From a virus (taxonomy: Duplodnaviria > Caudoviricetes), in the IMG/VR virus record IMGVR_UViG_3300045243_000055, positions 1-61,432 of that record: a stretch of 61,432 bases of DNA, one strand, 5' to 3'. Below are positions 1 through 61,432 of this stretch, one piece after another. A program made the translations under genes and the position numbers. Positions within the stretch are counted from its first letter, which is position 1. Each line of letters starts with the position of its first letter. The notes under the pieces are model-generated. The model was given only the letters and a program-made list of their open reading frames with translations. It was not told where the DNA came from and did no database searches.

Positions 1-138
1 GCGAACATGACCATCCAGTTCCTCGCTGGTCAGTTGGTCGTCACCCTCGCCTGATCGTCGATGGCGTTCCCGGCTGGCATCACGCTCGATCTGGATTTCA
101 CGGCCGGGCTGCCGGCGGGCAATACATTCACGCTCGAC
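1..138. repeat. Terminal direct repeat, left copy (circular assembly overlap)
   Basis: 1-138 matches 61295-61432 with one mismatch (T127 vs G61421); ORF 60731..61348 and the start of ORF 61..3273 are present in both copies. Confidence 0.95.
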
Positions 139-3100
139 TTGATGACGCCGGGCACGCTCGATCCCGGCATCACCTTCACCCGCGCGTCGATCGGCACGTA
201 CTTCGATGTGAACGGCATCGTGCAGACCGCCGCGAGCGGTGCGGCGCGCTGGGACTACGATCCGGTCACACACGTCATTCGCGGTCTACTGATCGAGGAG
301 CAGCGGACCAACACCGCGTTGTGGAGCGGTGATTTCACGCAGGTGACCTGGGGCAAGGCCAGTTGCACGCTCGCTGCTGGAACGGCGGGACCGAACGGCG
401 CCACGACCGGATCAGGGATTATCATCAACAGCGGCGTGGTCGGTTACCTGACCCAGGTCATCACGCCGACTGTCGGCACCTCCTACACGATGAGCGTATT
501 CGCGAAAGCCGGCACCCAGGTGACCAGCACGTTGCTGATGCCGGGCGCTTGGTGGGCTGACGCGATAAACCGCGCCGCGGTGTTCAATCTGTCCACCGGG
601 CAGATGACGCAGGTCGCGGGAGGCACCGCAGTCGGGTCAATCGTGCCGATCGGCAATGGCTGGTATCGCATCTCGCTGACGGCGACGCCGGACACTGCGA
701 ACAATGGCTCCTTTCAGTTCATGCGCGCGCCGGTCAATGGCGATGGCGTCTCGGTGTTCTATTACGCTTGGGGAGGCCAGATCGAGATCGGCGCCTTTCC
801 CACGAGCTACATCCCGACGACCACCGCGACAGTCACGCGAGCGGCGGATGCGGCGACCATGCCGACCTCGACATGGCTGACCAGCCCGACCGCGTGGACG
901 TACGCTGTGGAGGCGATGCTTCCGGCAGCCGGCGGCACGCCGATCTATGCCCAACTCGATGATGCCACGAACAACAACCGTTCCTCGGTCGCCTCCGACG
1001 CCGGACTGGTTAACATGCGCGGGTTCGAGGCAAGCGGCGGGGCGACCACGCTCAATACCTTGAACGCGGGATCACCCACGGTAGGTATGCCGTTCCAGGT
1101 CGCGATGTCATCAGCGGCGAGCGCGCACCAACTCGCGCTCAATGGGTCTTTAGCAACGCTCGGCACGAATGCGAGCCCACCGCCGATCGTGACGACGCTG
1201 CGGCTGGGCAAGGGAAATGCCGCGACGTCTGGCTCGTTCTATCTGCGGCGGTTTCGCTATTGGTCGCGCGCGCTGTCGGCCAGCGAGATGCAGGCCGTGA
1301 CGACATGGCAGTTCGCCCGCGCCAGCATCGCGACCGACGGCTTTTATACCGATGCTCCGGGTTCGGCTTTCAACACCTATCCCGCCAACACGCCGCGCTT
1401 CCTCAATGGCGGCCTCTATCTCGAGGAAAGCCACAACAACTGGCTGTTGAACAGCGGCGCGCCCGCGACGCAGACCGTCTCGCTCGGGTCATCGGGTGGA
1501 GTGTACTGCCTCTGGGTGATCGGCACAGGCAGCGCCACGGTCACTGCTGGTACTGCGGTGGGCACCGGCTTCGGCAGCGTGGCGACGGCCGGCACTCCCG
1601 CGTTCTTCACCGTGTCCACGTCGGGCACCGTGGTCGTCACCGTCGCCGGCTCGCTGACGCGGTTTCAGTTGGAACGCGGGCCGGCCGTTACCGCCAGCAC
1701 CACATTCCCAACCTCCTACATCCCCACGACCGGCGCTGTGGTCGCACGCGCTGTCGACGTCTGCACGGTGCCGTCTGGCGGTTGGTACAATCCGGCGGCC
1801 AGCACGTTCTACGTCGAAGCCGTCGATCGGGTTACACCGATCGGCACCTCGCCGGTGGCGATGTATGCCGGCACCTCGCGTTCCGGGTTAATCCATCGCT
1901 CCACTGGCACAGTCTCTATCGTCGATACGACCGCAGGATTTACGACGGACCTGCCGGGTGGTGCGGTGGCGGATAATGTCCCCTACCGGGCGATGGGCGC
2001 ATTTCGCAACGGCCGCCAAGCCGGCGCACGCGATGGTGGGGCAGTATTCACCAATGCGGCCGCGACGATTTCCAGTGGCCTGACCACGCTGGGGATTGGC
2101 GGCTACAACAACGGCTCACTGCCGATGACCGGGACCGTCCGGCGGGTGCGCTACTGGCCGACCGATCTCGTCGATGCCGACCTGCAGATGGGGTCAGCAG
2201 GACAGGCGTGGGTCACGGCGCAGGTGTTCGCCAAGGGCCGGGCGCGGTCGCTGCCGCCTTCCTTGGTCTCGCCGATCGCCGCACGAAGTGTCGCCCTCGG
2301 GCGTGGTCGCGATAGCGCCCCTCGCATCTTCCCCATCATCGCCGCCGGTCGGTCGGTCGGTGCGTCCCGGCCAGCATTCCTTGCGGGCATCCCGCTGACT
2401 GGCCGAAGCGTCGCCATTGGTGCCGGCAACAGCGCGCCCGGCTTCGTCCCGGTGCAGATCAATGTCAGAGGTCGGGGCGGCACCACCGGCCGCGCACTGC
2501 CGCCGTTGGCGCCCGTCGCGGTGCTGGCGAGTGGCGGGGCCGCGCTGCGCGCCGCCGGGGTCAACGTGTCCGGCTCGAATGTCGGTTCCCGCGCCCGCGC
2601 CACCGCCCGGCTTGTCGGTGGGCAACTCGCCCTGGCCGCCCTCGCCGCTCGCGCCAGGAGCGTCGTGGCAGGCGTGGCCCCGCAAGCGGCCCTGTCGGCG
2701 CTGCTCGCCGGCGGCCGCGCTGTAGCACGCGCTGGTGCGGCTGGTGCGCCGATTTGCGTCGTGCTGGCGCTCGGGCGCGGCCGCAGCAAGCTGCGCGCCG
2801 GCCAGAGCGTGCCTTCGCTGGTCACGGCGCGAGGTCGGGGCAGCGTCAGCGTCCTCGCCCTGCTGCCCCCGCCGACCTCGCCGCTACAGGCGCGCAGTGG
2901 GGCGGTGGCGCAGGCCGGCGTGACACGACTGGTCCTGGCGATGATGGCGGCTGGTGGTCGGGCACAAGGCCACATCCGCGCCGGCCAGAGGATCAATCAG
3001 CCGATCGTCGCGCTGGGCCAGGGGAGCACGCAGGGTCTCCCCGTCGTGTTCCCTCTCGCCGCCTTGCGGGCGCGGAGTGCGCTGACGAGCCAGGGTCGCT

Positions 3101-3273
3101 TCGATGCCTGGGTCGCGCGTTCGCTGCTGCGGGCACGCGGCGGCGGCGTGCTGGTGCTCTACGCGACGGTGCCTGCGCGTCGCGTCGTCCGGCACGTCTC
3201 GCTGGTTGGCGTGGTGCGCGAGCCCCGTCTGACCGGAACCAAGCAACAGGTCGATCTGCAAGGGGTGCTCTGA
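61..3273 (+). CDS. Large virion appendage protein with two LamG/ConA-like units and an Ala/Arg/Gly-rich C-terminal region
   Basis: Duplicated FTRAS...GLLIEE...FPTSYIPTT...RRxRYW modules typical of phage head/tail fibre proteins; continues the tail operon across the junction. Confidence 0.7.
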   Translation: MAFPAGITLDLDFTAGLPAGNTFTLDLMTPGTLDPGITFTRASIGTYFDVNGIVQTAASGAARWDYDPVTHVIRGLLIEEQRTNTALWSGDFTQVTWGKASCTLAAGTAGPNGATTGSGIIINSGVVGYLTQVITPTVGTSYTMSVFAKAGTQVTSTLLMPGAWWADAINRAAVFNLSTGQMTQVAGGTAVGSIVPIGNGWYRISLTATPDTANNGSFQFMRAPVNGDGVSVFYYAWGGQIEIGAFPTSYIPTTTATVTRAADAATMPTSTWLTSPTAWTYAVEAMLPAAGGTPIYAQLDDATNNNRSSVASDAGLVNMRGFEASGGATTLNTLNAGSPTVGMPFQVAMSSAASAHQLALNGSLATLGTNASPPPIVTTLRLGKGNAATSGSFYLRRFRYWSRALSASEMQAVTTWQFARASIATDGFYTDAPGSAFNTYPANTPRFLNGGLYLEESHNNWLLNSGAPATQTVSLGSSGGVYCLWVIGTGSATVTAGTAVGTGFGSVATAGTPAFFTVSTSGTVVVTVAGSLTRFQLERGPAVTASTTFPTSYIPTTGAVVARAVDVCTVPSGGWYNPAASTFYVEAVDRVTPIGTSPVAMYAGTSRSGLIHRSTGTVSIVDTTAGFTTDLPGGAVADNVPYRAMGAFRNGRQAGARDGGAVFTNAAATISSGLTTLGIGGYNNGSLPMTGTVRRVRYWPTDLVDADLQMGSAGQAWVTAQVFAKGRARSLPPSLVSPIAARSVALGRGRDSAPRIFPIIAAGRSVGASRPAFLAGIPLTGRSVAIGAGNSAPGFVPVQINVRGRGGTTGRALPPLAPVAVLASGGAALRAAGVNVSGSNVGSRARATARLVGGQLALAALAARARSVVAGVAPQAALSALLAGGRAVARAGAAGAPICVVLALGRGRSKLRAGQSVPSLVTARGRGSVSVLALLPPPTSPLQARSGAVAQAGVTRLVLAMMAAGGRAQGHIRAGQRINQPIVALGQGSTQGLPVVFPLAALRARSALTSQGRFDAWVARSLLRARGGGVLVLYATVPARRVVRHVSLVGVVREPRLTGTKQQVDLQGVL

Positions 3274-3983
3274 TGCTCGACGGTGTCTCTGTCATCGCCC
3301 CGCAGAACTTCGACATGGTCGCAGGCGACACCACGCTGCTGACCGTCGCGGTCATTGACGAGGCGGGCGCCATTGTGGACCTGACCAACGCCACCGCGAT
3401 CTGGCAGATGGCGCGCACGGCGCAGACCCCGGCGCTGCTGACCAAGACGACCGATGCCAACGCCGGTATCACGATCACCGACCCGCTCGGCGGGATCCTG
3501 ACCGTCCTGCTCGACCCAGGCGACACCGAGGGGTTGACCGGCCGCTGGTACCACGAGCTCGAAGTCATCGACGTTGCTGGCGACATCAGTACCGTCATCA
3601 CCGGCTTCGTCACGATCCGCCCCGACCTGATCCGCCACGATGCCAACGCGCCGCCAATCCCGCCGCCGCCGCTCGACAGTTTGGAAACCATCGCGCGCAA
3701 GGCAGGCGACGCCGCCCTCGCCGCCGCCGATCTGCTGCTGGTGCCGCTCGATGGCTCGCGCACCATGACCGGGCTGTTGATCCTGTCGGGTGACCCGCAG
3801 GACCCGCACGGCGCTGCCACCCGACAATACGTCGATGCTCATGTGCCGCCCGGCGCCCCCTTTCTGCCGCTCGCGGGAGGAATCATCACGGGGCCCGTAG
3901 TGATGCTGAACCTGCCGACATCGAACGCGGGGCTTCAGCCCGGCACCTTGTGGAACAACGGGGGCTTCCTATGCGTCGCCTAG
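3273..3983 (+). CDS. Putative baseplate/fibre-associated structural protein (BppU-like N-terminus)
   Basis: ATG at 3273 overlaps the upstream stop; GDTTLLTVAVID..VDLTNATA..YHELEV pattern; DPQDPHGAATRQYVD fibre-like motif. Confidence 0.55.
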   Translation: MLDGVSVIAPQNFDMVAGDTTLLTVAVIDEAGAIVDLTNATAIWQMARTAQTPALLTKTTDANAGITITDPLGGILTVLLDPGDTEGLTGRWYHELEVIDVAGDISTVITGFVTIRPDLIRHDANAPPIPPPPLDSLETIARKAGDAALAAADLLLVPLDGSRTMTGLLILSGDPQDPHGAATRQYVDAHVPPGAPFLPLAGGIITGPVVMLNLPTSNAGLQPGTLWNNGGFLCVA

Positions 3984-6900
3984 TTTTTGCCGCCCTACTC
4001 CTGCTGGGGTTCTGTGGCGTCGCCGAGGCCGCCTGTCCTGCTGTGCTGACCGACTGTCCGAACATGAACGCCAACGCCGGCTCGTTTGGCGGTGAACTCA
4101 AGGGCCCGGTCAAGGCGACCGGAGGCACGACGCTGCGCGGATTGTCGGATCGCGTTGCCGACACGCTGAACGTGCTCGACTTCGGTCCAGGCGGTGCGGT
4201 GGTCGATCGCACCGGGGTCAGCGATACCTCGGCGGCGATCCGAGCGGCGGTCGCTGCCGCCTGCGCGGCCGCGCCGGTCAAGTCGGTGTTCTTCCCGCCC
4301 GGCACCTACATGATGGATACCCTGGTCACCATCCCTGCCAACTGCCATCGCCTGACGATTTATGGTGAGCCTGGGACTGCCATTATCAAGGGCACGGCAA
4401 CCAACGCCTCGAACCCGATGCTGTTTAGCGCCACTGGCATCGACCACCTGAGATTCATCGGACTGAACTTCGATGGCAACTCTGCGGTGTCCACCAACAT
4501 CAGGGGGTTGATTGTCATCGCCGCCCCGATGGTCGGACCCGAGTTCGATCATGACGTTTTCACCAATGTGCGTGGCACCGCCATCTGGGCGGTCGGCGGC
4601 GGAGGATTGACGGGCCGCAATGCCACCATCCTTAGCTTCGGGGACACCACGATAACGCTGACTGCCCCGGTGCCTGGACTTAAAGCAGGGGCCTATATCA
4701 ATGGGTGGATCGAAGCCGATTATTACCTGACCGACGTTTCTGGTGTCACGCTCACCCTGTCGAAGCCAAGCGATCAGACGAATTTCGCCAATTCGCTATT
4801 CAGGTTCACCCCGTCCTTCGTGACGAGCGCCGACGCCTTCACCGGCGATCTGACGCTGCTGACTGCCGACACTACCGGTCTGGCTGTCGGACAGGTCTTG
4901 GAATTTCCCGGTTCCAGATGCCTTGTGAGGGGCACCCGAATCACGGCTGTGGCAACCAACGCCTCGGTGACGATCGACCAGACGCCAGTATGCAAGATAC
5001 CCAGCGGCTCGGCCATCGCCTCCGCCGCCGGCATCGCCGAACTCAAGATCACCAATAGCAAATTTGAACGGATCGGCGATGGTCTGCGCACCGCCGGCAG
5101 CGCCACCTACACCACATCAGGGACCACGGCAGCGGGGTCGAAGACCATCACCTTCAACTGCGTCTCCACCGGATGTGGGCGGGTTGGTTTGATCCCTGGC
5201 GATTTGACGGCGGCGAGCGGTTTGCCGGCCGGCGTGCCGGTCAATGATCTGGTCATCGACGGGCCTGTGCCGAACAACACCGCCTCGACCTACACCGTCA
5301 CGCTGAAGGCGCCGGTCACCCAGACCATTGCTGCCGGCACTCCGATCCCGTTCGCGGTCGGCGCCAGTTCCGGCAACGGCTATCCGCTCTGGTATGCGTT
5401 CGGTGGCTGGTTCGCCAATACCAACAGCCTGATCGCCAACAACTATTTCGGTCACTCGTGGTCGTCGCCGCTGTTCTTTCTGAACACTCAGGGCCTGACG
5501 CTGAGCCACAACACCTACCGCGTGGACTTTCAGGAGTTCCAGCTACCCACCATCGCGCCATCCGCTTGCATTGCAGCGGCATCAAGCATCGACCTGACGA
5601 TCGACGGCGATGTGTGCTCCGGCGCCACCGGCAACGGTATCGAGGCCGACAACAATATCAACTTCAAGATCATCAACATGTCGTCCACCCGCAACGGCAC
5701 GAACGGGTTGTTCTTCTGTGGCGGCCGCAATGTGCAGGTGGTCGGTGGCAATTTCAGCAACAACGCCCAGTGGAGCAAATATCCCTTGGCGCAGCAGCCA
5801 GATCCTAATTACGCATCGAATGGTATCACGCTCGGCGGCTCGTGCTCCTATGCCCAGAGAGGAACCATCTCCGACGTCGCATTCACCAACGTCAGCGCCA
5901 GTGACTATCAGGCAACCCCCACGCAGAACCACGGCGTCGCGCAATGGAACCGGAATGCCACTATCAACAACCTGACCTTTGGCCAGATGAGCCTCGTGGG
6001 AAATTTGGGCTCGCCATACGATCCGCTGATTGATCCCAACCCGCCGGTGCCGCCTCCCGGCACCGACAACCGGCTGATTAACCCCTGTGCCAAGCTGGCG
6101 CAGGGCACCGAGGGCGCGGCGGTGATACCGGGCGGCAACTTCTATGTCACGGATGGTTGGCTGGCAGCAGCCACGCCGGCCAACGTCAAATACCAGCGCA
6201 CCAACACGCCGTTGACCGGTTGTGGAACAGCAATCACCGCGACGGTGCTTACTCAGTACACGCCGACCGCGACGCAGTTCAGCCGCCTAGAGCAGGGTAT
6301 GCAGGCGGCCGATCTGGTGGACCTGAAAGTCGGCAAGCCGGATGCGAAGCCGCTGATCTTGGATTTCTGCGCGGTCGCCTCGACGGCCGGCGACTATCCC
6401 TGGACGGTCTTTAACGGCTTCGCCCCGCGTCCGCGATCCTATGCCGGCATCTTCACCATTGTCGCGCCGAATGTGCCGCAGTGTTACTCGTTCTCGTTCC
6501 CCGGCGATACCGTGCAGGCGTTCAGCCAAGTCGCGACCACTTTCGCGCTGTTCCTGTTCTTCGACATGGGCAGCGGATCGAACTGGCAGACCTCGACCTG
6601 CAATAGCTGGGTAGACGGCAACGCATTGTCCTGTTCCTCGGCGATCGGACTGCAAACGCTGCCAGTCGGTCAGACCATGACCATCTCGTCGGTGCGGCTC
6701 TATCCCGCTGCCGTCGACTCGCCCTGGAAGCCACGCACCGACAGCGCAGAGCTGGCGCTGGCGCAGGAATACTACACAAAGAGCTTTCCGCAGGGCACCG
6801 CGCCGGCACAGAACGCCGGGATCACCGGCGCATTCTGCGTGCAGAATAAGACGCCCGGCGATACGCCGTCATTCCTGTGGAGCTTCCCACAGCAGATGTG

Positions 6901-7102
6901 GAAAACGCCGGTCATCACGACCTACAACCCGTCCGCTGCCAATGAGAAGTGGCGCGACATCACCACCAACACGGACGTGGATGTCGTGGTGAATGGCGAC
7001 AACGCGGGCGACACCAACTCGGTGCTGATCTCTGCCGCAGGGCCGGTCGCTGGGGTCGATACGCTGTGCATCCACGCTGTGGCGAATGGGCGGGGGATCT
7101 GA
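3971..7102 (+). CDS. Tailspike/depolymerase-like beta-helix protein with an N-terminal signal-peptide-like sequence
   Basis: LNVLDFG..DTSAAIRAAV..VFFPPGTY pectate-lyase-3-like start; Asn-rich parallel beta-helix repeats; C-terminal ELALAQEYYTKSF fibre motif; MRRLVFAALLLLGFCGVAEA leader. Confidence 0.7.
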   Translation: MRRLVFAALLLLGFCGVAEAACPAVLTDCPNMNANAGSFGGELKGPVKATGGTTLRGLSDRVADTLNVLDFGPGGAVVDRTGVSDTSAAIRAAVAAACAAAPVKSVFFPPGTYMMDTLVTIPANCHRLTIYGEPGTAIIKGTATNASNPMLFSATGIDHLRFIGLNFDGNSAVSTNIRGLIVIAAPMVGPEFDHDVFTNVRGTAIWAVGGGGLTGRNATILSFGDTTITLTAPVPGLKAGAYINGWIEADYYLTDVSGVTLTLSKPSDQTNFANSLFRFTPSFVTSADAFTGDLTLLTADTTGLAVGQVLEFPGSRCLVRGTRITAVATNASVTIDQTPVCKIPSGSAIASAAGIAELKITNSKFERIGDGLRTAGSATYTTSGTTAAGSKTITFNCVSTGCGRVGLIPGDLTAASGLPAGVPVNDLVIDGPVPNNTASTYTVTLKAPVTQTIAAGTPIPFAVGASSGNGYPLWYAFGGWFANTNSLIANNYFGHSWSSPLFFLNTQGLTLSHNTYRVDFQEFQLPTIAPSACIAAASSIDLTIDGDVCSGATGNGIEADNNINFKIINMSSTRNGTNGLFFCGGRNVQVVGGNFSNNAQWSKYPLAQQPDPNYASNGITLGGSCSYAQRGTISDVAFTNVSASDYQATPTQNHGVAQWNRNATINNLTFGQMSLVGNLGSPYDPLIDPNPPVPPPGTDNRLINPCAKLAQGTEGAAVIPGGNFYVTDGWLAAATPANVKYQRTNTPLTGCGTAITATVLTQYTPTATQFSRLEQGMQAADLVDLKVGKPDAKPLILDFCAVASTAGDYPWTVFNGFAPRPRSYAGIFTIVAPNVPQCYSFSFPGDTVQAFSQVATTFALFLFFDMGSGSNWQTSTCNSWVDGNALSCSSAIGLQTLPVGQTMTISSVRLYPAAVDSPWKPRTDSAELALAQEYYTKSFPQGTAPAQNAGITGAFCVQNKTPGDTPSFLWSFPQQMWKTPVITTYNPSAANEKWRDITTNTDVDVVVNGDNAGDTNSVLISAAGPVAGVDTLCIHAVANGRGI

Positions 7103-7525
7103 ATGGCCGTTACCCAAGTCGTCTTGCACGGCCCTTCGTACGGCCAGGGCGATCCGGAGGTCACGCCGGAACAGATCGCCGCCGAGGTCAACGTCTCGCT
7201 GAACGAACTCGACGCGGCGATAGGGGGTCTGATGACGTTCACCGGCGCCACCAAGATAGATCGCTCCGGCGTCATCATACTCGGTGGTCAGGCCCAGCAA
7301 CTCCTGCCCGCCTACACCGCGCGCAAGGGTTGGTCGCTGCAGAACAAGTCGTCGGCCAATATGTGGTTCAACGACCTTGGCGCCGTCGCCGATCCCGCCG
7401 CCAACAGCAGCACCTACCTGCCGCCCGGCGCCTACTACGAGAGCGAGATCTACGGCGCGACCGTCACATCGGTGTCGATCATCGGCGACGCGACCGGCGC
7501 GCAGTACGTCGCGAAGGAGTGGTGA
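7103..7525 (+). CDS. Hypothetical virion-associated protein
   Basis: Tightly packed + strand ORF in the structural block. Confidence 0.6.
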   Translation: MAVTQVVLHGPSYGQGDPEVTPEQIAAEVNVSLNELDAAIGGLMTFTGATKIDRSGVIILGGQAQQLLPAYTARKGWSLQNKSSANMWFNDLGAVADPAANSSTYLPPGAYYESEIYGATVTSVSIIGDATGAQYVAKEW

Positions 7526-7526
7526 C

Positions 7527-8285
7527 GTGCCGATCACCTATCCGCCGACCGGCATCCGCTTCGTCGAGTTCATCGCCCCTGGCACCTACACCTTCTTCGT
7601 GCCGCCTTTGGTGACCGGCGCGGTGATCGACGGCTGCGCCGGGGGCGGTGGCGGCGGCGCGGGCTGGCAGAGCGCGTCGCAGGCATCGGGCGGCGGTGGC
7701 GGCGGGTCTGGCGCCTGCTGGACGGGCTATCCGCTCGTGCTGGTCCCGCAGAGCACGCTGACGATCGTGGTCGGTGCGGCCGGCGTCGGTGGCATTGTCG
7801 GTGGGGCTGCTGCAACAGCCGGCGGCATCACGACGATTGTCGGCGCGCTGCTGGCCGGCGCGATCTTCACCTTCCAACTCAACGGCGGTGCGGCGGGCAG
7901 TCCGCCGGTCAGCGCGACGGTGGGCGGTGCCGGCGGACAGGGTGGCCCTAGCGGCCAGGGCGGCGCTGGCGTCACGGCGAGCGTGTGGTCGCCGTGGTAT
8001 GTCGGCGGCAGCGGCGGCGGAGCAGGTGGCACCAACGTGGCGACCGGCACCAATGGCGCGGGCGTTGCGCCGCTCAGTGGTTCTGGTGGCAGCACCGGGG
8101 CAGGCAACGGTAGCGGCGGCGGTGGTGGCGCCAGTCAGTTCGGCAGCGGTGGTCGCGGCGGCGCTGGCGGTGCCGTTCCTGGCCTTGGTGCCACGCCCTT
8201 CGGCAGCGGTGGTGGCGGGGGTGGCGGTGGGTGGAATGCCAACGGCGGCAACGCCACGCCCGGCTATCTGAGGCTGCGCTTCTGA
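7527..8285 (+). CDS. Glycine-rich domain protein (tail fibre associated)
   Basis: GTG start; FIAPGTYTFFVP...GGGGGG...GYLRLRF glycine-rich pattern. Confidence 0.65.
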   Translation: MPITYPPTGIRFVEFIAPGTYTFFVPPLVTGAVIDGCAGGGGGGAGWQSASQASGGGGGGSGACWTGYPLVLVPQSTLTIVVGAAGVGGIVGGAAATAGGITTIVGALLAGAIFTFQLNGGAAGSPPVSATVGGAGGQGGPSGQGGAGVTASVWSPWYVGGSGGGAGGTNVATGTNGAGVAPLSGSGGSTGAGNGSGGGGGASQFGSGGRGGAGGAVPGLGATPFGSGGGGGGGGWNANGGNATPGYLRLRF

Positions 8286-10096
8286 TGATGACGCTGCTCG
8301 GCCATCGCGTGGCGAGCGACTACCGTGCGCCGGTCAGGCTCGACGGTCATATCAGCTACGGCCAGTCCTGGCGCTCCAATGCGTTCTATGACTTCCGCAC
8401 TTTCGGACTGAACAACGAGGCGCCGATCCCGTTCATGGTGTCGAGCCTCGGCGCGTTTCTCGGTCCCGGCCCGATGCCGAACAGTGCCGGGATCAGCCTG
8501 ACCAGCCTGCCGACCGGCACGACCAACTACGCACCCAGCGACGTGTTCTCCATCGGCCGCACGGCCATCGCGGCGCTGCAACTCCTGCGCTTCCGCGATG
8601 GGGTGATCGTGCTGCCGCCTACCTTGGAGATGTGCACGGCCTTCCCTGGCTCGACATGGCACAGCGGGCTCGGCGGAGGTCTCGCGCCGGGATCCAACTT
8701 CGTCGGCTCGATCGACGGCACGACGCTGACCGTCACCAGCTTGACGTCTGGGTATGTCGCCGGCGGCCAGATGGTGATCGCCGCTGGAGCGAACGCGCAG
8801 ACGCGGGTCTATGCGAACCTGAGTTCGACGCGCTCGAGGGAAGCAGCGGAAAGCCTGCTCGCTGACAACGACGACGATCTGGACGTGCAGCAATTGGACC
8901 CCGGCGGGGTCGGAATCTACCAACTGAACTTGAGCTTCACGTCGCTGCCGGCGCAGTTCACCGGGACCAACCCGGCTGCGTCGTTCACCGCATCATCGAG
9001 CTACGGCGTGATGACCGTGACCGACATTGCCTCGGGATCGCTGGCCGCCGGTCAGGGTATTTCCGGCGGTCAGCTTCCGGTGGGCGCGATCTTCCAAAGC
9101 CAACTGAGCGGAACGCCTGGCGGCCCCGGCACCTATCTGACCGGCCTGCCGCAGACCGTGGCGTCGCAGCCGATGATCGGCAACGGGGTCTCGTGGAACA
9201 ACATGCTGCCGATCCTGGCCGCGGTGAAAACCGGCGCCGGGGTGTTCCCGACGCCGAGCTATACCGACGTGCTGTTCTCGTCGGTCGGCTACACGCAGGG
9301 CGGCGCGGCCGACGGCACGAATGCCGGGAAGGTGCAGGACCTCACCGACATGGTGGTCGAGTTCGACAAGCTGGCGCTCAATCCGGTGCCGCTGAAATTC
9401 TACTTCTGCCTGCCCGCCCAGGTCTCGAACCAGACGGTTTTCAACGACAGCAACCAGGGCACCTACACGTTCTGCCGCACCCACGCGCCGGGGATGGGCG
9501 GCACCTACTCAGGCCGCGTCTTCGCGACCGGGCCGAGCTATCCGTACCAGTTCAATGGCGGCGACAACATCCATACCGGCGACTACGGCAGCAGCCGGTG
9601 GGGCGAGGTCGAGGGCTACGCGCGGTGGCTGGTGCAGGACAAGGGGATCGCCTGGACGCCGCTCTGGCGGCCGCTGACAGGCGGCGCGATCACCCGGACG
9701 GGTCAGGTCATCACAGTGCCCTGGGCGCGTCCTGCAGGGCCGGATTTCGCCAGCGCGGTGATGTCCTGGCAGAGCGATCCGAACGACGGCATCAAGGTGC
9801 TGCCGCAATACGGCTTCCATGTCCGGCGCAACAACATCGAGCTAACCGTCGCGCCGACGATCAGCGGCATGAACGTACTGCTCGCCATCACCGAGACACT
9901 TCATGCCGGCGACACGCTCGAGGTCTCCTATGCGTGGTACGGCCCCGGTGGCCCGAACCCAGGCATCTCGTCAGGCGTCGGCGGCAACTTGGTGATGCGC
10001 GGGCCACCGAGCGTGCTCTATCCGCACGGGTGGCAGGGCGTTGCGAAAACGATCGACGCCTGGGCGTGGCCCTTCATTGAGACGATGACGCTCTGA
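8285..10096 (+). CDS. Virion-associated protein, possible SGNH-like esterase/fibre
   Basis: SYGQS near N-terminus, QGG and DNIH motifs reminiscent of SGNH/sialate O-acetylesterase folds; repeated TLTVT..SG beta units. Confidence 0.45.
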   Translation: MMTLLGHRVASDYRAPVRLDGHISYGQSWRSNAFYDFRTFGLNNEAPIPFMVSSLGAFLGPGPMPNSAGISLTSLPTGTTNYAPSDVFSIGRTAIAALQLLRFRDGVIVLPPTLEMCTAFPGSTWHSGLGGGLAPGSNFVGSIDGTTLTVTSLTSGYVAGGQMVIAAGANAQTRVYANLSSTRSREAAESLLADNDDDLDVQQLDPGGVGIYQLNLSFTSLPAQFTGTNPAASFTASSSYGVMTVTDIASGSLAAGQGISGGQLPVGAIFQSQLSGTPGGPGTYLTGLPQTVASQPMIGNGVSWNNMLPILAAVKTGAGVFPTPSYTDVLFSSVGYTQGGAADGTNAGKVQDLTDMVVEFDKLALNPVPLKFYFCLPAQVSNQTVFNDSNQGTYTFCRTHAPGMGGTYSGRVFATGPSYPYQFNGGDNIHTGDYGSSRWGEVEGYARWLVQDKGIAWTPLWRPLTGGAITRTGQVITVPWARPAGPDFASAVMSWQSDPNDGIKVLPQYGFHVRRNNIELTVAPTISGMNVLLAITETLHAGDTLEVSYAWYGPGGPNPGISSGVGGNLVMRGPPSVLYPHGWQGVAKTIDAWAWPFIETMTL

Positions 10097-10131
10097 TGCG
10101 CGTCAGCGGCGGCATGGGAAGGAATTACAGC

Positions 10132-11901
10132 ATGAGCGATCCGATCGAAAACCAAGTGACGATCACACTGACTGGCCTCATTGGCGACGCGGCGGTGATC
10201 GGCTCCGGCGTCATTACGTTTACGTCGGCCACACCGCCCACTCCCACCCCGACGCCAACGCCAACGCCGACACCCACGCCTACGCCTACGCCCGAGCCGA
10301 CACCGCCGCCGGACGGTGACACCACGCCGCTCAGCGTGCGCGTCGATTATCAAGGCGCCAGCTACGTCTTTGACGAGGCGACCGGCACGGCCTTGCGCGA
10401 CTATGAGGAACCGGGCGGGCACTTCGTGCAGAGGTGCGTGCTGTGCACGTTGCCCGACCTGCCGGGGTTCCGCGTTTTCTTCCGCCGTGAACGAGGGGCA
10501 CCGCGAGACGAGGTCGTGTTCGAGCTTGGGTCAATCTTCACCGGCACGCCGGCGCACCTGGGCAGCTATGTCGCGACGATCATGCGTGGGTCTGAGACGC
10601 TGGCGAAGGTCACGGTGCCAACCCACTACTGGAACGACCGTTGGCGCTGGTTCTCGGCGCCGAGGCCGATCATCTATCCGGCCGCCGGCTTCCTTGGCTC
10701 TATGCTGCCCGCCTACAGCGAGACGTTGTTCGGCAGCGCCATCCCGCTATCGACGCCTCGCACCTACACCGCGCCAATGGACCTCGCCGGGATCACCGCG
10801 TACATCCCCTCGACCGGAGAGCGTGACGAGATCGGCGCGTGCACCGAAGCGCAGGCGGAGTTTCTGTGCACCGGCAGCGATGTGGCATGGGCCTCGGTGC
10901 TGGCACAGGCGGAGGCCAGCGGGTCGATCCCGCTGCACTTCAGGGACGAGACCACCCACGCGCCGCTCGATTGGACCGCCTATCCCAACGCCACGATGTA
11001 CGGGACGACCGGTGACCCGCTCGTGAAGAACCCCGCTGACAGCCCGGTCGTGCTCGACAGCGCGCACATGGGAAGTTTCTGCTTCGTGCCGTTCTTGCTG
11101 ACCGGCGATCCTTACTACTTGGAGTGGCTGCAATTCTGCGCGGTCTACAACGTCATCTGCCTGAGCCCAGGCGCACGCCAGAACTACAGCTTAGGCAATG
11201 CGATCAGGGCTGTCGCATGGGCGTTGCGCTCACTCGTTCAGGCGGCGACGGTGACGCCGGACAACGTGCCGGACTGGCTGTTGCCGAAGGCGCTGTTCAA
11301 GAGTCGGCTTGACGACCAGCGCAAATGGTTCATGGACCGCTACGTCAACGGCAGCGAACTGCCCTGCGCTGATCTTTGGATACTGCAAACGCCAGTCGGC
11401 AGTCCGGGCTCAGCAACGTCGGTGCCGCCGGCTGGGACCTACATCTCGCCGTGGCAGGAGGACTTCCTCAGTTGCGTCCTCGGCTGGGTTGTGGCGCTGG
11501 GTCATAGCGATTGGCTTGAGATCCTCGAGTGGAAAGCCCGGGATACGATGGCACGCACGTCCGGCACATCGGGCTGGGTGCGTGCGGTGCCGACGCTCTA
11601 CCAGCTTATGACGCGGGAGGGTCCGTCGGGGCTGTCGGTGACCACCTGGGCCGACGCCTGGGAACTGAACGCTCGCTGTCTCGGTGATCCGTGCGCCTAC
11701 GATGACCCCGACACCTTCTCGGCCAACGCCAACATCACGTACACAAGCTACGCCCTCGGCGCTCTGGCGTTCGAAGCGCTCGCCGGCGTCGATGGCGCGG
11801 CGGGGTGCTACGACTGGCTGCTGAGCCAGATGCAGGCCAGTACCACCCGCGACCGCTACTCGCGGCGGAAGTGGTCGATGGCCTACGTGACGAACCACTG
11901 A
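10132..11901 (+). CDS. Hypothetical protein with PT-repeat linker and an alpha-helical glycan-active-like domain
   Basis: (PT)n run near 10231-10310; FLLTGDPYYLE, RAVAWALR and SPWQEDF motifs. Confidence 0.55.
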   Translation: MSDPIENQVTITLTGLIGDAAVIGSGVITFTSATPPTPTPTPTPTPTPTPTPTPEPTPPPDGDTTPLSVRVDYQGASYVFDEATGTALRDYEEPGGHFVQRCVLCTLPDLPGFRVFFRRERGAPRDEVVFELGSIFTGTPAHLGSYVATIMRGSETLAKVTVPTHYWNDRWRWFSAPRPIIYPAAGFLGSMLPAYSETLFGSAIPLSTPRTYTAPMDLAGITAYIPSTGERDEIGACTEAQAEFLCTGSDVAWASVLAQAEASGSIPLHFRDETTHAPLDWTAYPNATMYGTTGDPLVKNPADSPVVLDSAHMGSFCFVPFLLTGDPYYLEWLQFCAVYNVICLSPGARQNYSLGNAIRAVAWALRSLVQAATVTPDNVPDWLLPKALFKSRLDDQRKWFMDRYVNGSELPCADLWILQTPVGSPGSATSVPPAGTYISPWQEDFLSCVLGWVVALGHSDWLEILEWKARDTMARTSGTSGWVRAVPTLYQLMTREGPSGLSVTTWADAWELNARCLGDPCAYDDPDTFSANANITYTSYALGALAFEALAGVDGAAGCYDWLLSQMQASTTRDRYSRRKWSMAYVTNH

Positions 11902-11902
11902 C

Positions 11903-12538
11903 ATGGCCGAGGACCCACCGCGTCGGGATTACAACGGCGCGGCGGGGTTCCTTTCCGCGTTGCTCTCTGGCCTCGATCGGCCCTGGAAGGTCGTCGGGCT
12001 GCTCGCCATCATGGTGGTCGGCGGCATCGGTTACACGCTCTACGAAATGCGTGCGCAGATCGCCCAGGCCATCCTGGCGCGGCGGGTGACGCCGCATCTG
12101 GACATGCAGGCGTTCACGCAGGCGGCGCCGGTGATCATCCGTGACGCGCACGCCTTCGGTGTTATGCTGCTCGAGGTCCGGCTGAGCGACAACGTGGCGA
12201 TCGTGCGTGACGGGCTGGATAAGGACGGGCATGTCTGGATCCCGCTCGGGGGTCCGCATCCGGCGATTTCCGAGCAGACTGATCCCGCGTTCTTGGTGAA
12301 GTTCCTGCGCAACGAGCCGACGTGTTTCAGCGTCAATCCCGGCACGCCGAACGCCGAGGGCGCAGCAGCGGCAGCGCGCTACCAGATCGTCCGGCTCTGC
12401 ATGATTCAGGTTCCCCCGCTGTTCGGCGTGATGGTTGGGGCGCTGGTCATCGCGTGGCAGGAGCCGCCGGACCTCACGACTGAGGCACAAGCCAAACTCG
12501 TGATGGAAGATCACGCCATGAGGCTGGCGGTGTGGTGA
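11903..12538 (+). CDS. Single-TM membrane protein with soluble C-terminal domain (possible holin-like)
   Basis: Hydrophobic VVGLLAIMVVGGIGYTLY segment; located near the end of the late operon. Confidence 0.45.
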   Translation: MAEDPPRRDYNGAAGFLSALLSGLDRPWKVVGLLAIMVVGGIGYTLYEMRAQIAQAILARRVTPHLDMQAFTQAAPVIIRDAHAFGVMLLEVRLSDNVAIVRDGLDKDGHVWIPLGGPHPAISEQTDPAFLVKFLRNEPTCFSVNPGTPNAEGAAAAARYQIVRLCMIQVPPLFGVMVGALVIAWQEPPDLTTEAQAKLVMEDHAMRLAVW

Positions 12539-12550
12539 AGGAGATGCGCA

Positions 12551-13867
12551 ATGTCTGATCCGGTGACCCGCCAAGAGTTCGATGCGCTCGAAGTGCGCGT
12601 GTCAGCCCTTGAGGCCGCAAGCGGCACAACGCCTGAGCCGGGACCGCCAATCGAGGGGATCGAGGCCAAGCGGGTCGCGTCGCTGATCGAGATGTTCGGG
12701 CTCAACACCTTCTCGTCTCTCGACACGCACAACACGTGGGGATCGTGGCCCGCTGACTATTCACCACCCTCGACGATTGCGGCGCTGCGCTATCTGGTCG
12801 GCGACAGCGGCTTCACGCTGCCGATCCGCGAGTACCACTACGCCGGCCGGTTCGACATGCAGAAGCAGTGGTTCGCGGCCATCCTCGCCGAGTTCCCCGA
12901 GACGAGGTTCACCGTCTGCCCTGGCGCCAATGCCAGCGCGGCGGATGTGCCGACGATGGTGCAGTTGCCGCACAAGTGGGTCGAGGGGCTGAACGAACCG
13001 AACACCAACTTCGGTTCTGGCGAGGTTCCCATCGCGACCACCATGGAGATCCAGCAGGCGATCCTCGACGGCGAAGATCAGGGCATCATGGGTCCCAGCA
13101 TCGTCGCCGGCACGCCACATCCCGAGGGATGGATCACCGGCTACTGCGAGACGCCGGAAAATCTCGCCGCGCTGAATGCCGCGATTGATTTCGGCAATGG
13201 ACACTACTACCCCCCGGCTAGCCCGGACGTGCCGAACACCGGCTACTCGATCAACGAATACATCGGCGGGCTGTGGACGGCGTATTCTCAGAAGCCGATC
13301 TTTCTGACCGAGTACCACCCGACCCTATACAATAGCCGTGGTCACAAGCCCGATCAGGAAGGCTGGGACGGACACCGAGATGCGTACTACACGCTGACCA
13401 CGCTGATGCGATGCGCGCAGAATGGCACGATGGGCCTCTGGTGGTACGCGCTGTTCGACTACGGCGAGACCTATCGCTGCGGGTTGTTCCCGCAGTCGTA
13501 CGCCAACGATCCACGGCCGGCGGCTGACGCGATCCGAAATCTCTGCGCGATCTGCGCCGACCGGGGCGACCGTCACGGCTTCGCCACAGGTAAGCTGGAC
13601 GTGGTCGCGCGCGGCCTGACCGATGCGATGGACCTCGATGTGTTCCAGGCCTCGGACGGGCGGTTCTTGGTGCCGGCCTGGCACGCCGCTGAGGATCTGA
13701 TGCAGGGCGACGCGGTGGAGGTCACGCTTGCCTTCGGCTCGCGCAAGCGCGCGGTGAGCGTCTACAGCCCACTCGATGGCGCAGAGCCGGTCGTGACGCT
13801 GACCGACGTCACCGAACTTGTGCTCAAGCTGCCGCCCGGCGTGGTGGTGATCGAAGTCCGCCCCTGA
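12551..13867 (+). CDS. Putative clan-A-like glycoside hydrolase
   Basis: EGLNEP acid/base-like motif, NGHYY and FLTEY nucleophile-like motif; GAAGGAG RBS upstream. Confidence 0.6.
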   Translation: MSDPVTRQEFDALEVRVSALEAASGTTPEPGPPIEGIEAKRVASLIEMFGLNTFSSLDTHNTWGSWPADYSPPSTIAALRYLVGDSGFTLPIREYHYAGRFDMQKQWFAAILAEFPETRFTVCPGANASAADVPTMVQLPHKWVEGLNEPNTNFGSGEVPIATTMEIQQAILDGEDQGIMGPSIVAGTPHPEGWITGYCETPENLAALNAAIDFGNGHYYPPASPDVPNTGYSINEYIGGLWTAYSQKPIFLTEYHPTLYNSRGHKPDQEGWDGHRDAYYTLTTLMRCAQNGTMGLWWYALFDYGETYRCGLFPQSYANDPRPAADAIRNLCAICADRGDRHGFATGKLDVVARGLTDAMDLDVFQASDGRFLVPAWHAAEDLMQGDAVEVTLAFGSRKRAVSVYSPLDGAEPVVTLTDVTELVLKLPPGVVVIEVRP

Positions 13868-14009
13868 TCGCCGCCCTGGCGGTCGCCTTCCTCGCCCTGT
13901 GCGCCATGCTGCTGATCGTGCTGTTGCGCCAGCCGCCTTGATCCTGCAGACCGCCACTGCCATGCTGGCGGCGATCGAGTAGATTGCCATCTCCGTACAA
14001 ACCTTCCTT

Positions 14010-14038
14010 GGCCCCGGTGGAAGCACCGGGGCCTTTTT
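14010..14038 (+). terminator. Intrinsic terminator at the end of the late operon
   Basis: GGCCCCGGTG-GAAG-CACCGGGGCC followed by TTTTT. Confidence 0.85.
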
Positions 14039-14043
14039 CGTGC

Positions 14044-14385
14044 CTATGGTCCGGTCTGCGCGATGATGCGGGCGCGCAGCAGCGCGACGACCTCCTTGTG
14101 CTGCGCCTCGGCCTCGTCCCATGTGCAGCATCGGTACTGATGCTGGCCGTCCTCGTAATCATCAAACGCCATCGTCTCGAACAGCACAGGCCGTTCGCTG
14201 CTGCCCCAGCCGTGGTCGATGCCGAGGAATACCGTGCTGACCGTGACGCCGGGGGCGATCTGGTCGAATGCGACGCGGCGGTTCCGGTCGAAGTCGGCGA
14301 AGGCCAATGACCATGCCGCTACATCCTCGCACGGCACCGGCTGGTGATCGGCGTCGAGGATGTAGAGTATGGATCGCAGCGGCAT
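14044..14385 (-). CDS. Phage hypothetical protein
   Basis: VSTVFLGIDH..PVLFETM..TWDEAEAQH pattern common in phage hypotheticals. Confidence 0.7.
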   Translation of the reverse strand: MPLRSILYILDADHQPVPCEDVAAWSLAFADFDRNRRVAFDQIAPGVTVSTVFLGIDHGWGSSERPVLFETMAFDDYEDGQHQYRCCTWDEAEAQHKEVVALLRARIIAQTGP

Positions 14386-14624
14386 CACCCCTCCCCGTCC
14401 ATCAAGGCGGCATTGACCGGGATCAGCTTGCGCACCGTCTCGATGTGAAACGCCAGCGCGGCCTCTCGCACCTGCTCGGTGTGCGCGGGCGTGTCCGAGC
14501 GATGCCCGGCGAGGAAGATCGCCAATAAGTCCGCCAGCACGGCGCCCTGGACGCCCGCCGGCTGCCCGGACAGGAGCGGGCGGATGCACTCGACGATGGG
14601 TCCGATGCGGCTGACGTCGCTCAT
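14385..14624 (-). CDS. Hypothetical protein
   Basis: MSDVSRIG start; stop overlaps the start of the next gene. Confidence 0.55.
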   Translation of the reverse strand: MSDVSRIGPIVECIRPLLSGQPAGVQGAVLADLLAIFLAGHRSDTPAHTEQVREAALAFHIETVRKLIPVNAALMDGEG

Positions 14625-14834
14625 GGTGGGTGCCGGATCAGATCGGCGGCCGAGGTGCCACGGATCAAGGGGGTTACCGGCCGCGGATGGGCAACAACAA
14701 TCCGGCCGATTGCTGGCGAAACGGCATCCCGTGTTTAATCGACTCGTCCGTCCCTTGCGCCAGCGACCGGCGCCCCTCACAAGCGAAACGCCGGTCAGGA
14801 CGGGCCTGGCCGGCGCTTCAACGGAGGACCAAGC

Positions 14835-14915
14835 ATGGAGTGCGCCCATGCGTGGCTTCCGCTGCGGATAGTCGTGACCGTGATCCTCAAGGTCAAGGTT
14901 CGCGTCAAGAAGTAG
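14835..14915 (+). CDS. 26-aa hydrophobic/basic peptide MECAHAWLPLRIVVTVILKVKVRVKK (not in ORF track)
   Basis: GGAGG RBS at 14823-14827; flanked by hairpins 14789-14815 and 14924-14949. Confidence 0.55.
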   Translation: MECAHAWLPLRIVVTVILKVKVRVKK

Positions 14916-15189
14916 CGGAAGCAGCCCGGTCGGGGCAACCTGGCCGGGCGACCTCCGGGCCGCCTGCCATACCGCCCCGCAATGCCGTGCGACCGGGTCC
15001 GCGCAGATGCGCCGCGATCGCCTGCATGATCGGCAGTGTCAGCGCCTCGACCCGCGCGCTCCGAATGGGGTCAGCCCGACACGACATTGTTCCCTCAATG
15101 CTCGGGTCAGACCCTGGAGCGGCGGTAACGACGCCGCTCCAGGTCGCTTCTGTCAGTGTCGGCCCGGTAGTCGCCGGCCGGTGGCGACG

Positions 15190-15672
15190 TCATGCATCCC
15201 CCTCCGGCAAACCGAGTATCTCGAACTCCCGCTCGTCCTTCCGCCTGCAGCTCAGCCCGTTGGCCGCCAGGGCGGCTTCCATCTGTCGCTGCCTCTCGGC
15301 TTGGTCGCTCTTGGTGAGGCGGGGCGCGATGAAGATGAAGCAGCGGCCGTATTCGGGATGCCCCTCCCGTGGTACCCGGGTGCCGACGTCACGGATCCCT
15401 TTGGTGATGCGCCGGAGGTAGGTGTGCCGCGCGTCGACATCAGGCGCCGGCTGGGGCAGGCGCTTGGCCGACGACGGCGGGTGGGGCTGTGGCGGAGGCG
15501 CGGCCTTCGCCTGCTCATCGCCGAGCACTTCCCTCGCCAGATCGCCAAGCGCCTTCGTGGTCGCCTCGGTCGAGCCGGTCAGCGCCGTCCACTCATCCTG
15601 ATTGTCCTCCGACCAGCGGGCGCCCTGGTAGAACAGCAACACCGCGCGGGCCAGCCGCTCGCCGCCGGTCAT
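15190..15672 (-). CDS. Hypothetical protein
   Basis: ORF starting MTGGERLARAVLLFY. Confidence 0.5.
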   Translation of the reverse strand: MTGGERLARAVLLFYQGARWSEDNQDEWTALTGSTEATTKALGDLAREVLGDEQAKAAPPPQPHPPSSAKRLPQPAPDVDARHTYLRRITKGIRDVGTRVPREGHPEYGRCFIFIAPRLTKSDQAERQRQMEAALAANGLSCRRKDEREFEILGLPEGDA

Positions 15673-15773
15673 GCCAGTCCCCCGCCATTGCAGCATGGCA
15701 GCAGCCTACTCTCAGGGTCGCTCAGCGCAACCTTTTCGCACGCTGTCTATCCGACCGGGTGGCGAGAGCGCGG

Positions 15774-16361
15774 CTATCGAGGCGCGTTCCCGATTCGGGC
15801 CTGTCGCTGTCGGCGTTCCTCCGCGAGTTTGGCGGCAAAGCGGGTCTCGAACCCTGGCAACGCCCCCTGCAGGCGGCCCGTCAGCGCCTCCGCCGCGACT
15901 GCGACCGGCAGAGTGCCGGTGGAACCAGATTCAAGATTTAAGGCTCTTGAGACGGGCGGTGGATGGTCTGGGGCCGGTCCAAGCGGGTGCGGGTTCAGCG
16001 CGTAGGCGTTGGAGGTCTGCGCCGTCCGCCAGCCGGTGCGCACGATACGGCGCTGCCAGGTGAGCAGGCCGAGTGCTGCGGCTGCCTTGAGCGTCCGCAG
16101 CACGGTCGAGGCGTCGGTGTGCGCGCCGGCAGCCAGACGCTCGTGAGACGGGTCGCAGCGGCCGTCTCGCGCGAGATGCTTCAACAGGTCATCCAGCACC
16201 CATTCGCCCTTCGGGGTGATCCTCCCTGCCCTCGCCTCGAGGCTGACGCGAAAGCGCCAGCGGGCTTTCTGATTGCCGTCCAGCGGCTTGCGAGGCCCTG
16301 GGCCGAATACCGATCCCCGGTGCCATGGGTGCGGATGGTCGCGATCTCGTCGCTCGGTCAT
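15774..16361 (-). CDS. Winged-HTH protein, putative plasmid-type replication initiator
   Basis: GRCDPSHERLA..STVLRTLKAAAALGLLTWQRR..QTSNAY resembles HTH_36-type Rep proteins of alphaproteobacterial plasmids. Confidence 0.6.
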   Translation of the reverse strand: MTERRDRDHPHPWHRGSVFGPGPRKPLDGNQKARWRFRVSLEARAGRITPKGEWVLDDLLKHLARDGRCDPSHERLAAGAHTDASTVLRTLKAAAALGLLTWQRRIVRTGWRTAQTSNAYALNPHPLGPAPDHPPPVSRALNLESGSTGTLPVAVAAEALTGRLQGALPGFETRFAAKLAEERRQRQARIGNAPR

Positions 16362-16837
16362 GGTTCTCCCCCATGCCGAGGCCGACCGTCAGGACGCGTA
16401 CCCCCGCAGCCAAAAGCGGGCTTGATTTACGGCGCTGCTTGTCGGATGCTGGTGACTGTCAGATCTAGTCCAGCATCCAGTTTTTGGGGGCCGTCCTTCA
16501 TTGGGCGGCCTCGACTATTTCTAGCTCATGCCTTTCTCCATGCGCCCGACTCGGAGTCGGGCTGATGCCAGCCTGCCGACTTTGCAACCATTTGGCGAGG
16601 CTCATATTTCACGGCGCGCTCACGCGCATTTCCGGCCCCGGCGACAGCGTGCCGCTTCGCAGGCACAGCAAACCCGTGCAATTTGCAATCAGCCATGGGG
16701 CCTATCCGTTCTAGCGTCTCATGGTCAGGGGCGTGGTCGGAGGTCAGAGTCCGGCCGCGTCCCGCCCTGGTATCCTGCTACTCTTGCGTGCGAAACCGCA
16801 AGTACTATGGCGTGGGCGGCAATTATGGCAACGGTGG

Positions 16838-17068
16838 CTAAGGCGCGGTAAAACGGTTGGCGGCGTCCAGGAGGGCGGTGAGGACGGGTGGATCGCCCTT
16901 GCCGAGGGCCCGGAGGCCCCCGACGAACTCGACCAGGGCCTCGACCACCGCCGGCTCAAGCCCGACCCAGTGGTCCCCCTCGAGGCGCGGCGCGCGGAGC
17001 ATGATCTGCCAGCCGTCGAACGAGGCGTACAGCCCGTCGCCCAGGTAAGTCTCTGCCGTCATAGACAT
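16838..17068 (-). CDS. Phage hypothetical protein
   Basis: YLGDGLYASFDGWQIML motif; GGAGG RBS. Confidence 0.65.
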   Translation of the reverse strand: MSMTAETYLGDGLYASFDGWQIMLRAPRLEGDHWVGLEPAVVEALVEFVGGLRALGKGDPPVLTALLDAANRFTAP

Positions 17069-17218
17069 CGCCGTTCCTCCCGCCGGGACCGTAGCGCGCC
17101 GGGACCGGCAGCTATGTGCCCACGGCGTGTGTTTCTCGTGGGCACTCCGCGTAGCACCTGGGCTTGTGCGAACGTGTGCCCACACGCCATGCTTCGCATA
17201 GACACGGAGCATGGGCAC

Positions 17219-17641
17219 ATGGCGGATAAAGGGCCGATCTGGCGCATCAGGGGCATGACGGCGGCCGAGCCGGATGCGGTCTCGGCGGTCGCAGCAGCGA
17301 AGCGGGCAGGGATGCCGGTCGCCGAATGGATGCGGCTGGCAATCCGCGAGATGGTCGCCCGCGAGCGCATTGACCAGGGGGAGGTACTGCTGCCCGGTGA
17401 GGCCGACCTTGTGCCAGAACGTGCCACACCGTCGCTCGGCCCGGCCGACATCATCGCCTACCTCGAAGCCTACCGCCGCGTGCTGGAACTGCGCGGAAAG
17501 CGGCTTGCGCAGAACGCCCGGATCCTGGTCGCCGCTGAGCGCCTGCTGCGCGCGCCGTTCGTGGCCGAGCGGTCACGGCTGCCGGCCCAGCGCGAGCGGG
17601 TCACGGATCAGAGCGAGGCTGCTCCGAGCGGCGGAGAGTAG
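17219..17641 (+). CDS. Ribbon-helix-helix-like DNA-binding protein
   Basis: PIWRIRGM..AAAKRAGMPVAEWMRLAIRE beta-alpha-alpha pattern; GGAG upstream. Confidence 0.55.
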   Translation: MADKGPIWRIRGMTAAEPDAVSAVAAAKRAGMPVAEWMRLAIREMVARERIDQGEVLLPGEADLVPERATPSLGPADIIAYLEAYRRVLELRGKRLAQNARILVAAERLLRAPFVAERSRLPAQRERVTDQSEAAPSGGE

Positions 17642-18294
17642 AGTTCCGGGCCGACTGGTAGTTTTGACAGGGTCTCTCAGCGGGCGGCATGGATCACGAT
17701 CATGGCGCCGAGCAGCGCCAGCAGCACGCCCAGTGCAGCAAGGCAGAGGCCGAGCACGGTCGTCATCGCAAAGCTCCCCATGGCGTCAGTTCGGAGGCGT
17801 CCGGGTCATCTGCCTACCTTTCACTTAGCGGACGGTAGGTGTCATTGCTTGCCGGAAGCCCGTCGCGCCACATCTACCACGGCGTTGAACATCGCTTCCT
17901 CCACGGCATTCCCAGGCGTAGGCAGTCTGGTGAAGCCAAATGTTGTGCGGAAGGGACCGCCGCCGACGGGCAACTCCCCTCTCGCTTCTAGCCGTTGCAG
18001 TTCCTCCACCCACGCCTTCAAGCGGTCCACTTCAGCTTTGAACGCCTCGCGGAATTCCTCTGTCGATCCTGGCTCAGCCATCACTCGCTCCCACCTGTTC
18101 GCCTGTCGTGAGATCGACGATCTTTGACCATCGGAAATGCGGGACATCGCTCTCTGTTCGGCAACGGCGTTGGGCTTCCTTCAGGGTCTTGAAGCGATAC
18201 GTAACCGAGTCTGCGCCACCTGGGGGACCAGACCTGATCGTCACTTCATACCGTTCAGCACTATCGTTCATGGCCACTCCATCAATCGAGGGGT

Positions 18295-18489
18295 TCACTT
18301 ATCGGAAGGCGGCGGGGCGGGCAGCGGCGCCCAATGGGTTGGCTCTAGGATCACCCGCACGTAGACCCGCCCGTCGTCGTATCCAGTAACCCAGCAGTCA
18401 TGGTGCCAGAACCCATGCCACAGAGAGCCGCCATCACTCAGCACGATGAAGGTGTCCTTCGGCGCGGTGGCGATCGGCTGCCATTCCAT
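18295..18489 (-). CDS. DUF551-like phage protein
   Basis: MEWQPIATAPKD...PTHWAPLPAPP signature. Confidence 0.75.
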   Translation of the reverse strand: MEWQPIATAPKDTFIVLSDGGSLWHGFWHHDCWVTGYDDGRVYVRVILEPTHWAPLPAPPPSDK

Positions 18490-19134
18490 CGGCTTCCTCC
18501 GCTAACTGGTCTTGTCGATGGTAGGTGCGGTTGGACGCTTGCGGCCCAGCCGCTTGGCGATGCCTGACAACCGCATCACGGTCGGCAGTTCGGACCCTGA
18601 GATAATCGCGCCGTTGTCCGTGGCGTGTAGCAGCCAAGCAAGAGCGCGCTGTTCAGAAGGGGACAGCAAAACGCGAGCGATCGTCTCAGCCATCGGCTAC
18701 CTCTCACAAACGCGATTATCGGAGGTAGGTCGCGGCGCCGGCTTGATCCACCAGCAGCCACAGCGCGGGCAGGGCTCGTGCATTCGGAAGTCTCCGATAT
18801 CGCCGCACCGCACGCATTGCCAGTCAGCCATCGGCCACTCCTGCAATCGAGGGGTTCACTGACTGGAAGCCGGGGCCGCGCCGAACGGGTGATCGCGCAG
18901 CCATTGGATGTATTTCGGCGTATTGAAACCCACGACGCGGTCGGTATCGATCGTGATCCGCGCCGCAGCAGAGTGCGCCAGAGCGTGCCAGCCAAGCTGG
19001 TCGCGCGCAAAGTCGTATGCCTCCGACCATGTGAAGTCGTTCGGCACTTCGACCTCGCGCTCCACCGTGGCGGCGAACCTGATCCGGTATGTCGTCATGC
19101 TGGCCACCTCTCCAAACGAGCGTTTACGCACACT

Positions 19135-19575
19135 TTATGCGTCTGTAATCGTTGGCCTTGCGTTCCACGGTTTGAACGCGCACATGGCCTCGGCGGTCAG
19201 GGATGGGTCTGACCAGTCGCCGGTGAAGCGGATTGCCCGATCGTCGATGGTCAGCCACGCGGCGGGCTTCTCGTTGGCGAAACTGAGGGTCAGCGGCTTG
19301 GTGGGGTGACGCTCGCCGCCGGCCTTGATCCAAGCGTTGCGCTTCTCGTGCAGCCACATGGTCATGGCCACAATGCCAGCTTCGTCCTTCGACCTCGACG
19401 AATAGACGACCAACTCAAAGTTGTCGCGCACTCGCTCGACCCACTCAAAGAAGCCGGGCACGACCTCGCCGTAAATCGTGCCGTCCTGCCAGCCATGTTC
19501 GTAGCTATGGATCACGCCGTCGAAGTCGATGCAGATCGTCGGCCGGAATATTTCGGTTGGTCGATGGTCACTCAT
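19135..19575 (-). CDS. HAD-superfamily phosphatase-like protein
   Basis: [12 protein letters not shown] (motif I), VYSSR (motif II), IDDRA (motif IV). Confidence 0.8.
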
Positions 19576-20347
19576 GGGATCGTCTCCAAACGTCGGGTTC
19601 ATCATCGGGCGAGGTAGCAACGCCGCACGACAGGGGTCGCGCCGGAATGAAACGCTTCCCTCGGCGGCATCGCCGAGATAAAGCGTCACATCGCCGAAAA
19701 CCTCGGTTCTCATCGGGATCGCATACCGTCGGCCACTCTTGGGTTGGGCCGGGCTCCCACCGGCCGCCGCCCGTCACGCTCTGCCATTGGCAGAGGCCGG
19801 AACGTCTGTGCGAAAGGCCGCCCGTCGCACCGGGGTTATCAGCGTCTTCACCTTATCGCTCAAGGGTCAGATCTCCCCTCGCTGCAGTGCGGCGCTGCTG
19901 TTCGCTTTCGCTCGCTCCTGCGCACTCTATGATGGCTCGACGTAGATCGCGGCCCATCTTGTGCGGCGGTCCTCGGTGGTCAGGTGACGCTGCACCTGTT
20001 CCATGCGCTCCCAGGCCGATTTGTCGGGCACGCGCGCCGGGGTCCATTGCAGACCGTAGCGCGCGACCAGTAGGCGGAACTCCGCGATGGCCTGTTCGCG
20101 GCTCATCGGTGGTTCGGGTTCGGCACGAGATAGCAGCGCCGCACCAGGGGCGTTGCCCCGGAGTGGAACGCCTCTGCCGGTTCGTTGTGGCAGACCATGT
20201 GGCCCGGCGGCAGCTTGACCGCCTCGCCCCAAACCGGGGGCGTTTTCAGTCGGCCGTACATGTCGAAATCGGTTGCCGGCGAACGGTCTTGCGCCGAGGC
20301 GCCGCCGGCCAGGCCGAGCATGGCGATCGCCGCCAACAGTGTGCGTG

Positions 20348-20920
20348 TCATGTGATGTGCTCCATTGCGGCGGCGAGCTTCACAGCCATCTCCGCCTCGG
20401 TGTTCAGGGGGTTGCTGTCGTCAATTTCCCAGCCGCCGGACGGGCTGAGGGCCGGCGCGAGCAGCGCGGTGGCCCGCTGGTTGCCGTAGCGGACGAGGGC
20501 GAAATACCCATGCCGCGCGGCGATGTCCGCCAGGTACGCGAGCAGCGCCGGATCGCGGAACGCCTCGGGACGCGCCGGATCGACCCACACCTGCACCGCC
20601 TGCATGGGCTTGCCATCGACGAGGATGGTCGACGTTAACGGATCGACGATGTAGCCGGCCCGGTCGGGCCGGCGCAGCGCGGCGGTGTCGGGGTCGAACA
20701 GCCAGCGGCACGACCAGACCGCGCAGGGCTCCGGGCGGCGATGGTAGATCGAGCAGCCGGTGGACCGGACATGCGGGCAGCGCACGCCGGCGGGCTTGAC
20801 CCCGGCCGGAAGCTCGACCGGAACCAGGGTGCAGCACGCGGTGCAGGAGCCGCATTGCCGCCCCCGCACGCGCTCGGCGCTGTAGATCGTCCAGCCGTCG
20901 GGTTCGGTGGCGGAGGTCAT
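20348..20920 (-). CDS. YkgJ-like cysteine-cluster protein
   Basis: CGSCTACC...RCPH..GCSIYHRRPEPC..WSCRWL. Confidence 0.75.
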   Translation of the reverse strand: MTSATEPDGWTIYSAERVRGRQCGSCTACCTLVPVELPAGVKPAGVRCPHVRSTGCSIYHRRPEPCAVWSCRWLFDPDTAALRRPDRAGYIVDPLTSTILVDGKPMQAVQVWVDPARPEAFRDPALLAYLADIAARHGYFALVRYGNQRATALLAPALSPSGGWEIDDSNPLNTEAEMAVKLAAAMEHIT

Positions 20921-21250
20921 GCCCCGTCCTCCGGTGGGAAGGTGACGGGCAGGCCCTTGGCCTCGATCCAGTCGCGCAGCTCCTTCCGCGCGGCGGCGAA
21001 CGCCTCCCATCGGTTCGCGCGGGCGGCCTCGGCGCACTTGGTCTGAAACGTCGCGACCGCGCCGAGCAGTTCGTCAATGGTGACGCTCATGGCATCCGCC
21101 CGTCGTTCGCGGCGATGACCTGGGCGGTGCTCGATGCTGTCGCAGACGCCCATCTCGCCGAAGTAAGCAGCCCACCGCCCGGGCGCCCGGCGGTCGCGTA
21201 TGAAGCGATCCCACCCGGCCTCAATGTATACTTCGGCTAGGTCGCGCATC

Positions 21251-21472
21251 TCAGCCATCGCTCGCCCCTGCCTCGGGCTTCTGATCCAGCGGCGTTGCAC
21301 GCCACAAGACCGATCGGCCGCCCTCGCCGCAGGACGGGCAGCGTAGCGTCCTGATGTGGGCGCTCCAGGTCGAGACAGCCACCATGAGGGGCTGCCAGCC
21401 ATCCCACCAATGGCCGCACGCCTTGCAGGCACACCAGATCGGTTGCCAGGTCGGACGTGGCCACTCATCCAT
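21251..21472 (-). CDS. Small Zn-ribbon protein (paralog of 25758..25973)
   Basis: CKACGHWW...CPSCG; ends GASDG in the junction repeat. Confidence 0.65.
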   Translation of the reverse strand: MDEWPRPTWQPIWCACKACGHWWDGWQPLMVAVSTWSAHIRTLRCPSCGEGGRSVLWRATPLDQKPEAGASDG

Positions 21473-24400
21473 CGCTCGCTCCTGCCTGCCGGGGCGCGCC
21501 TCGCCTCGGGCACGACCAACCTCGGCATGTTGCTTCGGCACCTACCGGACAGATGCAGCCGATCGTGGATGGCTTTGGCGAATACGTGCAGGCGATGTGA
21601 TACGGCGTCGAGCCGCCGATGAAGCACAGGTCGCTGCCACGCACCGGCCTGCCGCAGAAGCCGCAGAGCGGCACCGTGCCGCAAGATGTCTCAGCCATCG
21701 CTCGCTCCTGCTCGCATCGCTCACAACGATCTTCGGGGAGTAAGTTGGCGCATCCATAGAATGCACCCTCGCAGCATCTTTGCATCGCTCGATCCTGCGT
21801 CATCAGTAGATGTCCCGCGCAACAACTTTGCCGCACCGGATGCAGCGTCGCCGCTGGAAGAACGGACCGTTTGTCTGCCACATCGACCACCGATGTGACC
21901 AAGGAAACCGACAAGCGCCCCGGGCGCCGATCTCAGCCATCGCTCGTTCCTTGCCGGGGTTAGAGCTTGCGCCAGAACGTCAAATTCTTCTCTGCCGCCT
22001 CGCGCGTATCGAACATTGACAGCCATGCTGGCTTACGGCCAGGCGCGTGGATCATGACAAGCCAAATGTCGTGTCCGTCTTCTTTGTCGATGTAGTAGCA
22101 GCTCATGGCGAGCGTCGCCTAAGTGGTGAGTCTGGATGAGTCCAGACCGGCAAAGCACACATGATCTTCCTGGCGATCTGATTGACCAGTCTATCGTTCG
22201 TCGCATCCTCCGATTGGCCGAGGACATCCAGAATGTCCCGAACGAAGGCTTCAATCTCACCTAGCCGGTCAGCCATCGCTCGCTCCTGCTGGCGCGGGTT
22301 CTTCGATTGTCATCACGCCCAGTGCAGTCATGCGACGGTCCCAACTCTTTCCGCATGTTCTGCACTCCATCATGGTGATGATCGCGGTGTCGTCGCCACC
22401 ACCAACGCGATTGCCGTGGCCATCATAGAGCGGACGCCATGGAACCCCGGTGGTGTATGACGCCCCTGGCGTGATGCGGCACTCGGACGGGTCGCGTTCA
22501 CAGCTTGGCGGTCGCATCGGCGTGTTCCTTCATCTCTGTAATCGGGAGCCGAAGATGGTGTTCTCCCGTCTGCGCCACATCGCGACACCGCTCCGCCCAA
22601 TCGCGATTAGCCTCGGCCTTCTCCCGGTCGGGTGGCTGCTTCGCCTCATGGTAGTTTGCGTATTGCTCGAACACCTTGGCGGCGGCCAGTAGTGCATTGC
22701 GCATCAGCCGGATCACCTCGCGCGTCTCAGCCATCGCTCGCTCCTGCCGCCTTGCAGCCGCACGGCCACTCCAAGGTAGTCTCGTCGATCGGCAGGCCGT
22801 CCCACTCGAAGCAGTAATGCCGCTCGCGGCCTGTCAGCACCCTGCCGCGCCAGAGCAGGCACTCAGCCACCCACTCAGGGTCGCTCAGGTCAACGCCTTC
22901 CATCGGCCATCTTCACGCAAATCCCGGTCGCTCTGTCTGTTGGGCGCACCATCACGGTTCTGTCCGCTTCCCGACGCAGATCAGCGCACACCTCAAGGGC
23001 AGCATGCGTCATCTCGGGCGGCAGGATTATCAGCCTGAGTAGCCGGTCGAGCGCATGGGCCACGTCGTTGAGTTCGCGCCGGGCAAGCTCGGTATAAACG
23101 AATGCCTCTATCGGCATGCCGGCTCTCCTGCGTCCGTATTTCGCCACCAGCGAAGCGCCGCCGACTGCATGCAGGCACAGTTGCGGAACGGCAGGCTGGA
23201 AACCCGACACGCATCCCGCCGGTCACAGCGGCGATCCGACGCGATCAGATCCCGCGCCGAGAATAGCTCGCCAATATCAGGCGTCGGGGCAACGTGCATC
23301 GGCCACCTCCTACAAACAGAGGATCGTGGTTGCGATAGCGACCAGCGACGCAGCGCACAGAGTGCCGTCCTCGATAGCTACTCTATTCCGCTCGGCCCGC
23401 CATGCCTCGCGGCACTGCGCCGAGAAATTTCCTGCCGCCACGCCCAGCACGAAGATCACGAAGTTCACGGCGAGCCAGTGCGGCATTAGCCACTCCTGCT
23501 GTCTTGCAGCGCAATTCGACCTAGGTCGGTAATCAGAAAATTGCTCTGCCCTATCAGACCACGATTATCCCGCCGGATCAGGCCGACTTGCTCCAACGCG
23601 ACCGCTAGCCTGTTATTGTGCCCAGCCACGCGACCGTGCGGGTTGCATGCCTCTCGTAGAAACTGGGTCTGACGGCTATCCAGCGTGGCAACGGTCGCCT
23701 CGGCTAGCACGCGGTGCTTCGCCTCGTGCCGGCTGGCTGCCGTGCCGCTGCTGGCCGGCGTAAGGTATCTGCACTCGCCCTCGATCAGCGGACCGACTGT
23801 GCCGAGCCACTTGGTGCGCAGCATCAGTTCCTCGTTGTCTCCGAAGCGCGTCCTGCGCCAGCGCGGCTGCGCTTCCCTAGCCATTGGCCACCCCTGTTTT
23901 GACGCTGACCTTCACCCAAATCACCTCGCCGCTCGCCGTTTTCTGCTGCACCCAATAGTGCGGCACGAAGATGATTTCCTGTGTCATTCCCGGCTCGAGC
24001 CATAGCTCGATCTCGATGTCATCCCCGTGCCATCGCAACAGCACGGCGCCGTCGCCGGACGGATTGATTGTCGGCGTGCGGGTGGTGATGGTGCGTGCCA
24101 TGCGCAGCGCGAGCGGATCGGGAGGTCGGCCGCCGTAGCTATCCCATCCCGGCTCTAGCGCGGCGAGTTCCGCCAGTCGGTCGGTCGTCTCAGTCATCGT
24201 TCGCTCCTGCGTCATAGCTGGCGGCGAGCCGAAAAATCCGGGGTGTCGTTCCTCGATGAACGCGATGATGCCCGCAGTGAGGCTGTCACCGATGAATAAG
24301 TCGTCGTCCGACCCGAAGTGCAGCTTGTCATAGAGATCGCGCACCGTTTCGCGCCAGGGGTTCTCGTCCGGCTCAGCCATGGTCGCTGGTCGTCCCCGGA

Positions 24401-25757
24401 GGGAGGGGTTGCGGGGGTGGCCGAGGCGGCAGGGTCGGAAGCTTCGTCATCGTTCGCTTCTCGTCTCAGTCCATCGGCTACTCCACTTGTTGCGTGTCTC
24501 AGCCATCACTCGCTCCTGCCTTATCGTCCATCGACAAACACCGCGAGTTCGTTCTTCACGACTGACAGCGCGGCATCCACAATGTCCATGACAAAGGGAT
24601 CGAACTCGTGCCCGTCTGATGGACGGCCATGCCGACGGTCGAACGCCGCGTAATAGCAGCGCCAGCGTAGGTTATCCGGGTGGCTGCGACCCATGTCGGG
24701 AACCCGCTGAATATCAGCCTCCTTAGCCATTGGCCGCTCCTGCGCGGTTCGACGGGTTCTTGCGTGGACAGTCCGGCCGCTCGCAGTCCTTGTTTGCACC
24801 CGGCGGACAGATGCAGCCGACCGGCACCAGTGGCACCATCGGTTGAAACGGCTGCTGTATCGGGATGTGATTCTCTCGCCACCAGGGCGGATTACCAGTC
24901 ATCGGTCGCTCCCCGATGCACCGTAAACAGCACACATCTTTCTGCTCGGTCATCGCTCGCTCCTGCTGTCATACGGCGGCAGCCATTTCCTCAATCTCCT
25001 CGATGCAATCGGACATGCCAGCTTGTGCCCATGAATTAGCAGACAGGTGCTTAATCACCACATCGTTGCAATCGGATAGCCAGGAGTGGAGGACGGCAGC
25101 AGCATCGAGAAGCGCCTGCCGCCTCGCTTCTTGCAATGCATCGCGCTCAGCCATCGCTCGCTTCTGCCCGCGTGCGCTTCCATTCCAGATACGCGCGATC
25201 AGCAGCGGTCGGTTCGGGCGGTAGAGACGCCCGGCACTTGGCACACCGGAGCGAGACGTGGTTGCTGATCGCGCCACAATCCAGACAGAGGATCTGCGGG
25301 CCATTAGGTATCAGATGCACCATCGGTGTCCTCCTCCATCAATCTGCAATCCGCCGGGCGCGGTCGCGCCAGCGCCTCGCGATCTGCACGGCACGGTCGT
25401 GCTCATCGGCCACTTCTTCAATCGGCAGCCGCGCGATCCGGCGGTAGGCTGCCAACTCGACGCGGTCGATGCCGAGCCGCAGGAGCGCGCCGAGCAGGAC
25501 GCCCACCCCCAGCGCGGCGAGCAGCGCGAGCGGCATCCAGACGGCGAAGCTGATGCACGTCTCAGCCATCTCTCGCTCCTGCGTCCGTCGTCTGTTGCCG
25601 GAGACCGAGGCGCTTCATCAGGTAGTAGTCGTGCGTGGCGTGGCATAGCTCCCAGCCGGCAGCACCCGCCTCGTTGAGCGCGACTAGATCACGGGGGATC
25701 AACTGATACTCCCATCGGATCGCCAGCGGTTCGCTACGGTATTGCCACATGGGATGA

Positions 25758-25973
25758 TCAACCATCGCTCGCTCCTGGCTTCTGATCCAGCGGCTTGGTG
25801 CGCAGCATGACCTTGCGGCGGTTGGCGCCACACGCCGGGCAATGAATGGTCTTGATGTGCGCGACCCAGGTGGCGATCGGGACCATGCACGGCTGCCAGT
25901 CGTCCCACCAATGGCTGCACGCCTTGCACGAGCACCATAACGGCTCCCAGGTCGGCTGAGGCCAGTCATCCAT
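25758..25973 (-). CDS. Small Zn-ribbon protein (paralog of 21251..21472)
   Basis: CKACSHWW...CPACG; ends PLDQKPGASDG. Confidence 0.65.
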   Translation of the reverse strand: MDDWPQPTWEPLWCSCKACSHWWDDWQPCMVPIATWVAHIKTIHCPACGANRRKVMLRTKPLDQKPGASDG

Positions 25974-26049
25974 AAGATCGCCTGCGGGTCATTACTGTCT
26001 CATCCCTGTAGACTCGGCCACCTCTGCGCAGTGCCGCTTGGTGCGCAGG

Positions 26050-26194
26050 TAGTTGCGTTGCGTAGCGTAGCGTAGCGCTGCGGAGCGAAGCGCTGCGAGG
26101 CGTGGCGATGCAATGCGGAGCGGGGTGTGGCGCTGCGATGCGTGGCGATGCGGAGAGGCGCGTAGCGGGGCGGCGCGACGCCGAGCGCTGCGGG
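26050..26194 (-). repeat. Phased pentamer array C (sense NN-CGC x28 plus one degenerate unit), candidate guide RNA
   Basis: Plus strand GCG-NN at exact 5-nt period from 26055; 24 of 28 triplets are GCG. Confidence 0.9.
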
Positions 26195-26204
26195 GTTGGG
26201 GATG

Positions 26205-26714
26205 TCATTTTCCTACTCGGCGTGGGCTGAGGCTTATCATCCACTCCACCGCGTTGAACGCCGGCAGGTCGTTCGACGTGCCGCGCGCGACCTTCTCGAT
26301 GCGCCGATGCGTCGCCCTCGCCAGAGCGTCGCGGGCGATCTCGCGGACAATCGAGTCGGTCGCAAAGCGGGCCTGCTGTTTGAGGTCAAGTTGCTCAAGC
26401 TCGACCACATCGGCCTGCCGCGCGCCAGCCGACAGCTTGTTGCGTGCCCCATTGAGAAACCAGTCGCGCTGCCGGACGACGATCTCGGCGTCATTCAGCC
26501 GGTAAAGGGCAACGGCGGGAGCGATGCAGATCCACACCTGGGCATGGTCACGTTCCAAGATCTTTCGCGCCGACGTGAGGTAGGTCGTGCGAGGCGTGAC
26601 GGTGATCCCGGCAATCGCCGTCAGGTCTTTGTAGTCGATCAGGGCTTCTTTCTCGTGCTGAGCGAGATACCTGACCAGACTGGCCGTGGTCTCCGATCGT
26701 TCAAAGGCTTTCAT
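26205..26714 (-). CDS. 169-aa hypothetical protein, candidate accessory factor of the RAMP/pentamer locus
   Basis: Lies between arrays B and C; N-terminal IDYKDLTAIAG..YLTSARKILE may be a winged helix. Confidence 0.7.
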   Translation of the reverse strand: MKAFERSETTASLVRYLAQHEKEALIDYKDLTAIAGITVTPRTTYLTSARKILERDHAQVWICIAPAVALYRLNDAEIVVRQRDWFLNGARNKLSAGARQADVVELEQLDLKQQARFATDSIVREIARDALARATHRRIEKVARGTSNDLPAFNAVEWMISLSPRRVGK

Positions 26715-26727
26715 GTGATCCCTTCAG

Positions 26728-26862
26728 GCGTTGCGTTGCGGGGCGGTACGTTGCGAGGCGATGCGCCGAGACGCGGGGCGTTGCGGCACGTGGCGATGCG
26801 TTGCGGGGCGTTGCGCTGTGGAGCGCTGCGTCGCGATGCGGTGCGTGGCGGTGCGCCGAGGC
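26728..26862 (-). repeat. Phased pentamer array B (sense NN-CGC x27), candidate guide RNA
   Basis: Exact 5-nt period; 22 of 27 triplets are GCG on the plus strand; fills the intergenic gap. Confidence 0.9.
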
Positions 26863-26866
26863 GACC

Positions 26867-27454
26867 TCATAGGCTCATGTTCTGCCATTCGATCTTGGTG
26901 ACGCGGAAGCGGCCGTTGGACCCACCGTTGCCGGCGCGGTAGCGGCCGATGCCAACGATCATCCCCGCGCTTTTCAGGTGGTCCTCAAAGACCTCCTGCG
27001 TGATGATGTCGTCAACGATGGTGAACTCGGCGACGCCGTGCCACTTGTCGAACACCGGGAAGCGACGCTTGACCCGCTTTCCCGATCCACGGACCCCGTC
27101 GGCATTGGCATTGATCTTCACCATGACCGCATTAGCCGGCGTCAGCGGCTTGCCGTTGCTGATCGGCATGTCGGAACCACAGATAACACCGCTGGTGAAG
27201 AAGCTCTTGTAGGTAGCGCCGCGTCGGCCCGGGATTTTTTGCCCGAGCTTCTGCGCAGCCAGATCGACGCATTGTTTCAGCGCCATCGCCGGGACGCAGA
27301 CCTGCCCCTTGTCGTTGACGGTGCATTTGCTGCGCCAAGTGCGCTCGTCGTAGTCGTCATGCGACTCGCGTTCCAGCTTCGGCTCTTCATGCTGGGCTGA
27401 TTGGCTGTAGGGCGAGCCAGGGATGTTCTCTAGGTAGGCTTTACAGATTCGCAT
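26867..27454 (-). CDS. Stand-alone Cas7/RAMP-like protein (195 aa)
   Basis: Start MRICK with GGAGAG RBS; VCVPAMALKQC resembles the Csm3/Cas7 IPGSSLKG motif; C-terminal G-rich loop GIGRYRAGNGGSNGRFRV. Confidence 0.7.
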   Translation of the reverse strand: MRICKAYLENIPGSPYSQSAQHEEPKLERESHDDYDERTWRSKCTVNDKGQVCVPAMALKQCVDLAAQKLGQKIPGRRGATYKSFFTSGVICGSDMPISNGKPLTPANAVMVKINANADGVRGSGKRVKRRFPVFDKWHGVAEFTIVDDIITQEVFEDHLKSAGMIVGIGRYRAGNGGSNGRFRVTKIEWQNMSL

Positions 27455-27469
27455 TGTTCTCTCCATTGG

Positions 27470-27604
27470 ACGTTGCGTTGCGAAGCGGCGAGCGGCGTTG
27501 CGATGCGCGGAGCGGCGGAGCGTTGCGTTGCGATGAGTAGCGAAGCGCTGCGATGCAGTGCGGGGCGGGGCGTTGCGATGCGCGGAGCGGCGCGACGCGG
27601 AGGC
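27470..27604 (-). repeat. Phased pentamer array A (sense NN-CGC x27), candidate guide RNA
   Basis: Exact 5-nt period; 19 of 27 triplets GCG, others GAG/ACG/GCA; directly upstream of the RAMP gene RBS. Confidence 0.9.
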
Positions 27605-27612
27605 GTCAGGTG

Positions 27613-27858
27613 TCACACGATCCCCCGGCTGCCGCGCACGGCGGCGAGTTCGAGGCGCAGTCGCTCGAGCGCGCGGCTGTAGCTGAACTCCTTGAGCCAG
27701 ACGGTGAACAAGTGCCCGCCGGCGTCGGGGTGGCGGTACTCGGCGAGTGCGTTGCTGCGCGGTTTGATCGCGGTGAAGCCGAGCCGGTCGAGTTCGGCGA
27801 GCAGTTCAGGCTGGCTGATCGCGCCGCGCCGCAGCGCGCGTTCGGTGTAGCTCAGCAT
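27613..27858 (-). CDS. Hypothetical protein
   Basis: MLSYTERALRRG start overlapping the end of the GcrA-like gene. Confidence 0.55.
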   Translation of the reverse strand: MLSYTERALRRGAISQPELLAELDRLGFTAIKPRSNALAEYRHPDAGGHLFTVWLKEFSYSRALERLRLELAAVRGSRGIV

Positions 27859-28304
27859 CCCGCATGGTCCTCCCGGCGGTCGCGCACCTTGACGTAGGAC
27901 AGCCGCGCATGGTCGGCGCAGTAGGACTTCCCGAGATCGCAGACCGCGTCGCAGAAGCGGAACGCGCGGGTGCCAGGCTCGCCGATCGGCCAGCAGCAGG
28001 TGATGGTCCGGAAGTGGGGCGGTGTCTTCGGAGCGGGCGGCTCCGGGGAAGGGGAGAGGGGTGCCAGTGTCGTCTTCGGCTGTCGCTTGGCGGGCGTCTC
28101 CGGAGGCGGCTTCGGTTTCTTGGTGAACTCGCCGCGCGCCGGCAGGCCGAGGCGGTTGCGCTTGCCGATCACGGCGTTCTTCGACACGCCCAGCAGCCTG
28201 CCGATCTTGCCCTGGCTGTTGGCGTATTTGCGGCCGTCTGCGGTGCGCTCGTACCACAGCGTCACCAGCCGCGCTTCCCGTTCGTCGCTCCACGGGTCGG
28301 CCAT
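27852..28304 (-). CDS. gcrA: GcrA-like cell-cycle regulator
   Basis: WSDEREARLVTLW..IGRLLGVSKNAVIGKRNRLGL and C-terminal CCWPIGEP..FRFC..SYCADH. Confidence 0.85.
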   Translation of the reverse strand: MADPWSDEREARLVTLWYERTADGRKYANSQGKIGRLLGVSKNAVIGKRNRLGLPARGEFTKKPKPPPETPAKRQPKTTLAPLSPSPEPPAPKTPPHFRTITCCWPIGEPGTRAFRFCDAVCDLGKSYCADHARLSYVKVRDRREDHAGC

Positions 28305-28549
28305 CAGTGCGCCTTCCTGCTGGTGCGCGGCGATGTCGGGGTGCCCATCTGGCGCACCGCCGTCGCGTGGGCGAACAGCATCACTGCGGCCTCGGCCTCG
28401 GTCATCACCGCCAGGACGCGGGTGCCGAGCGTGTCGGGCAGCAAGTCCACCGCTGCCTGCCAGATCGCCATGTGCGTCGCTGGATCCTGCGCACCGTCGA
28501 GCGGGAAGACGTCGCTGTCGACCAGCACCACCAGTGCGAGCTTGCTCAT
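28304..28549 (-). CDS. Hypothetical protein
   Basis: Overlapping start/stop junctions in the leftward operon. Confidence 0.5.
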   Translation of the reverse strand: MSKLALVVLVDSDVFPLDGAQDPATHMAIWQAAVDLLPDTLGTRVLAVMTEAEAAVMLFAHATAVRQMGTPTSPRTSRKAH

Positions 28550-28811
28550 GGCCGTGCTTCGCCTCGCGTGCGGGTGGCAGGCCTGGGCGGGGTCCGCTCG
28601 ACCGCCTGGACGACCTCGACCGCCGGCCAGTGGATGCGCCCGACCTCGGGCAGCGTCGCCGGCAATTCCGGCTCGGCGCCGTTGGTCGCCGGCACGGGCA
28701 ATTTCAGGCCCTCGGTGCCGCGTTCTTCCAGCAGCTTGCGCAGGTGGTCATAGACCGCCGCCGCCGGCAGCGCGTCGTCGACCGGGACGCGGACACGCAT
28801 CGTGGCGAATT

Positions 28812-29966
28812 TCACGTTAGCTCTCCCTGCTTGTTCTTCGGGTCGGTGCGCGCCCACGACGCGGCGACGAACGGTTTGACGTGCTGCTCGTACAGCGCCT
28901 TCCGCTGGCGTTGCAGAAACTTGATCTGCTTCTGCACTTCGGGCTCGTCGACGATCGCCAAGTGCTCCTGGCGCGTCGCGGTGTTCAGGAACCGATCGCC
29001 GAGCGCCTTGGCGCCGGCCTCGATGCGCTGCTCGACCGACAGCGGGGCATCGTCTTCGGGCTGGCCATCCGGCGGATCGGGTGTGGACCCTGGTGGCGGC
29101 GGCTCTTCCCCTGGTGGTCCGTCGTCGGGCGGGCTGTCCTCTGGCGGTGGCGGCTGCGAAGCTGGCGGTCGTGATGTGCTGGCGGTGGCGCTGGTCTCGC
29201 CGCGCGCCCAGGCCGCGATCGCCGCGCCTGTCGCCTCGTCCAACGGTCGTTCCAGGGAGATGATCGGCTTCAGCGCCGGCAGCAGGGCTTTGATCGGCCG
29301 AGGCACGCCGGGGTGGCGCGGGTCTTCGAGCATCAGCGACAGCGTCATCGCCCAGGGAATGTCCACGCCGCAGATCGGCGTGAGGCCCTGGTCTACCGGC
29401 ACCATCTTCTTGCGGCCCTCGTCGTCGACCGTCTCGACCATGGCCATCTTGCGCTCGGCGCCGCAGCACAGGATCACCGGCATGTTCAACTGGTAGAGCC
29501 GTTCGCGCATCCGCTTGTGCTGCGTCTTCGGCTCGATCCAGGCGAGCATCTTGGTTGATTCCAGCCGCGACAGATTGCCGCGCGCCATGCGCAGATTGAT
29601 CTCCTGGTGCCACTCGAGCAGCCCGCCGGGCCCATTGTGCTCGTGCATGAAGTTGTCGATCACCAGCACCGCCGCGCCGTTGCGCTGCGCCTGCTTCGCT
29701 GCTTCCTCGAACACGATTGGCCGAAACGGCTCGTGCAGGTTCAGGTGTTCGAAGCGAAATTCGTCCGCGTAAAACGCCGCCCGGTTATTGTCCGTGTCCG
29801 CAACGAACACTCTGCCGTCTGGTCCGGCCATGCCGCGTGCGAGACGTAGGGCGCTGTACGTTTTGCCAACGCCCGGTGGCCCCGAGATCATAATCAGCGG
29901 CGCTGCCTTCGAGCGGACAGCCGGGCGGTACGTAAAGTCCTTCTGGATGGCGGCGCCGTCAGGCAC
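28812..29966 (-). CDS. AAA_24/Sak4-like recombination ATPase
   Basis: Walker A GPPGVGKT, Walker B VLVID; adjacent to exonuclease. Confidence 0.8.
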   Translation of the reverse strand: MPDGAAIQKDFTYRPAVRSKAAPLIMISGPPGVGKTYSALRLARGMAGPDGRVFVADTDNNRAAFYADEFRFEHLNLHEPFRPIVFEEAAKQAQRNGAAVLVIDNFMHEHNGPGGLLEWHQEINLRMARGNLSRLESTKMLAWIEPKTQHKRMRERLYQLNMPVILCCGAERKMAMVETVDDEGRKKMVPVDQGLTPICGVDIPWAMTLSLMLEDPRHPGVPRPIKALLPALKPIISLERPLDEATGAAIAAWARGETSATASTSRPPASQPPPPEDSPPDDGPPGEEPPPPGSTPDPPDGQPEDDAPLSVEQRIEAGAKALGDRFLNTATRQEHLAIVDEPEVQKQIKFLQRQRKALYEQHVKPFVAASWARTDPKNKQGELT

Positions 29967-29971
29967 CTGCG

Positions 29972-30937
29972 TCAGCCACCGAACTGACCGGCTTCGATCA
30001 GCCGCTCGATGAACTTCGTGTCCTCGATGGCGCGGCCGTAACCGCCGGCCTTGGCGCTCTCCCACTGCCGCACGATCCACGGCGGCGGCAGGATCCACTC
30101 GGTCTCGCGCGGGTAGCTGGGCCACGCCTGCTCAGTCGGCCGGCCAGCGTCGAGGGCGGCACGGGTGGCTGCCATGCACTGCACCCAGATGGCGCGCGCG
30201 GCTGCGGCCTTGGCCTCACCGACATCGACCGCGACGGGATCGAGCGCGAACACGCGGATGGCGAACGGCGCCGAGGTCTCGACCACGACGAACAACATCC
30301 CGTCGGGGACCTCGCCGTCGCGCAGATAGCTGGCACCGCGTGGATACATCGCCGCCTGCAGGTCGGCCCCGAACTCGAAGCACTGCCGGCCCCAGCGCTC
30401 CGGTGTGGCGAGCCCGCCGGTGGTCTTGAGGTCGAGTAGCGGGCCGGCGGGATCGTCGTGGAGCCAATCGACGCGAGCGCGCGCCCAGTGGTCATCCTCC
30501 TGCCAGACCAACGTCTGCTCGGGCTTGCCGTGGGTGAACAGGCCGGTGCGCGCACGGAAGTTCTCGAGCGCTTCTACGACGCGACGGGTGCTGTCGTAGG
30601 CCCTGGTCTTTAGCGGGATGCGGCCTGCCGCCAGGGCGGCGTCGCGCATCTCCTTCGCATCCTTGGTCCGGTAGCTGTCGAACGGGATGTGCTCGACCCG
30701 GTCGCTGCCTTCGAGGAACAGCGCGTGGGCAGCGGTGCCGACGTCCATGTCCTCATCGCCGGAGGACGGACCCTCGGCGACCGAGCCGCCGAGGCGCGGG
30801 TGCTCAGCGTAGGCGTGGGCGGGCGACGCCTCGATGATCTTGCGGGCGATCGAGCGCGACAGGGACGGCACCGGCGCCGGATCGGCGTGGTACTCGTGGT
30901 CGGGCATCGTGTAGATGCCGGGCTCGGTGACGGCCAT
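29972..30937 (-). CDS. PD-(D/E)XK exonuclease (RecE/ExoVIII-like)
   Basis: EYHADP..LSRS, GTAAH, RARVDW, LDLKTT, LQAAMY. Confidence 0.85.
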   Translation of the reverse strand: MAVTEPGIYTMPDHEYHADPAPVPSLSRSIARKIIEASPAHAYAEHPRLGGSVAEGPSSGDEDMDVGTAAHALFLEGSDRVEHIPFDSYRTKDAKEMRDAALAAGRIPLKTRAYDSTRRVVEALENFRARTGLFTHGKPEQTLVWQEDDHWARARVDWLHDDPAGPLLDLKTTGGLATPERWGRQCFEFGADLQAAMYPRGASYLRDGEVPDGMLFVVVETSAPFAIRVFALDPVAVDVGEAKAAAARAIWVQCMAATRAALDAGRPTEQAWPSYPRETEWILPPPWIVRQWESAKAGGYGRAIEDTKFIERLIEAGQFGG

Positions 30938-30959
30938 GGAATTTCCCGCACGGTGCGGC

Positions 30960-31016
30960 CACAAGTGTGAAGCAGAGCTTCACGCTGTCAAGGGGCGATG
31001 TGAAAACACAGTTCAC
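30960..31016 (-). promoter_or_regulatory. Leftward early promoter with two operators (30967-30983, 31000-31016)
   Basis: Minus strand CCCCTTGACAGC-GTGAAGCTCTGCTTCAC; plus strand GTGAAAACACAGTTCAC. Confidence 0.75.
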
Positions 31017-31360
31017 GTCAGTTTTAGCTTGTGTGCAAAACCATACGGTATTCGCCCGTTAATGCTTGTGGATAAAGGAATGTTTTGCAGGGTGCGTCAG
31101 TTGCGGTGACGCACTATCCCCAAGTACCCCGACGTTATCTCGAAGGGGGTTGCAAGATTACCCTTGAGCAATGTGCCGGACGGGAGCACGCAGGGGGGCT
31201 TTACAATCTGGGGGTACGTTAAGGGAGGAGCAGTCGAAAATGCGACGTGCCGATGCCGCCATTCTTGACGTTCATCGAGTAATAATGCCACCGATGGGTA
31301 TATTCGCTCAGCCGGCGGGCAGAGACCCGCCGCCGTCCCATGCGCCTCATGTCGTGCTGT

Positions 31361-32032
31361 TTATGCCGAAGCCGCCACGGCCCCTTCGTCAGAGTTGCCA
31401 CTGTCGGTACGTTTCCTGCCTCTCCGCCGGACGGTTGGTTTGCGAATCTTTGCGGCCAGAAGCGGGTGACGGGTCACCAAGACAGCCCGCAACTCGGGAT
31501 CCAGTGAGTCCAGATCGCCGGTAAGCAGGAAGTCCAGCCGGCACCGATAGCGGCTGGCGAACTCGGCCGCCTGCTCGAGGTCGGGGCGAATGCCGCCAGC
31601 TTCCCAGCGGGCATAGTCGGCCTCGCTCACGCCCAGCAGTTCGGCGGCGACCGCCTGGGTGTCGGCCGTGGTCTCACGCACCCAGCGCATCCGGTGGCCG
31701 AGCCGGATCGTCTCGTGCGGTCTGACCCCTTGCACGCTGACCCTGTTGTTCTCGGTGTTGGCGGTGCCGGCGATCAGCCGGTCGAGGCTGCACCGGGTGA
31801 TCCGCTGTAGCTCGATCAGCACCGCGAAGGGCGGCTCGACCGCGCCGCGCTCGTAGAACGACAGCCGCTCCGGCGAGATGCCGATCATCACGGCGAACTG
31901 CCGCAGCGACAGTTTGGGGCGGCCGATGTCGGCACCGTGCGCCAGCCTAAGCTCGCGCAGACGTCGCCCGAAGATCTCCCGCGCCCGCTGCCCGTCGCCC
32001 TTCAGAAGCAAAAGCGTTCTCCCGTTGTTCAC
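31361..32032 (-). CDS. CI-like repressor with two tandem XRE HTH domains
   Basis: LSLRQFAVMIGISPERLSFYERG and TQAVAAELLGVSEADYARWEAG; divergent from the Cro-like gene. Confidence 0.8.
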   Translation of the reverse strand: MNNGRTLLLLKGDGQRAREIFGRRLRELRLAHGADIGRPKLSLRQFAVMIGISPERLSFYERGAVEPPFAVLIELQRITRCSLDRLIAGTANTENNRVSVQGVRPHETIRLGHRMRWVRETTADTQAVAAELLGVSEADYARWEAGGIRPDLEQAAEFASRYRCRLDFLLTGDLDSLDPELRAVLVTRHPLLAAKIRKPTVRRRGRKRTDSGNSDEGAVAASA

Positions 32033-32064
32033 GAAATGCCGTTACGCGACTCGTTCGTATCCTT

Positions 32065-32133
32065 ATGAAGCTCCGCTTCACCGATTGCAAGTCAGAAGAC
32101 CCCTTGACAGCGTGAAAGCCCGTTTCACACAAT
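32065..32133 (+). promoter_or_regulatory. Rightward early promoter with two operators (32065-32081, 32112-32128)
   Basis: TTGACA 32104-32109, CACAAT 32128-32133; ATGAAGCTCCGCTTCAC and GTGAAAGCCCGTTTCAC. Confidence 0.75.
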
Positions 32134-32147
32134 GGGGGATGCCGACA

Positions 32148-32372
32148 ATGACCAAAATCGAGCGGGCGTTTCGGGACAAAGGGCTGCGCAACGTCGACAT
32201 CGCGCGGGCCGTCGGCGTCTCGCTGACCCTGGTGCGGTACTGGCTGATCGGCCACAGCCCGATCGCGCCCCACCACGCCAAGAGCCTCCGCAAGGCATTC
32301 GACATCCCGCTGCACGTGATGCGGCCGGACATCTGGGATGCCCCGAGCAAGAAAACCGACTGCGCCGCCTAA
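32148..32372 (+). CDS. Cro-like HTH regulator
   Basis: NVDIARAVGVSLTLVRYW..IPLHVMRPDIW. Confidence 0.8.
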   Translation: MTKIERAFRDKGLRNVDIARAVGVSLTLVRYWLIGHSPIAPHHAKSLRKAFDIPLHVMRPDIWDAPSKKTDCAA

Positions 32373-32387
32373 CCGGGGGAATGACCA

Positions 32388-32930
32388 ATGGATGCAGCAG
32401 GCCTAGCCGTTGTCATCGGCAACGTCCGTCCTGAGACCTTCCTGTCTCACTGGCGGGAAATCCGCGACGCGCGCGACACGTCGCACGACGCCAGCACCAC
32501 CGTCAGCCGCGCGAAGAAGGCTGCCAAGCGCGACGGCGTCGATCTCGACGTCCTGGCCGTCATGGAAAAACTGTGGGCCATGGACAGTGATGAGCGCGAT
32601 CTGTTCTTGCGCAAGATGATCGTTTACTTCCAGTGGCTCGAATCACCGCTCGGCGCCTTCGCCGAGGGGATCGAGGCGCCACAGGCCAAGCCAGCCGCGC
32701 GCGACCAGTACATCGCTTGGCAGACCGAGCAGGACGGGCTGGCCGCCGGCAAGACCGCCGGCAAGCGCGACGACAACCCGCACCCACCTGGATCCCCGCT
32801 GCACGTCGGCTGGGACAAGGGATGGAACCGGGGCTTCAAGAGCGCTCAGCGCAAGCTCGCCGGCGAGATGGTCAAGACCACCAAGGGCCGCAACGCGGCT
32901 AACGGAGCCGACAGCCACACCCCAGCCTGA
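32388..32930 (+). CDS. GapR/DUF2312-like protein with C-terminal NPH..W.KGW motif
   Basis: KKAAKRDGVDLDVLAVMEKLWAMDSDERD resembles the GapR core. Confidence 0.5.
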   Translation: MDAAGLAVVIGNVRPETFLSHWREIRDARDTSHDASTTVSRAKKAAKRDGVDLDVLAVMEKLWAMDSDERDLFLRKMIVYFQWLESPLGAFAEGIEAPQAKPAARDQYIAWQTEQDGLAAGKTAGKRDDNPHPPGSPLHVGWDKGWNRGFKSAQRKLAGEMVKTTKGRNAANGADSHTPA

Positions 32931-32942
32931 GCGCGGTCCGCC

Positions 32943-33389
32943 GTGGACGCGCCGGAGGCGTTGCGCCTCGACGAATACGTGGCCGCCGAGGTCGACCTGC
33001 AGGCCGCCGGCGCCCATGCGTTCTCGGTCCTGATCCGACCGCCGGCGGTGTTCACCGCGTTCCCCGGCGGGCACATCCAACTCACCGGCCAGCAGGCCGC
33101 GCGCTTCGCCCGCATCGGTCTCAAACGCAACTGGCCCGACCATCTGGTGCTGCACGACGGCAGGATCATCGGCATCGAATGGAAGAAGCCGGGCGAGGAA
33201 CTGTCGCGCTCGCGCTGGGTCCGCACGCGCAAGGGCAGGCCTCGCTTCGTTGAAGGTCAGCGCGAGGGTTTTCGCAAGCTCAAGGCTGCCGGCATGGTCG
33301 GTCCGTTCCTCTGCATCAGCGTCGAACAGGCGTTGGCGATCCTCGAGGCGCACGGCGTGCCGATGCTGCCGTGGAGGATGGCAGCATGA
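32943..33389 (+). CDS. VRR-NUC-like nuclease
   Basis: GLKRNWPDHLVL..IGIEWK..Q. Confidence 0.7.
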   Translation: MDAPEALRLDEYVAAEVDLQAAGAHAFSVLIRPPAVFTAFPGGHIQLTGQQAARFARIGLKRNWPDHLVLHDGRIIGIEWKKPGEELSRSRWVRTRKGRPRFVEGQREGFRKLKAAGMVGPFLCISVEQALAILEAHGVPMLPWRMAA

Positions 33390-33441
33390 GCGCGCTGCGC
33401 CTCTGCAAGGACTGCCGGTGGGTCGACAATCGCTGTGGGGT

Positions 33442-33657
33442 TCACATGAGTCGTTGCTCGTGCATTGCCGGCAATGTACGCGCGACCAACACCCCGCCAC
33501 GGCGGAGTGCATTAGCGTTCATCCCTAGTCGTTGTCGCTTGCCAATTACTGCGCGCAATGTGATGCCAAGCCGCTCAGCAATCTCCGGGTCTGTTAGGCC
33601 TTGGCGTAGCAGACCGCGCAGTGCGTTCTGTTTATCCTCTCTCCAACGCGCGCTCAT
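33442..33657 (-). CDS. Short GcrA N-terminal-like HTH protein
   Basis: W..LRGLLRQGLTDPEIAERLGITLRAVIGKRQRLG. Confidence 0.6.
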   Translation of the reverse strand: MSARWREDKQNALRGLLRQGLTDPEIAERLGITLRAVIGKRQRLGMNANALRRGGVLVARTLPAMHEQRLM

Positions 33658-33718
33658 GCTGCGATGCCTCAGCAGGGGGCGCAACGTGCTTGCTGCTGCG
33701 CCCCAATCCCCTCCGATC

Positions 33719-34507
33719 TCAGGCGGCCTTACGGAGTGGCGCCCGCTTGTTTGTCACAATCTCCCCGTTCTCATACGGCTCCCCGCTAATCCGCATTCCA
33801 TTCGCGATCGCCTTCTTGACCTTCTCGGTATGGCCTTCCTGCATCGCGACACGGACGTTCACGCTATCGCCGGAATTGACCAGCCACGCAATCACCTTGC
33901 GCAACTGGTCTTTGTCCTCACGATTATACCCGCTCCACTCCGCAACACGCCGTGCCAGACCATAGACACTCGGCCCCTGACGACGGGCGATCAGCAACAA
34001 CTCGTCTGGGGGGAACAACCCGGCAAGGGCGCTGATCGCTGGCGCGAGACGAGACGGCAAGTCGCCTGCCGCGCCACCCAAGGCATGAACTTCCAGCCAC
34101 TGCTTGCCGGTGAGCTTCTTGCTGGTTTCGTTGATCTCACGGAAGATTTTCGTCAGATATTCGGCGCCGACTTCAATAACCAGGGCCGGGATCTGGGCGA
34201 ACTCGGGGTTCTTCAGCTTTTTCAGGCCATACACCGCAAAGCGGCGATGCCCCTCGATGATCATATAGCGCCCGTCTTCCGTCTTGTTCACCAGAATCGG
34301 GTAGTAGAGGCCGATGTCGGTGATCGAGGCCAACAGCCCCTTGATGTCGGCGTCCTCCCCGCGTCCGCGTGGGTTGAGCGGGTTCTTGTCGATCTGATCC
34401 AGCGGGATGTGGTGCACGTTGTAGTCCTTCATTGGATGAGCCTCCATCTGCGACCGGGCGAATATTCGTCCGACCGGCGCGATCACGCGCGACTCGTCAC
34501 GAGTCAA
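33719..34507 (-). CDS. ParB/Srx N-terminal domain protein (true start probably near 34432-34447)
   Basis: IPLDQIDKNPLNPR..LLASITDIGLYYPILV..IIEGHRRF. Confidence 0.8.
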   Translation of the reverse strand: MTRDESRVIAPVGRIFARSQMEAHPMKDYNVHHIPLDQIDKNPLNPRGRGEDADIKGLLASITDIGLYYPILVNKTEDGRYMIIEGHRRFAVYGLKKLKNPEFAQIPALVIEVGAEYLTKIFREINETSKKLTGKQWLEVHALGGAAGDLPSRLAPAISALAGLFPPDELLLIARRQGPSVYGLARRVAEWSGYNREDKDQLRKVIAWLVNSGDSVNVRVAMQEGHTEKVKKAIANGMRISGEPYENGEIVTNKRAPLRKAA

Positions 34508-34572
34508 GGTCTTATTTGCTCAATCTGGCGAGATATTCTGCTGATAATCGCGCGGTCTGGGGAGAGGATGTC

Positions 34573-35280
34573 ATGAGTAGCGCGATGAACAGCGATTTTA
34601 GTATCAGCGGACCTGATACTTTATTCCGCCGGCGGGGACGCCCGCCGAACCCGTTGATCAGTCGTCTGATGGCTGACGAAGGCGTCTCGCGTATGACCGC
34701 CTTTCGACGCCTGAAGGCGAAGCGCGAGGCGGTCGCGGCTGGGAAGAAGAAGAACCACCGCGCCAAGGGCACGGGCGAGAGCGAGTGGTTCACACCAGCG
34801 GAATACATCTCCGCTGCTCGTGACGTGATGGGCAACATTGATCTTGATCCTGCGACACATCCAGCAGCGCAAGAGGCCATCCGCGCGCAACAGTTCTACA
34901 CTCGAGAGGATGATGCCCTGTCAAAGCCTTGGCAGGGGCGCGTATGGCTAAATCCACCTTATGCGCAACCGACCATCGGATACTTCGTCACCAAGCTGGT
35001 CGAGGACTTCGCTTCCGGGCGAGTGTCGCAGGCAATTATGCTGACGCACAACTATACCGAGACGCAGTGGTTCCATCGCGCCGCCGCAACGGCTTCTATG
35101 ATCTGCTTCACTCTCAGCCGCATCCGCTTCGTCGGTGTTGCCGGCGCTAGATGCAAGCCGACACAGGGGCAGGCGTTCTTTTACTTCGGCAACAACGTAA
35201 CGAAATTCGCAGAGGTATTTTCCGCGTTTGGCATGATTCTGCGCGTTTCGCGTCAAGATCATTCGCTTAGGGCCACCTGA
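34573..35280 (+). CDS. Phage DNA N6-adenine methyltransferase (phage Dam family)
   Basis: EWFTP, IDLDPA, VWLNPPY, RIRF motifs. Confidence 0.85.
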   Translation: MSSAMNSDFSISGPDTLFRRRGRPPNPLISRLMADEGVSRMTAFRRLKAKREAVAAGKKKNHRAKGTGESEWFTPAEYISAARDVMGNIDLDPATHPAAQEAIRAQQFYTREDDALSKPWQGRVWLNPPYAQPTIGYFVTKLVEDFASGRVSQAIMLTHNYTETQWFHRAAATASMICFTLSRIRFVGVAGARCKPTQGQAFFYFGNNVTKFAEVFSAFGMILRVSRQDHSLRAT

Positions 35281-35698
35281 TGACCGGCGCCCAACTATTC
35301 CTGATCGAGCCGATCGGCATCATCTTCACGGTCGGCGTCGGTGCCGTCTTCGCGCCGCAGATCGGCCGCGCCCTGGCGTGGTGCGATCGGCAGTCGTCAC
35401 GAACGCTCGGGCTAATCCTTATCCGGCCTCGCCTTGGTCATGGCGCTGTTGGTTTGGTGGTTCTGGGCAGAGGCCTTCCCATGAGCCGGACACTGCATGT
35501 TCGATCCTGCCGCCGCCCAGGTGACGGTGCGATCGGACGTCGACAGACGATCCTGCGCATCATCCGCGACGAGAAGGCGAAGACCGGCCGCACACCCACG
35601 GCCGAGGACATCGCACGCATCCTCGGCGGGTCCGTCCTTCGCGTGCGCCAGCATCTCGAGGCGATCGAGCAAGAAACCAACCCGCAACGGAGCCTGCT

Positions 35699-36163
35699 AT
35701 GAGCGCTGATCACTGGATGCGGTTTAACGTTGGCGACTATCTCGCCGACACCATGCACCTCTCGACAATTCAGCATGGCGCATACCTGCTTTTGATCATG
35801 CACTACTTCAAGCGGGGCGAACTCCCGGTGACCGAAAGTGGTCTCGCTAGGATCGCCAAAATCCCGCTCCGTCAGTGGCGCCTGCACTCCCCGTTGGTGA
35901 TGGCGTTGTTCAGGCACGATAATGACGCCTGGAAGCATAAGCGTATCGACGCAGAAAGGGCCAAATTACAGCGAAAAGTTGACGAGACTCACGCGCGCGG
36001 GAGTGAGCCGGCAACTCCCGCGCGCGTGAGTCCGGACCCTTCCTCCCGCGCGCACGTCCAGAAGCCAGAGCTAAAGCTAGTTAGGGGAACGCGCTTCGCG
36101 CGCCCCGCCCGTGGTGGATTTGCGCACAACGTCGCCGCACGCCGGGCGGCAGGAGCGGACTGA
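35699..36163 (+). CDS. DUF1376/YdaU-like replication protein
   Basis: WMRFNVGDYLADTMHLSTIQHGAYLLLIMHY. Confidence 0.8.
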   Translation: MSADHWMRFNVGDYLADTMHLSTIQHGAYLLLIMHYFKRGELPVTESGLARIAKIPLRQWRLHSPLVMALFRHDNDAWKHKRIDAERAKLQRKVDETHARGSEPATPARVSPDPSSRAHVQKPELKLVRGTRFARPARGGFAHNVAARRAAGAD

Positions 36164-36690
36164 TGAGCAATCTCACCGTGCGCCGCGCGAAGGTCGGCGA
36201 GGTACGCAACTGGGTCGAAGCGCTCGGCGTGCTGACGTGCGACAACATGACGCCGACCGAGGCCGAGATGAAAACGCTCGCCTACGTGCCGATGCTGCAG
36301 GACGACTTCCCGCCGGATGCGTTCACACAGGACTCGCTCTCGGCCGTCGCGCGCCAGTGCAAGTTCTTCCCGTCCTACGCCGAGGTGTACAACCACCTGC
36401 GCGCTTGGTGGCGCGAACGTCGACCGATGCCGATCGCATTGCCGCCACCAACTCCGGAGCCACGGCCTGAGCCAACACCCGAGGAACGCGCCTATGTCGC
36501 GGCCAGGGTGCGGGAGATCACGCAGGCGATGCGGTCAGAACCGCTCTACCGCGAGCCGAGCAACAATGACCTCGGGGCTGATCCTCCGTCCGTGCCCCGC
36601 CCGCGCGCCTATCATCTCACGCCCGAACAACTCGACATCGTCAACCCGCTGCCGGGTGGTCGGAAGCGTGTGCCGGAGTTGCCGAAATGA
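36163..36690 (+). CDS. Putative helicase loader/inhibitor-like protein
   Basis: CKFFPSYAEV motif; follows the replication initiator-like gene. Confidence 0.5.
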   Translation: MSNLTVRRAKVGEVRNWVEALGVLTCDNMTPTEAEMKTLAYVPMLQDDFPPDAFTQDSLSAVARQCKFFPSYAEVYNHLRAWWRERRPMPIALPPPTPEPRPEPTPEERAYVAARVREITQAMRSEPLYREPSNNDLGADPPSVPRPRAYHLTPEQLDIVNPLPGGRKRVPELPK

Positions 36691-37050
36691 ACCGCCTTGC
36701 GCCGCCGCCCGAACTCAGCACCTTCGAGACCGCCGTGATGGCGTCCAATGCGCCGGCGGTGCTGATCCTCGATCGCGGCCTGATGCGCGATCTGCTGCGC
36801 TACCTGCGGGCACTCGAGGCCGAATTGGCCGGGGAGTTCTGGTGATCCGGCCGGACACAGGCGCGCCCGTGCCGGAGCGGAGGCGGCGGACCGCCATCAC
36901 GTGCCACTTCGGCCACCGCCGGCCACGCGGCAGCACCGGCAGCACGGCGGACTGCCCGGTGTGCGTGGCACGCCGTGCCGCAGCGGAGCAGCGGTGGGGC
37001 AGGATCGACGCCGCGCTGACCGAGGCGGTGGCAACCCGCGAAGCTGCCGA

Positions 37051-37656
37051 ATGAGCCGACGCCTGCGCCACGTGCAGCGGGTCGACCCCTTGGGACCGCC
37101 CCTGGTGCGCCAGCAGGCCAGCCAGGGCGGGCCCACGGCCGTGATGCGGAGCCAGTGGCGGGATCCGGACGATCTGCGGCCGAACGCCCAGCACCGGCCC
37201 CGCGAGATCGACGGCTACCGGACCTACTGCCCGCTGCGGCGGATGTCCCGGTCTCCCGGCAGCCAGATCACCCCACGCCATATCGCCGCCGCTGACCTGC
37301 TCAGGAGCGCCGTGGACATGGCTGTGATCGGTTCCCAGGGAGGATATGGCCTGCTGGGGCTCGGCGGCCTGTACGGGCCTCTGGCAGGCCCTAGCGTGGG
37401 TGCTCTCCGCCAGTCGGCCGCGCAGCGGGAGGCGTGCCGTGCCCTGACCCGCCTTGCGCCCTCCCAGCGGGCGCTGCTGACCGCCATCGTGCTGTTCAAC
37501 CACTCGTTGCAGGCTTGGTGCGCCGAGACAACCGGGCGTAATCCCCAGGTCGAGATGGGCCGGCTGCTTGGCGTGCTGGACGTGCTGGCCGACCACTATG
37601 CCGGCGAACTCGACCAGCAGCGGGCGTCCGGTCAGTGGGATGGCGTCTCGTCTTAA
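37051..37656 (+). CDS. Putative late-gene transcription regulator
   Basis: Last early gene before the late promoter; C-terminal HTH-like LLGVLDVLADHY. Confidence 0.5.
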   Translation: MSRRLRHVQRVDPLGPPLVRQQASQGGPTAVMRSQWRDPDDLRPNAQHRPREIDGYRTYCPLRRMSRSPGSQITPRHIAAADLLRSAVDMAVIGSQGGYGLLGLGGLYGPLAGPSVGALRQSAAQREACRALTRLAPSQRALLTAIVLFNHSLQAWCAETTGRNPQVEMGRLLGVLDVLADHYAGELDQQRASGQWDGVSS

Positions 37657-37660
37657 AAGT

Positions 37661-37690
37661 TTGACACAGCAAAGTGCTCAACGGTATGAA
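37661..37690 (+). promoter_or_regulatory. Putative late promoter
   Basis: TTGACA-N18-TATGAA upstream of HNH and terminase genes. Confidence 0.55.
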
Positions 37691-37741
37691 AACACTACAC
37701 TGGGCGGGAATCGCGGTGCCGGACGCTAGGTCTGGTATCTG

Positions 37742-38056
37742 ATGCCCTGGCGTCCACCCGTCCATCAGGCCGCGCGGCCTCGTGTGCCAACCCAGGCTGA
37801 GACCCGTGCACGCAACGCGAAGTACGCGTCCTATCACTCGCCCGAGTGGCGCAAGGTGCGGGCTGCTGTGCTCGAGCGCGACGCCCATCGCTGTCGTCTG
37901 CGACTGCCCGGCTGCCTGACTGTGGCGACCACGGTGCACCACCGCGTCGAGCGCAGCGCGGGCGGACGGGACGTGCCCTCCAACCTGCTCTCGTGCTGCG
38001 GGCCGTGCCACAACCGGCGGCACCCTGAGAAGGGCGGCGCACACGGCGGCTTCTGA
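37742..38056 (+). CDS. HNH endonuclease (packaging-associated)
   Basis: WRKVRAAVLERD..C..C..VHH..NLLSCCGPCHN. Confidence 0.85.
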   Translation: MPWRPPVHQAARPRVPTQAETRARNAKYASYHSPEWRKVRAAVLERDAHRCRLRLPGCLTVATTVHHRVERSAGGRDVPSNLLSCCGPCHNRRHPEKGGAHGGF

Positions 38057-38241
38057 CGCTCGCTCGCTGCTCGCTGCTCGCTGCTCGGCTGCTCGGCTGC
38101 TAGCTCGCTGCTCGCACGCTCGCGCAGGGGTAGGGGGTGTCGCTCGGCACCGGCTCGCTCCCGAGGTAACGGGGCGGAAGCGCGCGCGTCCGCGCGGGAA
38201 ATTAAAACACCCCGGGCGCGCTGGTGGCGGAAGGAATTCCC
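38057..38241. other. Putative cos/packaging-initiation region with GCTCGCT-like repeats
   Basis: Intergenic between HNH and TerS; repeats 38057-38124 followed by GGGGTAGGGGG. Confidence 0.5.
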
Positions 38242-38751
38242 ATGATGCGCGGCCGCAAGCCGAAACCCACCGCTCTGCACGCGCTGCACGGAGACCCGTC
38301 GCATCTGCGTGGCAAGGTCGCGTCGCGGCAAAAGATGGAGCCGGCCGAACCATCAACGCTCGAGCCGCCGGACGACTTCACCGCGGTGCAGCGCGCCGAG
38401 TGGGACGAGGCGATCGCGCACGCGCCGCCCGGGATCCTGCGTCGCATCGACGCCGGCGCGTTGCGCGTGTGGGTGATCGCCTCTGATCTGCACCGGCAGG
38501 CGCGGCAGGAGCTCGCCAGTGGCGGCCTTCTGGTCGATGGCAAGCAATCGGTCCACCTGCTGATCCTCAACCGCCAGGCGGCCATCATCCTGCGCGCGGC
38601 CGAACAGCTTGGGTTCACGCCAGTGTCCCGACCCCGCCTCGCTAACGGTCTCATGCCGTTGCCAGATGCCACGCCCATCCGCACCGCGCGCGCCGATGTG
38701 GAGCTGGACGAGTACCTGTCAGTGCGACCCCGGATCCCTTCGCTGCATTGA
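38242..38751 (+). CDS. Terminase small subunit (P27-like)
   Basis: RGRKPKPTAL..GDP..LGFTPVSR. Confidence 0.85.
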   Translation: MMRGRKPKPTALHALHGDPSHLRGKVASRQKMEPAEPSTLEPPDDFTAVQRAEWDEAIAHAPPGILRRIDAGALRVWVIASDLHRQARQELASGGLLVDGKQSVHLLILNRQAAIILRAAEQLGFTPVSRPRLANGLMPLPDATPIRTARADVELDEYLSVRPRIPSLH

Positions 38752-38754
38752 ACA

Positions 38755-40467
38755 ATGGCCCGTCGGCGCGTCACCCTCCCACGGCGTCCGCAACGCTCGG
38801 TCGATCCGGTCAGTGCCTATGCCCACGACATCTGCACCGGGCGGATCGTCTCGTGCCGCTACGTGCGCCTGGCCTGCGAGCGGCACTTCGACGATCTGGC
38901 AAAGGGGGCCAAGCGCGGCCTGGTCTTCAGCCCTGAGTGGGCGCGTTACGCGGTACGGTTCTTCAGCGACTATCTGCGCCACAGCAAGGCTGAGTGGCAT
39001 GGCAAGCCGGTGGTGCTCGCGCCCTGGCAGGAGTTCGTGGTCGGCAGCGTCTATGGCTGGTATCGCCGCGACGGCACGCGCCGGTTTCGCTCGGTCTACG
39101 AGGAAGTGGCCCGCAAGAACGGCAAGAGCACCCTGTCGGCCGGCGTCGGCATCTTCGCCCTGGTGGCTGACCAAGAGCCGGGGGCCGAGGTCTACGCGGC
39201 GGCGACCAAGAAGGAACAGGCCCTCATCATCTTCGCCGAGGCGCAACGCATGGTGCGCGCCTCCCCCGACCTGCGCCGGAAGGTCGCTGTGTTCAAGGCC
39301 AACCTCTCGATCGACGGCACGGCGAGCAAGTTCGAGCCGCTGTCGTCGGATGAACGCACCCTCGATGGCCTGAACCCGCATTGCGTGCTGATCGACGAGC
39401 TGCACAAGCACCGGACCCGCGCCGTGCTCGATGTCCTCGACACCGCGATGGGCGCGCGACGTCAGCCCTTGCTCTGGATCATCACCACGGCGGGCGATGA
39501 CAACCCGGAGTCGGTCTACGCCAAGGAAAACGGCTACGCGGTTCAGGTGCTCGAGCGCACCGTGCAGGACGACAGCTACCTGGCGCTGATCTACACGCTG
39601 GATCAGGGCGATGCCTGGGACGACCCGAAAGTCTGGATCAAGGCGAACCCGAACCTCGGCGTCAGCGTCAAGCTGGACGACCTCAAGCGCCAGGCATTGA
39701 AGGCGGCGCACAGCCCGCCGGCGCTGGTCGCGTTCAAGCGGCTACGCTTGAACATCAGGACGTCGGACGCCACGCGAGCGATCGACATGGACGTGTGGCG
39801 CAGGAATACCGAGGGTCCATTTGATCCCGCGATGCTGCATGGCCGCGCGTTCTTCGGCGCGCTCGATCTGTCCTCGAAGATCGACCTTTCCGCATGGGTG
39901 AAGCTGTTTCCCCCGGTCGAGGATGGCGAACGCTGGCGCGTGGTTTGCCGCTTCTGGATGCCAGGGGACACGGTCGAGGAGAAGTCAACCCGCGACCGGG
40001 TGCAGTATCAGCGCTGGATCACTGCCGGTCTGATCGAGGCGACGGTCGGCAACGTGATCGACCACAATGAGATCCAGGCGGCGGTGATCGAGGATTGCCG
40101 ATTGTTCGAGGCGGTGTCGATCGCCTTCGATCCCTGGAACGCGGCGCAGTTGGCCTCCAGCCTCGCGGATCAGGCATTGCCGGTGCACGAGTTCATCCAG
40201 GGCATCAGGAGCTACACGGCGCCGTGCAAGGAGCTCGAGGCGCGGCTGCTGGCCGAGCGGATCGAGCACGGCGGCAATGAAGTGCTGGCCTGGATGGCGA
40301 GCAACCTGATGGTGCAGACCGACAAGAACGACAACCGGATGCCCACCAAGAAGCACTCGATTGGTCGTATCGATGGTTTGACGGCGCTGATTATGGCCGT
40401 CGGCAGGTCAATGGTGGAGGACGATCGGCCGTACGCTGACGGGCGCGACCTGCTGATCCTCGAATAG
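38755..40467 (+). CDS. Terminase large subunit
   Basis: VARKNGKS, LIDELH, ITTAG, ALDLS, RIDG. Confidence 0.95.
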   Translation: MARRRVTLPRRPQRSVDPVSAYAHDICTGRIVSCRYVRLACERHFDDLAKGAKRGLVFSPEWARYAVRFFSDYLRHSKAEWHGKPVVLAPWQEFVVGSVYGWYRRDGTRRFRSVYEEVARKNGKSTLSAGVGIFALVADQEPGAEVYAAATKKEQALIIFAEAQRMVRASPDLRRKVAVFKANLSIDGTASKFEPLSSDERTLDGLNPHCVLIDELHKHRTRAVLDVLDTAMGARRQPLLWIITTAGDDNPESVYAKENGYAVQVLERTVQDDSYLALIYTLDQGDAWDDPKVWIKANPNLGVSVKLDDLKRQALKAAHSPPALVAFKRLRLNIRTSDATRAIDMDVWRRNTEGPFDPAMLHGRAFFGALDLSSKIDLSAWVKLFPPVEDGERWRVVCRFWMPGDTVEEKSTRDRVQYQRWITAGLIEATVGNVIDHNEIQAAVIEDCRLFEAVSIAFDPWNAAQLASSLADQALPVHEFIQGIRSYTAPCKELEARLLAERIEHGGNEVLAWMASNLMVQTDKNDNRMPTKKHSIGRIDGLTALIMAVGRSMVEDDRPYADGRDLLILE

Positions 40468-40482
40468 CCGGGAGGCTGATCT

Positions 40483-41817
40483 ATGGGCTTCTGGCAAAGG
40501 GTCGCAGATTTCGCCAATCGACGCGCCGCCGACGGCGACGGCAAGGATACCGACCGGCTGTTCGGAGAGTGGGACGGCTACGGCGCGTCGAGCAGCGGCA
40601 TCGACGTCAACGGCATCAGCGCCATGCGCCATGTCGTGGTGATGGCCTGCGTGGCGATCTTGGCCGAGGACGTGGCGAAGATACCGCTCGGCGTGTTTCG
40701 CCGCCTGCCGAACGGCGGCAAGGAGCCGGCGACCGACCACTATCTGCACCGCCTGCTTCGCGCGCCGAATGAATGGCAATCGGCGTTTGAATTCAAAGAA
40801 ATGCTTCAGGCGTCGCTCGTCTTGCGGGGCAACGCCTATGCGGTGGCGGTCAGGAACGGCCGCGGCGTGCCGATCCGGCTGGTGCCGCTCTACCCCGATC
40901 GCGTTGGCATCTGGGAAGCCCCTGACGGCAGTTGGTTCTACTGGGTCACGCGGAACGGGTTGCACGAGCTCGCGGTGCTTCGCGAGCAGCCGCTGATGAT
41001 CCCGTCCGAGGACGTGCTGCATCTGCGCTGGATGCCGCAGTGGAATTCGCTCTACGGGTCCTCACGCCTGACGATGGTGCGCGAGTCGGTCGGCCTGTCG
41101 ATGGGCCTCGAGGAACACCAGGCGCGCTTCGTCGGTCAGGGCACGCGGACGAGCGGGATCCTGAGCACGGACGCCAAACTGACGCCTGAGGCCCGCAAGA
41201 TGCTTGAGGACCGCTGGCAGCGCACCAAAGCAGGTCCGAGCAACTCCGGCGGCACCGCGCTGCTCGAGCAGGGCATAAAATGGCAACCGCTCGGCCTGAC
41301 GATGGTCGACAGTCAGTTCATTGAGAGCCGCAACTTTCAGATCCGCGATATTGCCCGCGCCTTCGACGTGCCGCCCTACAAGCTCGCCATCGAGGGCGAG
41401 AATGAGGGCCCGGCGATGGTGCAGATGGGCCAGCAGTATTTGAACGGACCGATCTCGGGGTATTGCGAACGCTGGAAAGCCCGCTGCGAGCTGTTCTTCG
41501 ACCTCGACGGCGAGGCCCTATTTCTCGACTGGGACTACGGGCACTTCCTGAAGGCCGATTTGTTGTCGCGTTTCACCGCCTACCGGCAGGCGATCGGGGG
41601 GCCGTGGATGTCGGTCAACGAGGGCCGGCGCGGCGAGGGACTGTCCAACGTGCCCAACGGCGATGACGTGCTGCAGGCGACGAACATGGCGCCCCTCGGC
41701 TGGATCCCGCCCGACAAGGATGCCGGCCCGGGCAGCGACCAGACCGGCAAGCCCGCGCAGGGCGGTGACGGCGATCCGGAGCGCAACCCTGCCGACGATC
41801 CCGCGCCCGGCGTGTAA
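40483..41817 (+). CDS. Portal protein (HK97 family)
   Basis: VMACVAILAEDVAKIP, GNAY, QFIESR..IARAFDVPP. Confidence 0.95.
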   Translation: MGFWQRVADFANRRAADGDGKDTDRLFGEWDGYGASSSGIDVNGISAMRHVVVMACVAILAEDVAKIPLGVFRRLPNGGKEPATDHYLHRLLRAPNEWQSAFEFKEMLQASLVLRGNAYAVAVRNGRGVPIRLVPLYPDRVGIWEAPDGSWFYWVTRNGLHELAVLREQPLMIPSEDVLHLRWMPQWNSLYGSSRLTMVRESVGLSMGLEEHQARFVGQGTRTSGILSTDAKLTPEARKMLEDRWQRTKAGPSNSGGTALLEQGIKWQPLGLTMVDSQFIESRNFQIRDIARAFDVPPYKLAIEGENEGPAMVQMGQQYLNGPISGYCERWKARCELFFDLDGEALFLDWDYGHFLKADLLSRFTAYRQAIGGPWMSVNEGRRGEGLSNVPNGDDVLQATNMAPLGWIPPDKDAGPGSDQTGKPAQGGDGDPERNPADDPAPGV

Positions 41818-41837
41818 CCCGAACATAGGAGACCAAC

Positions 41838-42341
41838 ATGGCCCAGCGAACCGGCAAGGCCGCGCCTGAGTTGACCGAGGACGAACTGCACAACGTCGCG
41901 GTGAACTACTACGCGCAGATGTCGCACGCCCGGAACGGCGACTATCAGGCGATGGTCGCCGCACTCGAGGCGCTGGCCTCCGTCGTGCTGCCGCCGCTGC
42001 CGGTGGCGCCGGTGAACGTCGATGTGCCCTTCGTCGCGCAGACTGGTGCCACCCTCAACTGCACAATGGGCAACTGGCAGGGCGAGCCGGATACCTACGC
42101 CTATCAATGGCAGTTGGACGGGGTGAACGCCGGCACCGACGCGGCGGATTACACGGTGACGCCAGAGGACATCGGCAAGACCGCGACCTGCATCGTCACG
42201 GCAACCAACGTGATCGGCGAGACGACGGCGCCGCCATCCAACGCCGTGGTCATCGCCGACCTGGCGGCCGGCACCCAGGCGGCCCGCGGCGCGCACCGGA
42301 ACCACGCGACGCGCCATGAACCCGAGCACAAGCCGGGCTGA
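41838..42341 (+). CDS. Ig-like domain protein
   Basis: GATLNCTMGNW..YAYQWQ..YTVTPEDIGKT.TC.VTATN; AGGAG RBS. Confidence 0.7.
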   Translation: MAQRTGKAAPELTEDELHNVAVNYYAQMSHARNGDYQAMVAALEALASVVLPPLPVAPVNVDVPFVAQTGATLNCTMGNWQGEPDTYAYQWQLDGVNAGTDAADYTVTPEDIGKTATCIVTATNVIGETTAPPSNAVVIADLAAGTQAARGAHRNHATRHEPEHKPG

Positions 42342-42346
42342 CCCCG

Positions 42347-42520
42347 ATGGGTCTGATCCTGATAATCCTGCTGCTCGTCCTGCTGCTGGGCGGCGGGGGC
42401 TACTACGGGCCGAGGTACGGCTGGGGGGCCTACCAATACGGCGGCGGGCTCGGCCTCGTCGTGCTGATCCTCGTGCTGCTGCTGGTGTTCGGCCTGCTGC
42501 CGATGCCGCATTGGCGCTGA
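42347..42520 (+). CDS. 57-aa membrane protein (DUF3309-like; not in ORF track)
   Basis: MGLILIILLLVLLLGGGGYYGPRYGWG..GGGLGLVVLILVLLLVFG. Confidence 0.7.
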   Translation: MGLILIILLLVLLLGGGGYYGPRYGWGAYQYGGGLGLVVLILVLLLVFGLLPMPHWR

Positions 42521-42607
42521 CGGCCAAGATCCCACGCGGTGAGGCCGGACGGTGACACCCTCCGTCGAGGGATGGCGGCCCCTGACCTGTGACGGAGGGC
42601 GATCACC

Positions 42608-42760
42608 ATGGTGGACGTGCTCGAAATCATCTGCCTGTTCCTGCTGACGTGGTTCGCGGGGATGCCGCAGCCGATCTGGGTTGTGACGATCATCCTTGAA
42701 GCGATCGCGCTCGTGCTGGTGGTCGAACCCCTGGCGTTCCGCCACGCCCCGCTCTGGTGA
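42608..42760 (+). CDS. 50-aa membrane protein (not in ORF track)
   Basis: GGAGG RBS; MVDVLEIICLFLLTWFAGMPQPIWVVTIILEAIALVLVVEP. Confidence 0.55.
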   Translation: MVDVLEIICLFLLTWFAGMPQPIWVVTIILEAIALVLVVEPLAFRHAPLW

Positions 42761-42767
42761 GGTCTCC

Positions 42768-43967
42768 ATGAACCTGATCGACGTTGCCAGCTTCCGCGCC
42801 TTTGCGCTGAAGAACGAGCGGCCCGCCGGTGGCGTGTATCGCATCAGCACCGCTGATCCGGTCGAGGCCGGCGAGCGGTCCCTGCGCTTCGTGTTCAGCG
42901 ACGGCAGCATCGACCGCATGGGCGATACCATCGACCCCGAGGGGTGGGTGACGGACAAGTTCCTCGAAAACCCTGTCGCGCTGTGGGCGCACGATGCGTC
43001 GGCCCCGCCGATCGGCCGCGCCAGCAACCTCGCGGTCGAGGACACGCGACTGCTGGGCGACATAGAGTTCGCCGACGCCGGCACCTACGCCTTCGCCGAG
43101 ACCATCTACCGGCTGCTGCTCGGCCGGTTCCTGCGTGCCGTCAGCGTCGGCTTCCTGCCGCTCGAATACTCGTTCGTCGAGAACGACCCGTCACGCGGCT
43201 TCGGCATCGACTTTAAGCGCCAGGAGCTTCTGGAAATCTCGGTCTGCCCGGTGCCCGCCAACGCCAATGCGCTGGTCGCGGCACGCAGCAAAGGCATCGA
43301 CACGCGCCCGCTCGCCGAGTGGGCCGAACGCACTCTCGATGGCGCGGGCGTCGAGAGCAATCGCGTGCTGGTCTCCCGCAAGGAACTCGAAGCCCTCCGT
43401 CAAGCCGCAAAGGAGAAGCCAATGGCACGCCGCCCTGGCACGCGCAGGCGTGCCGAAGACGATCCCGAGGACAAGCCGGACGACACTGAGGACAAGGCCC
43501 CTGGTGGCGCCACATGCGGGCGCAAAGCCGGGGACTCTTGCGGGATGATCGATCCCAACGAATGTGCCATCCACGGCAAGGGCGGCGCCAAGCAGGATGA
43601 TGACGACGACAACGAGAAACGGCTGCGCCGCCTCGAGAAGCTAGTGCAACGCCTGGTGGAAATGTCGCTCGTGGCCGGCGTCACGCTGCGCGAGGTCGGG
43701 GATGATCCCGATGATGATCTGCCGACCGAGCACCACGACGCGATCGCGATGGCGCACAAGCACATCAAGTCGGCGCACGCCTTCGGGAAGGCGGAGACCG
43801 AGTGCACGCGTAAGGCGATCGGCCTCCTGAGCGACGTCGTCGAGTCACTGAACGGCGGCGACGAGGACCCTGACGGGGACGATCCCGACGATAAGCCCGA
43901 TCCGGAGGAACGCGCGCGGCAGTTGAGGCGCGCCGAGGCGTTGCGGAGCCGCCTGCGCTCGGTCTGA
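42768..43967 (+). CDS. HK97-type prohead protease with acidic C-terminal extension
   Basis: DRMGD, NPVALWAHD, SVGF, ELLEISVCPVPAN. Confidence 0.9.
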   Translation: MNLIDVASFRAFALKNERPAGGVYRISTADPVEAGERSLRFVFSDGSIDRMGDTIDPEGWVTDKFLENPVALWAHDASAPPIGRASNLAVEDTRLLGDIEFADAGTYAFAETIYRLLLGRFLRAVSVGFLPLEYSFVENDPSRGFGIDFKRQELLEISVCPVPANANALVAARSKGIDTRPLAEWAERTLDGAGVESNRVLVSRKELEALRQAAKEKPMARRPGTRRRAEDDPEDKPDDTEDKAPGGATCGRKAGDSCGMIDPNECAIHGKGGAKQDDDDDNEKRLRRLEKLVQRLVEMSLVAGVTLREVGDDPDDDLPTEHHDAIAMAHKHIKSAHAFGKAETECTRKAIGLLSDVVESLNGGDEDPDGDDPDDKPDPEERARQLRRAEALRSRLRSV

Positions 43968-44057
43968 CCGGCGCAACTGCCCTTTAACCCGCCCTTGGGC
44001 AAGGTGTGTCCGGACCGTCGCGGTGACGGCCCATCCTCTCAATGGAGCCCCTAAAAC

Positions 44058-45431
44058 ATGAGCACTCTGCACGCGCTCCGTGCCGCGCTGGGCACGGCAG
44101 TGGACGCCTTGCCCAGACTGGCAGGCACCAAAGACTTCGCGGTCAAGGAGCGCGAGATCGAAGAGATCGAGCGCAAGATCATCGACCTGGAAAAGGCCCA
44201 GGCGCGGCAGGCCAAACTCGCCCGCCCGGCGCCGCGTGGCGGCAATGACGATGATGGCGCCGAGGAAATCAACCCGATGCAGCGCACGCTGTCGCAGATC
44301 CGTGGCATGGACCCGCGCCCCGGCAAGCTGCGCGGCTTCGACGACTATCTCGGCCTCGCTCGCAGGGGGATGGAATTCACCCCGCGCGCCGACACGCATT
44401 TCCGGGGCTTCGGCGAGCAGCTACAGGCGATCTTCCGCCACTACAGCAGCAAGGGCTCCGACACCGACCGCCGCCTCGTGCGTGCGCCGACCGGGGCATC
44501 CGAGGTCGATCCGACCGGCGGAGGGTTCTTGGTGCAGGTGGACTTCGCCGCCTCGATCTTCATGCTGGCCCACGACCTCGGGAAGATCATCGGCGAGGTC
44601 AACAAGATCCCGATCAGCGCTAATTCCAACGGCCTCAAAATTCCCGGCGTCGACGAGACCAGCCGCGCCACCGGATCACGCTGGGGCGGCGTCACCAGCA
44701 CGTGGATCGGCGAAGGCACCGCAGTCGCCCCGTCGCGGCCGAAGTTCCGTCTCGTCGAGTTCGACCTGAAGAAGCTGATGTCCGTGATGTATTGCACGGA
44801 CGAACTGCTGCAGGACCAGGCGGCTCTCACATCCATCGCCTCGCAGGCGTTCAGCGAGGAAATCATGTGGATGACCGAAGACGCCATCTTCGAGGGCAGT
44901 GGCGCCGGGATGCCGTTGGGGGTGATGAACTCCGGCGCCAAGATCGCCGTTCCCAAGGATAGCGGGCAGGCCGCCGGCACCTTCACCGCCAGCAACGCGA
45001 TCAATATGTGGGCGCGGCTGTGGGCCCGCAGCATGACCAACGCCAAATGGTACATGCAGCAGGACATCATGCCCTCGCTCATGCAGATGGGCGTGGGCGT
45101 GTCCAGCGCCGGCGGCCAGTTGGTCTTCATGCCGCCCGGCGGACTGTCCGGCGCTCCCTACGGCACGCTGATGGGCCGCGAGATCGTGTTCACCGAGTAT
45201 GCCTCGACGCTGGGCGGCGAGGGCGACGTGCTGCTGGCCGATTTGAGCCAGTACACCTTGGTCGACAAGAACGGCGTGCAAGCGGCGACCTCGATGCACG
45301 TGGCCTTTCTCACCGACGAGATGGTGTTCCGCATCACCTACCGGGTGGACGGAAGGCCGATGTGGTACGTGCCGATTACTCCCAACAAGGGCCTCACCAA
45401 GAGCCCCTTCATCACCTTGCAGTCCCGCTAG
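44058..45431 (+). CDS. Major capsid protein (HK97 fold)
   Basis: GGFLVQ, TDELLQD, GSGAGMPLG, AFLTDEMVFR..RVDG. Confidence 0.9.
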   Translation: MSTLHALRAALGTAVDALPRLAGTKDFAVKEREIEEIERKIIDLEKAQARQAKLARPAPRGGNDDDGAEEINPMQRTLSQIRGMDPRPGKLRGFDDYLGLARRGMEFTPRADTHFRGFGEQLQAIFRHYSSKGSDTDRRLVRAPTGASEVDPTGGGFLVQVDFAASIFMLAHDLGKIIGEVNKIPISANSNGLKIPGVDETSRATGSRWGGVTSTWIGEGTAVAPSRPKFRLVEFDLKKLMSVMYCTDELLQDQAALTSIASQAFSEEIMWMTEDAIFEGSGAGMPLGVMNSGAKIAVPKDSGQAAGTFTASNAINMWARLWARSMTNAKWYMQQDIMPSLMQMGVGVSSAGGQLVFMPPGGLSGAPYGTLMGREIVFTEYASTLGGEGDVLLADLSQYTLVDKNGVQAATSMHVAFLTDEMVFRITYRVDGRPMWYVPITPNKGLTKSPFITLQSR

Positions 45432-45583
45432 CCAGCTTCGACCGGCAGGCCGTTTCCTCCCTCGGTCGGGGGCCTCGGCGTGGCGCTCCCGTCGGCGTCA
45501 CGCCGTCCGCATCTGCGACGCGATCCCCCATCGCGCCGTCCCGTCCTTAATGCCGCGCTGGGGGGCGGCAGGAGCACACCACC

Positions 45584-46072
45584 ATGGCTCGCCAATTCAG
45601 CCTCGTCGCACAGATCCCACCCATCGAACTGTTGCCGCCGGCAGCCGACGCGGCGGGGCGCACCAGCCCGTTCCGCAGCCTGCGCAACGCGCTCAAGGCC
45701 TATGTCGAGGTTCACATGGCGCAGGGCGCGGCCAACACCGTCGCGCTGTCGCTACAGCAGGCCACCAACGTCTCCGGTGCCGGCGGCAAGGCGCTCGGCT
45801 CGACGCCGATCTGGTCGAACCTGAACACCACCGCCTCCGACGCGCTCGTGTCGCGGCCGCCCGCCGCCGGCTACACCACCGACGCTGGGGTGTTCGGAAA
45901 GATCGTCGTCTTCGAGATCACGCCGGAGTCCTGCATGGACGTCGCCGGGGGTTATGACTGCATCGCGCTGACCACCGGGGCGAGTGCCGCCGGCAACATC
46001 ACGTCGGCGCGGCTGCACATCCTCGGCGCCTTCCAGGGCGCCACGTTGCCGAACAGCTACGTTGACATCTGA
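45584..46072 (+). CDS. Capsid-associated hypothetical protein
   Basis: AGGAG RBS; follows the capsid gene. Confidence 0.6.
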   Translation: MARQFSLVAQIPPIELLPPAADAAGRTSPFRSLRNALKAYVEVHMAQGAANTVALSLQQATNVSGAGGKALGSTPIWSNLNTTASDALVSRPPAAGYTTDAGVFGKIVVFEITPESCMDVAGGYDCIALTTGASAAGNITSARLHILGAFQGATLPNSYVDI

Positions 46073-46161
46073 TCCCAAGGGGCCGGGCCGCCTGATACGG
46101 GCGGCCCGCTACCTCGACCGCATGATGCGGCCCGGGCGCTATCCGAGGAAGGGTCACAAGC

Positions 46162-46797
46162 ATGGCGAGCAACCTAATCGTGACGGTGCCACCGGCGAGC
46201 GAGCCGGTGACGCTGGACCAAGCCCGCCGTCATTGCCGCATCGACCTCACCGCCGATGACGACCTAATCGCCATCTACATGACCACCGCGCGCACCATGG
46301 CCGAGCGCTATCTGTCGCGCTGCCTGCTCACCCAAACGCTGCTCTACACCGTGCTGCCGGAGCCGGTGCTGCGGCCCGATCGGCACTTCTTCGAGAACCC
46401 TCTCGAACTTCCCCGTGCGCCGGTGCAGTCGGTCTCGTCGGTCGTGGTGACGGACGACCGGGGCAATGTCACGACGATCCCGCCGACCGTGGTGCCCTTC
46501 ATGCCACCGCCGCGCACCGGCTACATCCCGCTGCTCGGCGTGACGCCGCCGCAGGTGCGCGTCGGCCTGGAAACTGAGATGACCGACGGACGGATGCTGC
46601 GCAACGCGCAGATCGGCTCGCTCGCCGTCAACTTCATCGCCGGCTACGGCAACGACCCGACCACGGTGCCGAGCAACATCCTGCAGGCCGTCCTGATGAC
46701 GACGGCATGGCTATACGAGCAGAGAGGCGACGTCGGCGCAGACCTGCCGCAAGCCGTGCAATGGCTGCTGGATCCTGACCGGCTGATGTGGGTGTGA
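46162..46797 (+). CDS. Head-tail connector (gp6-like)
   Basis: EPVTLDQARRHCRID, AGYG, WLYEQRG. Confidence 0.85.
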   Translation: MASNLIVTVPPASEPVTLDQARRHCRIDLTADDDLIAIYMTTARTMAERYLSRCLLTQTLLYTVLPEPVLRPDRHFFENPLELPRAPVQSVSSVVVTDDRGNVTTIPPTVVPFMPPPRTGYIPLLGVTPPQVRVGLETEMTDGRMLRNAQIGSLAVNFIAGYGNDPTTVPSNILQAVLMTTAWLYEQRGDVGADLPQAVQWLLDPDRLMWV

Positions 46798-46798
46798 C

Positions 46799-47176
46799 GT
46801 GCCGCGTGACGACAACCCGGCGATCGGCACGCTGCGCTGGGTGGTGACCGTCGCCCAGCGCGGGCAGGCCGCCGACCCGGTGACGATGGGCATCGTCGAG
46901 ACGTTCCGCGATATCCTCGAGGTCCGCGCCAACGTCCAGCCAGTTGGCAGCTTGACCTTCTATGCCGGGATGCAGGTCGATGTGCGTGCCACGCATATCG
47001 TCACGCTGCGGTTCCTCGACTGGATCGACACCACGCATGTCGTGTTCCGCCGCTCGCTGCGGCCGGACCAGACCGTGCGCGAGGAAATGTTCCGCATCCA
47101 CCGCATCCGCGAGATCGAGGGGCGCAAGCGCTTCGTGGCCCTCGACTGCGAGTTGGAGAAACGCGCCGATGGCTGA
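46799..47176 (+). CDS. Head closure protein
   Basis: IGTLRWVVTV, THIVTLR; synteny. Confidence 0.7.
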   Translation: MPRDDNPAIGTLRWVVTVAQRGQAADPVTMGIVETFRDILEVRANVQPVGSLTFYAGMQVDVRATHIVTLRFLDWIDTTHVVFRRSLRPDQTVREEMFRIHRIREIEGRKRFVALDCELEKRADG

Positions 47177-47711
47177 CCTGTTCTCCCTGGACGTCTCCGT
47201 GCCGCCGGAAATGCAGCTATCGGTCGGGCGCAAGAAGCTCGGCCAAGTGCTGCGCGCCGCCGGCACCGAGGTCGCGGCCCGCGCCCGCGCGCTGATCCGC
47301 GCCCGTCGTCTCGGTGGCAAGAAGCACGTCTCGATGCCCGGCGCTCCGCCAGTCAGCCGCACTGGCGTGCTGGCGTCCTCGATCAAGGTCAGGCTCGCGC
47401 GGAATAGTCGGACGGTGAACATCATCGACGCCGCCGCAGCGAAGAACCAGGGCTACTACGCGCTGTTCCTCGAAAAGGGCGCCAAGGGCGGCGGTGGCGA
47501 TACGCGCCGCGCCAACATGCACGTCACCAAGAGCGGCACGCTGCGCATGAACAAGTCGGCCGTTAACCGCAGCCGCGTCCTGCTGCCGCACCCGTTCCTA
47601 TCGCGCGCGCTCAATGAGGTCAGCGCCGCCGGGCTCAACGAGCGCATCGGCGCCGCGATCATCGCCGACATCAAGTTCCGCCGTGCCGCGCGTGGTGCGT
47701 TGCCGAAGTGA
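47169..47711 (+). CDS. HK97 gp10-like neck protein
   Basis: PGAPPVSRTGVLASSI, YALFLEKG, PHPFL. Confidence 0.75.
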   Translation: MADLFSLDVSVPPEMQLSVGRKKLGQVLRAAGTEVAARARALIRARRLGGKKHVSMPGAPPVSRTGVLASSIKVRLARNSRTVNIIDAAAAKNQGYYALFLEKGAKGGGGDTRRANMHVTKSGTLRMNKSAVNRSRVLLPHPFLSRALNEVSAAGLNERIGAAIIADIKFRRAARGALPK

Positions 47712-48319
47712 ACCTCGACCTCGTGATCGGACAGGTGCGGCAGTACTGCGCGCCATTGCAGGGTCGTGTCGGTGGTGCGGCTGACTTCGATACCGGCACT
47801 GAGCACATCGTCGCGTTCACCGACAGCAAGGGCGCGCTGGTCTATCCGACCGCCGTTGTGATCCCGCTCGATGACGAGGCGACCGACCTCGATCCGATGT
47901 CCGGCCCGAACCTCAACCAGATGGTCACCGAGCGCATCGGCATCATTGTAGAATTCGATGCGACCGCCGACCGGCGCGGCCAGGGCGGCGTGGATCAGGT
48001 CCACGCGATGAAATACGCGCTGCACGGCGCGCTGCTGAACTGGAACCCCGATCCTGTCCATAGCACCAGCGGCCTGCGCTATGCCGGAGGCCGGCTGATC
48101 GAGTTCGATCGCGCGCGGCTGTTCTGGCAGTACGACTACTCGATCGAGGTCCAACTGACCGATGGCGACGGGTTCGCCATCAGTGGCGATCCGCTGCTGG
48201 GGATCACCAGCACCTTCACCACCCTCGATCCGCCGGTCGTGTTTATCGCCGGGGTCGAGGACATCGAGCCCGGCGCAGCGGACGACTTCACCGAGGACTT
48301 CACCGAGGACTTTGCCTAA
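47708..48319 (+). CDS. Tail terminator-like protein
   Basis: ALLNWNP, GGRLIEFDRARLFWQY; synteny before sheath. Confidence 0.7.
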   Translation: MNLDLVIGQVRQYCAPLQGRVGGAADFDTGTEHIVAFTDSKGALVYPTAVVIPLDDEATDLDPMSGPNLNQMVTERIGIIVEFDATADRRGQGGVDQVHAMKYALHGALLNWNPDPVHSTSGLRYAGGRLIEFDRARLFWQYDYSIEVQLTDGDGFAISGDPLLGITSTFTTLDPPVVFIAGVEDIEPGAADDFTEDFTEDFA

Positions 48320-48342
48320 GCGCCCAGCCACGGAGGCCCTTC

Positions 48343-48561
48343 ATGTTCGTCAAGCCTGCCGCCGACCCGGAGCGTCCGGGCGAATGCCTCATCGTGCGCG
48401 ATCCAACCGATCCGCGCCGCGTGATCCCGGCGGAAGGGGCCGAAGTTCCCGACACGCAGTACTGGCACGCGCGTCTGCGCGACGGCGACATCGAACTGGC
48501 CGATGCGCCGGAACCGGAATTGCCAGAAGCGACGGCGATCAAGCCCGCCAGGGAGGCATAA
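48343..48561 (+). CDS. DUF2635 / Mu gp38-like protein
   Basis: VRDP..IPAEGAEVPDTQYWHARLRDGD. Confidence 0.75.
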   Translation: MFVKPAADPERPGECLIVRDPTDPRRVIPAEGAEVPDTQYWHARLRDGDIELADAPEPELPEATAIKPAREA

Positions 48562-48564
48562 GCC

Positions 48565-50058
48565 ATGTCCGGCACGCTCGCATTTCGTTACTTCCCCGCG
48601 CAGACCTGGCGCCCGAGCGGTGTCTACGCTGAGTTCGATCCGTCGCAGGCAAATACTGCGATCCAGCCGCTCCGCGCGCTCATCATCGGCCAGAAGCTCG
48701 CCATCGGCACCGGCCCGGTCGACACGCCGGTGCTCGGCTACAGCCAGGATCAGGTCAACGGGCTCGCCGGCGTCAACTCGATGCTGGCGAACATGTACGC
48801 GGCCTACCGCGCGCAGGACCCGTTCGGTGAATGCTGGGTGCTGCCCGTGGCCGACGCTGCCGCAGGCCTCGCGGGCGCCAGCACCATCGTGGTCGCCGGC
48901 CCGGCCACGGCGGTCGGCACCATCGTGCTCTATGTCGGCGGCGTCGCGGTGCCGGTCAGCGTGAACAGCGGCGATGCCTCAACCGCGATCGCCACCAACA
49001 TCGCCGCCGCCATCAACAACACCGGCATGGTCATGCCTGTGACCGCCAGCGTCGCTTCCAGCACCGTCACCGTGACCGCTGACCACAAGGGCGCCGCCGC
49101 CGCCGACATCGACCTCCGGGTGAATTACTACGGGGCGAGAAACGGCGAAGTGCTGCCGCCGGGGGTTACGCTGACCATCACCACCACCGTGGTCGGCACC
49201 ACCAATCCGGTGCTGACCGCCGGGCTCGCCAACTGCGGCGAAATGCCGTTCGACTTCATCGCCAATCCCTACACCGACGCGGTCAGCCTTACCGCGCTTG
49301 AGAACTTCCTGTCCGATCAGTCGGGCAGGTGGTCGGCGATCGAGATGCTGTACGGCCACGTGTTCACCGCCTACCGTGGCACGGTCGCGGCGCGCTCGTC
49401 GTTCGGCAACGGGCGCAACAGCCAGCACGTCTCGTGTCTAGGCTTCTACGACAGCCCGACCCCGGCGTGGCTCGAGGCTGCGGACTTTGCCGGGGCGCAC
49501 GCGGCGCGCATCCGGGTGAACCCGGCGATGGGGGTCACCGATCAGGCGCTCAACTTGCTGGCGCCGCCGGTCGCCTCGCGCGACACGCCGGCCAGCCGCA
49601 ACGTGCTGCTCTACGACGGTGTCAGCACGTTCTTCGTGGATGCCGCCGGTCAGTCGCGCATCGACCGCAGCATCACCATGTGGCAGACCAACCCGAGCGG
49701 GCAGATCGACGACAGCTACCTGCAAACCAACCTGATGTTCCAGGCGGCTTACTCGGCGCGCTACATCAAGTCGCAACTGACCTCGATGTATATCGCCGCC
49801 GGCAAGATCCTGGTCGAGGACGGCACCCCCATCCCGCCCGGTGCGCCCGCCACGACGCCCTCCACGATCTTCCAAAGCACGGTCGCCATCTATGCGTATC
49901 TGGCCTCGGTGTTCGTGGTGCAGGACGTCGCAACGTTCGCGAAGAACGGCTACGCCCGGAAGGGGCAGAAGGGCCAAGTCTTGTTGTATCTTCCAATAAA
50001 CTTCAGCGATCAGTTAGTCCAAATCGCCTGTCTTGTGCAGTTCCGCCAGACGACATAG
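48565..50058 (+). CDS. Contractile tail sheath (Mu gpL-like)
   Basis: YAEFDPSQAN, RALIIGQ, FDFIANPYTD, LLYDGVST. Confidence 0.9.
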   Translation: MSGTLAFRYFPAQTWRPSGVYAEFDPSQANTAIQPLRALIIGQKLAIGTGPVDTPVLGYSQDQVNGLAGVNSMLANMYAAYRAQDPFGECWVLPVADAAAGLAGASTIVVAGPATAVGTIVLYVGGVAVPVSVNSGDASTAIATNIAAAINNTGMVMPVTASVASSTVTVTADHKGAAAADIDLRVNYYGARNGEVLPPGVTLTITTTVVGTTNPVLTAGLANCGEMPFDFIANPYTDAVSLTALENFLSDQSGRWSAIEMLYGHVFTAYRGTVAARSSFGNGRNSQHVSCLGFYDSPTPAWLEAADFAGAHAARIRVNPAMGVTDQALNLLAPPVASRDTPASRNVLLYDGVSTFFVDAAGQSRIDRSITMWQTNPSGQIDDSYLQTNLMFQAAYSARYIKSQLTSMYIAAGKILVEDGTPIPPGAPATTPSTIFQSTVAIYAYLASVFVVQDVATFAKNGYARKGQKGQVLLYLPINFSDQLVQIACLVQFRQTT

Positions 50059-50143
50059 TAACGTTCTGACTAATACCCATGTGATATAGCGAAGGGCCGG
50101 GCGCTGTAACGCCACGGCCCCTCTGACCAACGCAGGCAATGGG

Positions 50144-51070
50144 GTGCCCACAGTGGCTAAGGACAATGATGCCTACACCGAGAGGCGGCGGGAAGAGTCT
50201 CGGCGCCAACGGGTGCGCGATCGTGCCATCAGACTTGGTCTGCCTGTGCCTGATGAGGCTCGTTTGCGTTATCGGCCCGTCGCCACGTCGGAGGATGAGC
50301 GGCGCGAGCGACAGCGGGAGTATGACCGGCAGAAGTACGCAAAATGCCGCGATCGCATCAATGCCGGTAACAAGGCTCGCTATGCTGCGAAGCGGGAAGT
50401 CTACAATGCGGCGCGGAACAGCAAGCGGGCAGCCAATCCTGAGCCATACCGAGAGAAGGCGAGGCGCGACCGACCGAAGTATCGCGAGAAGTCGATCGCC
50501 GCTGTGCGCAGGTGGCACGTCGAACACCGGGACGAGATCAAGGCCAAACGCAAAGCGGACTACGCCGCCAACACCGAGCAGCATCGCCTGCTGAATAAGG
50601 AAAACTACAGGCGCAATCGCGAGGCGCGCATCGCCTACATGGTCGAGTGGCGCAAGCAGAACCCCGGATACGATACAGACCGTAAGAAGGTCGATATCCA
50701 GTTCAGGCTGGCGAAGGCCTTAAGGAGCCGCCTGCAAGCCGCCATGCGAAAGAAACGGATCGCCAAGGCGGCGGGCACGCTGGAACTGTGCGGCTGCGAT
50801 CTTCCGACCCTGAAGCAGCACATCGAGGCGCAATTCCTGCCCGGTATGTCCTGGGCGAACTGGACGATGCACGGCTGGCATGTCGATCACATCAGGCAGG
50901 TCTGCACGTTCGATCTGACCGATCCTGACCAGCAGAGGTTGGCGTTCCACTACACCAATCTCCGGCCGTTATGGGCGGAGGACAACAGGACGCGGCCTCA
51001 TAGGTCGCTGCGTCGCAAGATGAAAGGAGAGCCCGATGTCAGGAACTTTGGCGCCATCAACTCCGACTAA
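50144..51070 (+). CDS. Free-standing HNH/EndoVII-like homing endonuclease
   Basis: Basic helical repeats then HIEAQFLPGMSWAN..WHVDHI..FHYTNLRPLWAEDN. Confidence 0.75.
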   Translation: MPTVAKDNDAYTERRREESRRQRVRDRAIRLGLPVPDEARLRYRPVATSEDERRERQREYDRQKYAKCRDRINAGNKARYAAKREVYNAARNSKRAANPEPYREKARRDRPKYREKSIAAVRRWHVEHRDEIKAKRKADYAANTEQHRLLNKENYRRNREARIAYMVEWRKQNPGYDTDRKKVDIQFRLAKALRSRLQAAMRKKRIAKAAGTLELCGCDLPTLKQHIEAQFLPGMSWANWTMHGWHVDHIRQVCTFDLTDPDQQRLAFHYTNLRPLWAEDNRTRPHRSLRRKMKGEPDVRNFGAINSD

Positions 51071-51437
51071 CAGGCGTCTGGCCGGAATCACAAGCTTCTC
51101 GGTCGACGGGAGTAATTTCAATGTCACCGAGTTCAGTTGGGACCCTGGGCCGGTCGAGCGCGAGACCATGACCTCGCTCTCCGGCGTGGACGGCTACCGC
51201 GAATTGCCGGTGGCCGCCTACATCGCCGGGAAGTTCCGCGACGCGCAGAGCGTGAACGTGTCGGGCTTCGTGGGGTTAACCGACGCGACGGTTGTGGTTC
51301 AGTTGGCGAATGGCAAGCAGGTCGTGGGCCATAATCTCTGGTACATCGCTCGGCCGGCGGTGTCCGGCGCCGACGCCACCTTCGACTTCCGCTTCGAGGG
51401 CGCGCAGGGCACCGTTCAGGAACTCGGCGTCGGATGA
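51036..51437 (+). CDS. Tail tube protein (Mu gpM-like)
   Basis: RLAGI, GVDGYRELP, QLANGK; AAGGAG RBS. Confidence 0.85.
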   Translation: MSGTLAPSTPTNRRLAGITSFSVDGSNFNVTEFSWDPGPVERETMTSLSGVDGYRELPVAAYIAGKFRDAQSVNVSGFVGLTDATVVVQLANGKQVVGHNLWYIARPAVSGADATFDFRFEGAQGTVQELGVG

Positions 51438-51769
51438 GCTATACCAACGGCGAATGGCACGCCCCGCCTGAGCCCGTCACCTGGGAGCTTGCGACGCCGC
51501 TCGCGTTCGGCTCGGCCACCTACCCGACCATCACGCTGCGCGCGCCGACCGCCGGGGACGTGCTCAAGGCGACTGCGGTGCGCGGGTCCAGTGGCATGGA
51601 GGTCGCGCTGCGGCTGATCGCCACCATCAGCGCCGAGCGCGTGCCGTATGAAGCGCTGCTCACCCTGCCGGCGTGGTTGGCCGACCAGATGGGCCAGTAC
51701 CTCGACAGCTTCGCGGGAGCGCCACCCCCGCCCCCTTTGCGCAGGCCGGTCGCGTCGTCGCCGGCGTAG
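51434..51769 (+). CDS. Tail assembly chaperone (-1 frameshift extends it to 51969)
   Basis: ITLRAPTAGD; slippery C-CCT-TTG at 51733-51739. Confidence 0.8.
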   Translation: MSYTNGEWHAPPEPVTWELATPLAFGSATYPTITLRAPTAGDVLKATAVRGSSGMEVALRLIATISAERVPYEALLTLPAWLADQMGQYLDSFAGAPPPPPLRRPVASSPA

Positions 51770-51968
51770 TCCGTCTGCCGGACGTGATCTGGGCCGGTGC
51801 GCAATGGCTGCCGCTGCTCGGCGAGTCGGATGAACTGCGCGTCGGCCTCGCCATGACGGCGCGCTTCTACGGCGACGGGATCGCCTGGGCGATGTCGCTG
51901 CCGCTGCCCGAACTGATGCGCTGGAACCGGCTGATGCGGCAGGTGCACGACGCTGAACGGGGGCGGTG

Positions 51969-54011
51969 ATGTCAGGCAGCACCGGCGGCTTCTCGGTCAC
52001 CATCACCGCCAAAGATGGCGCGTCGAAAACGATCGACGACATCAACAAGCGCCTCGACGCGATGGCGAAGAAGATGGCCGCCACGTCGGCCCAGGGTGCC
52101 AAGGTCGGCGCGGACACGTCGGGCCTGACGCGGCTTACCGAAGGCTTCAAGAGCACCGCCACCAGTTCCGCCGACTTCTACCGCTCACTCGACAAGATCG
52201 TGCCGGCGATGTCGGCGCTGACCGGCGCCACGACGCTCGCCGGCATGGCGGCGCTGACCCGTCGCTTCGCCGAGCTAGGCCAGAGTACTTCCAACATCGC
52301 CTACCAACTCAACACGCCGGTCGAAAAGCTCGGCGCGCTGCGCGGCGCGGTGCGCCTCGTCGGGGTCAGCACGTCCGCCCTCGAAAGCTCGATGGCGGGG
52401 CTGCAGAAAACCATGGGCGACGCGGCGTGGGAGCGCAGCGGCACGGCCGTCGCTGCATTCAAGCAACTCGGTGTCGATCCCGGCAGCGCCGCCCAGCATC
52501 GTTTCCGTCAGGTCGCCGATGTGCTGGGCGACGTGGCCGAGGCGATCAAGGGCATGGACGCCCCGACGCAGGCCCGCACGCTTGAGTCGCTCGGTATCAG
52601 CACCGAGATGCTGCCGGCACTGAAGAACGGCCGCAAGGCGTTCGAGGACCTGCAGAACGAGGCCTTAAAGACCGGCGGCGTGATGTCCAAGGACATGGTG
52701 AAGCACGCCGAGGACATGAACCACGCTTGGGTCAATCTGTCGGAGACGATCGAGGGCGTCGGCAACCGGCTGGTGGATCACTACGCGCCAAAGGTGACTG
52801 AAATCCTCAAGCGCACCTCAACGTGGATCCAGAACAACCAGGACCTCGCCGATAGCATTGCCAAGATCGGCATCGCGGTCACCGGGCTGGTGGCGATCAA
52901 GCCGGCACTCTGGGTGCTGCGTCTGCTCGGTCTGGCAAACCCGGTGACGGGAGCCATAGTGGGGACCGCCGCAGGGGCAGCCGCAGCCTACGAGACAGGA
53001 GCCAAGGGCGCCCGTGCTGCCGACCTCGGCTTCGAGCCGTCCGCCACGCCGGGCTCGATGGACGAGTTCGGCAACGTGTTCTCGTGGACCAATCCGAAGA
53101 CGGGCGAGACGCTGACTGCCGCCGAGATGGACAAGCGCCTCGAGGAACAGAAAGAGCGGATCGACAAGATCGAGAGGGAGCGCCAGGGGACACCCGGCCC
53201 GCAGTCGAGCAATGCCGGCCCTGGCACGCGACAACTTGCCTCCAACGACTCGTCGATGCCGCAGATGAGCGGCGAGACTGGCCCAGGTGGTCGCACCTAC
53301 CAGCAATGGGACCCGAAGGACTGGTATCACCCCGGCGGCAGCACGGCAGCCCAAGGCGGGCAGATCACCGGCGACACGCAGGCCGACTCGGCGATCAGCA
53401 AGGCGGAGTTCACCCGCAAGATGATGCCGCTCGCCGAAGCCGCGAGCGCACAGACCGGCGTGGATGCCCGGATCATCTTCGCACAGGCGGCGCTTGAGTC
53501 AGGCTGGGGGCGGCGCGCACCGCAGAACAATTACTTCGGCATCAAGGGCAAGGGCGCGTTCCTGATGACCAAGGAGTTCATCAACGGTCGCATGGTCGAC
53601 GTGCCGCAGAGCTTCGCCGGCTACGGCTCGATGGAAGGCAGCGTGCAGGGGTATGCCGACCTGATTAAAAACAGCCGGCGCTACACCGCATTCCGTACCG
53701 CCAGAGGGGTTGATGCGCAGATCGACGAGCTTGACCGCTCCGGCTACTACACCGACCCGAACTACAAGGCGAAACTCCGCACCGTCGTGTCCAGCCTGCC
53801 CGCGCCAGGGCCGCCGGCGCTGGCCTTTCAGCCCCCACCAACCGGCGCGGCGGGAGGTCGCCAGAACGGCGGCGGACAGGCCGGCCATGTCCGGGTGGAC
53901 GTGAACCTGCGTGGCGCGCCGCCCGGCACCTCGGCGCAGGTCGATACCAGGGGCGCCGTGCGCGCCGCACCGCCACGCATCGAAACCGCCATGAGCGCAG
54001 GTGTCGCCTGA
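51969..54011 (+). CDS. Tape measure protein with C-terminal GH73/FlgJ-like muramidase domain
   Basis: Ala-rich helical body; AQAALESGWG..NNYFGIK..GYYTDPNY. Confidence 0.85.
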   Translation: MSGSTGGFSVTITAKDGASKTIDDINKRLDAMAKKMAATSAQGAKVGADTSGLTRLTEGFKSTATSSADFYRSLDKIVPAMSALTGATTLAGMAALTRRFAELGQSTSNIAYQLNTPVEKLGALRGAVRLVGVSTSALESSMAGLQKTMGDAAWERSGTAVAAFKQLGVDPGSAAQHRFRQVADVLGDVAEAIKGMDAPTQARTLESLGISTEMLPALKNGRKAFEDLQNEALKTGGVMSKDMVKHAEDMNHAWVNLSETIEGVGNRLVDHYAPKVTEILKRTSTWIQNNQDLADSIAKIGIAVTGLVAIKPALWVLRLLGLANPVTGAIVGTAAGAAAAYETGAKGARAADLGFEPSATPGSMDEFGNVFSWTNPKTGETLTAAEMDKRLEEQKERIDKIERERQGTPGPQSSNAGPGTRQLASNDSSMPQMSGETGPGGRTYQQWDPKDWYHPGGSTAAQGGQITGDTQADSAISKAEFTRKMMPLAEAASAQTGVDARIIFAQAALESGWGRRAPQNNYFGIKGKGAFLMTKEFINGRMVDVPQSFAGYGSMEGSVQGYADLIKNSRRYTAFRTARGVDAQIDELDRSGYYTDPNYKAKLRTVVSSLPAPGPPALAFQPPPTGAAGGRQNGGGQAGHVRVDVNLRGAPPGTSAQVDTRGAVRAAPPRIETAMSAGVA

Positions 54012-55372
54012 TGTCGGGCTTCCAGAACATCACTGGCTTCGCGCCGCCGACCAGCTTCGGCGGCTTCATGTCGCTGCTGCAGAACGCGATGTGGAGAGGC
54101 ATCCCGTTTCACGTGACGGGTGCCGTCGTTCGCAAGGGCCGCAAGCAGGCGGTGCACAACTATTCGTTCAGAGACGGCGTGTGGGTCGAGGACATGGGCC
54201 GCGCGCCCCGGCAGTACTCGTTCTCGGGCTATCTGATCGGCGACCTCGCCCCGGCCATGCAACTCGCCCTCGATGCCGCCTGTGAGGCGCGAGGGCCGGG
54301 GATGCTCATTCATCCGACGATCGGCGCGGTGCGCTGCTCGCTGACGTCGTGCGCCTCGTCGGTGCGGCGCGACGCCATGCGCGTCATCGAAGTGCAGTTC
54401 GAGTTCCTAGAGGCGGGCGAGCAGATATTCCCGGTCGCGCTGATCGGCGCGGCGGTGGGCGTGCTCGCATCGGTCGCTTCGGCGCTGATCGGCGTCGGCT
54501 CGTCGCTCGGTGGCGTCGCCGCCGCATCGCACGCCAGCGCCTCGACCATCAGTGCGGGCAAGGCCGCCGGCACCGCGTTCGCTAATGCCGCGCTGGGCTA
54601 CGCCAGCGACCCCGCCATGCTGGTCGCCATGCCGATCGGCATGGTCGCCGCCGATGGGTTCTCGCTCGGTCGCTACAACGTCGGCAACGCCACTGTGCGG
54701 CAGGCGGACAGCGTGACCGTGCCTGCGCTGCAAGCTGACATCGCCGTCGAGCGCGATCAGGTGGCGCAGCTTGGCGACGCCGCCGTGGTGGCGATCGGCG
54801 GCACCACGCAGGCGTCGGCGCAGGACGTGATCGACGCGCTCGATGCGATGACCGACACCATGCGTCAGATGATGACCGACCCGGCCGATCAGACGCGCAC
54901 GCTGCTGATCCTTGCCGGGTTCACCTACGTCATCCCCAACACCGGCTCCTATATCGGCGCCGACATCGCAGGCGTCGGCAACGCCGTCGTGGCAGCCTGT
55001 CGCCGCGTGGCGCTCGCCAACCTCGCCCGCGCCTCGTCTTCCTATCAGCCGCACAGCTATGACGACGCGGCGGCGCAGCGGGCGCTGATAGCCGCAGCCT
55101 TCGACGCCGAAATCACTGTGGCCGGGGATGCAGGTGACGACGACGCCTACACCGCGCTGAAGGACCTTCGCTCCGGTGTGGTCGCCGACCTGACTCGGCG
55201 TGGAGCTTCGCTGCCGCCAGTCGCCACCGTCGCATTCCGCACGTCGCTGCCGGCGCTGACGCTGGCGCAGATGCTCTACCGCGACGCCTCCCGGTCGGAC
55301 GAACTGGTGGGCGAGGCCGCGGTGCCGCATCCCGCGTTCATGCCGCTGAGCTTCAAGGCCTTGGCGGCATGA
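54011..55372 (+). CDS. DNA circulation protein (Mu gpN-like)
   Basis: WRGIPF, VEDMGR, LIHPTIG, PHPAFMP. Confidence 0.85.
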   Translation: MSGFQNITGFAPPTSFGGFMSLLQNAMWRGIPFHVTGAVVRKGRKQAVHNYSFRDGVWVEDMGRAPRQYSFSGYLIGDLAPAMQLALDAACEARGPGMLIHPTIGAVRCSLTSCASSVRRDAMRVIEVQFEFLEAGEQIFPVALIGAAVGVLASVASALIGVGSSLGGVAAASHASASTISAGKAAGTAFANAALGYASDPAMLVAMPIGMVAADGFSLGRYNVGNATVRQADSVTVPALQADIAVERDQVAQLGDAAVVAIGGTTQASAQDVIDALDAMTDTMRQMMTDPADQTRTLLILAGFTYVIPNTGSYIGADIAGVGNAVVAACRRVALANLARASSSYQPHSYDDAAAQRALIAAAFDAEITVAGDAGDDDAYTALKDLRSGVVADLTRRGASLPPVATVAFRTSLPALTLAQMLYRDASRSDELVGEAAVPHPAFMPLSFKALAA

Positions 55373-56637
55373 GCGACGTCCTCGGCTCGGTCACGTCGTT
55401 CCTCGGCTGGGGTCAGGCTGCGGACCCGCAGGACGAGGTCTCGATCGAGATCGGCTCTGACAAGCTGGTCGGCTGGGAAGGCGTCAGCATCACGCGCAGC
55501 GCGGAGTCGTTCCCCAACGCTTTCGTGCTCGCCGCCGCCGAAGCCTATCCCAACGACCCCAAGCGGATGATCGCTGATCCCGGCAAGGCGGGCGTGGTGA
55601 AGGTCAAGATCGGCGCCGATCTGGTCGTCACAGGATACGTCGATCGCTACGACATCCGCACGGCGGTGACCTCGCATGAGGTCGCCATCTCCGGGCGAGG
55701 GTTGTGCTGCGATCTGGTGGATTGCTCCGCCGATCTGCTCGGCATGGGGCTCGTCGGTGCGTTCATCAGCGCCACCGACATGCTTGATCTGGCGACCAAA
55801 CTGCTCACCCCGTTCAAGCTCAAGGTGCGGCTGGTCGGTGACGACAAGGGCCGCTCGATCCCGGGCTTTCAGGTGGCGCTCGGCGAGACCTCCTACGAAA
55901 TTCTTGAGCGTGTCGCCCGTTACTCTGGCTTCCTGCTCTACGAGGATGCCGAGGGCGTGCTGGTGATCGATCGCGTCGGCACCAAGGAAATGGGCAGCGG
56001 GTTCACGGAACCGGGCAACATCGAGGCCGCCGCTTCGTCGCTCTCCATCGACCAGAGGTTTTCCGAATACACCGTGGTGTGGAACACCGTCGCGCAGTAC
56101 TCCGACATCAACCCGATCGGCAACCAGCGCACGCCGCCGATCAAGGACGAGACGATGCCGCGCAAGCGTCCGCGCATCATTGTGTCGGAGCAGGTGACGC
56201 CGGACTTCGACTTCGCCAAGGAACGGGCGAACTGGGAGATGGCGCGCCGCATCGGCCGCAGTCAGGCCATGCAGATCACCTGCGATAGCTGGCGCGACAC
56301 CAAAGGCGAGCTATGGCAGCCGAACCGGCTGGCGACCATCAGGGCCCCCGCGCACAAGCTGGGCGAGGTCAAGTGGATCATCGGCAGCGTCACCTACCGC
56401 AAGGACCATTCCGGCACCCATGCTGATCTGCTGCTGATGCCGCCCGATGCGTTCAAGCCTGAGCCGTCGCCGCTGCAACTGTGGGATCGCCAGATCATGG
56501 AGGGCGTGCAGCAGTCGCAGGCGCCGAAGCCGCCGAGCCCGCAGGATCCGCCGGCCGCCAATGCCGAGACGATGGGTGCGCCAGAGAGCAACTTTAAACC
56601 GTCTGAGCCGCCCGAGCCCCCTGGCACGGTGTCCTGA
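55369..56637 (+). CDS. Baseplate hub (Mu gpP/gp44-like)
   Basis: GWEGVSITRS, DLVDCS, LWQPN. Confidence 0.85.
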   Translation: MSDVLGSVTSFLGWGQAADPQDEVSIEIGSDKLVGWEGVSITRSAESFPNAFVLAAAEAYPNDPKRMIADPGKAGVVKVKIGADLVVTGYVDRYDIRTAVTSHEVAISGRGLCCDLVDCSADLLGMGLVGAFISATDMLDLATKLLTPFKLKVRLVGDDKGRSIPGFQVALGETSYEILERVARYSGFLLYEDAEGVLVIDRVGTKEMGSGFTEPGNIEAAASSLSIDQRFSEYTVVWNTVAQYSDINPIGNQRTPPIKDETMPRKRPRIIVSEQVTPDFDFAKERANWEMARRIGRSQAMQITCDSWRDTKGELWQPNRLATIRAPAHKLGEVKWIIGSVTYRKDHSGTHADLLLMPPDAFKPEPSPLQLWDRQIMEGVQQSQAPKPPSPQDPPAANAETMGAPESNFKPSEPPEPPGTVS

Positions 56638-57173
56638 TGTCCGGGTCGCTCGAGGCCCGTGTGGCGGCTCTGGAACGCCATATAGACCGGCTTGAGCGGC
56701 GGATGCGTTTGAGCGCCGGGGTCAGCTTCGCGCGCACCACCCTGCCGCCGAAAGACACCGGGGCAATCCAGACGGTGCAGAGCCAGCTTGATCCGCTGTC
56801 CGTCCGCAATGACCTGCCGGTGCTGTTCCACTACGGCTTCAGTTCGGCGATGCCGGTCGGCGGCGACAAGCTGGTGGTGCACGGCTACGGTGAGCGGTCC
56901 TCTGCCATCGCGGTCGCGACCGGCCATCAGCAGTACCGCTTCAAGAGCCTGAACACCGGCGAGGTCGTGCTGCACGATATGTGGGGCAACTCGATCCGGC
57001 TGACGCAGCACGAGATCGTTGTCACCGGCACGCTGCACGTGATCGGCGACATCAAGGCGACCGGCGGCGTGATAGCCGGGCTCTCGACCGGGGATCAGGT
57101 CACCCTCCAACAGCACCGTCACGGCCTGGGCACCGCTGTCGCCGGCACGTCGGTGCCGTCACCGGGGACCTGA
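56637..57173 (+). CDS. Baseplate spike (Mu gp45-like)
   Basis: HYGFSS, GEVVLHD, C-terminal HRH. Confidence 0.85.
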   Translation: MSGSLEARVAALERHIDRLERRMRLSAGVSFARTTLPPKDTGAIQTVQSQLDPLSVRNDLPVLFHYGFSSAMPVGGDKLVVHGYGERSSAIAVATGHQQYRFKSLNTGEVVLHDMWGNSIRLTQHEIVVTGTLHVIGDIKATGGVIAGLSTGDQVTLQQHRHGLGTAVAGTSVPSPGT

Positions 57174-57174
57174 C

Positions 57175-57618
57175 ATGGACATTTCGCTTCTGTGGGACGC
57201 GCCGAACGCGCGCGGCGACTTCGCGATGTCCGGCGCCGGGCTGGCGATCGGCAACGACCTCGAGAGCGCCATCCTCATCAGCCTGTTCACCGATCAGGTT
57301 TCGGACCCTGCTGACATCCTGCCGCCGGACGAGCAGCGCGATCCTCGCGGCTGGTGGGCCGACACCTACGAGCAGGACCAGATCGGCAGTCGGCTCTGGC
57401 AGGCGTTCTGGCGGGTGCGCAATCAGGACACGCTGAACTGGGCGCGCGACACCACGACGCGGGCGCTGCAATGGCTGATCGACGACGGCGTGGCGAGCGC
57501 GGTCGATGTCGTGCCGACGTTCTACGGCAGCGGCGGGCTGGCCCTGCACATCGCCGTCACCCGGCCGGCTGGGGTGTCCGTCTACCAATTTGCCTGGGAC
57601 CAACTGAGCGGCCCCTGA
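57175..57618 (+). CDS. Mu gp46-like baseplate protein
   Basis: AILISLFTD, RGWWAD, GSRLW, ALQWLIDDGVA. Confidence 0.9.
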   Translation: MDISLLWDAPNARGDFAMSGAGLAIGNDLESAILISLFTDQVSDPADILPPDEQRDPRGWWADTYEQDQIGSRLWQAFWRVRNQDTLNWARDTTTRALQWLIDDGVASAVDVVPTFYGSGGLALHIAVTRPAGVSVYQFAWDQLSGP

Positions 57619-57637
57619 TCCACACGGAGGCTGCCCG

Positions 57638-58786
57638 GTGCCCTTCACGCGGCCAACACTCACCACGCTGCGCACGCAGGCGATGCAGGACATCACGGCG
57701 TCGGACCTGCCCGGCGCCGATGGTCTGCTGCGCCGCTCCGCGCTGCGCGTGCTGGCCTGGGTGCAAGCGGGCCTCGCACACCTGCACTACGGCTTCCTCG
57801 ACTGGATTTCGCGGATGGCGGTCCCCTTCACCGCCGAGGCAGAATTCCTCGAAGCCTGGGCGGCGCTGAAGGGCGTCACCCGCAAGGCGCCGACCAAGAC
57901 CACCGGCACCGCGACCTTCGCCGGCACCAACGGGGTGGTGATCCCTGCCGCGACGGCGGTGAACCGCAGCGACAACGCGGGCTTCGTCACCGGCCCCGCC
58001 GTGACCATCGCCAGCGGCAGCGCGGTGGTGAGCATGACGGCAGCCGTAGCAGGCAGCACCGGCAACTTCGATGCCGGGACCGTGTTCACACTGGCCGTCG
58101 CCATCGCCGGGGTCTCACCAGTCTCCACATCGTCCGCCCAGGTCACCGCCGGCACCGACCTCGAAACCGACGACAGCCTGCGCACGCGGATGCTGCAGGT
58201 CTACGCGGCGCCTCCGCAGGGCGGCGACCGGATGGACTACATCGAATGGGCGCTCTCCGTGCCGGCCGTCACCCGCGCCTGGATCGCCCCGATGCTGATG
58301 GGGCCTGGCTCGGTGTCGGTCTACGTGATGATGGACGTTGCCAACGCCTCCCATCAGGGGTTCCCACAAGGGACCAATGGCGTGTCGACCGGCGACCCGC
58401 GCGCGGCCCCGGCGACCGGCGATCAGCTAACCGTCGCCAACGCCATCCTGCCGGTGCAGCCGGTCACCGCGCTGGTCTACGCCAACGCCCCGATCGCCTA
58501 CCCGGTGAACGTCACCGTCGCCGATCTTGGCGCCAACAACACCGCTGCCATGCAGGCGTCGATCACCGCTGCCCTGGTGGATATGTTCCTGCGGCTCGGT
58601 CAGGTCGGCGGCACCGTCGATCCGACGCTCGGCACGCACTGGCCGCCGCTTGAGCCGTCCGACTTCTACACCGCACTCGCCGCGATCCCTGGCCTCGCCG
58701 ACTTCGACATCAACGCGCCGGTCGATGCCGTCACATCGCCGCCCGGCAACCTGCCGGTGCTCGGCACCGTGACGTTCGTCACCTGA
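57638..58786 (+). CDS. Baseplate J / Mu gp47-like protein
   Basis: PFTRPTL, ETDDSLRTR, PPQGG..DYIEWA. Confidence 0.9.
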   Translation: MPFTRPTLTTLRTQAMQDITASDLPGADGLLRRSALRVLAWVQAGLAHLHYGFLDWISRMAVPFTAEAEFLEAWAALKGVTRKAPTKTTGTATFAGTNGVVIPAATAVNRSDNAGFVTGPAVTIASGSAVVSMTAAVAGSTGNFDAGTVFTLAVAIAGVSPVSTSSAQVTAGTDLETDDSLRTRMLQVYAAPPQGGDRMDYIEWALSVPAVTRAWIAPMLMGPGSVSVYVMMDVANASHQGFPQGTNGVSTGDPRAAPATGDQLTVANAILPVQPVTALVYANAPIAYPVNVTVADLGANNTAAMQASITAALVDMFLRLGQVGGTVDPTLGTHWPPLEPSDFYTALAAIPGLADFDINAPVDAVTSPPGNLPVLGTVTFVT

Positions 58787-59379
58787 TGCCCGCGCCGCAT
58801 TACTCGGATCACGACTACCACGCAGCGTTGGCGGCGCTCGCGCCGCGAGGTCGCGCATGGCCGCGCGAGCCCGACAGCGTGTTCTCGAAGACGCTGCGCG
58901 CGCTGGCGCCGACCTACACGCGCAGCGGCGGGCGCGCCGGCACGCTGCTGGTGGACGCCTTCCCGGTCGCGCCGGTCGAATTGCTGCCGGAGTGGGAAGC
59001 CACACTCGGGTTGCCAGATCCGTGCACCGGCCCGCTGCCGACCATCCAGCAGCGGCAGGAACAGGTCGCCGCGCGCTTCGCTGCCGGCGGCGGTCAGTCG
59101 ATCGCCTTCTACGTCAAGTACGCTGCCTCGCTCGGCTACCCGATAACGATTACGCAGTTCACGCCTTCGTATTTCGGCACGGGGTTCGGTCAGACATTTC
59201 ATGGCGAGGAATGGTCGCACACGTGGCAGGTGAATGCGCCGACCTTCTCACTGCAACGGTTCGAGTTCGGCCGCAACGCGCTCGGTGAGCCGTTCCAGTA
59301 CTGGGCCAACACCGTCCTGCAATGCGAACTGCAACGCCTCGCCCCGGCGCACACCTTCCTGATCTTCTCCTACTCCTGA
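58786..59379 (+). CDS. Mu gp48 / DUF2313 baseplate protein
   Basis: PRGRAW, LLPEWEATLGLPD, PAHT. Confidence 0.9.
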   Translation: MPAPHYSDHDYHAALAALAPRGRAWPREPDSVFSKTLRALAPTYTRSGGRAGTLLVDAFPVAPVELLPEWEATLGLPDPCTGPLPTIQQRQEQVAARFAAGGGQSIAFYVKYAASLGYPITITQFTPSYFGTGFGQTFHGEEWSHTWQVNAPTFSLQRFEFGRNALGEPFQYWANTVLQCELQRLAPAHTFLIFSYS

Positions 59380-59389
59380 GAGGGGCGCC

Positions 59390-60439
59390 ATGAACCGACT
59401 CCGCGCTGCGAATACCGTCCCGTTTGCCAATCGCGACATCGCGCCGGTCAGCGGCACGCCGCAATACGCCACCAATGGCATTCCCGGGAGTGTCGCGCCC
59501 ACCATCTGGCCGGCCTACGCCTACAACCAAATTCAGGACGAGCTTATGGCGGTGATCACCGCCTCCGGCCTGACGCCCGACGACACCGACTGGGGTCAGC
59601 TTCTCAAGGCGCTCAACCGGCTGTTCGTCCCGCGCATTCAGGTCACGGCCGACATGATCATCTACGTGTCGCCGACCGGCAATGATGCCAACAACGGACA
59701 GACGGCCGGCACCGCGTTCCTGACGATCCAGGCGGCGATCAATTCGGTTTACTCGCAGTACGACTGGCGCGGCCACAACTGCACCATCCAGCTTGCTGAC
59801 GGCACCTACAACTTCAACGTGACCGGTCAGTTTCTCGCGTATTTTGGCGGTATGCCGTTCGGGATGCCGGCCTTCGCTCTGACCCTGCAAGGCAATCCGA
59901 CAAATCCGCAGAACGTCGTGCTCAACTCCACCAACGCCAATGGCATCCAGGTGGATAGAGCGTTTATGTATCTGAACGGCATGACCATCCGCGCGACTGG
60001 CACCGTGTGGACGATCACCCAAATCATCGGCCTTGGTCTCAATGCGGTCCGAAACGGCTGGGCGTACTGCTCCAACATGAGGTTCGACCAGACCGGCGGC
60101 ATGTTCGCGGTGCGAGCCGACTGGAACGGGGTCGCCATCCTGACCGGCACCAACAACGCAATTACCGGCTCGGGCCAGTGGGGTGTCGCCGCAGCGTTAT
60201 TCGGCACGATCTACATCACCGGAGCAACCATCACTGTCACCGGCTGGACGGCGGTCAACACGCTGTGGTGGGCGGATCAGGGGCGCATCGAAGCGTCGGT
60301 CGTCACGTTTGTCGGCACCGCTACCGGCACACGATACGGCGCGGTTGACAACGGCGTCATCCAAACCGGCGGCGGCGGTCCCAACTATTTCCCCGGCTCC
60401 GTCGCGGGGGCTGTCAATACGGGCGGCCAGTACGCCTAA
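59390..60439 (+). CDS. Tail fibre protein
   Basis: NQIQDELMAVI..GL..QLLKAL N-terminus; YVSPTGND, IQLADGTY. Confidence 0.8.
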   Translation: MNRLRAANTVPFANRDIAPVSGTPQYATNGIPGSVAPTIWPAYAYNQIQDELMAVITASGLTPDDTDWGQLLKALNRLFVPRIQVTADMIIYVSPTGNDANNGQTAGTAFLTIQAAINSVYSQYDWRGHNCTIQLADGTYNFNVTGQFLAYFGGMPFGMPAFALTLQGNPTNPQNVVLNSTNANGIQVDRAFMYLNGMTIRATGTVWTITQIIGLGLNAVRNGWAYCSNMRFDQTGGMFAVRADWNGVAILTGTNNAITGSGQWGVAAALFGTIYITGATITVTGWTAVNTLWWADQGRIEASVVTFVGTATGTRYGAVDNGVIQTGGGGPNYFPGSVAGAVNTGGQYA

Positions 60440-60451
60440 AGGGAGGCCGTC

Positions 60452-60718
60452 ATGCTGCTGTTCAATGCGATCGACTGGTACTGGATCGTCGGCGGTAGCG
60501 GACCGCATCTGGACGCCAACGGCGACTTCACCGGCGACGAGACACGGCGCTTTGCGTCCGGTCGGAACCAGTACGTGCCCGCCGAGGACACCACCTACGT
60601 CGCATGGCGCGACGCGGCGGTCGCGATGATCGGCCACGACCCGACCACGCGCATCGACACCGAGGCAAACCTGACGCTGGTGCTTGAGCCCTACGGCATC
60701 ACGCCGAACTTCTCCTGA
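60452..60718 (+). CDS. Small tail-fibre-associated protein
   Basis: GGAGG RBS; follows the fibre gene. Confidence 0.6.
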   Translation: MLLFNAIDWYWIVGGSGPHLDANGDFTGDETRRFASGRNQYVPAEDTTYVAWRDAAVAMIGHDPTTRIDTEANLTLVLEPYGITPNFS

Positions 60719-60730
60719 GAGGATCACCGC

Positions 60731-61348
60731 ATGACCGGCTACACTGACGCAGCCGCGCAGGCGCAGCTTGACGCGCTGATCGTTGCTTACCCGTACGTCG
60801 CGCTGTTCAGTGCCATCGGCACCGACGCCGGCAGCGGCTTCACCGAGGCCGCGTTCGGCGCCTACGCGCGGGTGAACTCTACCGGGCTGTGGTCGCCGGC
60901 GTCCGGCTCGGCGCCGTCCAGCAAGACCAACAGTGGCACCGTCGCGTTTCCGACCAGCACATCGACGGGGCTGGATCTGATCGGCTTCGGCCTCTACTCG
61001 GCGGCGACCGCCGGCACGCTGGGGTTCTGGGACTACCTCGGAAACTTCCCGTGGCGGCCTGCGACATTCACCCTCGCCTCGCCGTCGATCGTCACGCTGC
61101 CCGGCCACGCCTTCGCCAATGCCGACAAGGTGGTCGCCTCCCCGGAGGGCGGCAGCGAAGGCACCATCGCGCCGGGCTGGACGGCCGGGCTGCTGACCGT
61201 CGCGAGCGTCACGACGGACAGCTTCAATGTCGGCGTGAATGCCGCGAACACCGGCGGTCTGATGATCCGCAAGGTGCTGCCGCAGTCGGTGGTCGCGAAC
61301 ATGACCATCCAGTTCCTCGCTGGTCAGTTGGTCGTCACCCTCGCCTGA
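60731..61348 (+). CDS. Virion structural protein
   Basis: YVALF..YARV..NSGTVAFPT..FGLYSAATAG pattern common in phage tail proteins. Confidence 0.65.
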   Translation: MTGYTDAAAQAQLDALIVAYPYVALFSAIGTDAGSGFTEAAFGAYARVNSTGLWSPASGSAPSSKTNSGTVAFPTSTSTGLDLIGFGLYSAATAGTLGFWDYLGNFPWRPATFTLASPSIVTLPGHAFANADKVVASPEGGSEGTIAPGWTAGLLTVASVTTDSFNVGVNAANTGGLMIRKVLPQSVVANMTIQFLAGQLVVTLA

Positions 61349-61432
61349 TCGTCGATGGCGTTCCCGGCTGGCATCACGCTCGATCTGGATTTCACGGCCG
61401 GGCTGCCGGCGGGCAATACAGTCACGCTCGAC
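61295..61432. repeat. Terminal direct repeat, right copy
   Basis: Matches 1-138 with one mismatch. Confidence 0.95.

What the first reader, a model, noticed from the sequence alone, without database searches (positions are those of the whole stretch)
26020..27612. Candidate non-CRISPR RNA-guided system: lone Cas7/RAMP-like gene with three phased CGC-NN pentamer arrays
Seen: on the minus strand the order is array A (27604-27470), a 195-aa gene (27454-26867), array B (26862-26728), a 169-aa gene (26714-26205), array C (26194-26050). Each array has 27-28 units at an exact 5-nt period with no indels. The triplet is nearly constant (65 of 82 units are sense CGC, the rest single-base variants such as CTC/CGT) and the dinucleotide varies freely. 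The arrays fill the intergenic gaps. Established: the protein's VPAMALKQC and terminal GIGRYRAGNGGSNGRF resemble the conserved motif and G-rich loop of Cas7-group RAMPs (Csm3/Cmr4-like), which polymerise along RNA at a fixed step. No cas1/2/3/5/6/10 gene or CRISPR array is recognisable in the genome. Inference: each protomer binds one constant triplet and presents the NN bases, so the arrays would be guide RNAs with a discontinuous code. From memory (unverified), this resembles reported viral 'VIPR' systems with GGY/NN repeats; the CGC/NN scaffold here would be a different variant. The locus lies in the repressor-controlled leftward early region, consistent with a role in phage competition or host gene silencing.
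Basis: partly seen in the sequence, partly recalled or inferred. Interest (0 to 1): 0.95.

Follow-up and report, generated by a model that had tools for sequence, protein, structure and literature searches.

The report
Phage VIPR system with CGC guides
This soil phage carries a VIPR system, the CRISPR-like RNA-guided DNA silencer first described in 2026, built from a small Cas7-like protein, a helper gene and three guide arrays written in five-base steps that use C-G-C instead of the published G-G-pyrimidine as the fixed letters.

Summary
Three phased 5-nt arrays (27, 27 and 29 units; 65 of 83 triplets are CGC) fill the gaps around a 195-aa and a 169-aa gene on the minus strand. They are the only such arrays in the 61-kb phage genome.

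The 195-aa protein has a Cas7/Csm3-like fold. It is homologous to the experimentally studied Vipr of Escherichia phage SUSP1 (same PHROG; hhalign 97.9%, E 4.9e-13).

All 15 relatives examined (7 viral, 8 MAG loci) carry sense-strand C-G-C/NN arrays next to the gene. In the closest relative the genes are about 90% identical, yet the NN letters are no more alike than shuffled ones.

So this is a VIPR system, a kind published in 2026 preprints. CGC/NN fits their "YNNNG" alternative class. The scan has already met CGC-type VIPRs on other DNA.

Local features:
- no structured 3' tail, but a (CGC-AA)2-3 cap;
- arrays packed from stop codon to ribosome-binding site;
- a helper gene unrelated in sequence to Vap1;
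- a G-loop residue (R171) that tracks the second fixed base across clades.

Transcription, protein binding and targets are not shown. Every target search found nothing above chance.

The parts
27470..27604 (-). vrRNA array A: 27 units of [CGC]NN, ending in CGC-AA CGC-AA CGT, directly upstream of vipr
26867..27454 (-). vipr: 195-aa minimal RAMP (Cas7-like fold) with the G-loop GIGRYRAGNGGSNGRF; homolog of SUSP1 Vipr
26728..26862 (-). vrRNA array B: 27 units, between vipr and the accessory gene
26205..26714 (-). vap-like accessory gene: 169 aa, predicted N-terminal winged-helix domain plus helical C-terminus; syntenic in all 7 viral relatives
26050..26194 (-). vrRNA array C: 29 units, ending in CGC-TA x3 and CGC-AA x2
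26024..26048 (-). 7-bp GC-rich hairpin (CTGCGCA, 11-nt loop, TGCGCAG) directly after array C; possible 3' end of the unit; no T-run
   Evidence: read from the sequence; not called by the terminator scan

Best explanation
The locus is a VIPR (Viral Interference Programmable Repeat) system of a myovirus-like soil phage whose relatives lie in Alphaproteobacteria. It comprises vipr (195 aa), a vap-like accessory gene (169 aa) and three vrRNA arrays.

Proposed mechanism, by homology with SUSP1 VIPR:
- The minus (gene-sense) strand is transcribed, most likely as one operon RNA.
- Vipr protomers polymerise along each array, one per 5-nt unit.
- Each protomer sequesters the fixed C-G-C triplet and exposes the two variable bases.
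- The resulting filament reads double-stranded DNA non-contiguously (two bases read, one skipped) and silences genes of a competing mobile element.

Shown here: the anatomy, the RAMP fold, homology to a studied Vipr, conservation of arrays with constant triplets and fully turned-over NN, and 5'-to-3' polarity of the arrays along the sense strand.

Inferred: transcription, processing, filament formation, the skip rule, the DNA target and the role in competition.

A local twist is inferred from covariation. The G-loop residue that is D177 in SUSP1 is R171 here, and it tracks base 2 of the triplet across clades (R with G, Q with A). The SUSP1 thumb arginine R138 is F132 here. The repeat-recognition pocket therefore appears re-wired.
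For: Fold:
- AlphaFold2 model has pLDDT 84.1 and pTM 0.80.
- Foldseek found 139 PDB matches at E<=0.001. The listed top rows are Cas7-group RAMP proteins or the complexes that contain them (type VII Cas7, Csm3, Cmr4, gRAMP).
- VIA-align best matches: Z 11.9 to Csm3 9g9a_D (rmsd 4.1, 159 aligned) and Z 11.8 to Csm3 6ae2_B (rmsd 2.9, 151 aligned).

Homology to a studied Vipr:
- The SUSP1 ORF 28474-29061(-) of KT454805.2 carries 12 of the 13 residues named in the cryo-EM preprint.
- It hits phrog_4652 at E 1.4e-96. The window protein hits the same PHROG at E 8e-11.
- The family profile A4 aligns to SUSP1 Vipr with probability 97.9%, E 4.9e-13, 169 columns.

Arrays:
- They are the only phased CGC arrays in the genome.
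- All 7 viral loci have sense-strand CGC arrays next to the gene, 6 of them on both sides. All 8 MAG loci have them on both sides, including proteins only 44-46% identical.
- With an information-based caller the window reads C90 G81 C91, then mixed bases.
- Against the closest relative, vipr and vap are 90.8% and 88.8% identical in DNA. The best ungapped NN identity is 0.38-0.56, against shuffled means of 0.44-0.53.

Strand and polarity:
- NN=AA at the last three units in 25, 21 and 20 of 41 arrays, against 1, 4 and 5 of 41 at the first three.
- Sense RNAs fold no better than shuffles (z +2.63, +1.38, +0.35). Antisense RNAs fold far more strongly (-73 to -81 kcal/mol; z -2.75, -0.87, -3.38).
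- Sense CGC keeps G at position 2 and a pyrimidine at position 3 of the published GGY.
- In SUSP1 the GGT/NN units also lie on the vipr sense strand.

Context:
- G000 is a virus record with phage structural genes.
- No cas hit.

Covariation:
- R171 goes with G at triplet position 2 in 21 of 22 array-bearing loci with R.
- Q171 goes with CAC in 4 distinct loci, F171 with GAC in 1, and D with GGT in SUSP1.
Against: - No target was found under any skip rule. This covers the phage's own genome, the other sequence held from carrier phages and the public collections searched. The targeting rule and the role are therefore untested for this clade.
- The canonical GGY motif is not met.
- There is no room for the structured 3' tail (pseudoknot) of SUSP1 vrRNAs, and no own promoter was detected (0 sigma-70-like sites in 25500-29000). 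Maturation must differ from SUSP1 or be absent.
- The accessory protein shows no sequence relation to Vap1 (hhalign probability 0.1%). Its fold matches are weak (no Foldseek row at E<=0.001).
- The covariation rests on few independent clades and has one exception (L034: R with CTT). In SUSP1, D177 contacts base 1, not base 2, according to passages of preprint 10.64898/2026.04.26.720927. The R171-G2 reading is therefore a hypothesis.
- The fixed-position percentages are inflated, because that caller demanded near-CGC triplets.
Confidence: 0.85

Rival explanations
1. The guide is made from the opposite (plus) strand, giving G-rich GCG/NN RNAs, closer in composition to the published G-rich vrRNAs.
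For: Published vrRNAs are G-rich. No expression data exist for this locus (one search listed no RNA run). One relative (L007) has an extra array in the opposite orientation at 6203-6312.
Against: In 15 of 15 related loci the arrays have the C-G-C reading on the vipr sense strand, as GGT/NN does in SUSP1. GCG would place a purine at position 3, which the SUSP1 pocket excludes sterically according to passages of preprint 10.64898/2026.04.26.720927. The AA cap and the T-rich linkers give the arrays a polarity along the sense strand. Antisense RNAs are predicted to fold strongly on themselves, which is awkward for a guide held single-stranded.
Confidence: 0.06
2. The arrays are cis-acting leaders of the operon mRNA. 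Vipr coats them to control translation or stability of vipr and vap (autoregulation), and they are not trans-acting guides.
For: The arrays run from stop codon to ribosome-binding site with no promoter or tail of their own. No target was found.
Against: The NN letters turn over completely between phages whose vipr and vap are about 90% identical. All 16 dinucleotides are used. Relatives hold up to about 1 kb of arrays in several cassettes. This is the pattern of a variable cargo, not of a leader. The homologous SUSP1 system is a trans-acting DNA silencer (passages read).
Confidence: 0.05
3. The arrays are coding or an annotation artefact. For example, they could form an N-terminal extension of the 195-aa protein (ORF 26867-27616, 249 aa).
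For: Open frames run through the arrays. Some database homologs are listed at 239, 292 and 307 aa.
Against: A perfect CGCNN array cannot contain a stop codon in any sense frame. There were 0 stop triplets in 5,590 array bases on the sense strand, against 82 on the antisense, so open frames there are automatic. The period is 5, not 3. Array lengths differ among relatives in 5-nt steps. Nearly all of the 120 homologs listed are 192-198 aa long; the exceptions are 239, 292 and 307 aa. All 22 aligned sequences start at the same methionine, which in the window follows a ribosome-binding site.
Confidence: 0.01

Closest known systems
Type II VIPR of Escherichia phage SUSP1 (Vipr + Vap1 + four vrRNAs). 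Sources: bioRxiv 10.64898/2026.04.26.720920 (Results and one Methods section read), 10.64898/2026.04.26.720927 (first part of the Results, of two, and passages read), 10.64898/2026.10.15.759431 (passages read).
   Same: Both have a 195-aa single-RRM RAMP of the same PHROG, alignable over 169 columns. In both, a phage carries the system, two genes sit on one strand, and 5-nt units of fixed triplet plus variable NN lie on the gene's strand upstream and downstream. Neither has cas genes.
   Different: - The fixed triplet is C-G-C, not G-G-Y.
- Arrays have 27-29 units, against 9-16 in SUSP1. The cryo-EM preprint says natural vrRNAs reach up to 30 repeats.
- There is no pseudoknot tail and no promoter of its own. 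Instead there is a (CGC-AA) cap.
- An array sits between vipr and vap.
- The accessory protein is unrelated in sequence to Vap1.
- Of the eight named repeat contacts mapped, R179 is kept (R173) and W178 stays aromatic (Y172). The other six differ, among them D177 to R171, R138 to F132 and H17 to about S19.
Published non-canonical VIPR repeats: NNNGG, YNNNG and NNNNG (Methods of 10.64898/2026.04.26.720920); GAC/NN, CAC/NN, WGT/NN and TGH/NN in 21 period-5 clusters (10.64898/2026.10.21.760802, passages).
   Same: CGC/NN read as C-NN-C-G is an instance of YNNNG. Relatives that I fetched use CAC/NN and GAC/NN, as reported there.
   Different: The string CGC does not occur in the main text of any of the four preprints. 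Figures and supplements that may list it (Fig. S10A, fig. S17, data S4) were not available. I therefore cannot tell whether this clade is already catalogued.
CRISPR Cas7-group RAMPs (Csm3, Cmr4, type VII Cas7)
   Same: Best structural matches: Z 11.3-11.9, Foldseek E about 1e-7 to 1e-6. They share the RRM core, thumb hairpin and glycine-rich loop, and they polymerise along RNA at a fixed step.
   Different: There is no CRISPR array and no other cas gene. There is no sequence hit to any PDB chain at E<0.7 nor to PADLOC cas models. The step is 5 nt rather than 6.

Membership tests
VIPR | Vipr protein: small single-RRM RAMP with G-loop and thumb, homologous to characterised Vipr | tested here: met
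   Cas7-like fold. Same phrog_4652 as SUSP1 Vipr. hhalign 97.9%, E 4.9e-13.
VIPR | Tandem 5-nt units, fixed trinucleotide alternating with hypervariable NN, next to vipr on its strand | tested here: met
   Found in 15 of 15 relatives. NN turns over completely against the closest relative.
VIPR | Canonical GGY fixed motif | tested here: not met
   The triplet is C-G-C (C90 G81 C91). It is compatible with the published alternative class YNNNG, so this does not exclude membership.
VIPR | Adjacent accessory (vap) gene with a predicted DNA-related function | tested here: inconclusive
   A conserved 169-aa gene is syntenic in 7 of 7 viral loci. The model has a winged-helix-like N-terminus, but Foldseek rows are weak (best E 0.012). 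It has no relation to Vap1.
VIPR | Stands without CRISPR array or other cas genes, mostly in viruses | tested here: met
   Virus record. Phage structural genes. 0 cas hits in 58 ORFs. No long-period repeat.
VIPR | Invariable 3' tail after the repeat tract | tested here: inconclusive
   There is no room for a structured tail (13-15 nt to the next ATG) and no Rfam match. The 3' end is conserved as CGC-AA units. The P. fulva VIPR also lacks the pseudoknot (passage).
VIPR | vrRNAs expressed and bound by Vipr | not testable with these tools
   No RNA run was listed for this DNA.
VIPR | Targets matching NN with one skipped base (xNN rule) | tested here: inconclusive
   No match above chance under skip 0-3. 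No true hit in the collection scans.
CRISPR-Cas class 1 (Cas7) | Association with a CRISPR array and further cas genes (Cas5, Cas6, large subunit, Cas1/2) | tested here: not met
   It shares the fold only.

The most novel reading that the evidence does not exclude
The CGC clade is a naturally orthogonal VIPR lineage with two distinguishing properties.

First, its repeat-recognition pocket is re-wired. G-loop position 171 reads base 2 of the fixed triplet: Arg with G, Gln with A. The SUSP1 thumb arginine is lost. Protein and repeat would thus form a simple, swappable code.

Second, its long guides (27 to more than 50 units) are matured from the operon mRNA itself, without a promoter or structured tail, capped only by (CGC-AA) units. 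Its targeting rule or target class may differ from the SUSP1 rule.
Probability: 0.3. Interest if true: 0.55.

Novelty: new member of a known kind. Interest (0 to 1): 0.4.

Why it matters
VIPR is months old as a concept and has been characterised in only two clades (SUSP1 and P. fulva). This locus represents a large, uncharacterised branch from soil Alphaproteobacteria. It has 519 proteins at E<=0.001 in the 90%-cluster search. The wider family has 1,247 representative clusters.

The branch uses a different fixed triplet and different pocket residues. If the R/Q-171 to base-2 relation holds, it offers orthogonal Vipr-repeat pairs for multiplexed programmable silencing. It would also give a handle on how RAMP proteins read fixed RNA letters.

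There is an annotation warning too. CGCNN arrays can never contain sense-strand stop codons, so gene callers extend ORFs through them.

Tried and rejected
**Target searches, all negative**
- Full-length arrays against the phage's own genome, skip 0-3: best 27-30 of 54-56, equal to order-shuffled guides.
- The 41 arrays of at least 12 units (of 54 called in eight phage records) against about 340 kb of those records, using 12-unit windows: mean best 17.7-18.0 of 24 for every skip rule.
- Exact 10-unit pattern in viral contigs: 0 hits.
- Exact 11-unit pattern in metagenome contigs: 0 hits.
- A 9-unit seed in metagenome contigs gave 16 hits, about the chance number. All failed extension, with 6-14 of 36 matches outside the seed.
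- A 14-unit pattern with up to 3 mismatches: 0 of 5 MAG genomes carrying relatives and 0 of 401 genomes of one such family.

**Expression**

**Vipr-Vap binding**
- Complex prediction gave no answer: score 0.01 against a mark of 0.32.

**Other searches without result**
- No sequence hit in INPHARED phages.
- No PDB sequence hit.
- No Pfam family above threshold.
- No Rfam family in the window or in four related loci.
- A single-protein scan of genome contigs found nothing. The alignment query then found 8 loci.
- Two single-protein scans for other G-loop classes found no loci.

**Literature limits**
The VIPR type (I-VII) of this clade could not be looked up, nor whether CGC/NN is already listed.

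**Rejected readings**
- The coding reading of the arrays was rejected (see rival explanations).
Full report
**1. Observation**

On the minus strand the order is as follows:
- the stop codon of a small upstream ORF (TGA at 27613-27615);
- array A (27604-27470);
- a 195-aa gene (27454-26867);
- array B (26862-26728);
- a 169-aa gene (26714-26205);
- array C (26194-26050);
- a 7-bp hairpin.

Of 83 triplets, 65 are CGC; the others are single-base variants (CTC 8, CGT 4, TGC 2, CAC 2, GGC 1) plus one CTA at the end. Only 15 and 13 nt, each containing a ribosome-binding site, separate arrays A and B from the next ATG.

These are the only phased CGC runs in the 61,432-bp record. Scores of 6 or more of 10 occur only at these three places on the minus strand. 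The plus strand reaches 5 at most. Twenty Markov-1 randomisations reached 4-6, against observed values up to 10.

**2. The protein**

- Pfam gives nothing above threshold.
- PHROGs gives phrog_4652, function unknown, at E 8e-11.
- No PDB chain matches by sequence.
- The AlphaFold2 model built on 22 homologs has pLDDT 84.1 and pTM 0.80. Its only very low-confidence stretch is the glycine-rich loop, residues 172-178.
- Foldseek finds 139 PDB matches at E<=0.001. The listed top rows are Cas7-group RAMPs: type VII Cas7, Csm3, Cmr4, gRAMP.
- The Foldseek-independent search gives Z 11.9 and 11.8 to Csm3, followed by further Cas7 proteins.

The RAMP fold is therefore supported.

**3. Link to published VIPR**

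Four 2026 preprints in the held library describe VIPR.
- Of 10.64898/2026.04.26.720920 I read the Results and one Methods section.
- Of 10.64898/2026.04.26.720927 I read the first part of the Results (of two) and passages.
- Of the other two I read passages.

I fetched phage SUSP1 (KT454805.2). Its 195-aa ORF at 28474-29061(-) carries 12 of the 13 residues named in the cryo-EM preprint, so it is the studied Vipr. It is flanked by GGT/NN units on its own strand. It hits the same phrog_4652 at E 1.4e-96.

A narrow profile of the window's family aligned to it only over the G-loop (43.9%, E 2.4e-4). A broader profile of 46 family representatives aligned over 169 columns with probability 97.9% and E 4.9e-13. 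Homology to a bona fide Vipr is thus shown by sequence, not only by fold.

**4. Relatives**

The protein has 519 relatives at E<=0.001 in the word-indexed search. The 120 listed are 64-100% identical and almost all 195 aa long. The profile finds 1,247 representative clusters at E<=0.001.

All seven IMG/VR loci carry phased CGC arrays on the gene's strand, six of them on both sides, and some hold about 1 kb of arrays. All eight MAG loci carry C-G-C/NN arrays on both sides, including proteins only 44-46% identical. These MAGs are labelled Acetobacteraceae, Xanthobacteraceae, Roseomonas, Hyphomicrobiales, Rhodobacteraceae and others.

In relatives with several arrays per gap, the cassettes are separated by conserved T-rich linkers of about 22-27 nt.

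Across 1,118 called units, positions 4 and 5 use all four bases and all 16 dinucleotides. The fixed-position percentages of that call are inflated by the caller. The unbiased figure for the window is C90 G81 C91.

Against the closest relative, vipr and vap are 90.8% and 88.8% identical in DNA. The NN strings are no more alike than shuffled ones. This is the behaviour expected of guide cargo.

**5. Strand and polarity**

- NN=AA is strongly enriched at the last three units (25, 21 and 20 of 41 arrays) and not at the first three (1, 4 and 5 of 41). All three window arrays end this way.
- Sense-strand RNAs are predicted to be no more structured than shuffles. Antisense RNAs are strongly structured.
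- Sense CGC keeps the G at position 2 and the pyrimidine at position 3 of GGY.

Together with SUSP1's arrangement, these points favour the sense strand as the guide strand. No sigma-70-like promoter lies in 25500-29000, and there is no room for one. Co-transcription with the genes, followed by processing or protection, is therefore inferred.

**6. Accessory gene**

The 169-aa gene is syntenic in 7 of 7 viral loci at 46-92% identity. It has 126 relatives and no Pfam or PHROG family. It shows no relation to SUSP1 Vap1.

Its model (pLDDT 78.1) has an N-terminal helix-strand-helix-helix-strand-strand unit typical of winged-helix domains, followed by helices. Foldseek gives only weak rows, mostly winged-helix regulators, with a best E of 0.012. 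'DNA-binding helper' is a reasonable guess, not a result.

**7. Pocket residues**

Two independent alignments map SUSP1 contacts to the window protein as follows:

| SUSP1 | Window protein |
|---|---|
| D177 | R171 |
| W178 | Y172 |
| R179 | R173 |
| R138 | F132 |
| E71 / M72 | M57 / A58 |
| C173 | V167 |

H17 falls at or next to S19. That region aligned differently.

Across 28 loci plus SUSP1:
- R at 171 goes with G at triplet position 2 in 21 of 22 array-bearing loci. These comprise CGC in 17 and GGC or mixed C/G-G-C in 4. The exception is L034, with CTT.
- L058, which also has R at 171, showed no array.
- Q goes with CAC in four distinct loci (a fifth, L040, duplicates L039).
- F goes with GAC in one locus.
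- D goes with GGT in SUSP1.

Position 1 (C or G) does not track this residue. The loci fall into few clades, so this amounts to a handful of independent events. It is a hypothesis about a specificity determinant, not a demonstration.

**8. Context**

The record is a virus record. Terminase, portal, capsid, sheath, tube and baseplate genes lie on the plus strand. A leftward block holds a CI-like repressor, an exonuclease VIII-like gene, a GcrA-like gene and the VIPR locus. PHROGs was run on 53 of the 86 filtered ORFs. No cas model hit.

**9. Targets**

None was found; details are under Tried and rejected. The published rule (two bases read, one skipped) is therefore neither confirmed nor contradicted for this clade.

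**10. Verdict**

This is a genuine VIPR system of a CGC/NN branch. The kind is known from 2026 preprints, non-GGY repeats are published, and the original preprint's YNNNG class covers C-NN-C-G. The scan has already reported a CGC-type VIPR in another phage (e1-5358369). No look-alike of this protein was on record by sequence.

I rate it a new member of a known kind. Its variant-level features are the tail-less AA-capped arrays packed inside the operon, a different accessory gene and a re-wired pocket. These are worth a bench test.

Noticed in passing
window 27852-28304 (-): A phage-encoded GcrA-like cell-cycle regulator (Pfam PF07750, E 2.2e-19) lies just upstream of the VIPR locus. It fits an alphaproteobacterial host. 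A small ORF ending at 27613 overlaps its 3' end in another frame.
   Followed up: no
window 26867-27616, 25966-26244 and 26724-26888 (-): Spurious ORFs run through the arrays, because CGCNN cannot encode a sense-strand stop (0 stop triplets in 5,590 array bases). Database homologs of 239, 292 and 307 aa are probably such over-extended calls.
   Followed up: partly
G001 (record of L001) 9579-9778: The upstream array of the closest relative contains a 13-unit block repeated twice in tandem. This suggests that arrays grow by internal duplication. Window array A also repeats the run CG CG AT AA.
   Followed up: no
L002 4700-5080 and 5850-5880; L004 3220-3250, 3545-3575, 3765-3790, 5570-5590: In relatives with several arrays per gap, the cassettes are separated by conserved T-rich linkers of about 22-27 nt that follow the CGC-AA cap. 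They could be processing or termination signals. They have no Rfam match.
   Followed up: partly
L007 6203-6312 (-): A 22-unit CGC/NN array lies in the opposite orientation to the vipr operon and is followed by a clear hairpin. It may be a convergent, stand-alone guide gene.
   Followed up: no
window 51966-54011 (+): The tape-measure protein carries an endolysin-like domain at residues 478-609 (phrog_3513, E 1.6e-36).
   Followed up: no
window 31361-32032, 29972-30964 and 33719-34507 (-): A CI-like repressor, an exonuclease VIII-like gene and a ParB-like gene lie on the same strand as the VIPR locus. No integrase was seen among the 53 ORFs scanned.
   Followed up: no
L034, L035, L059-L062: Other Vipr clades fetched for comparison use CTT/NN, GAC/NN and GGC or mixed C/G-G-C fixed triplets on the sense strand.
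   Followed up: partly
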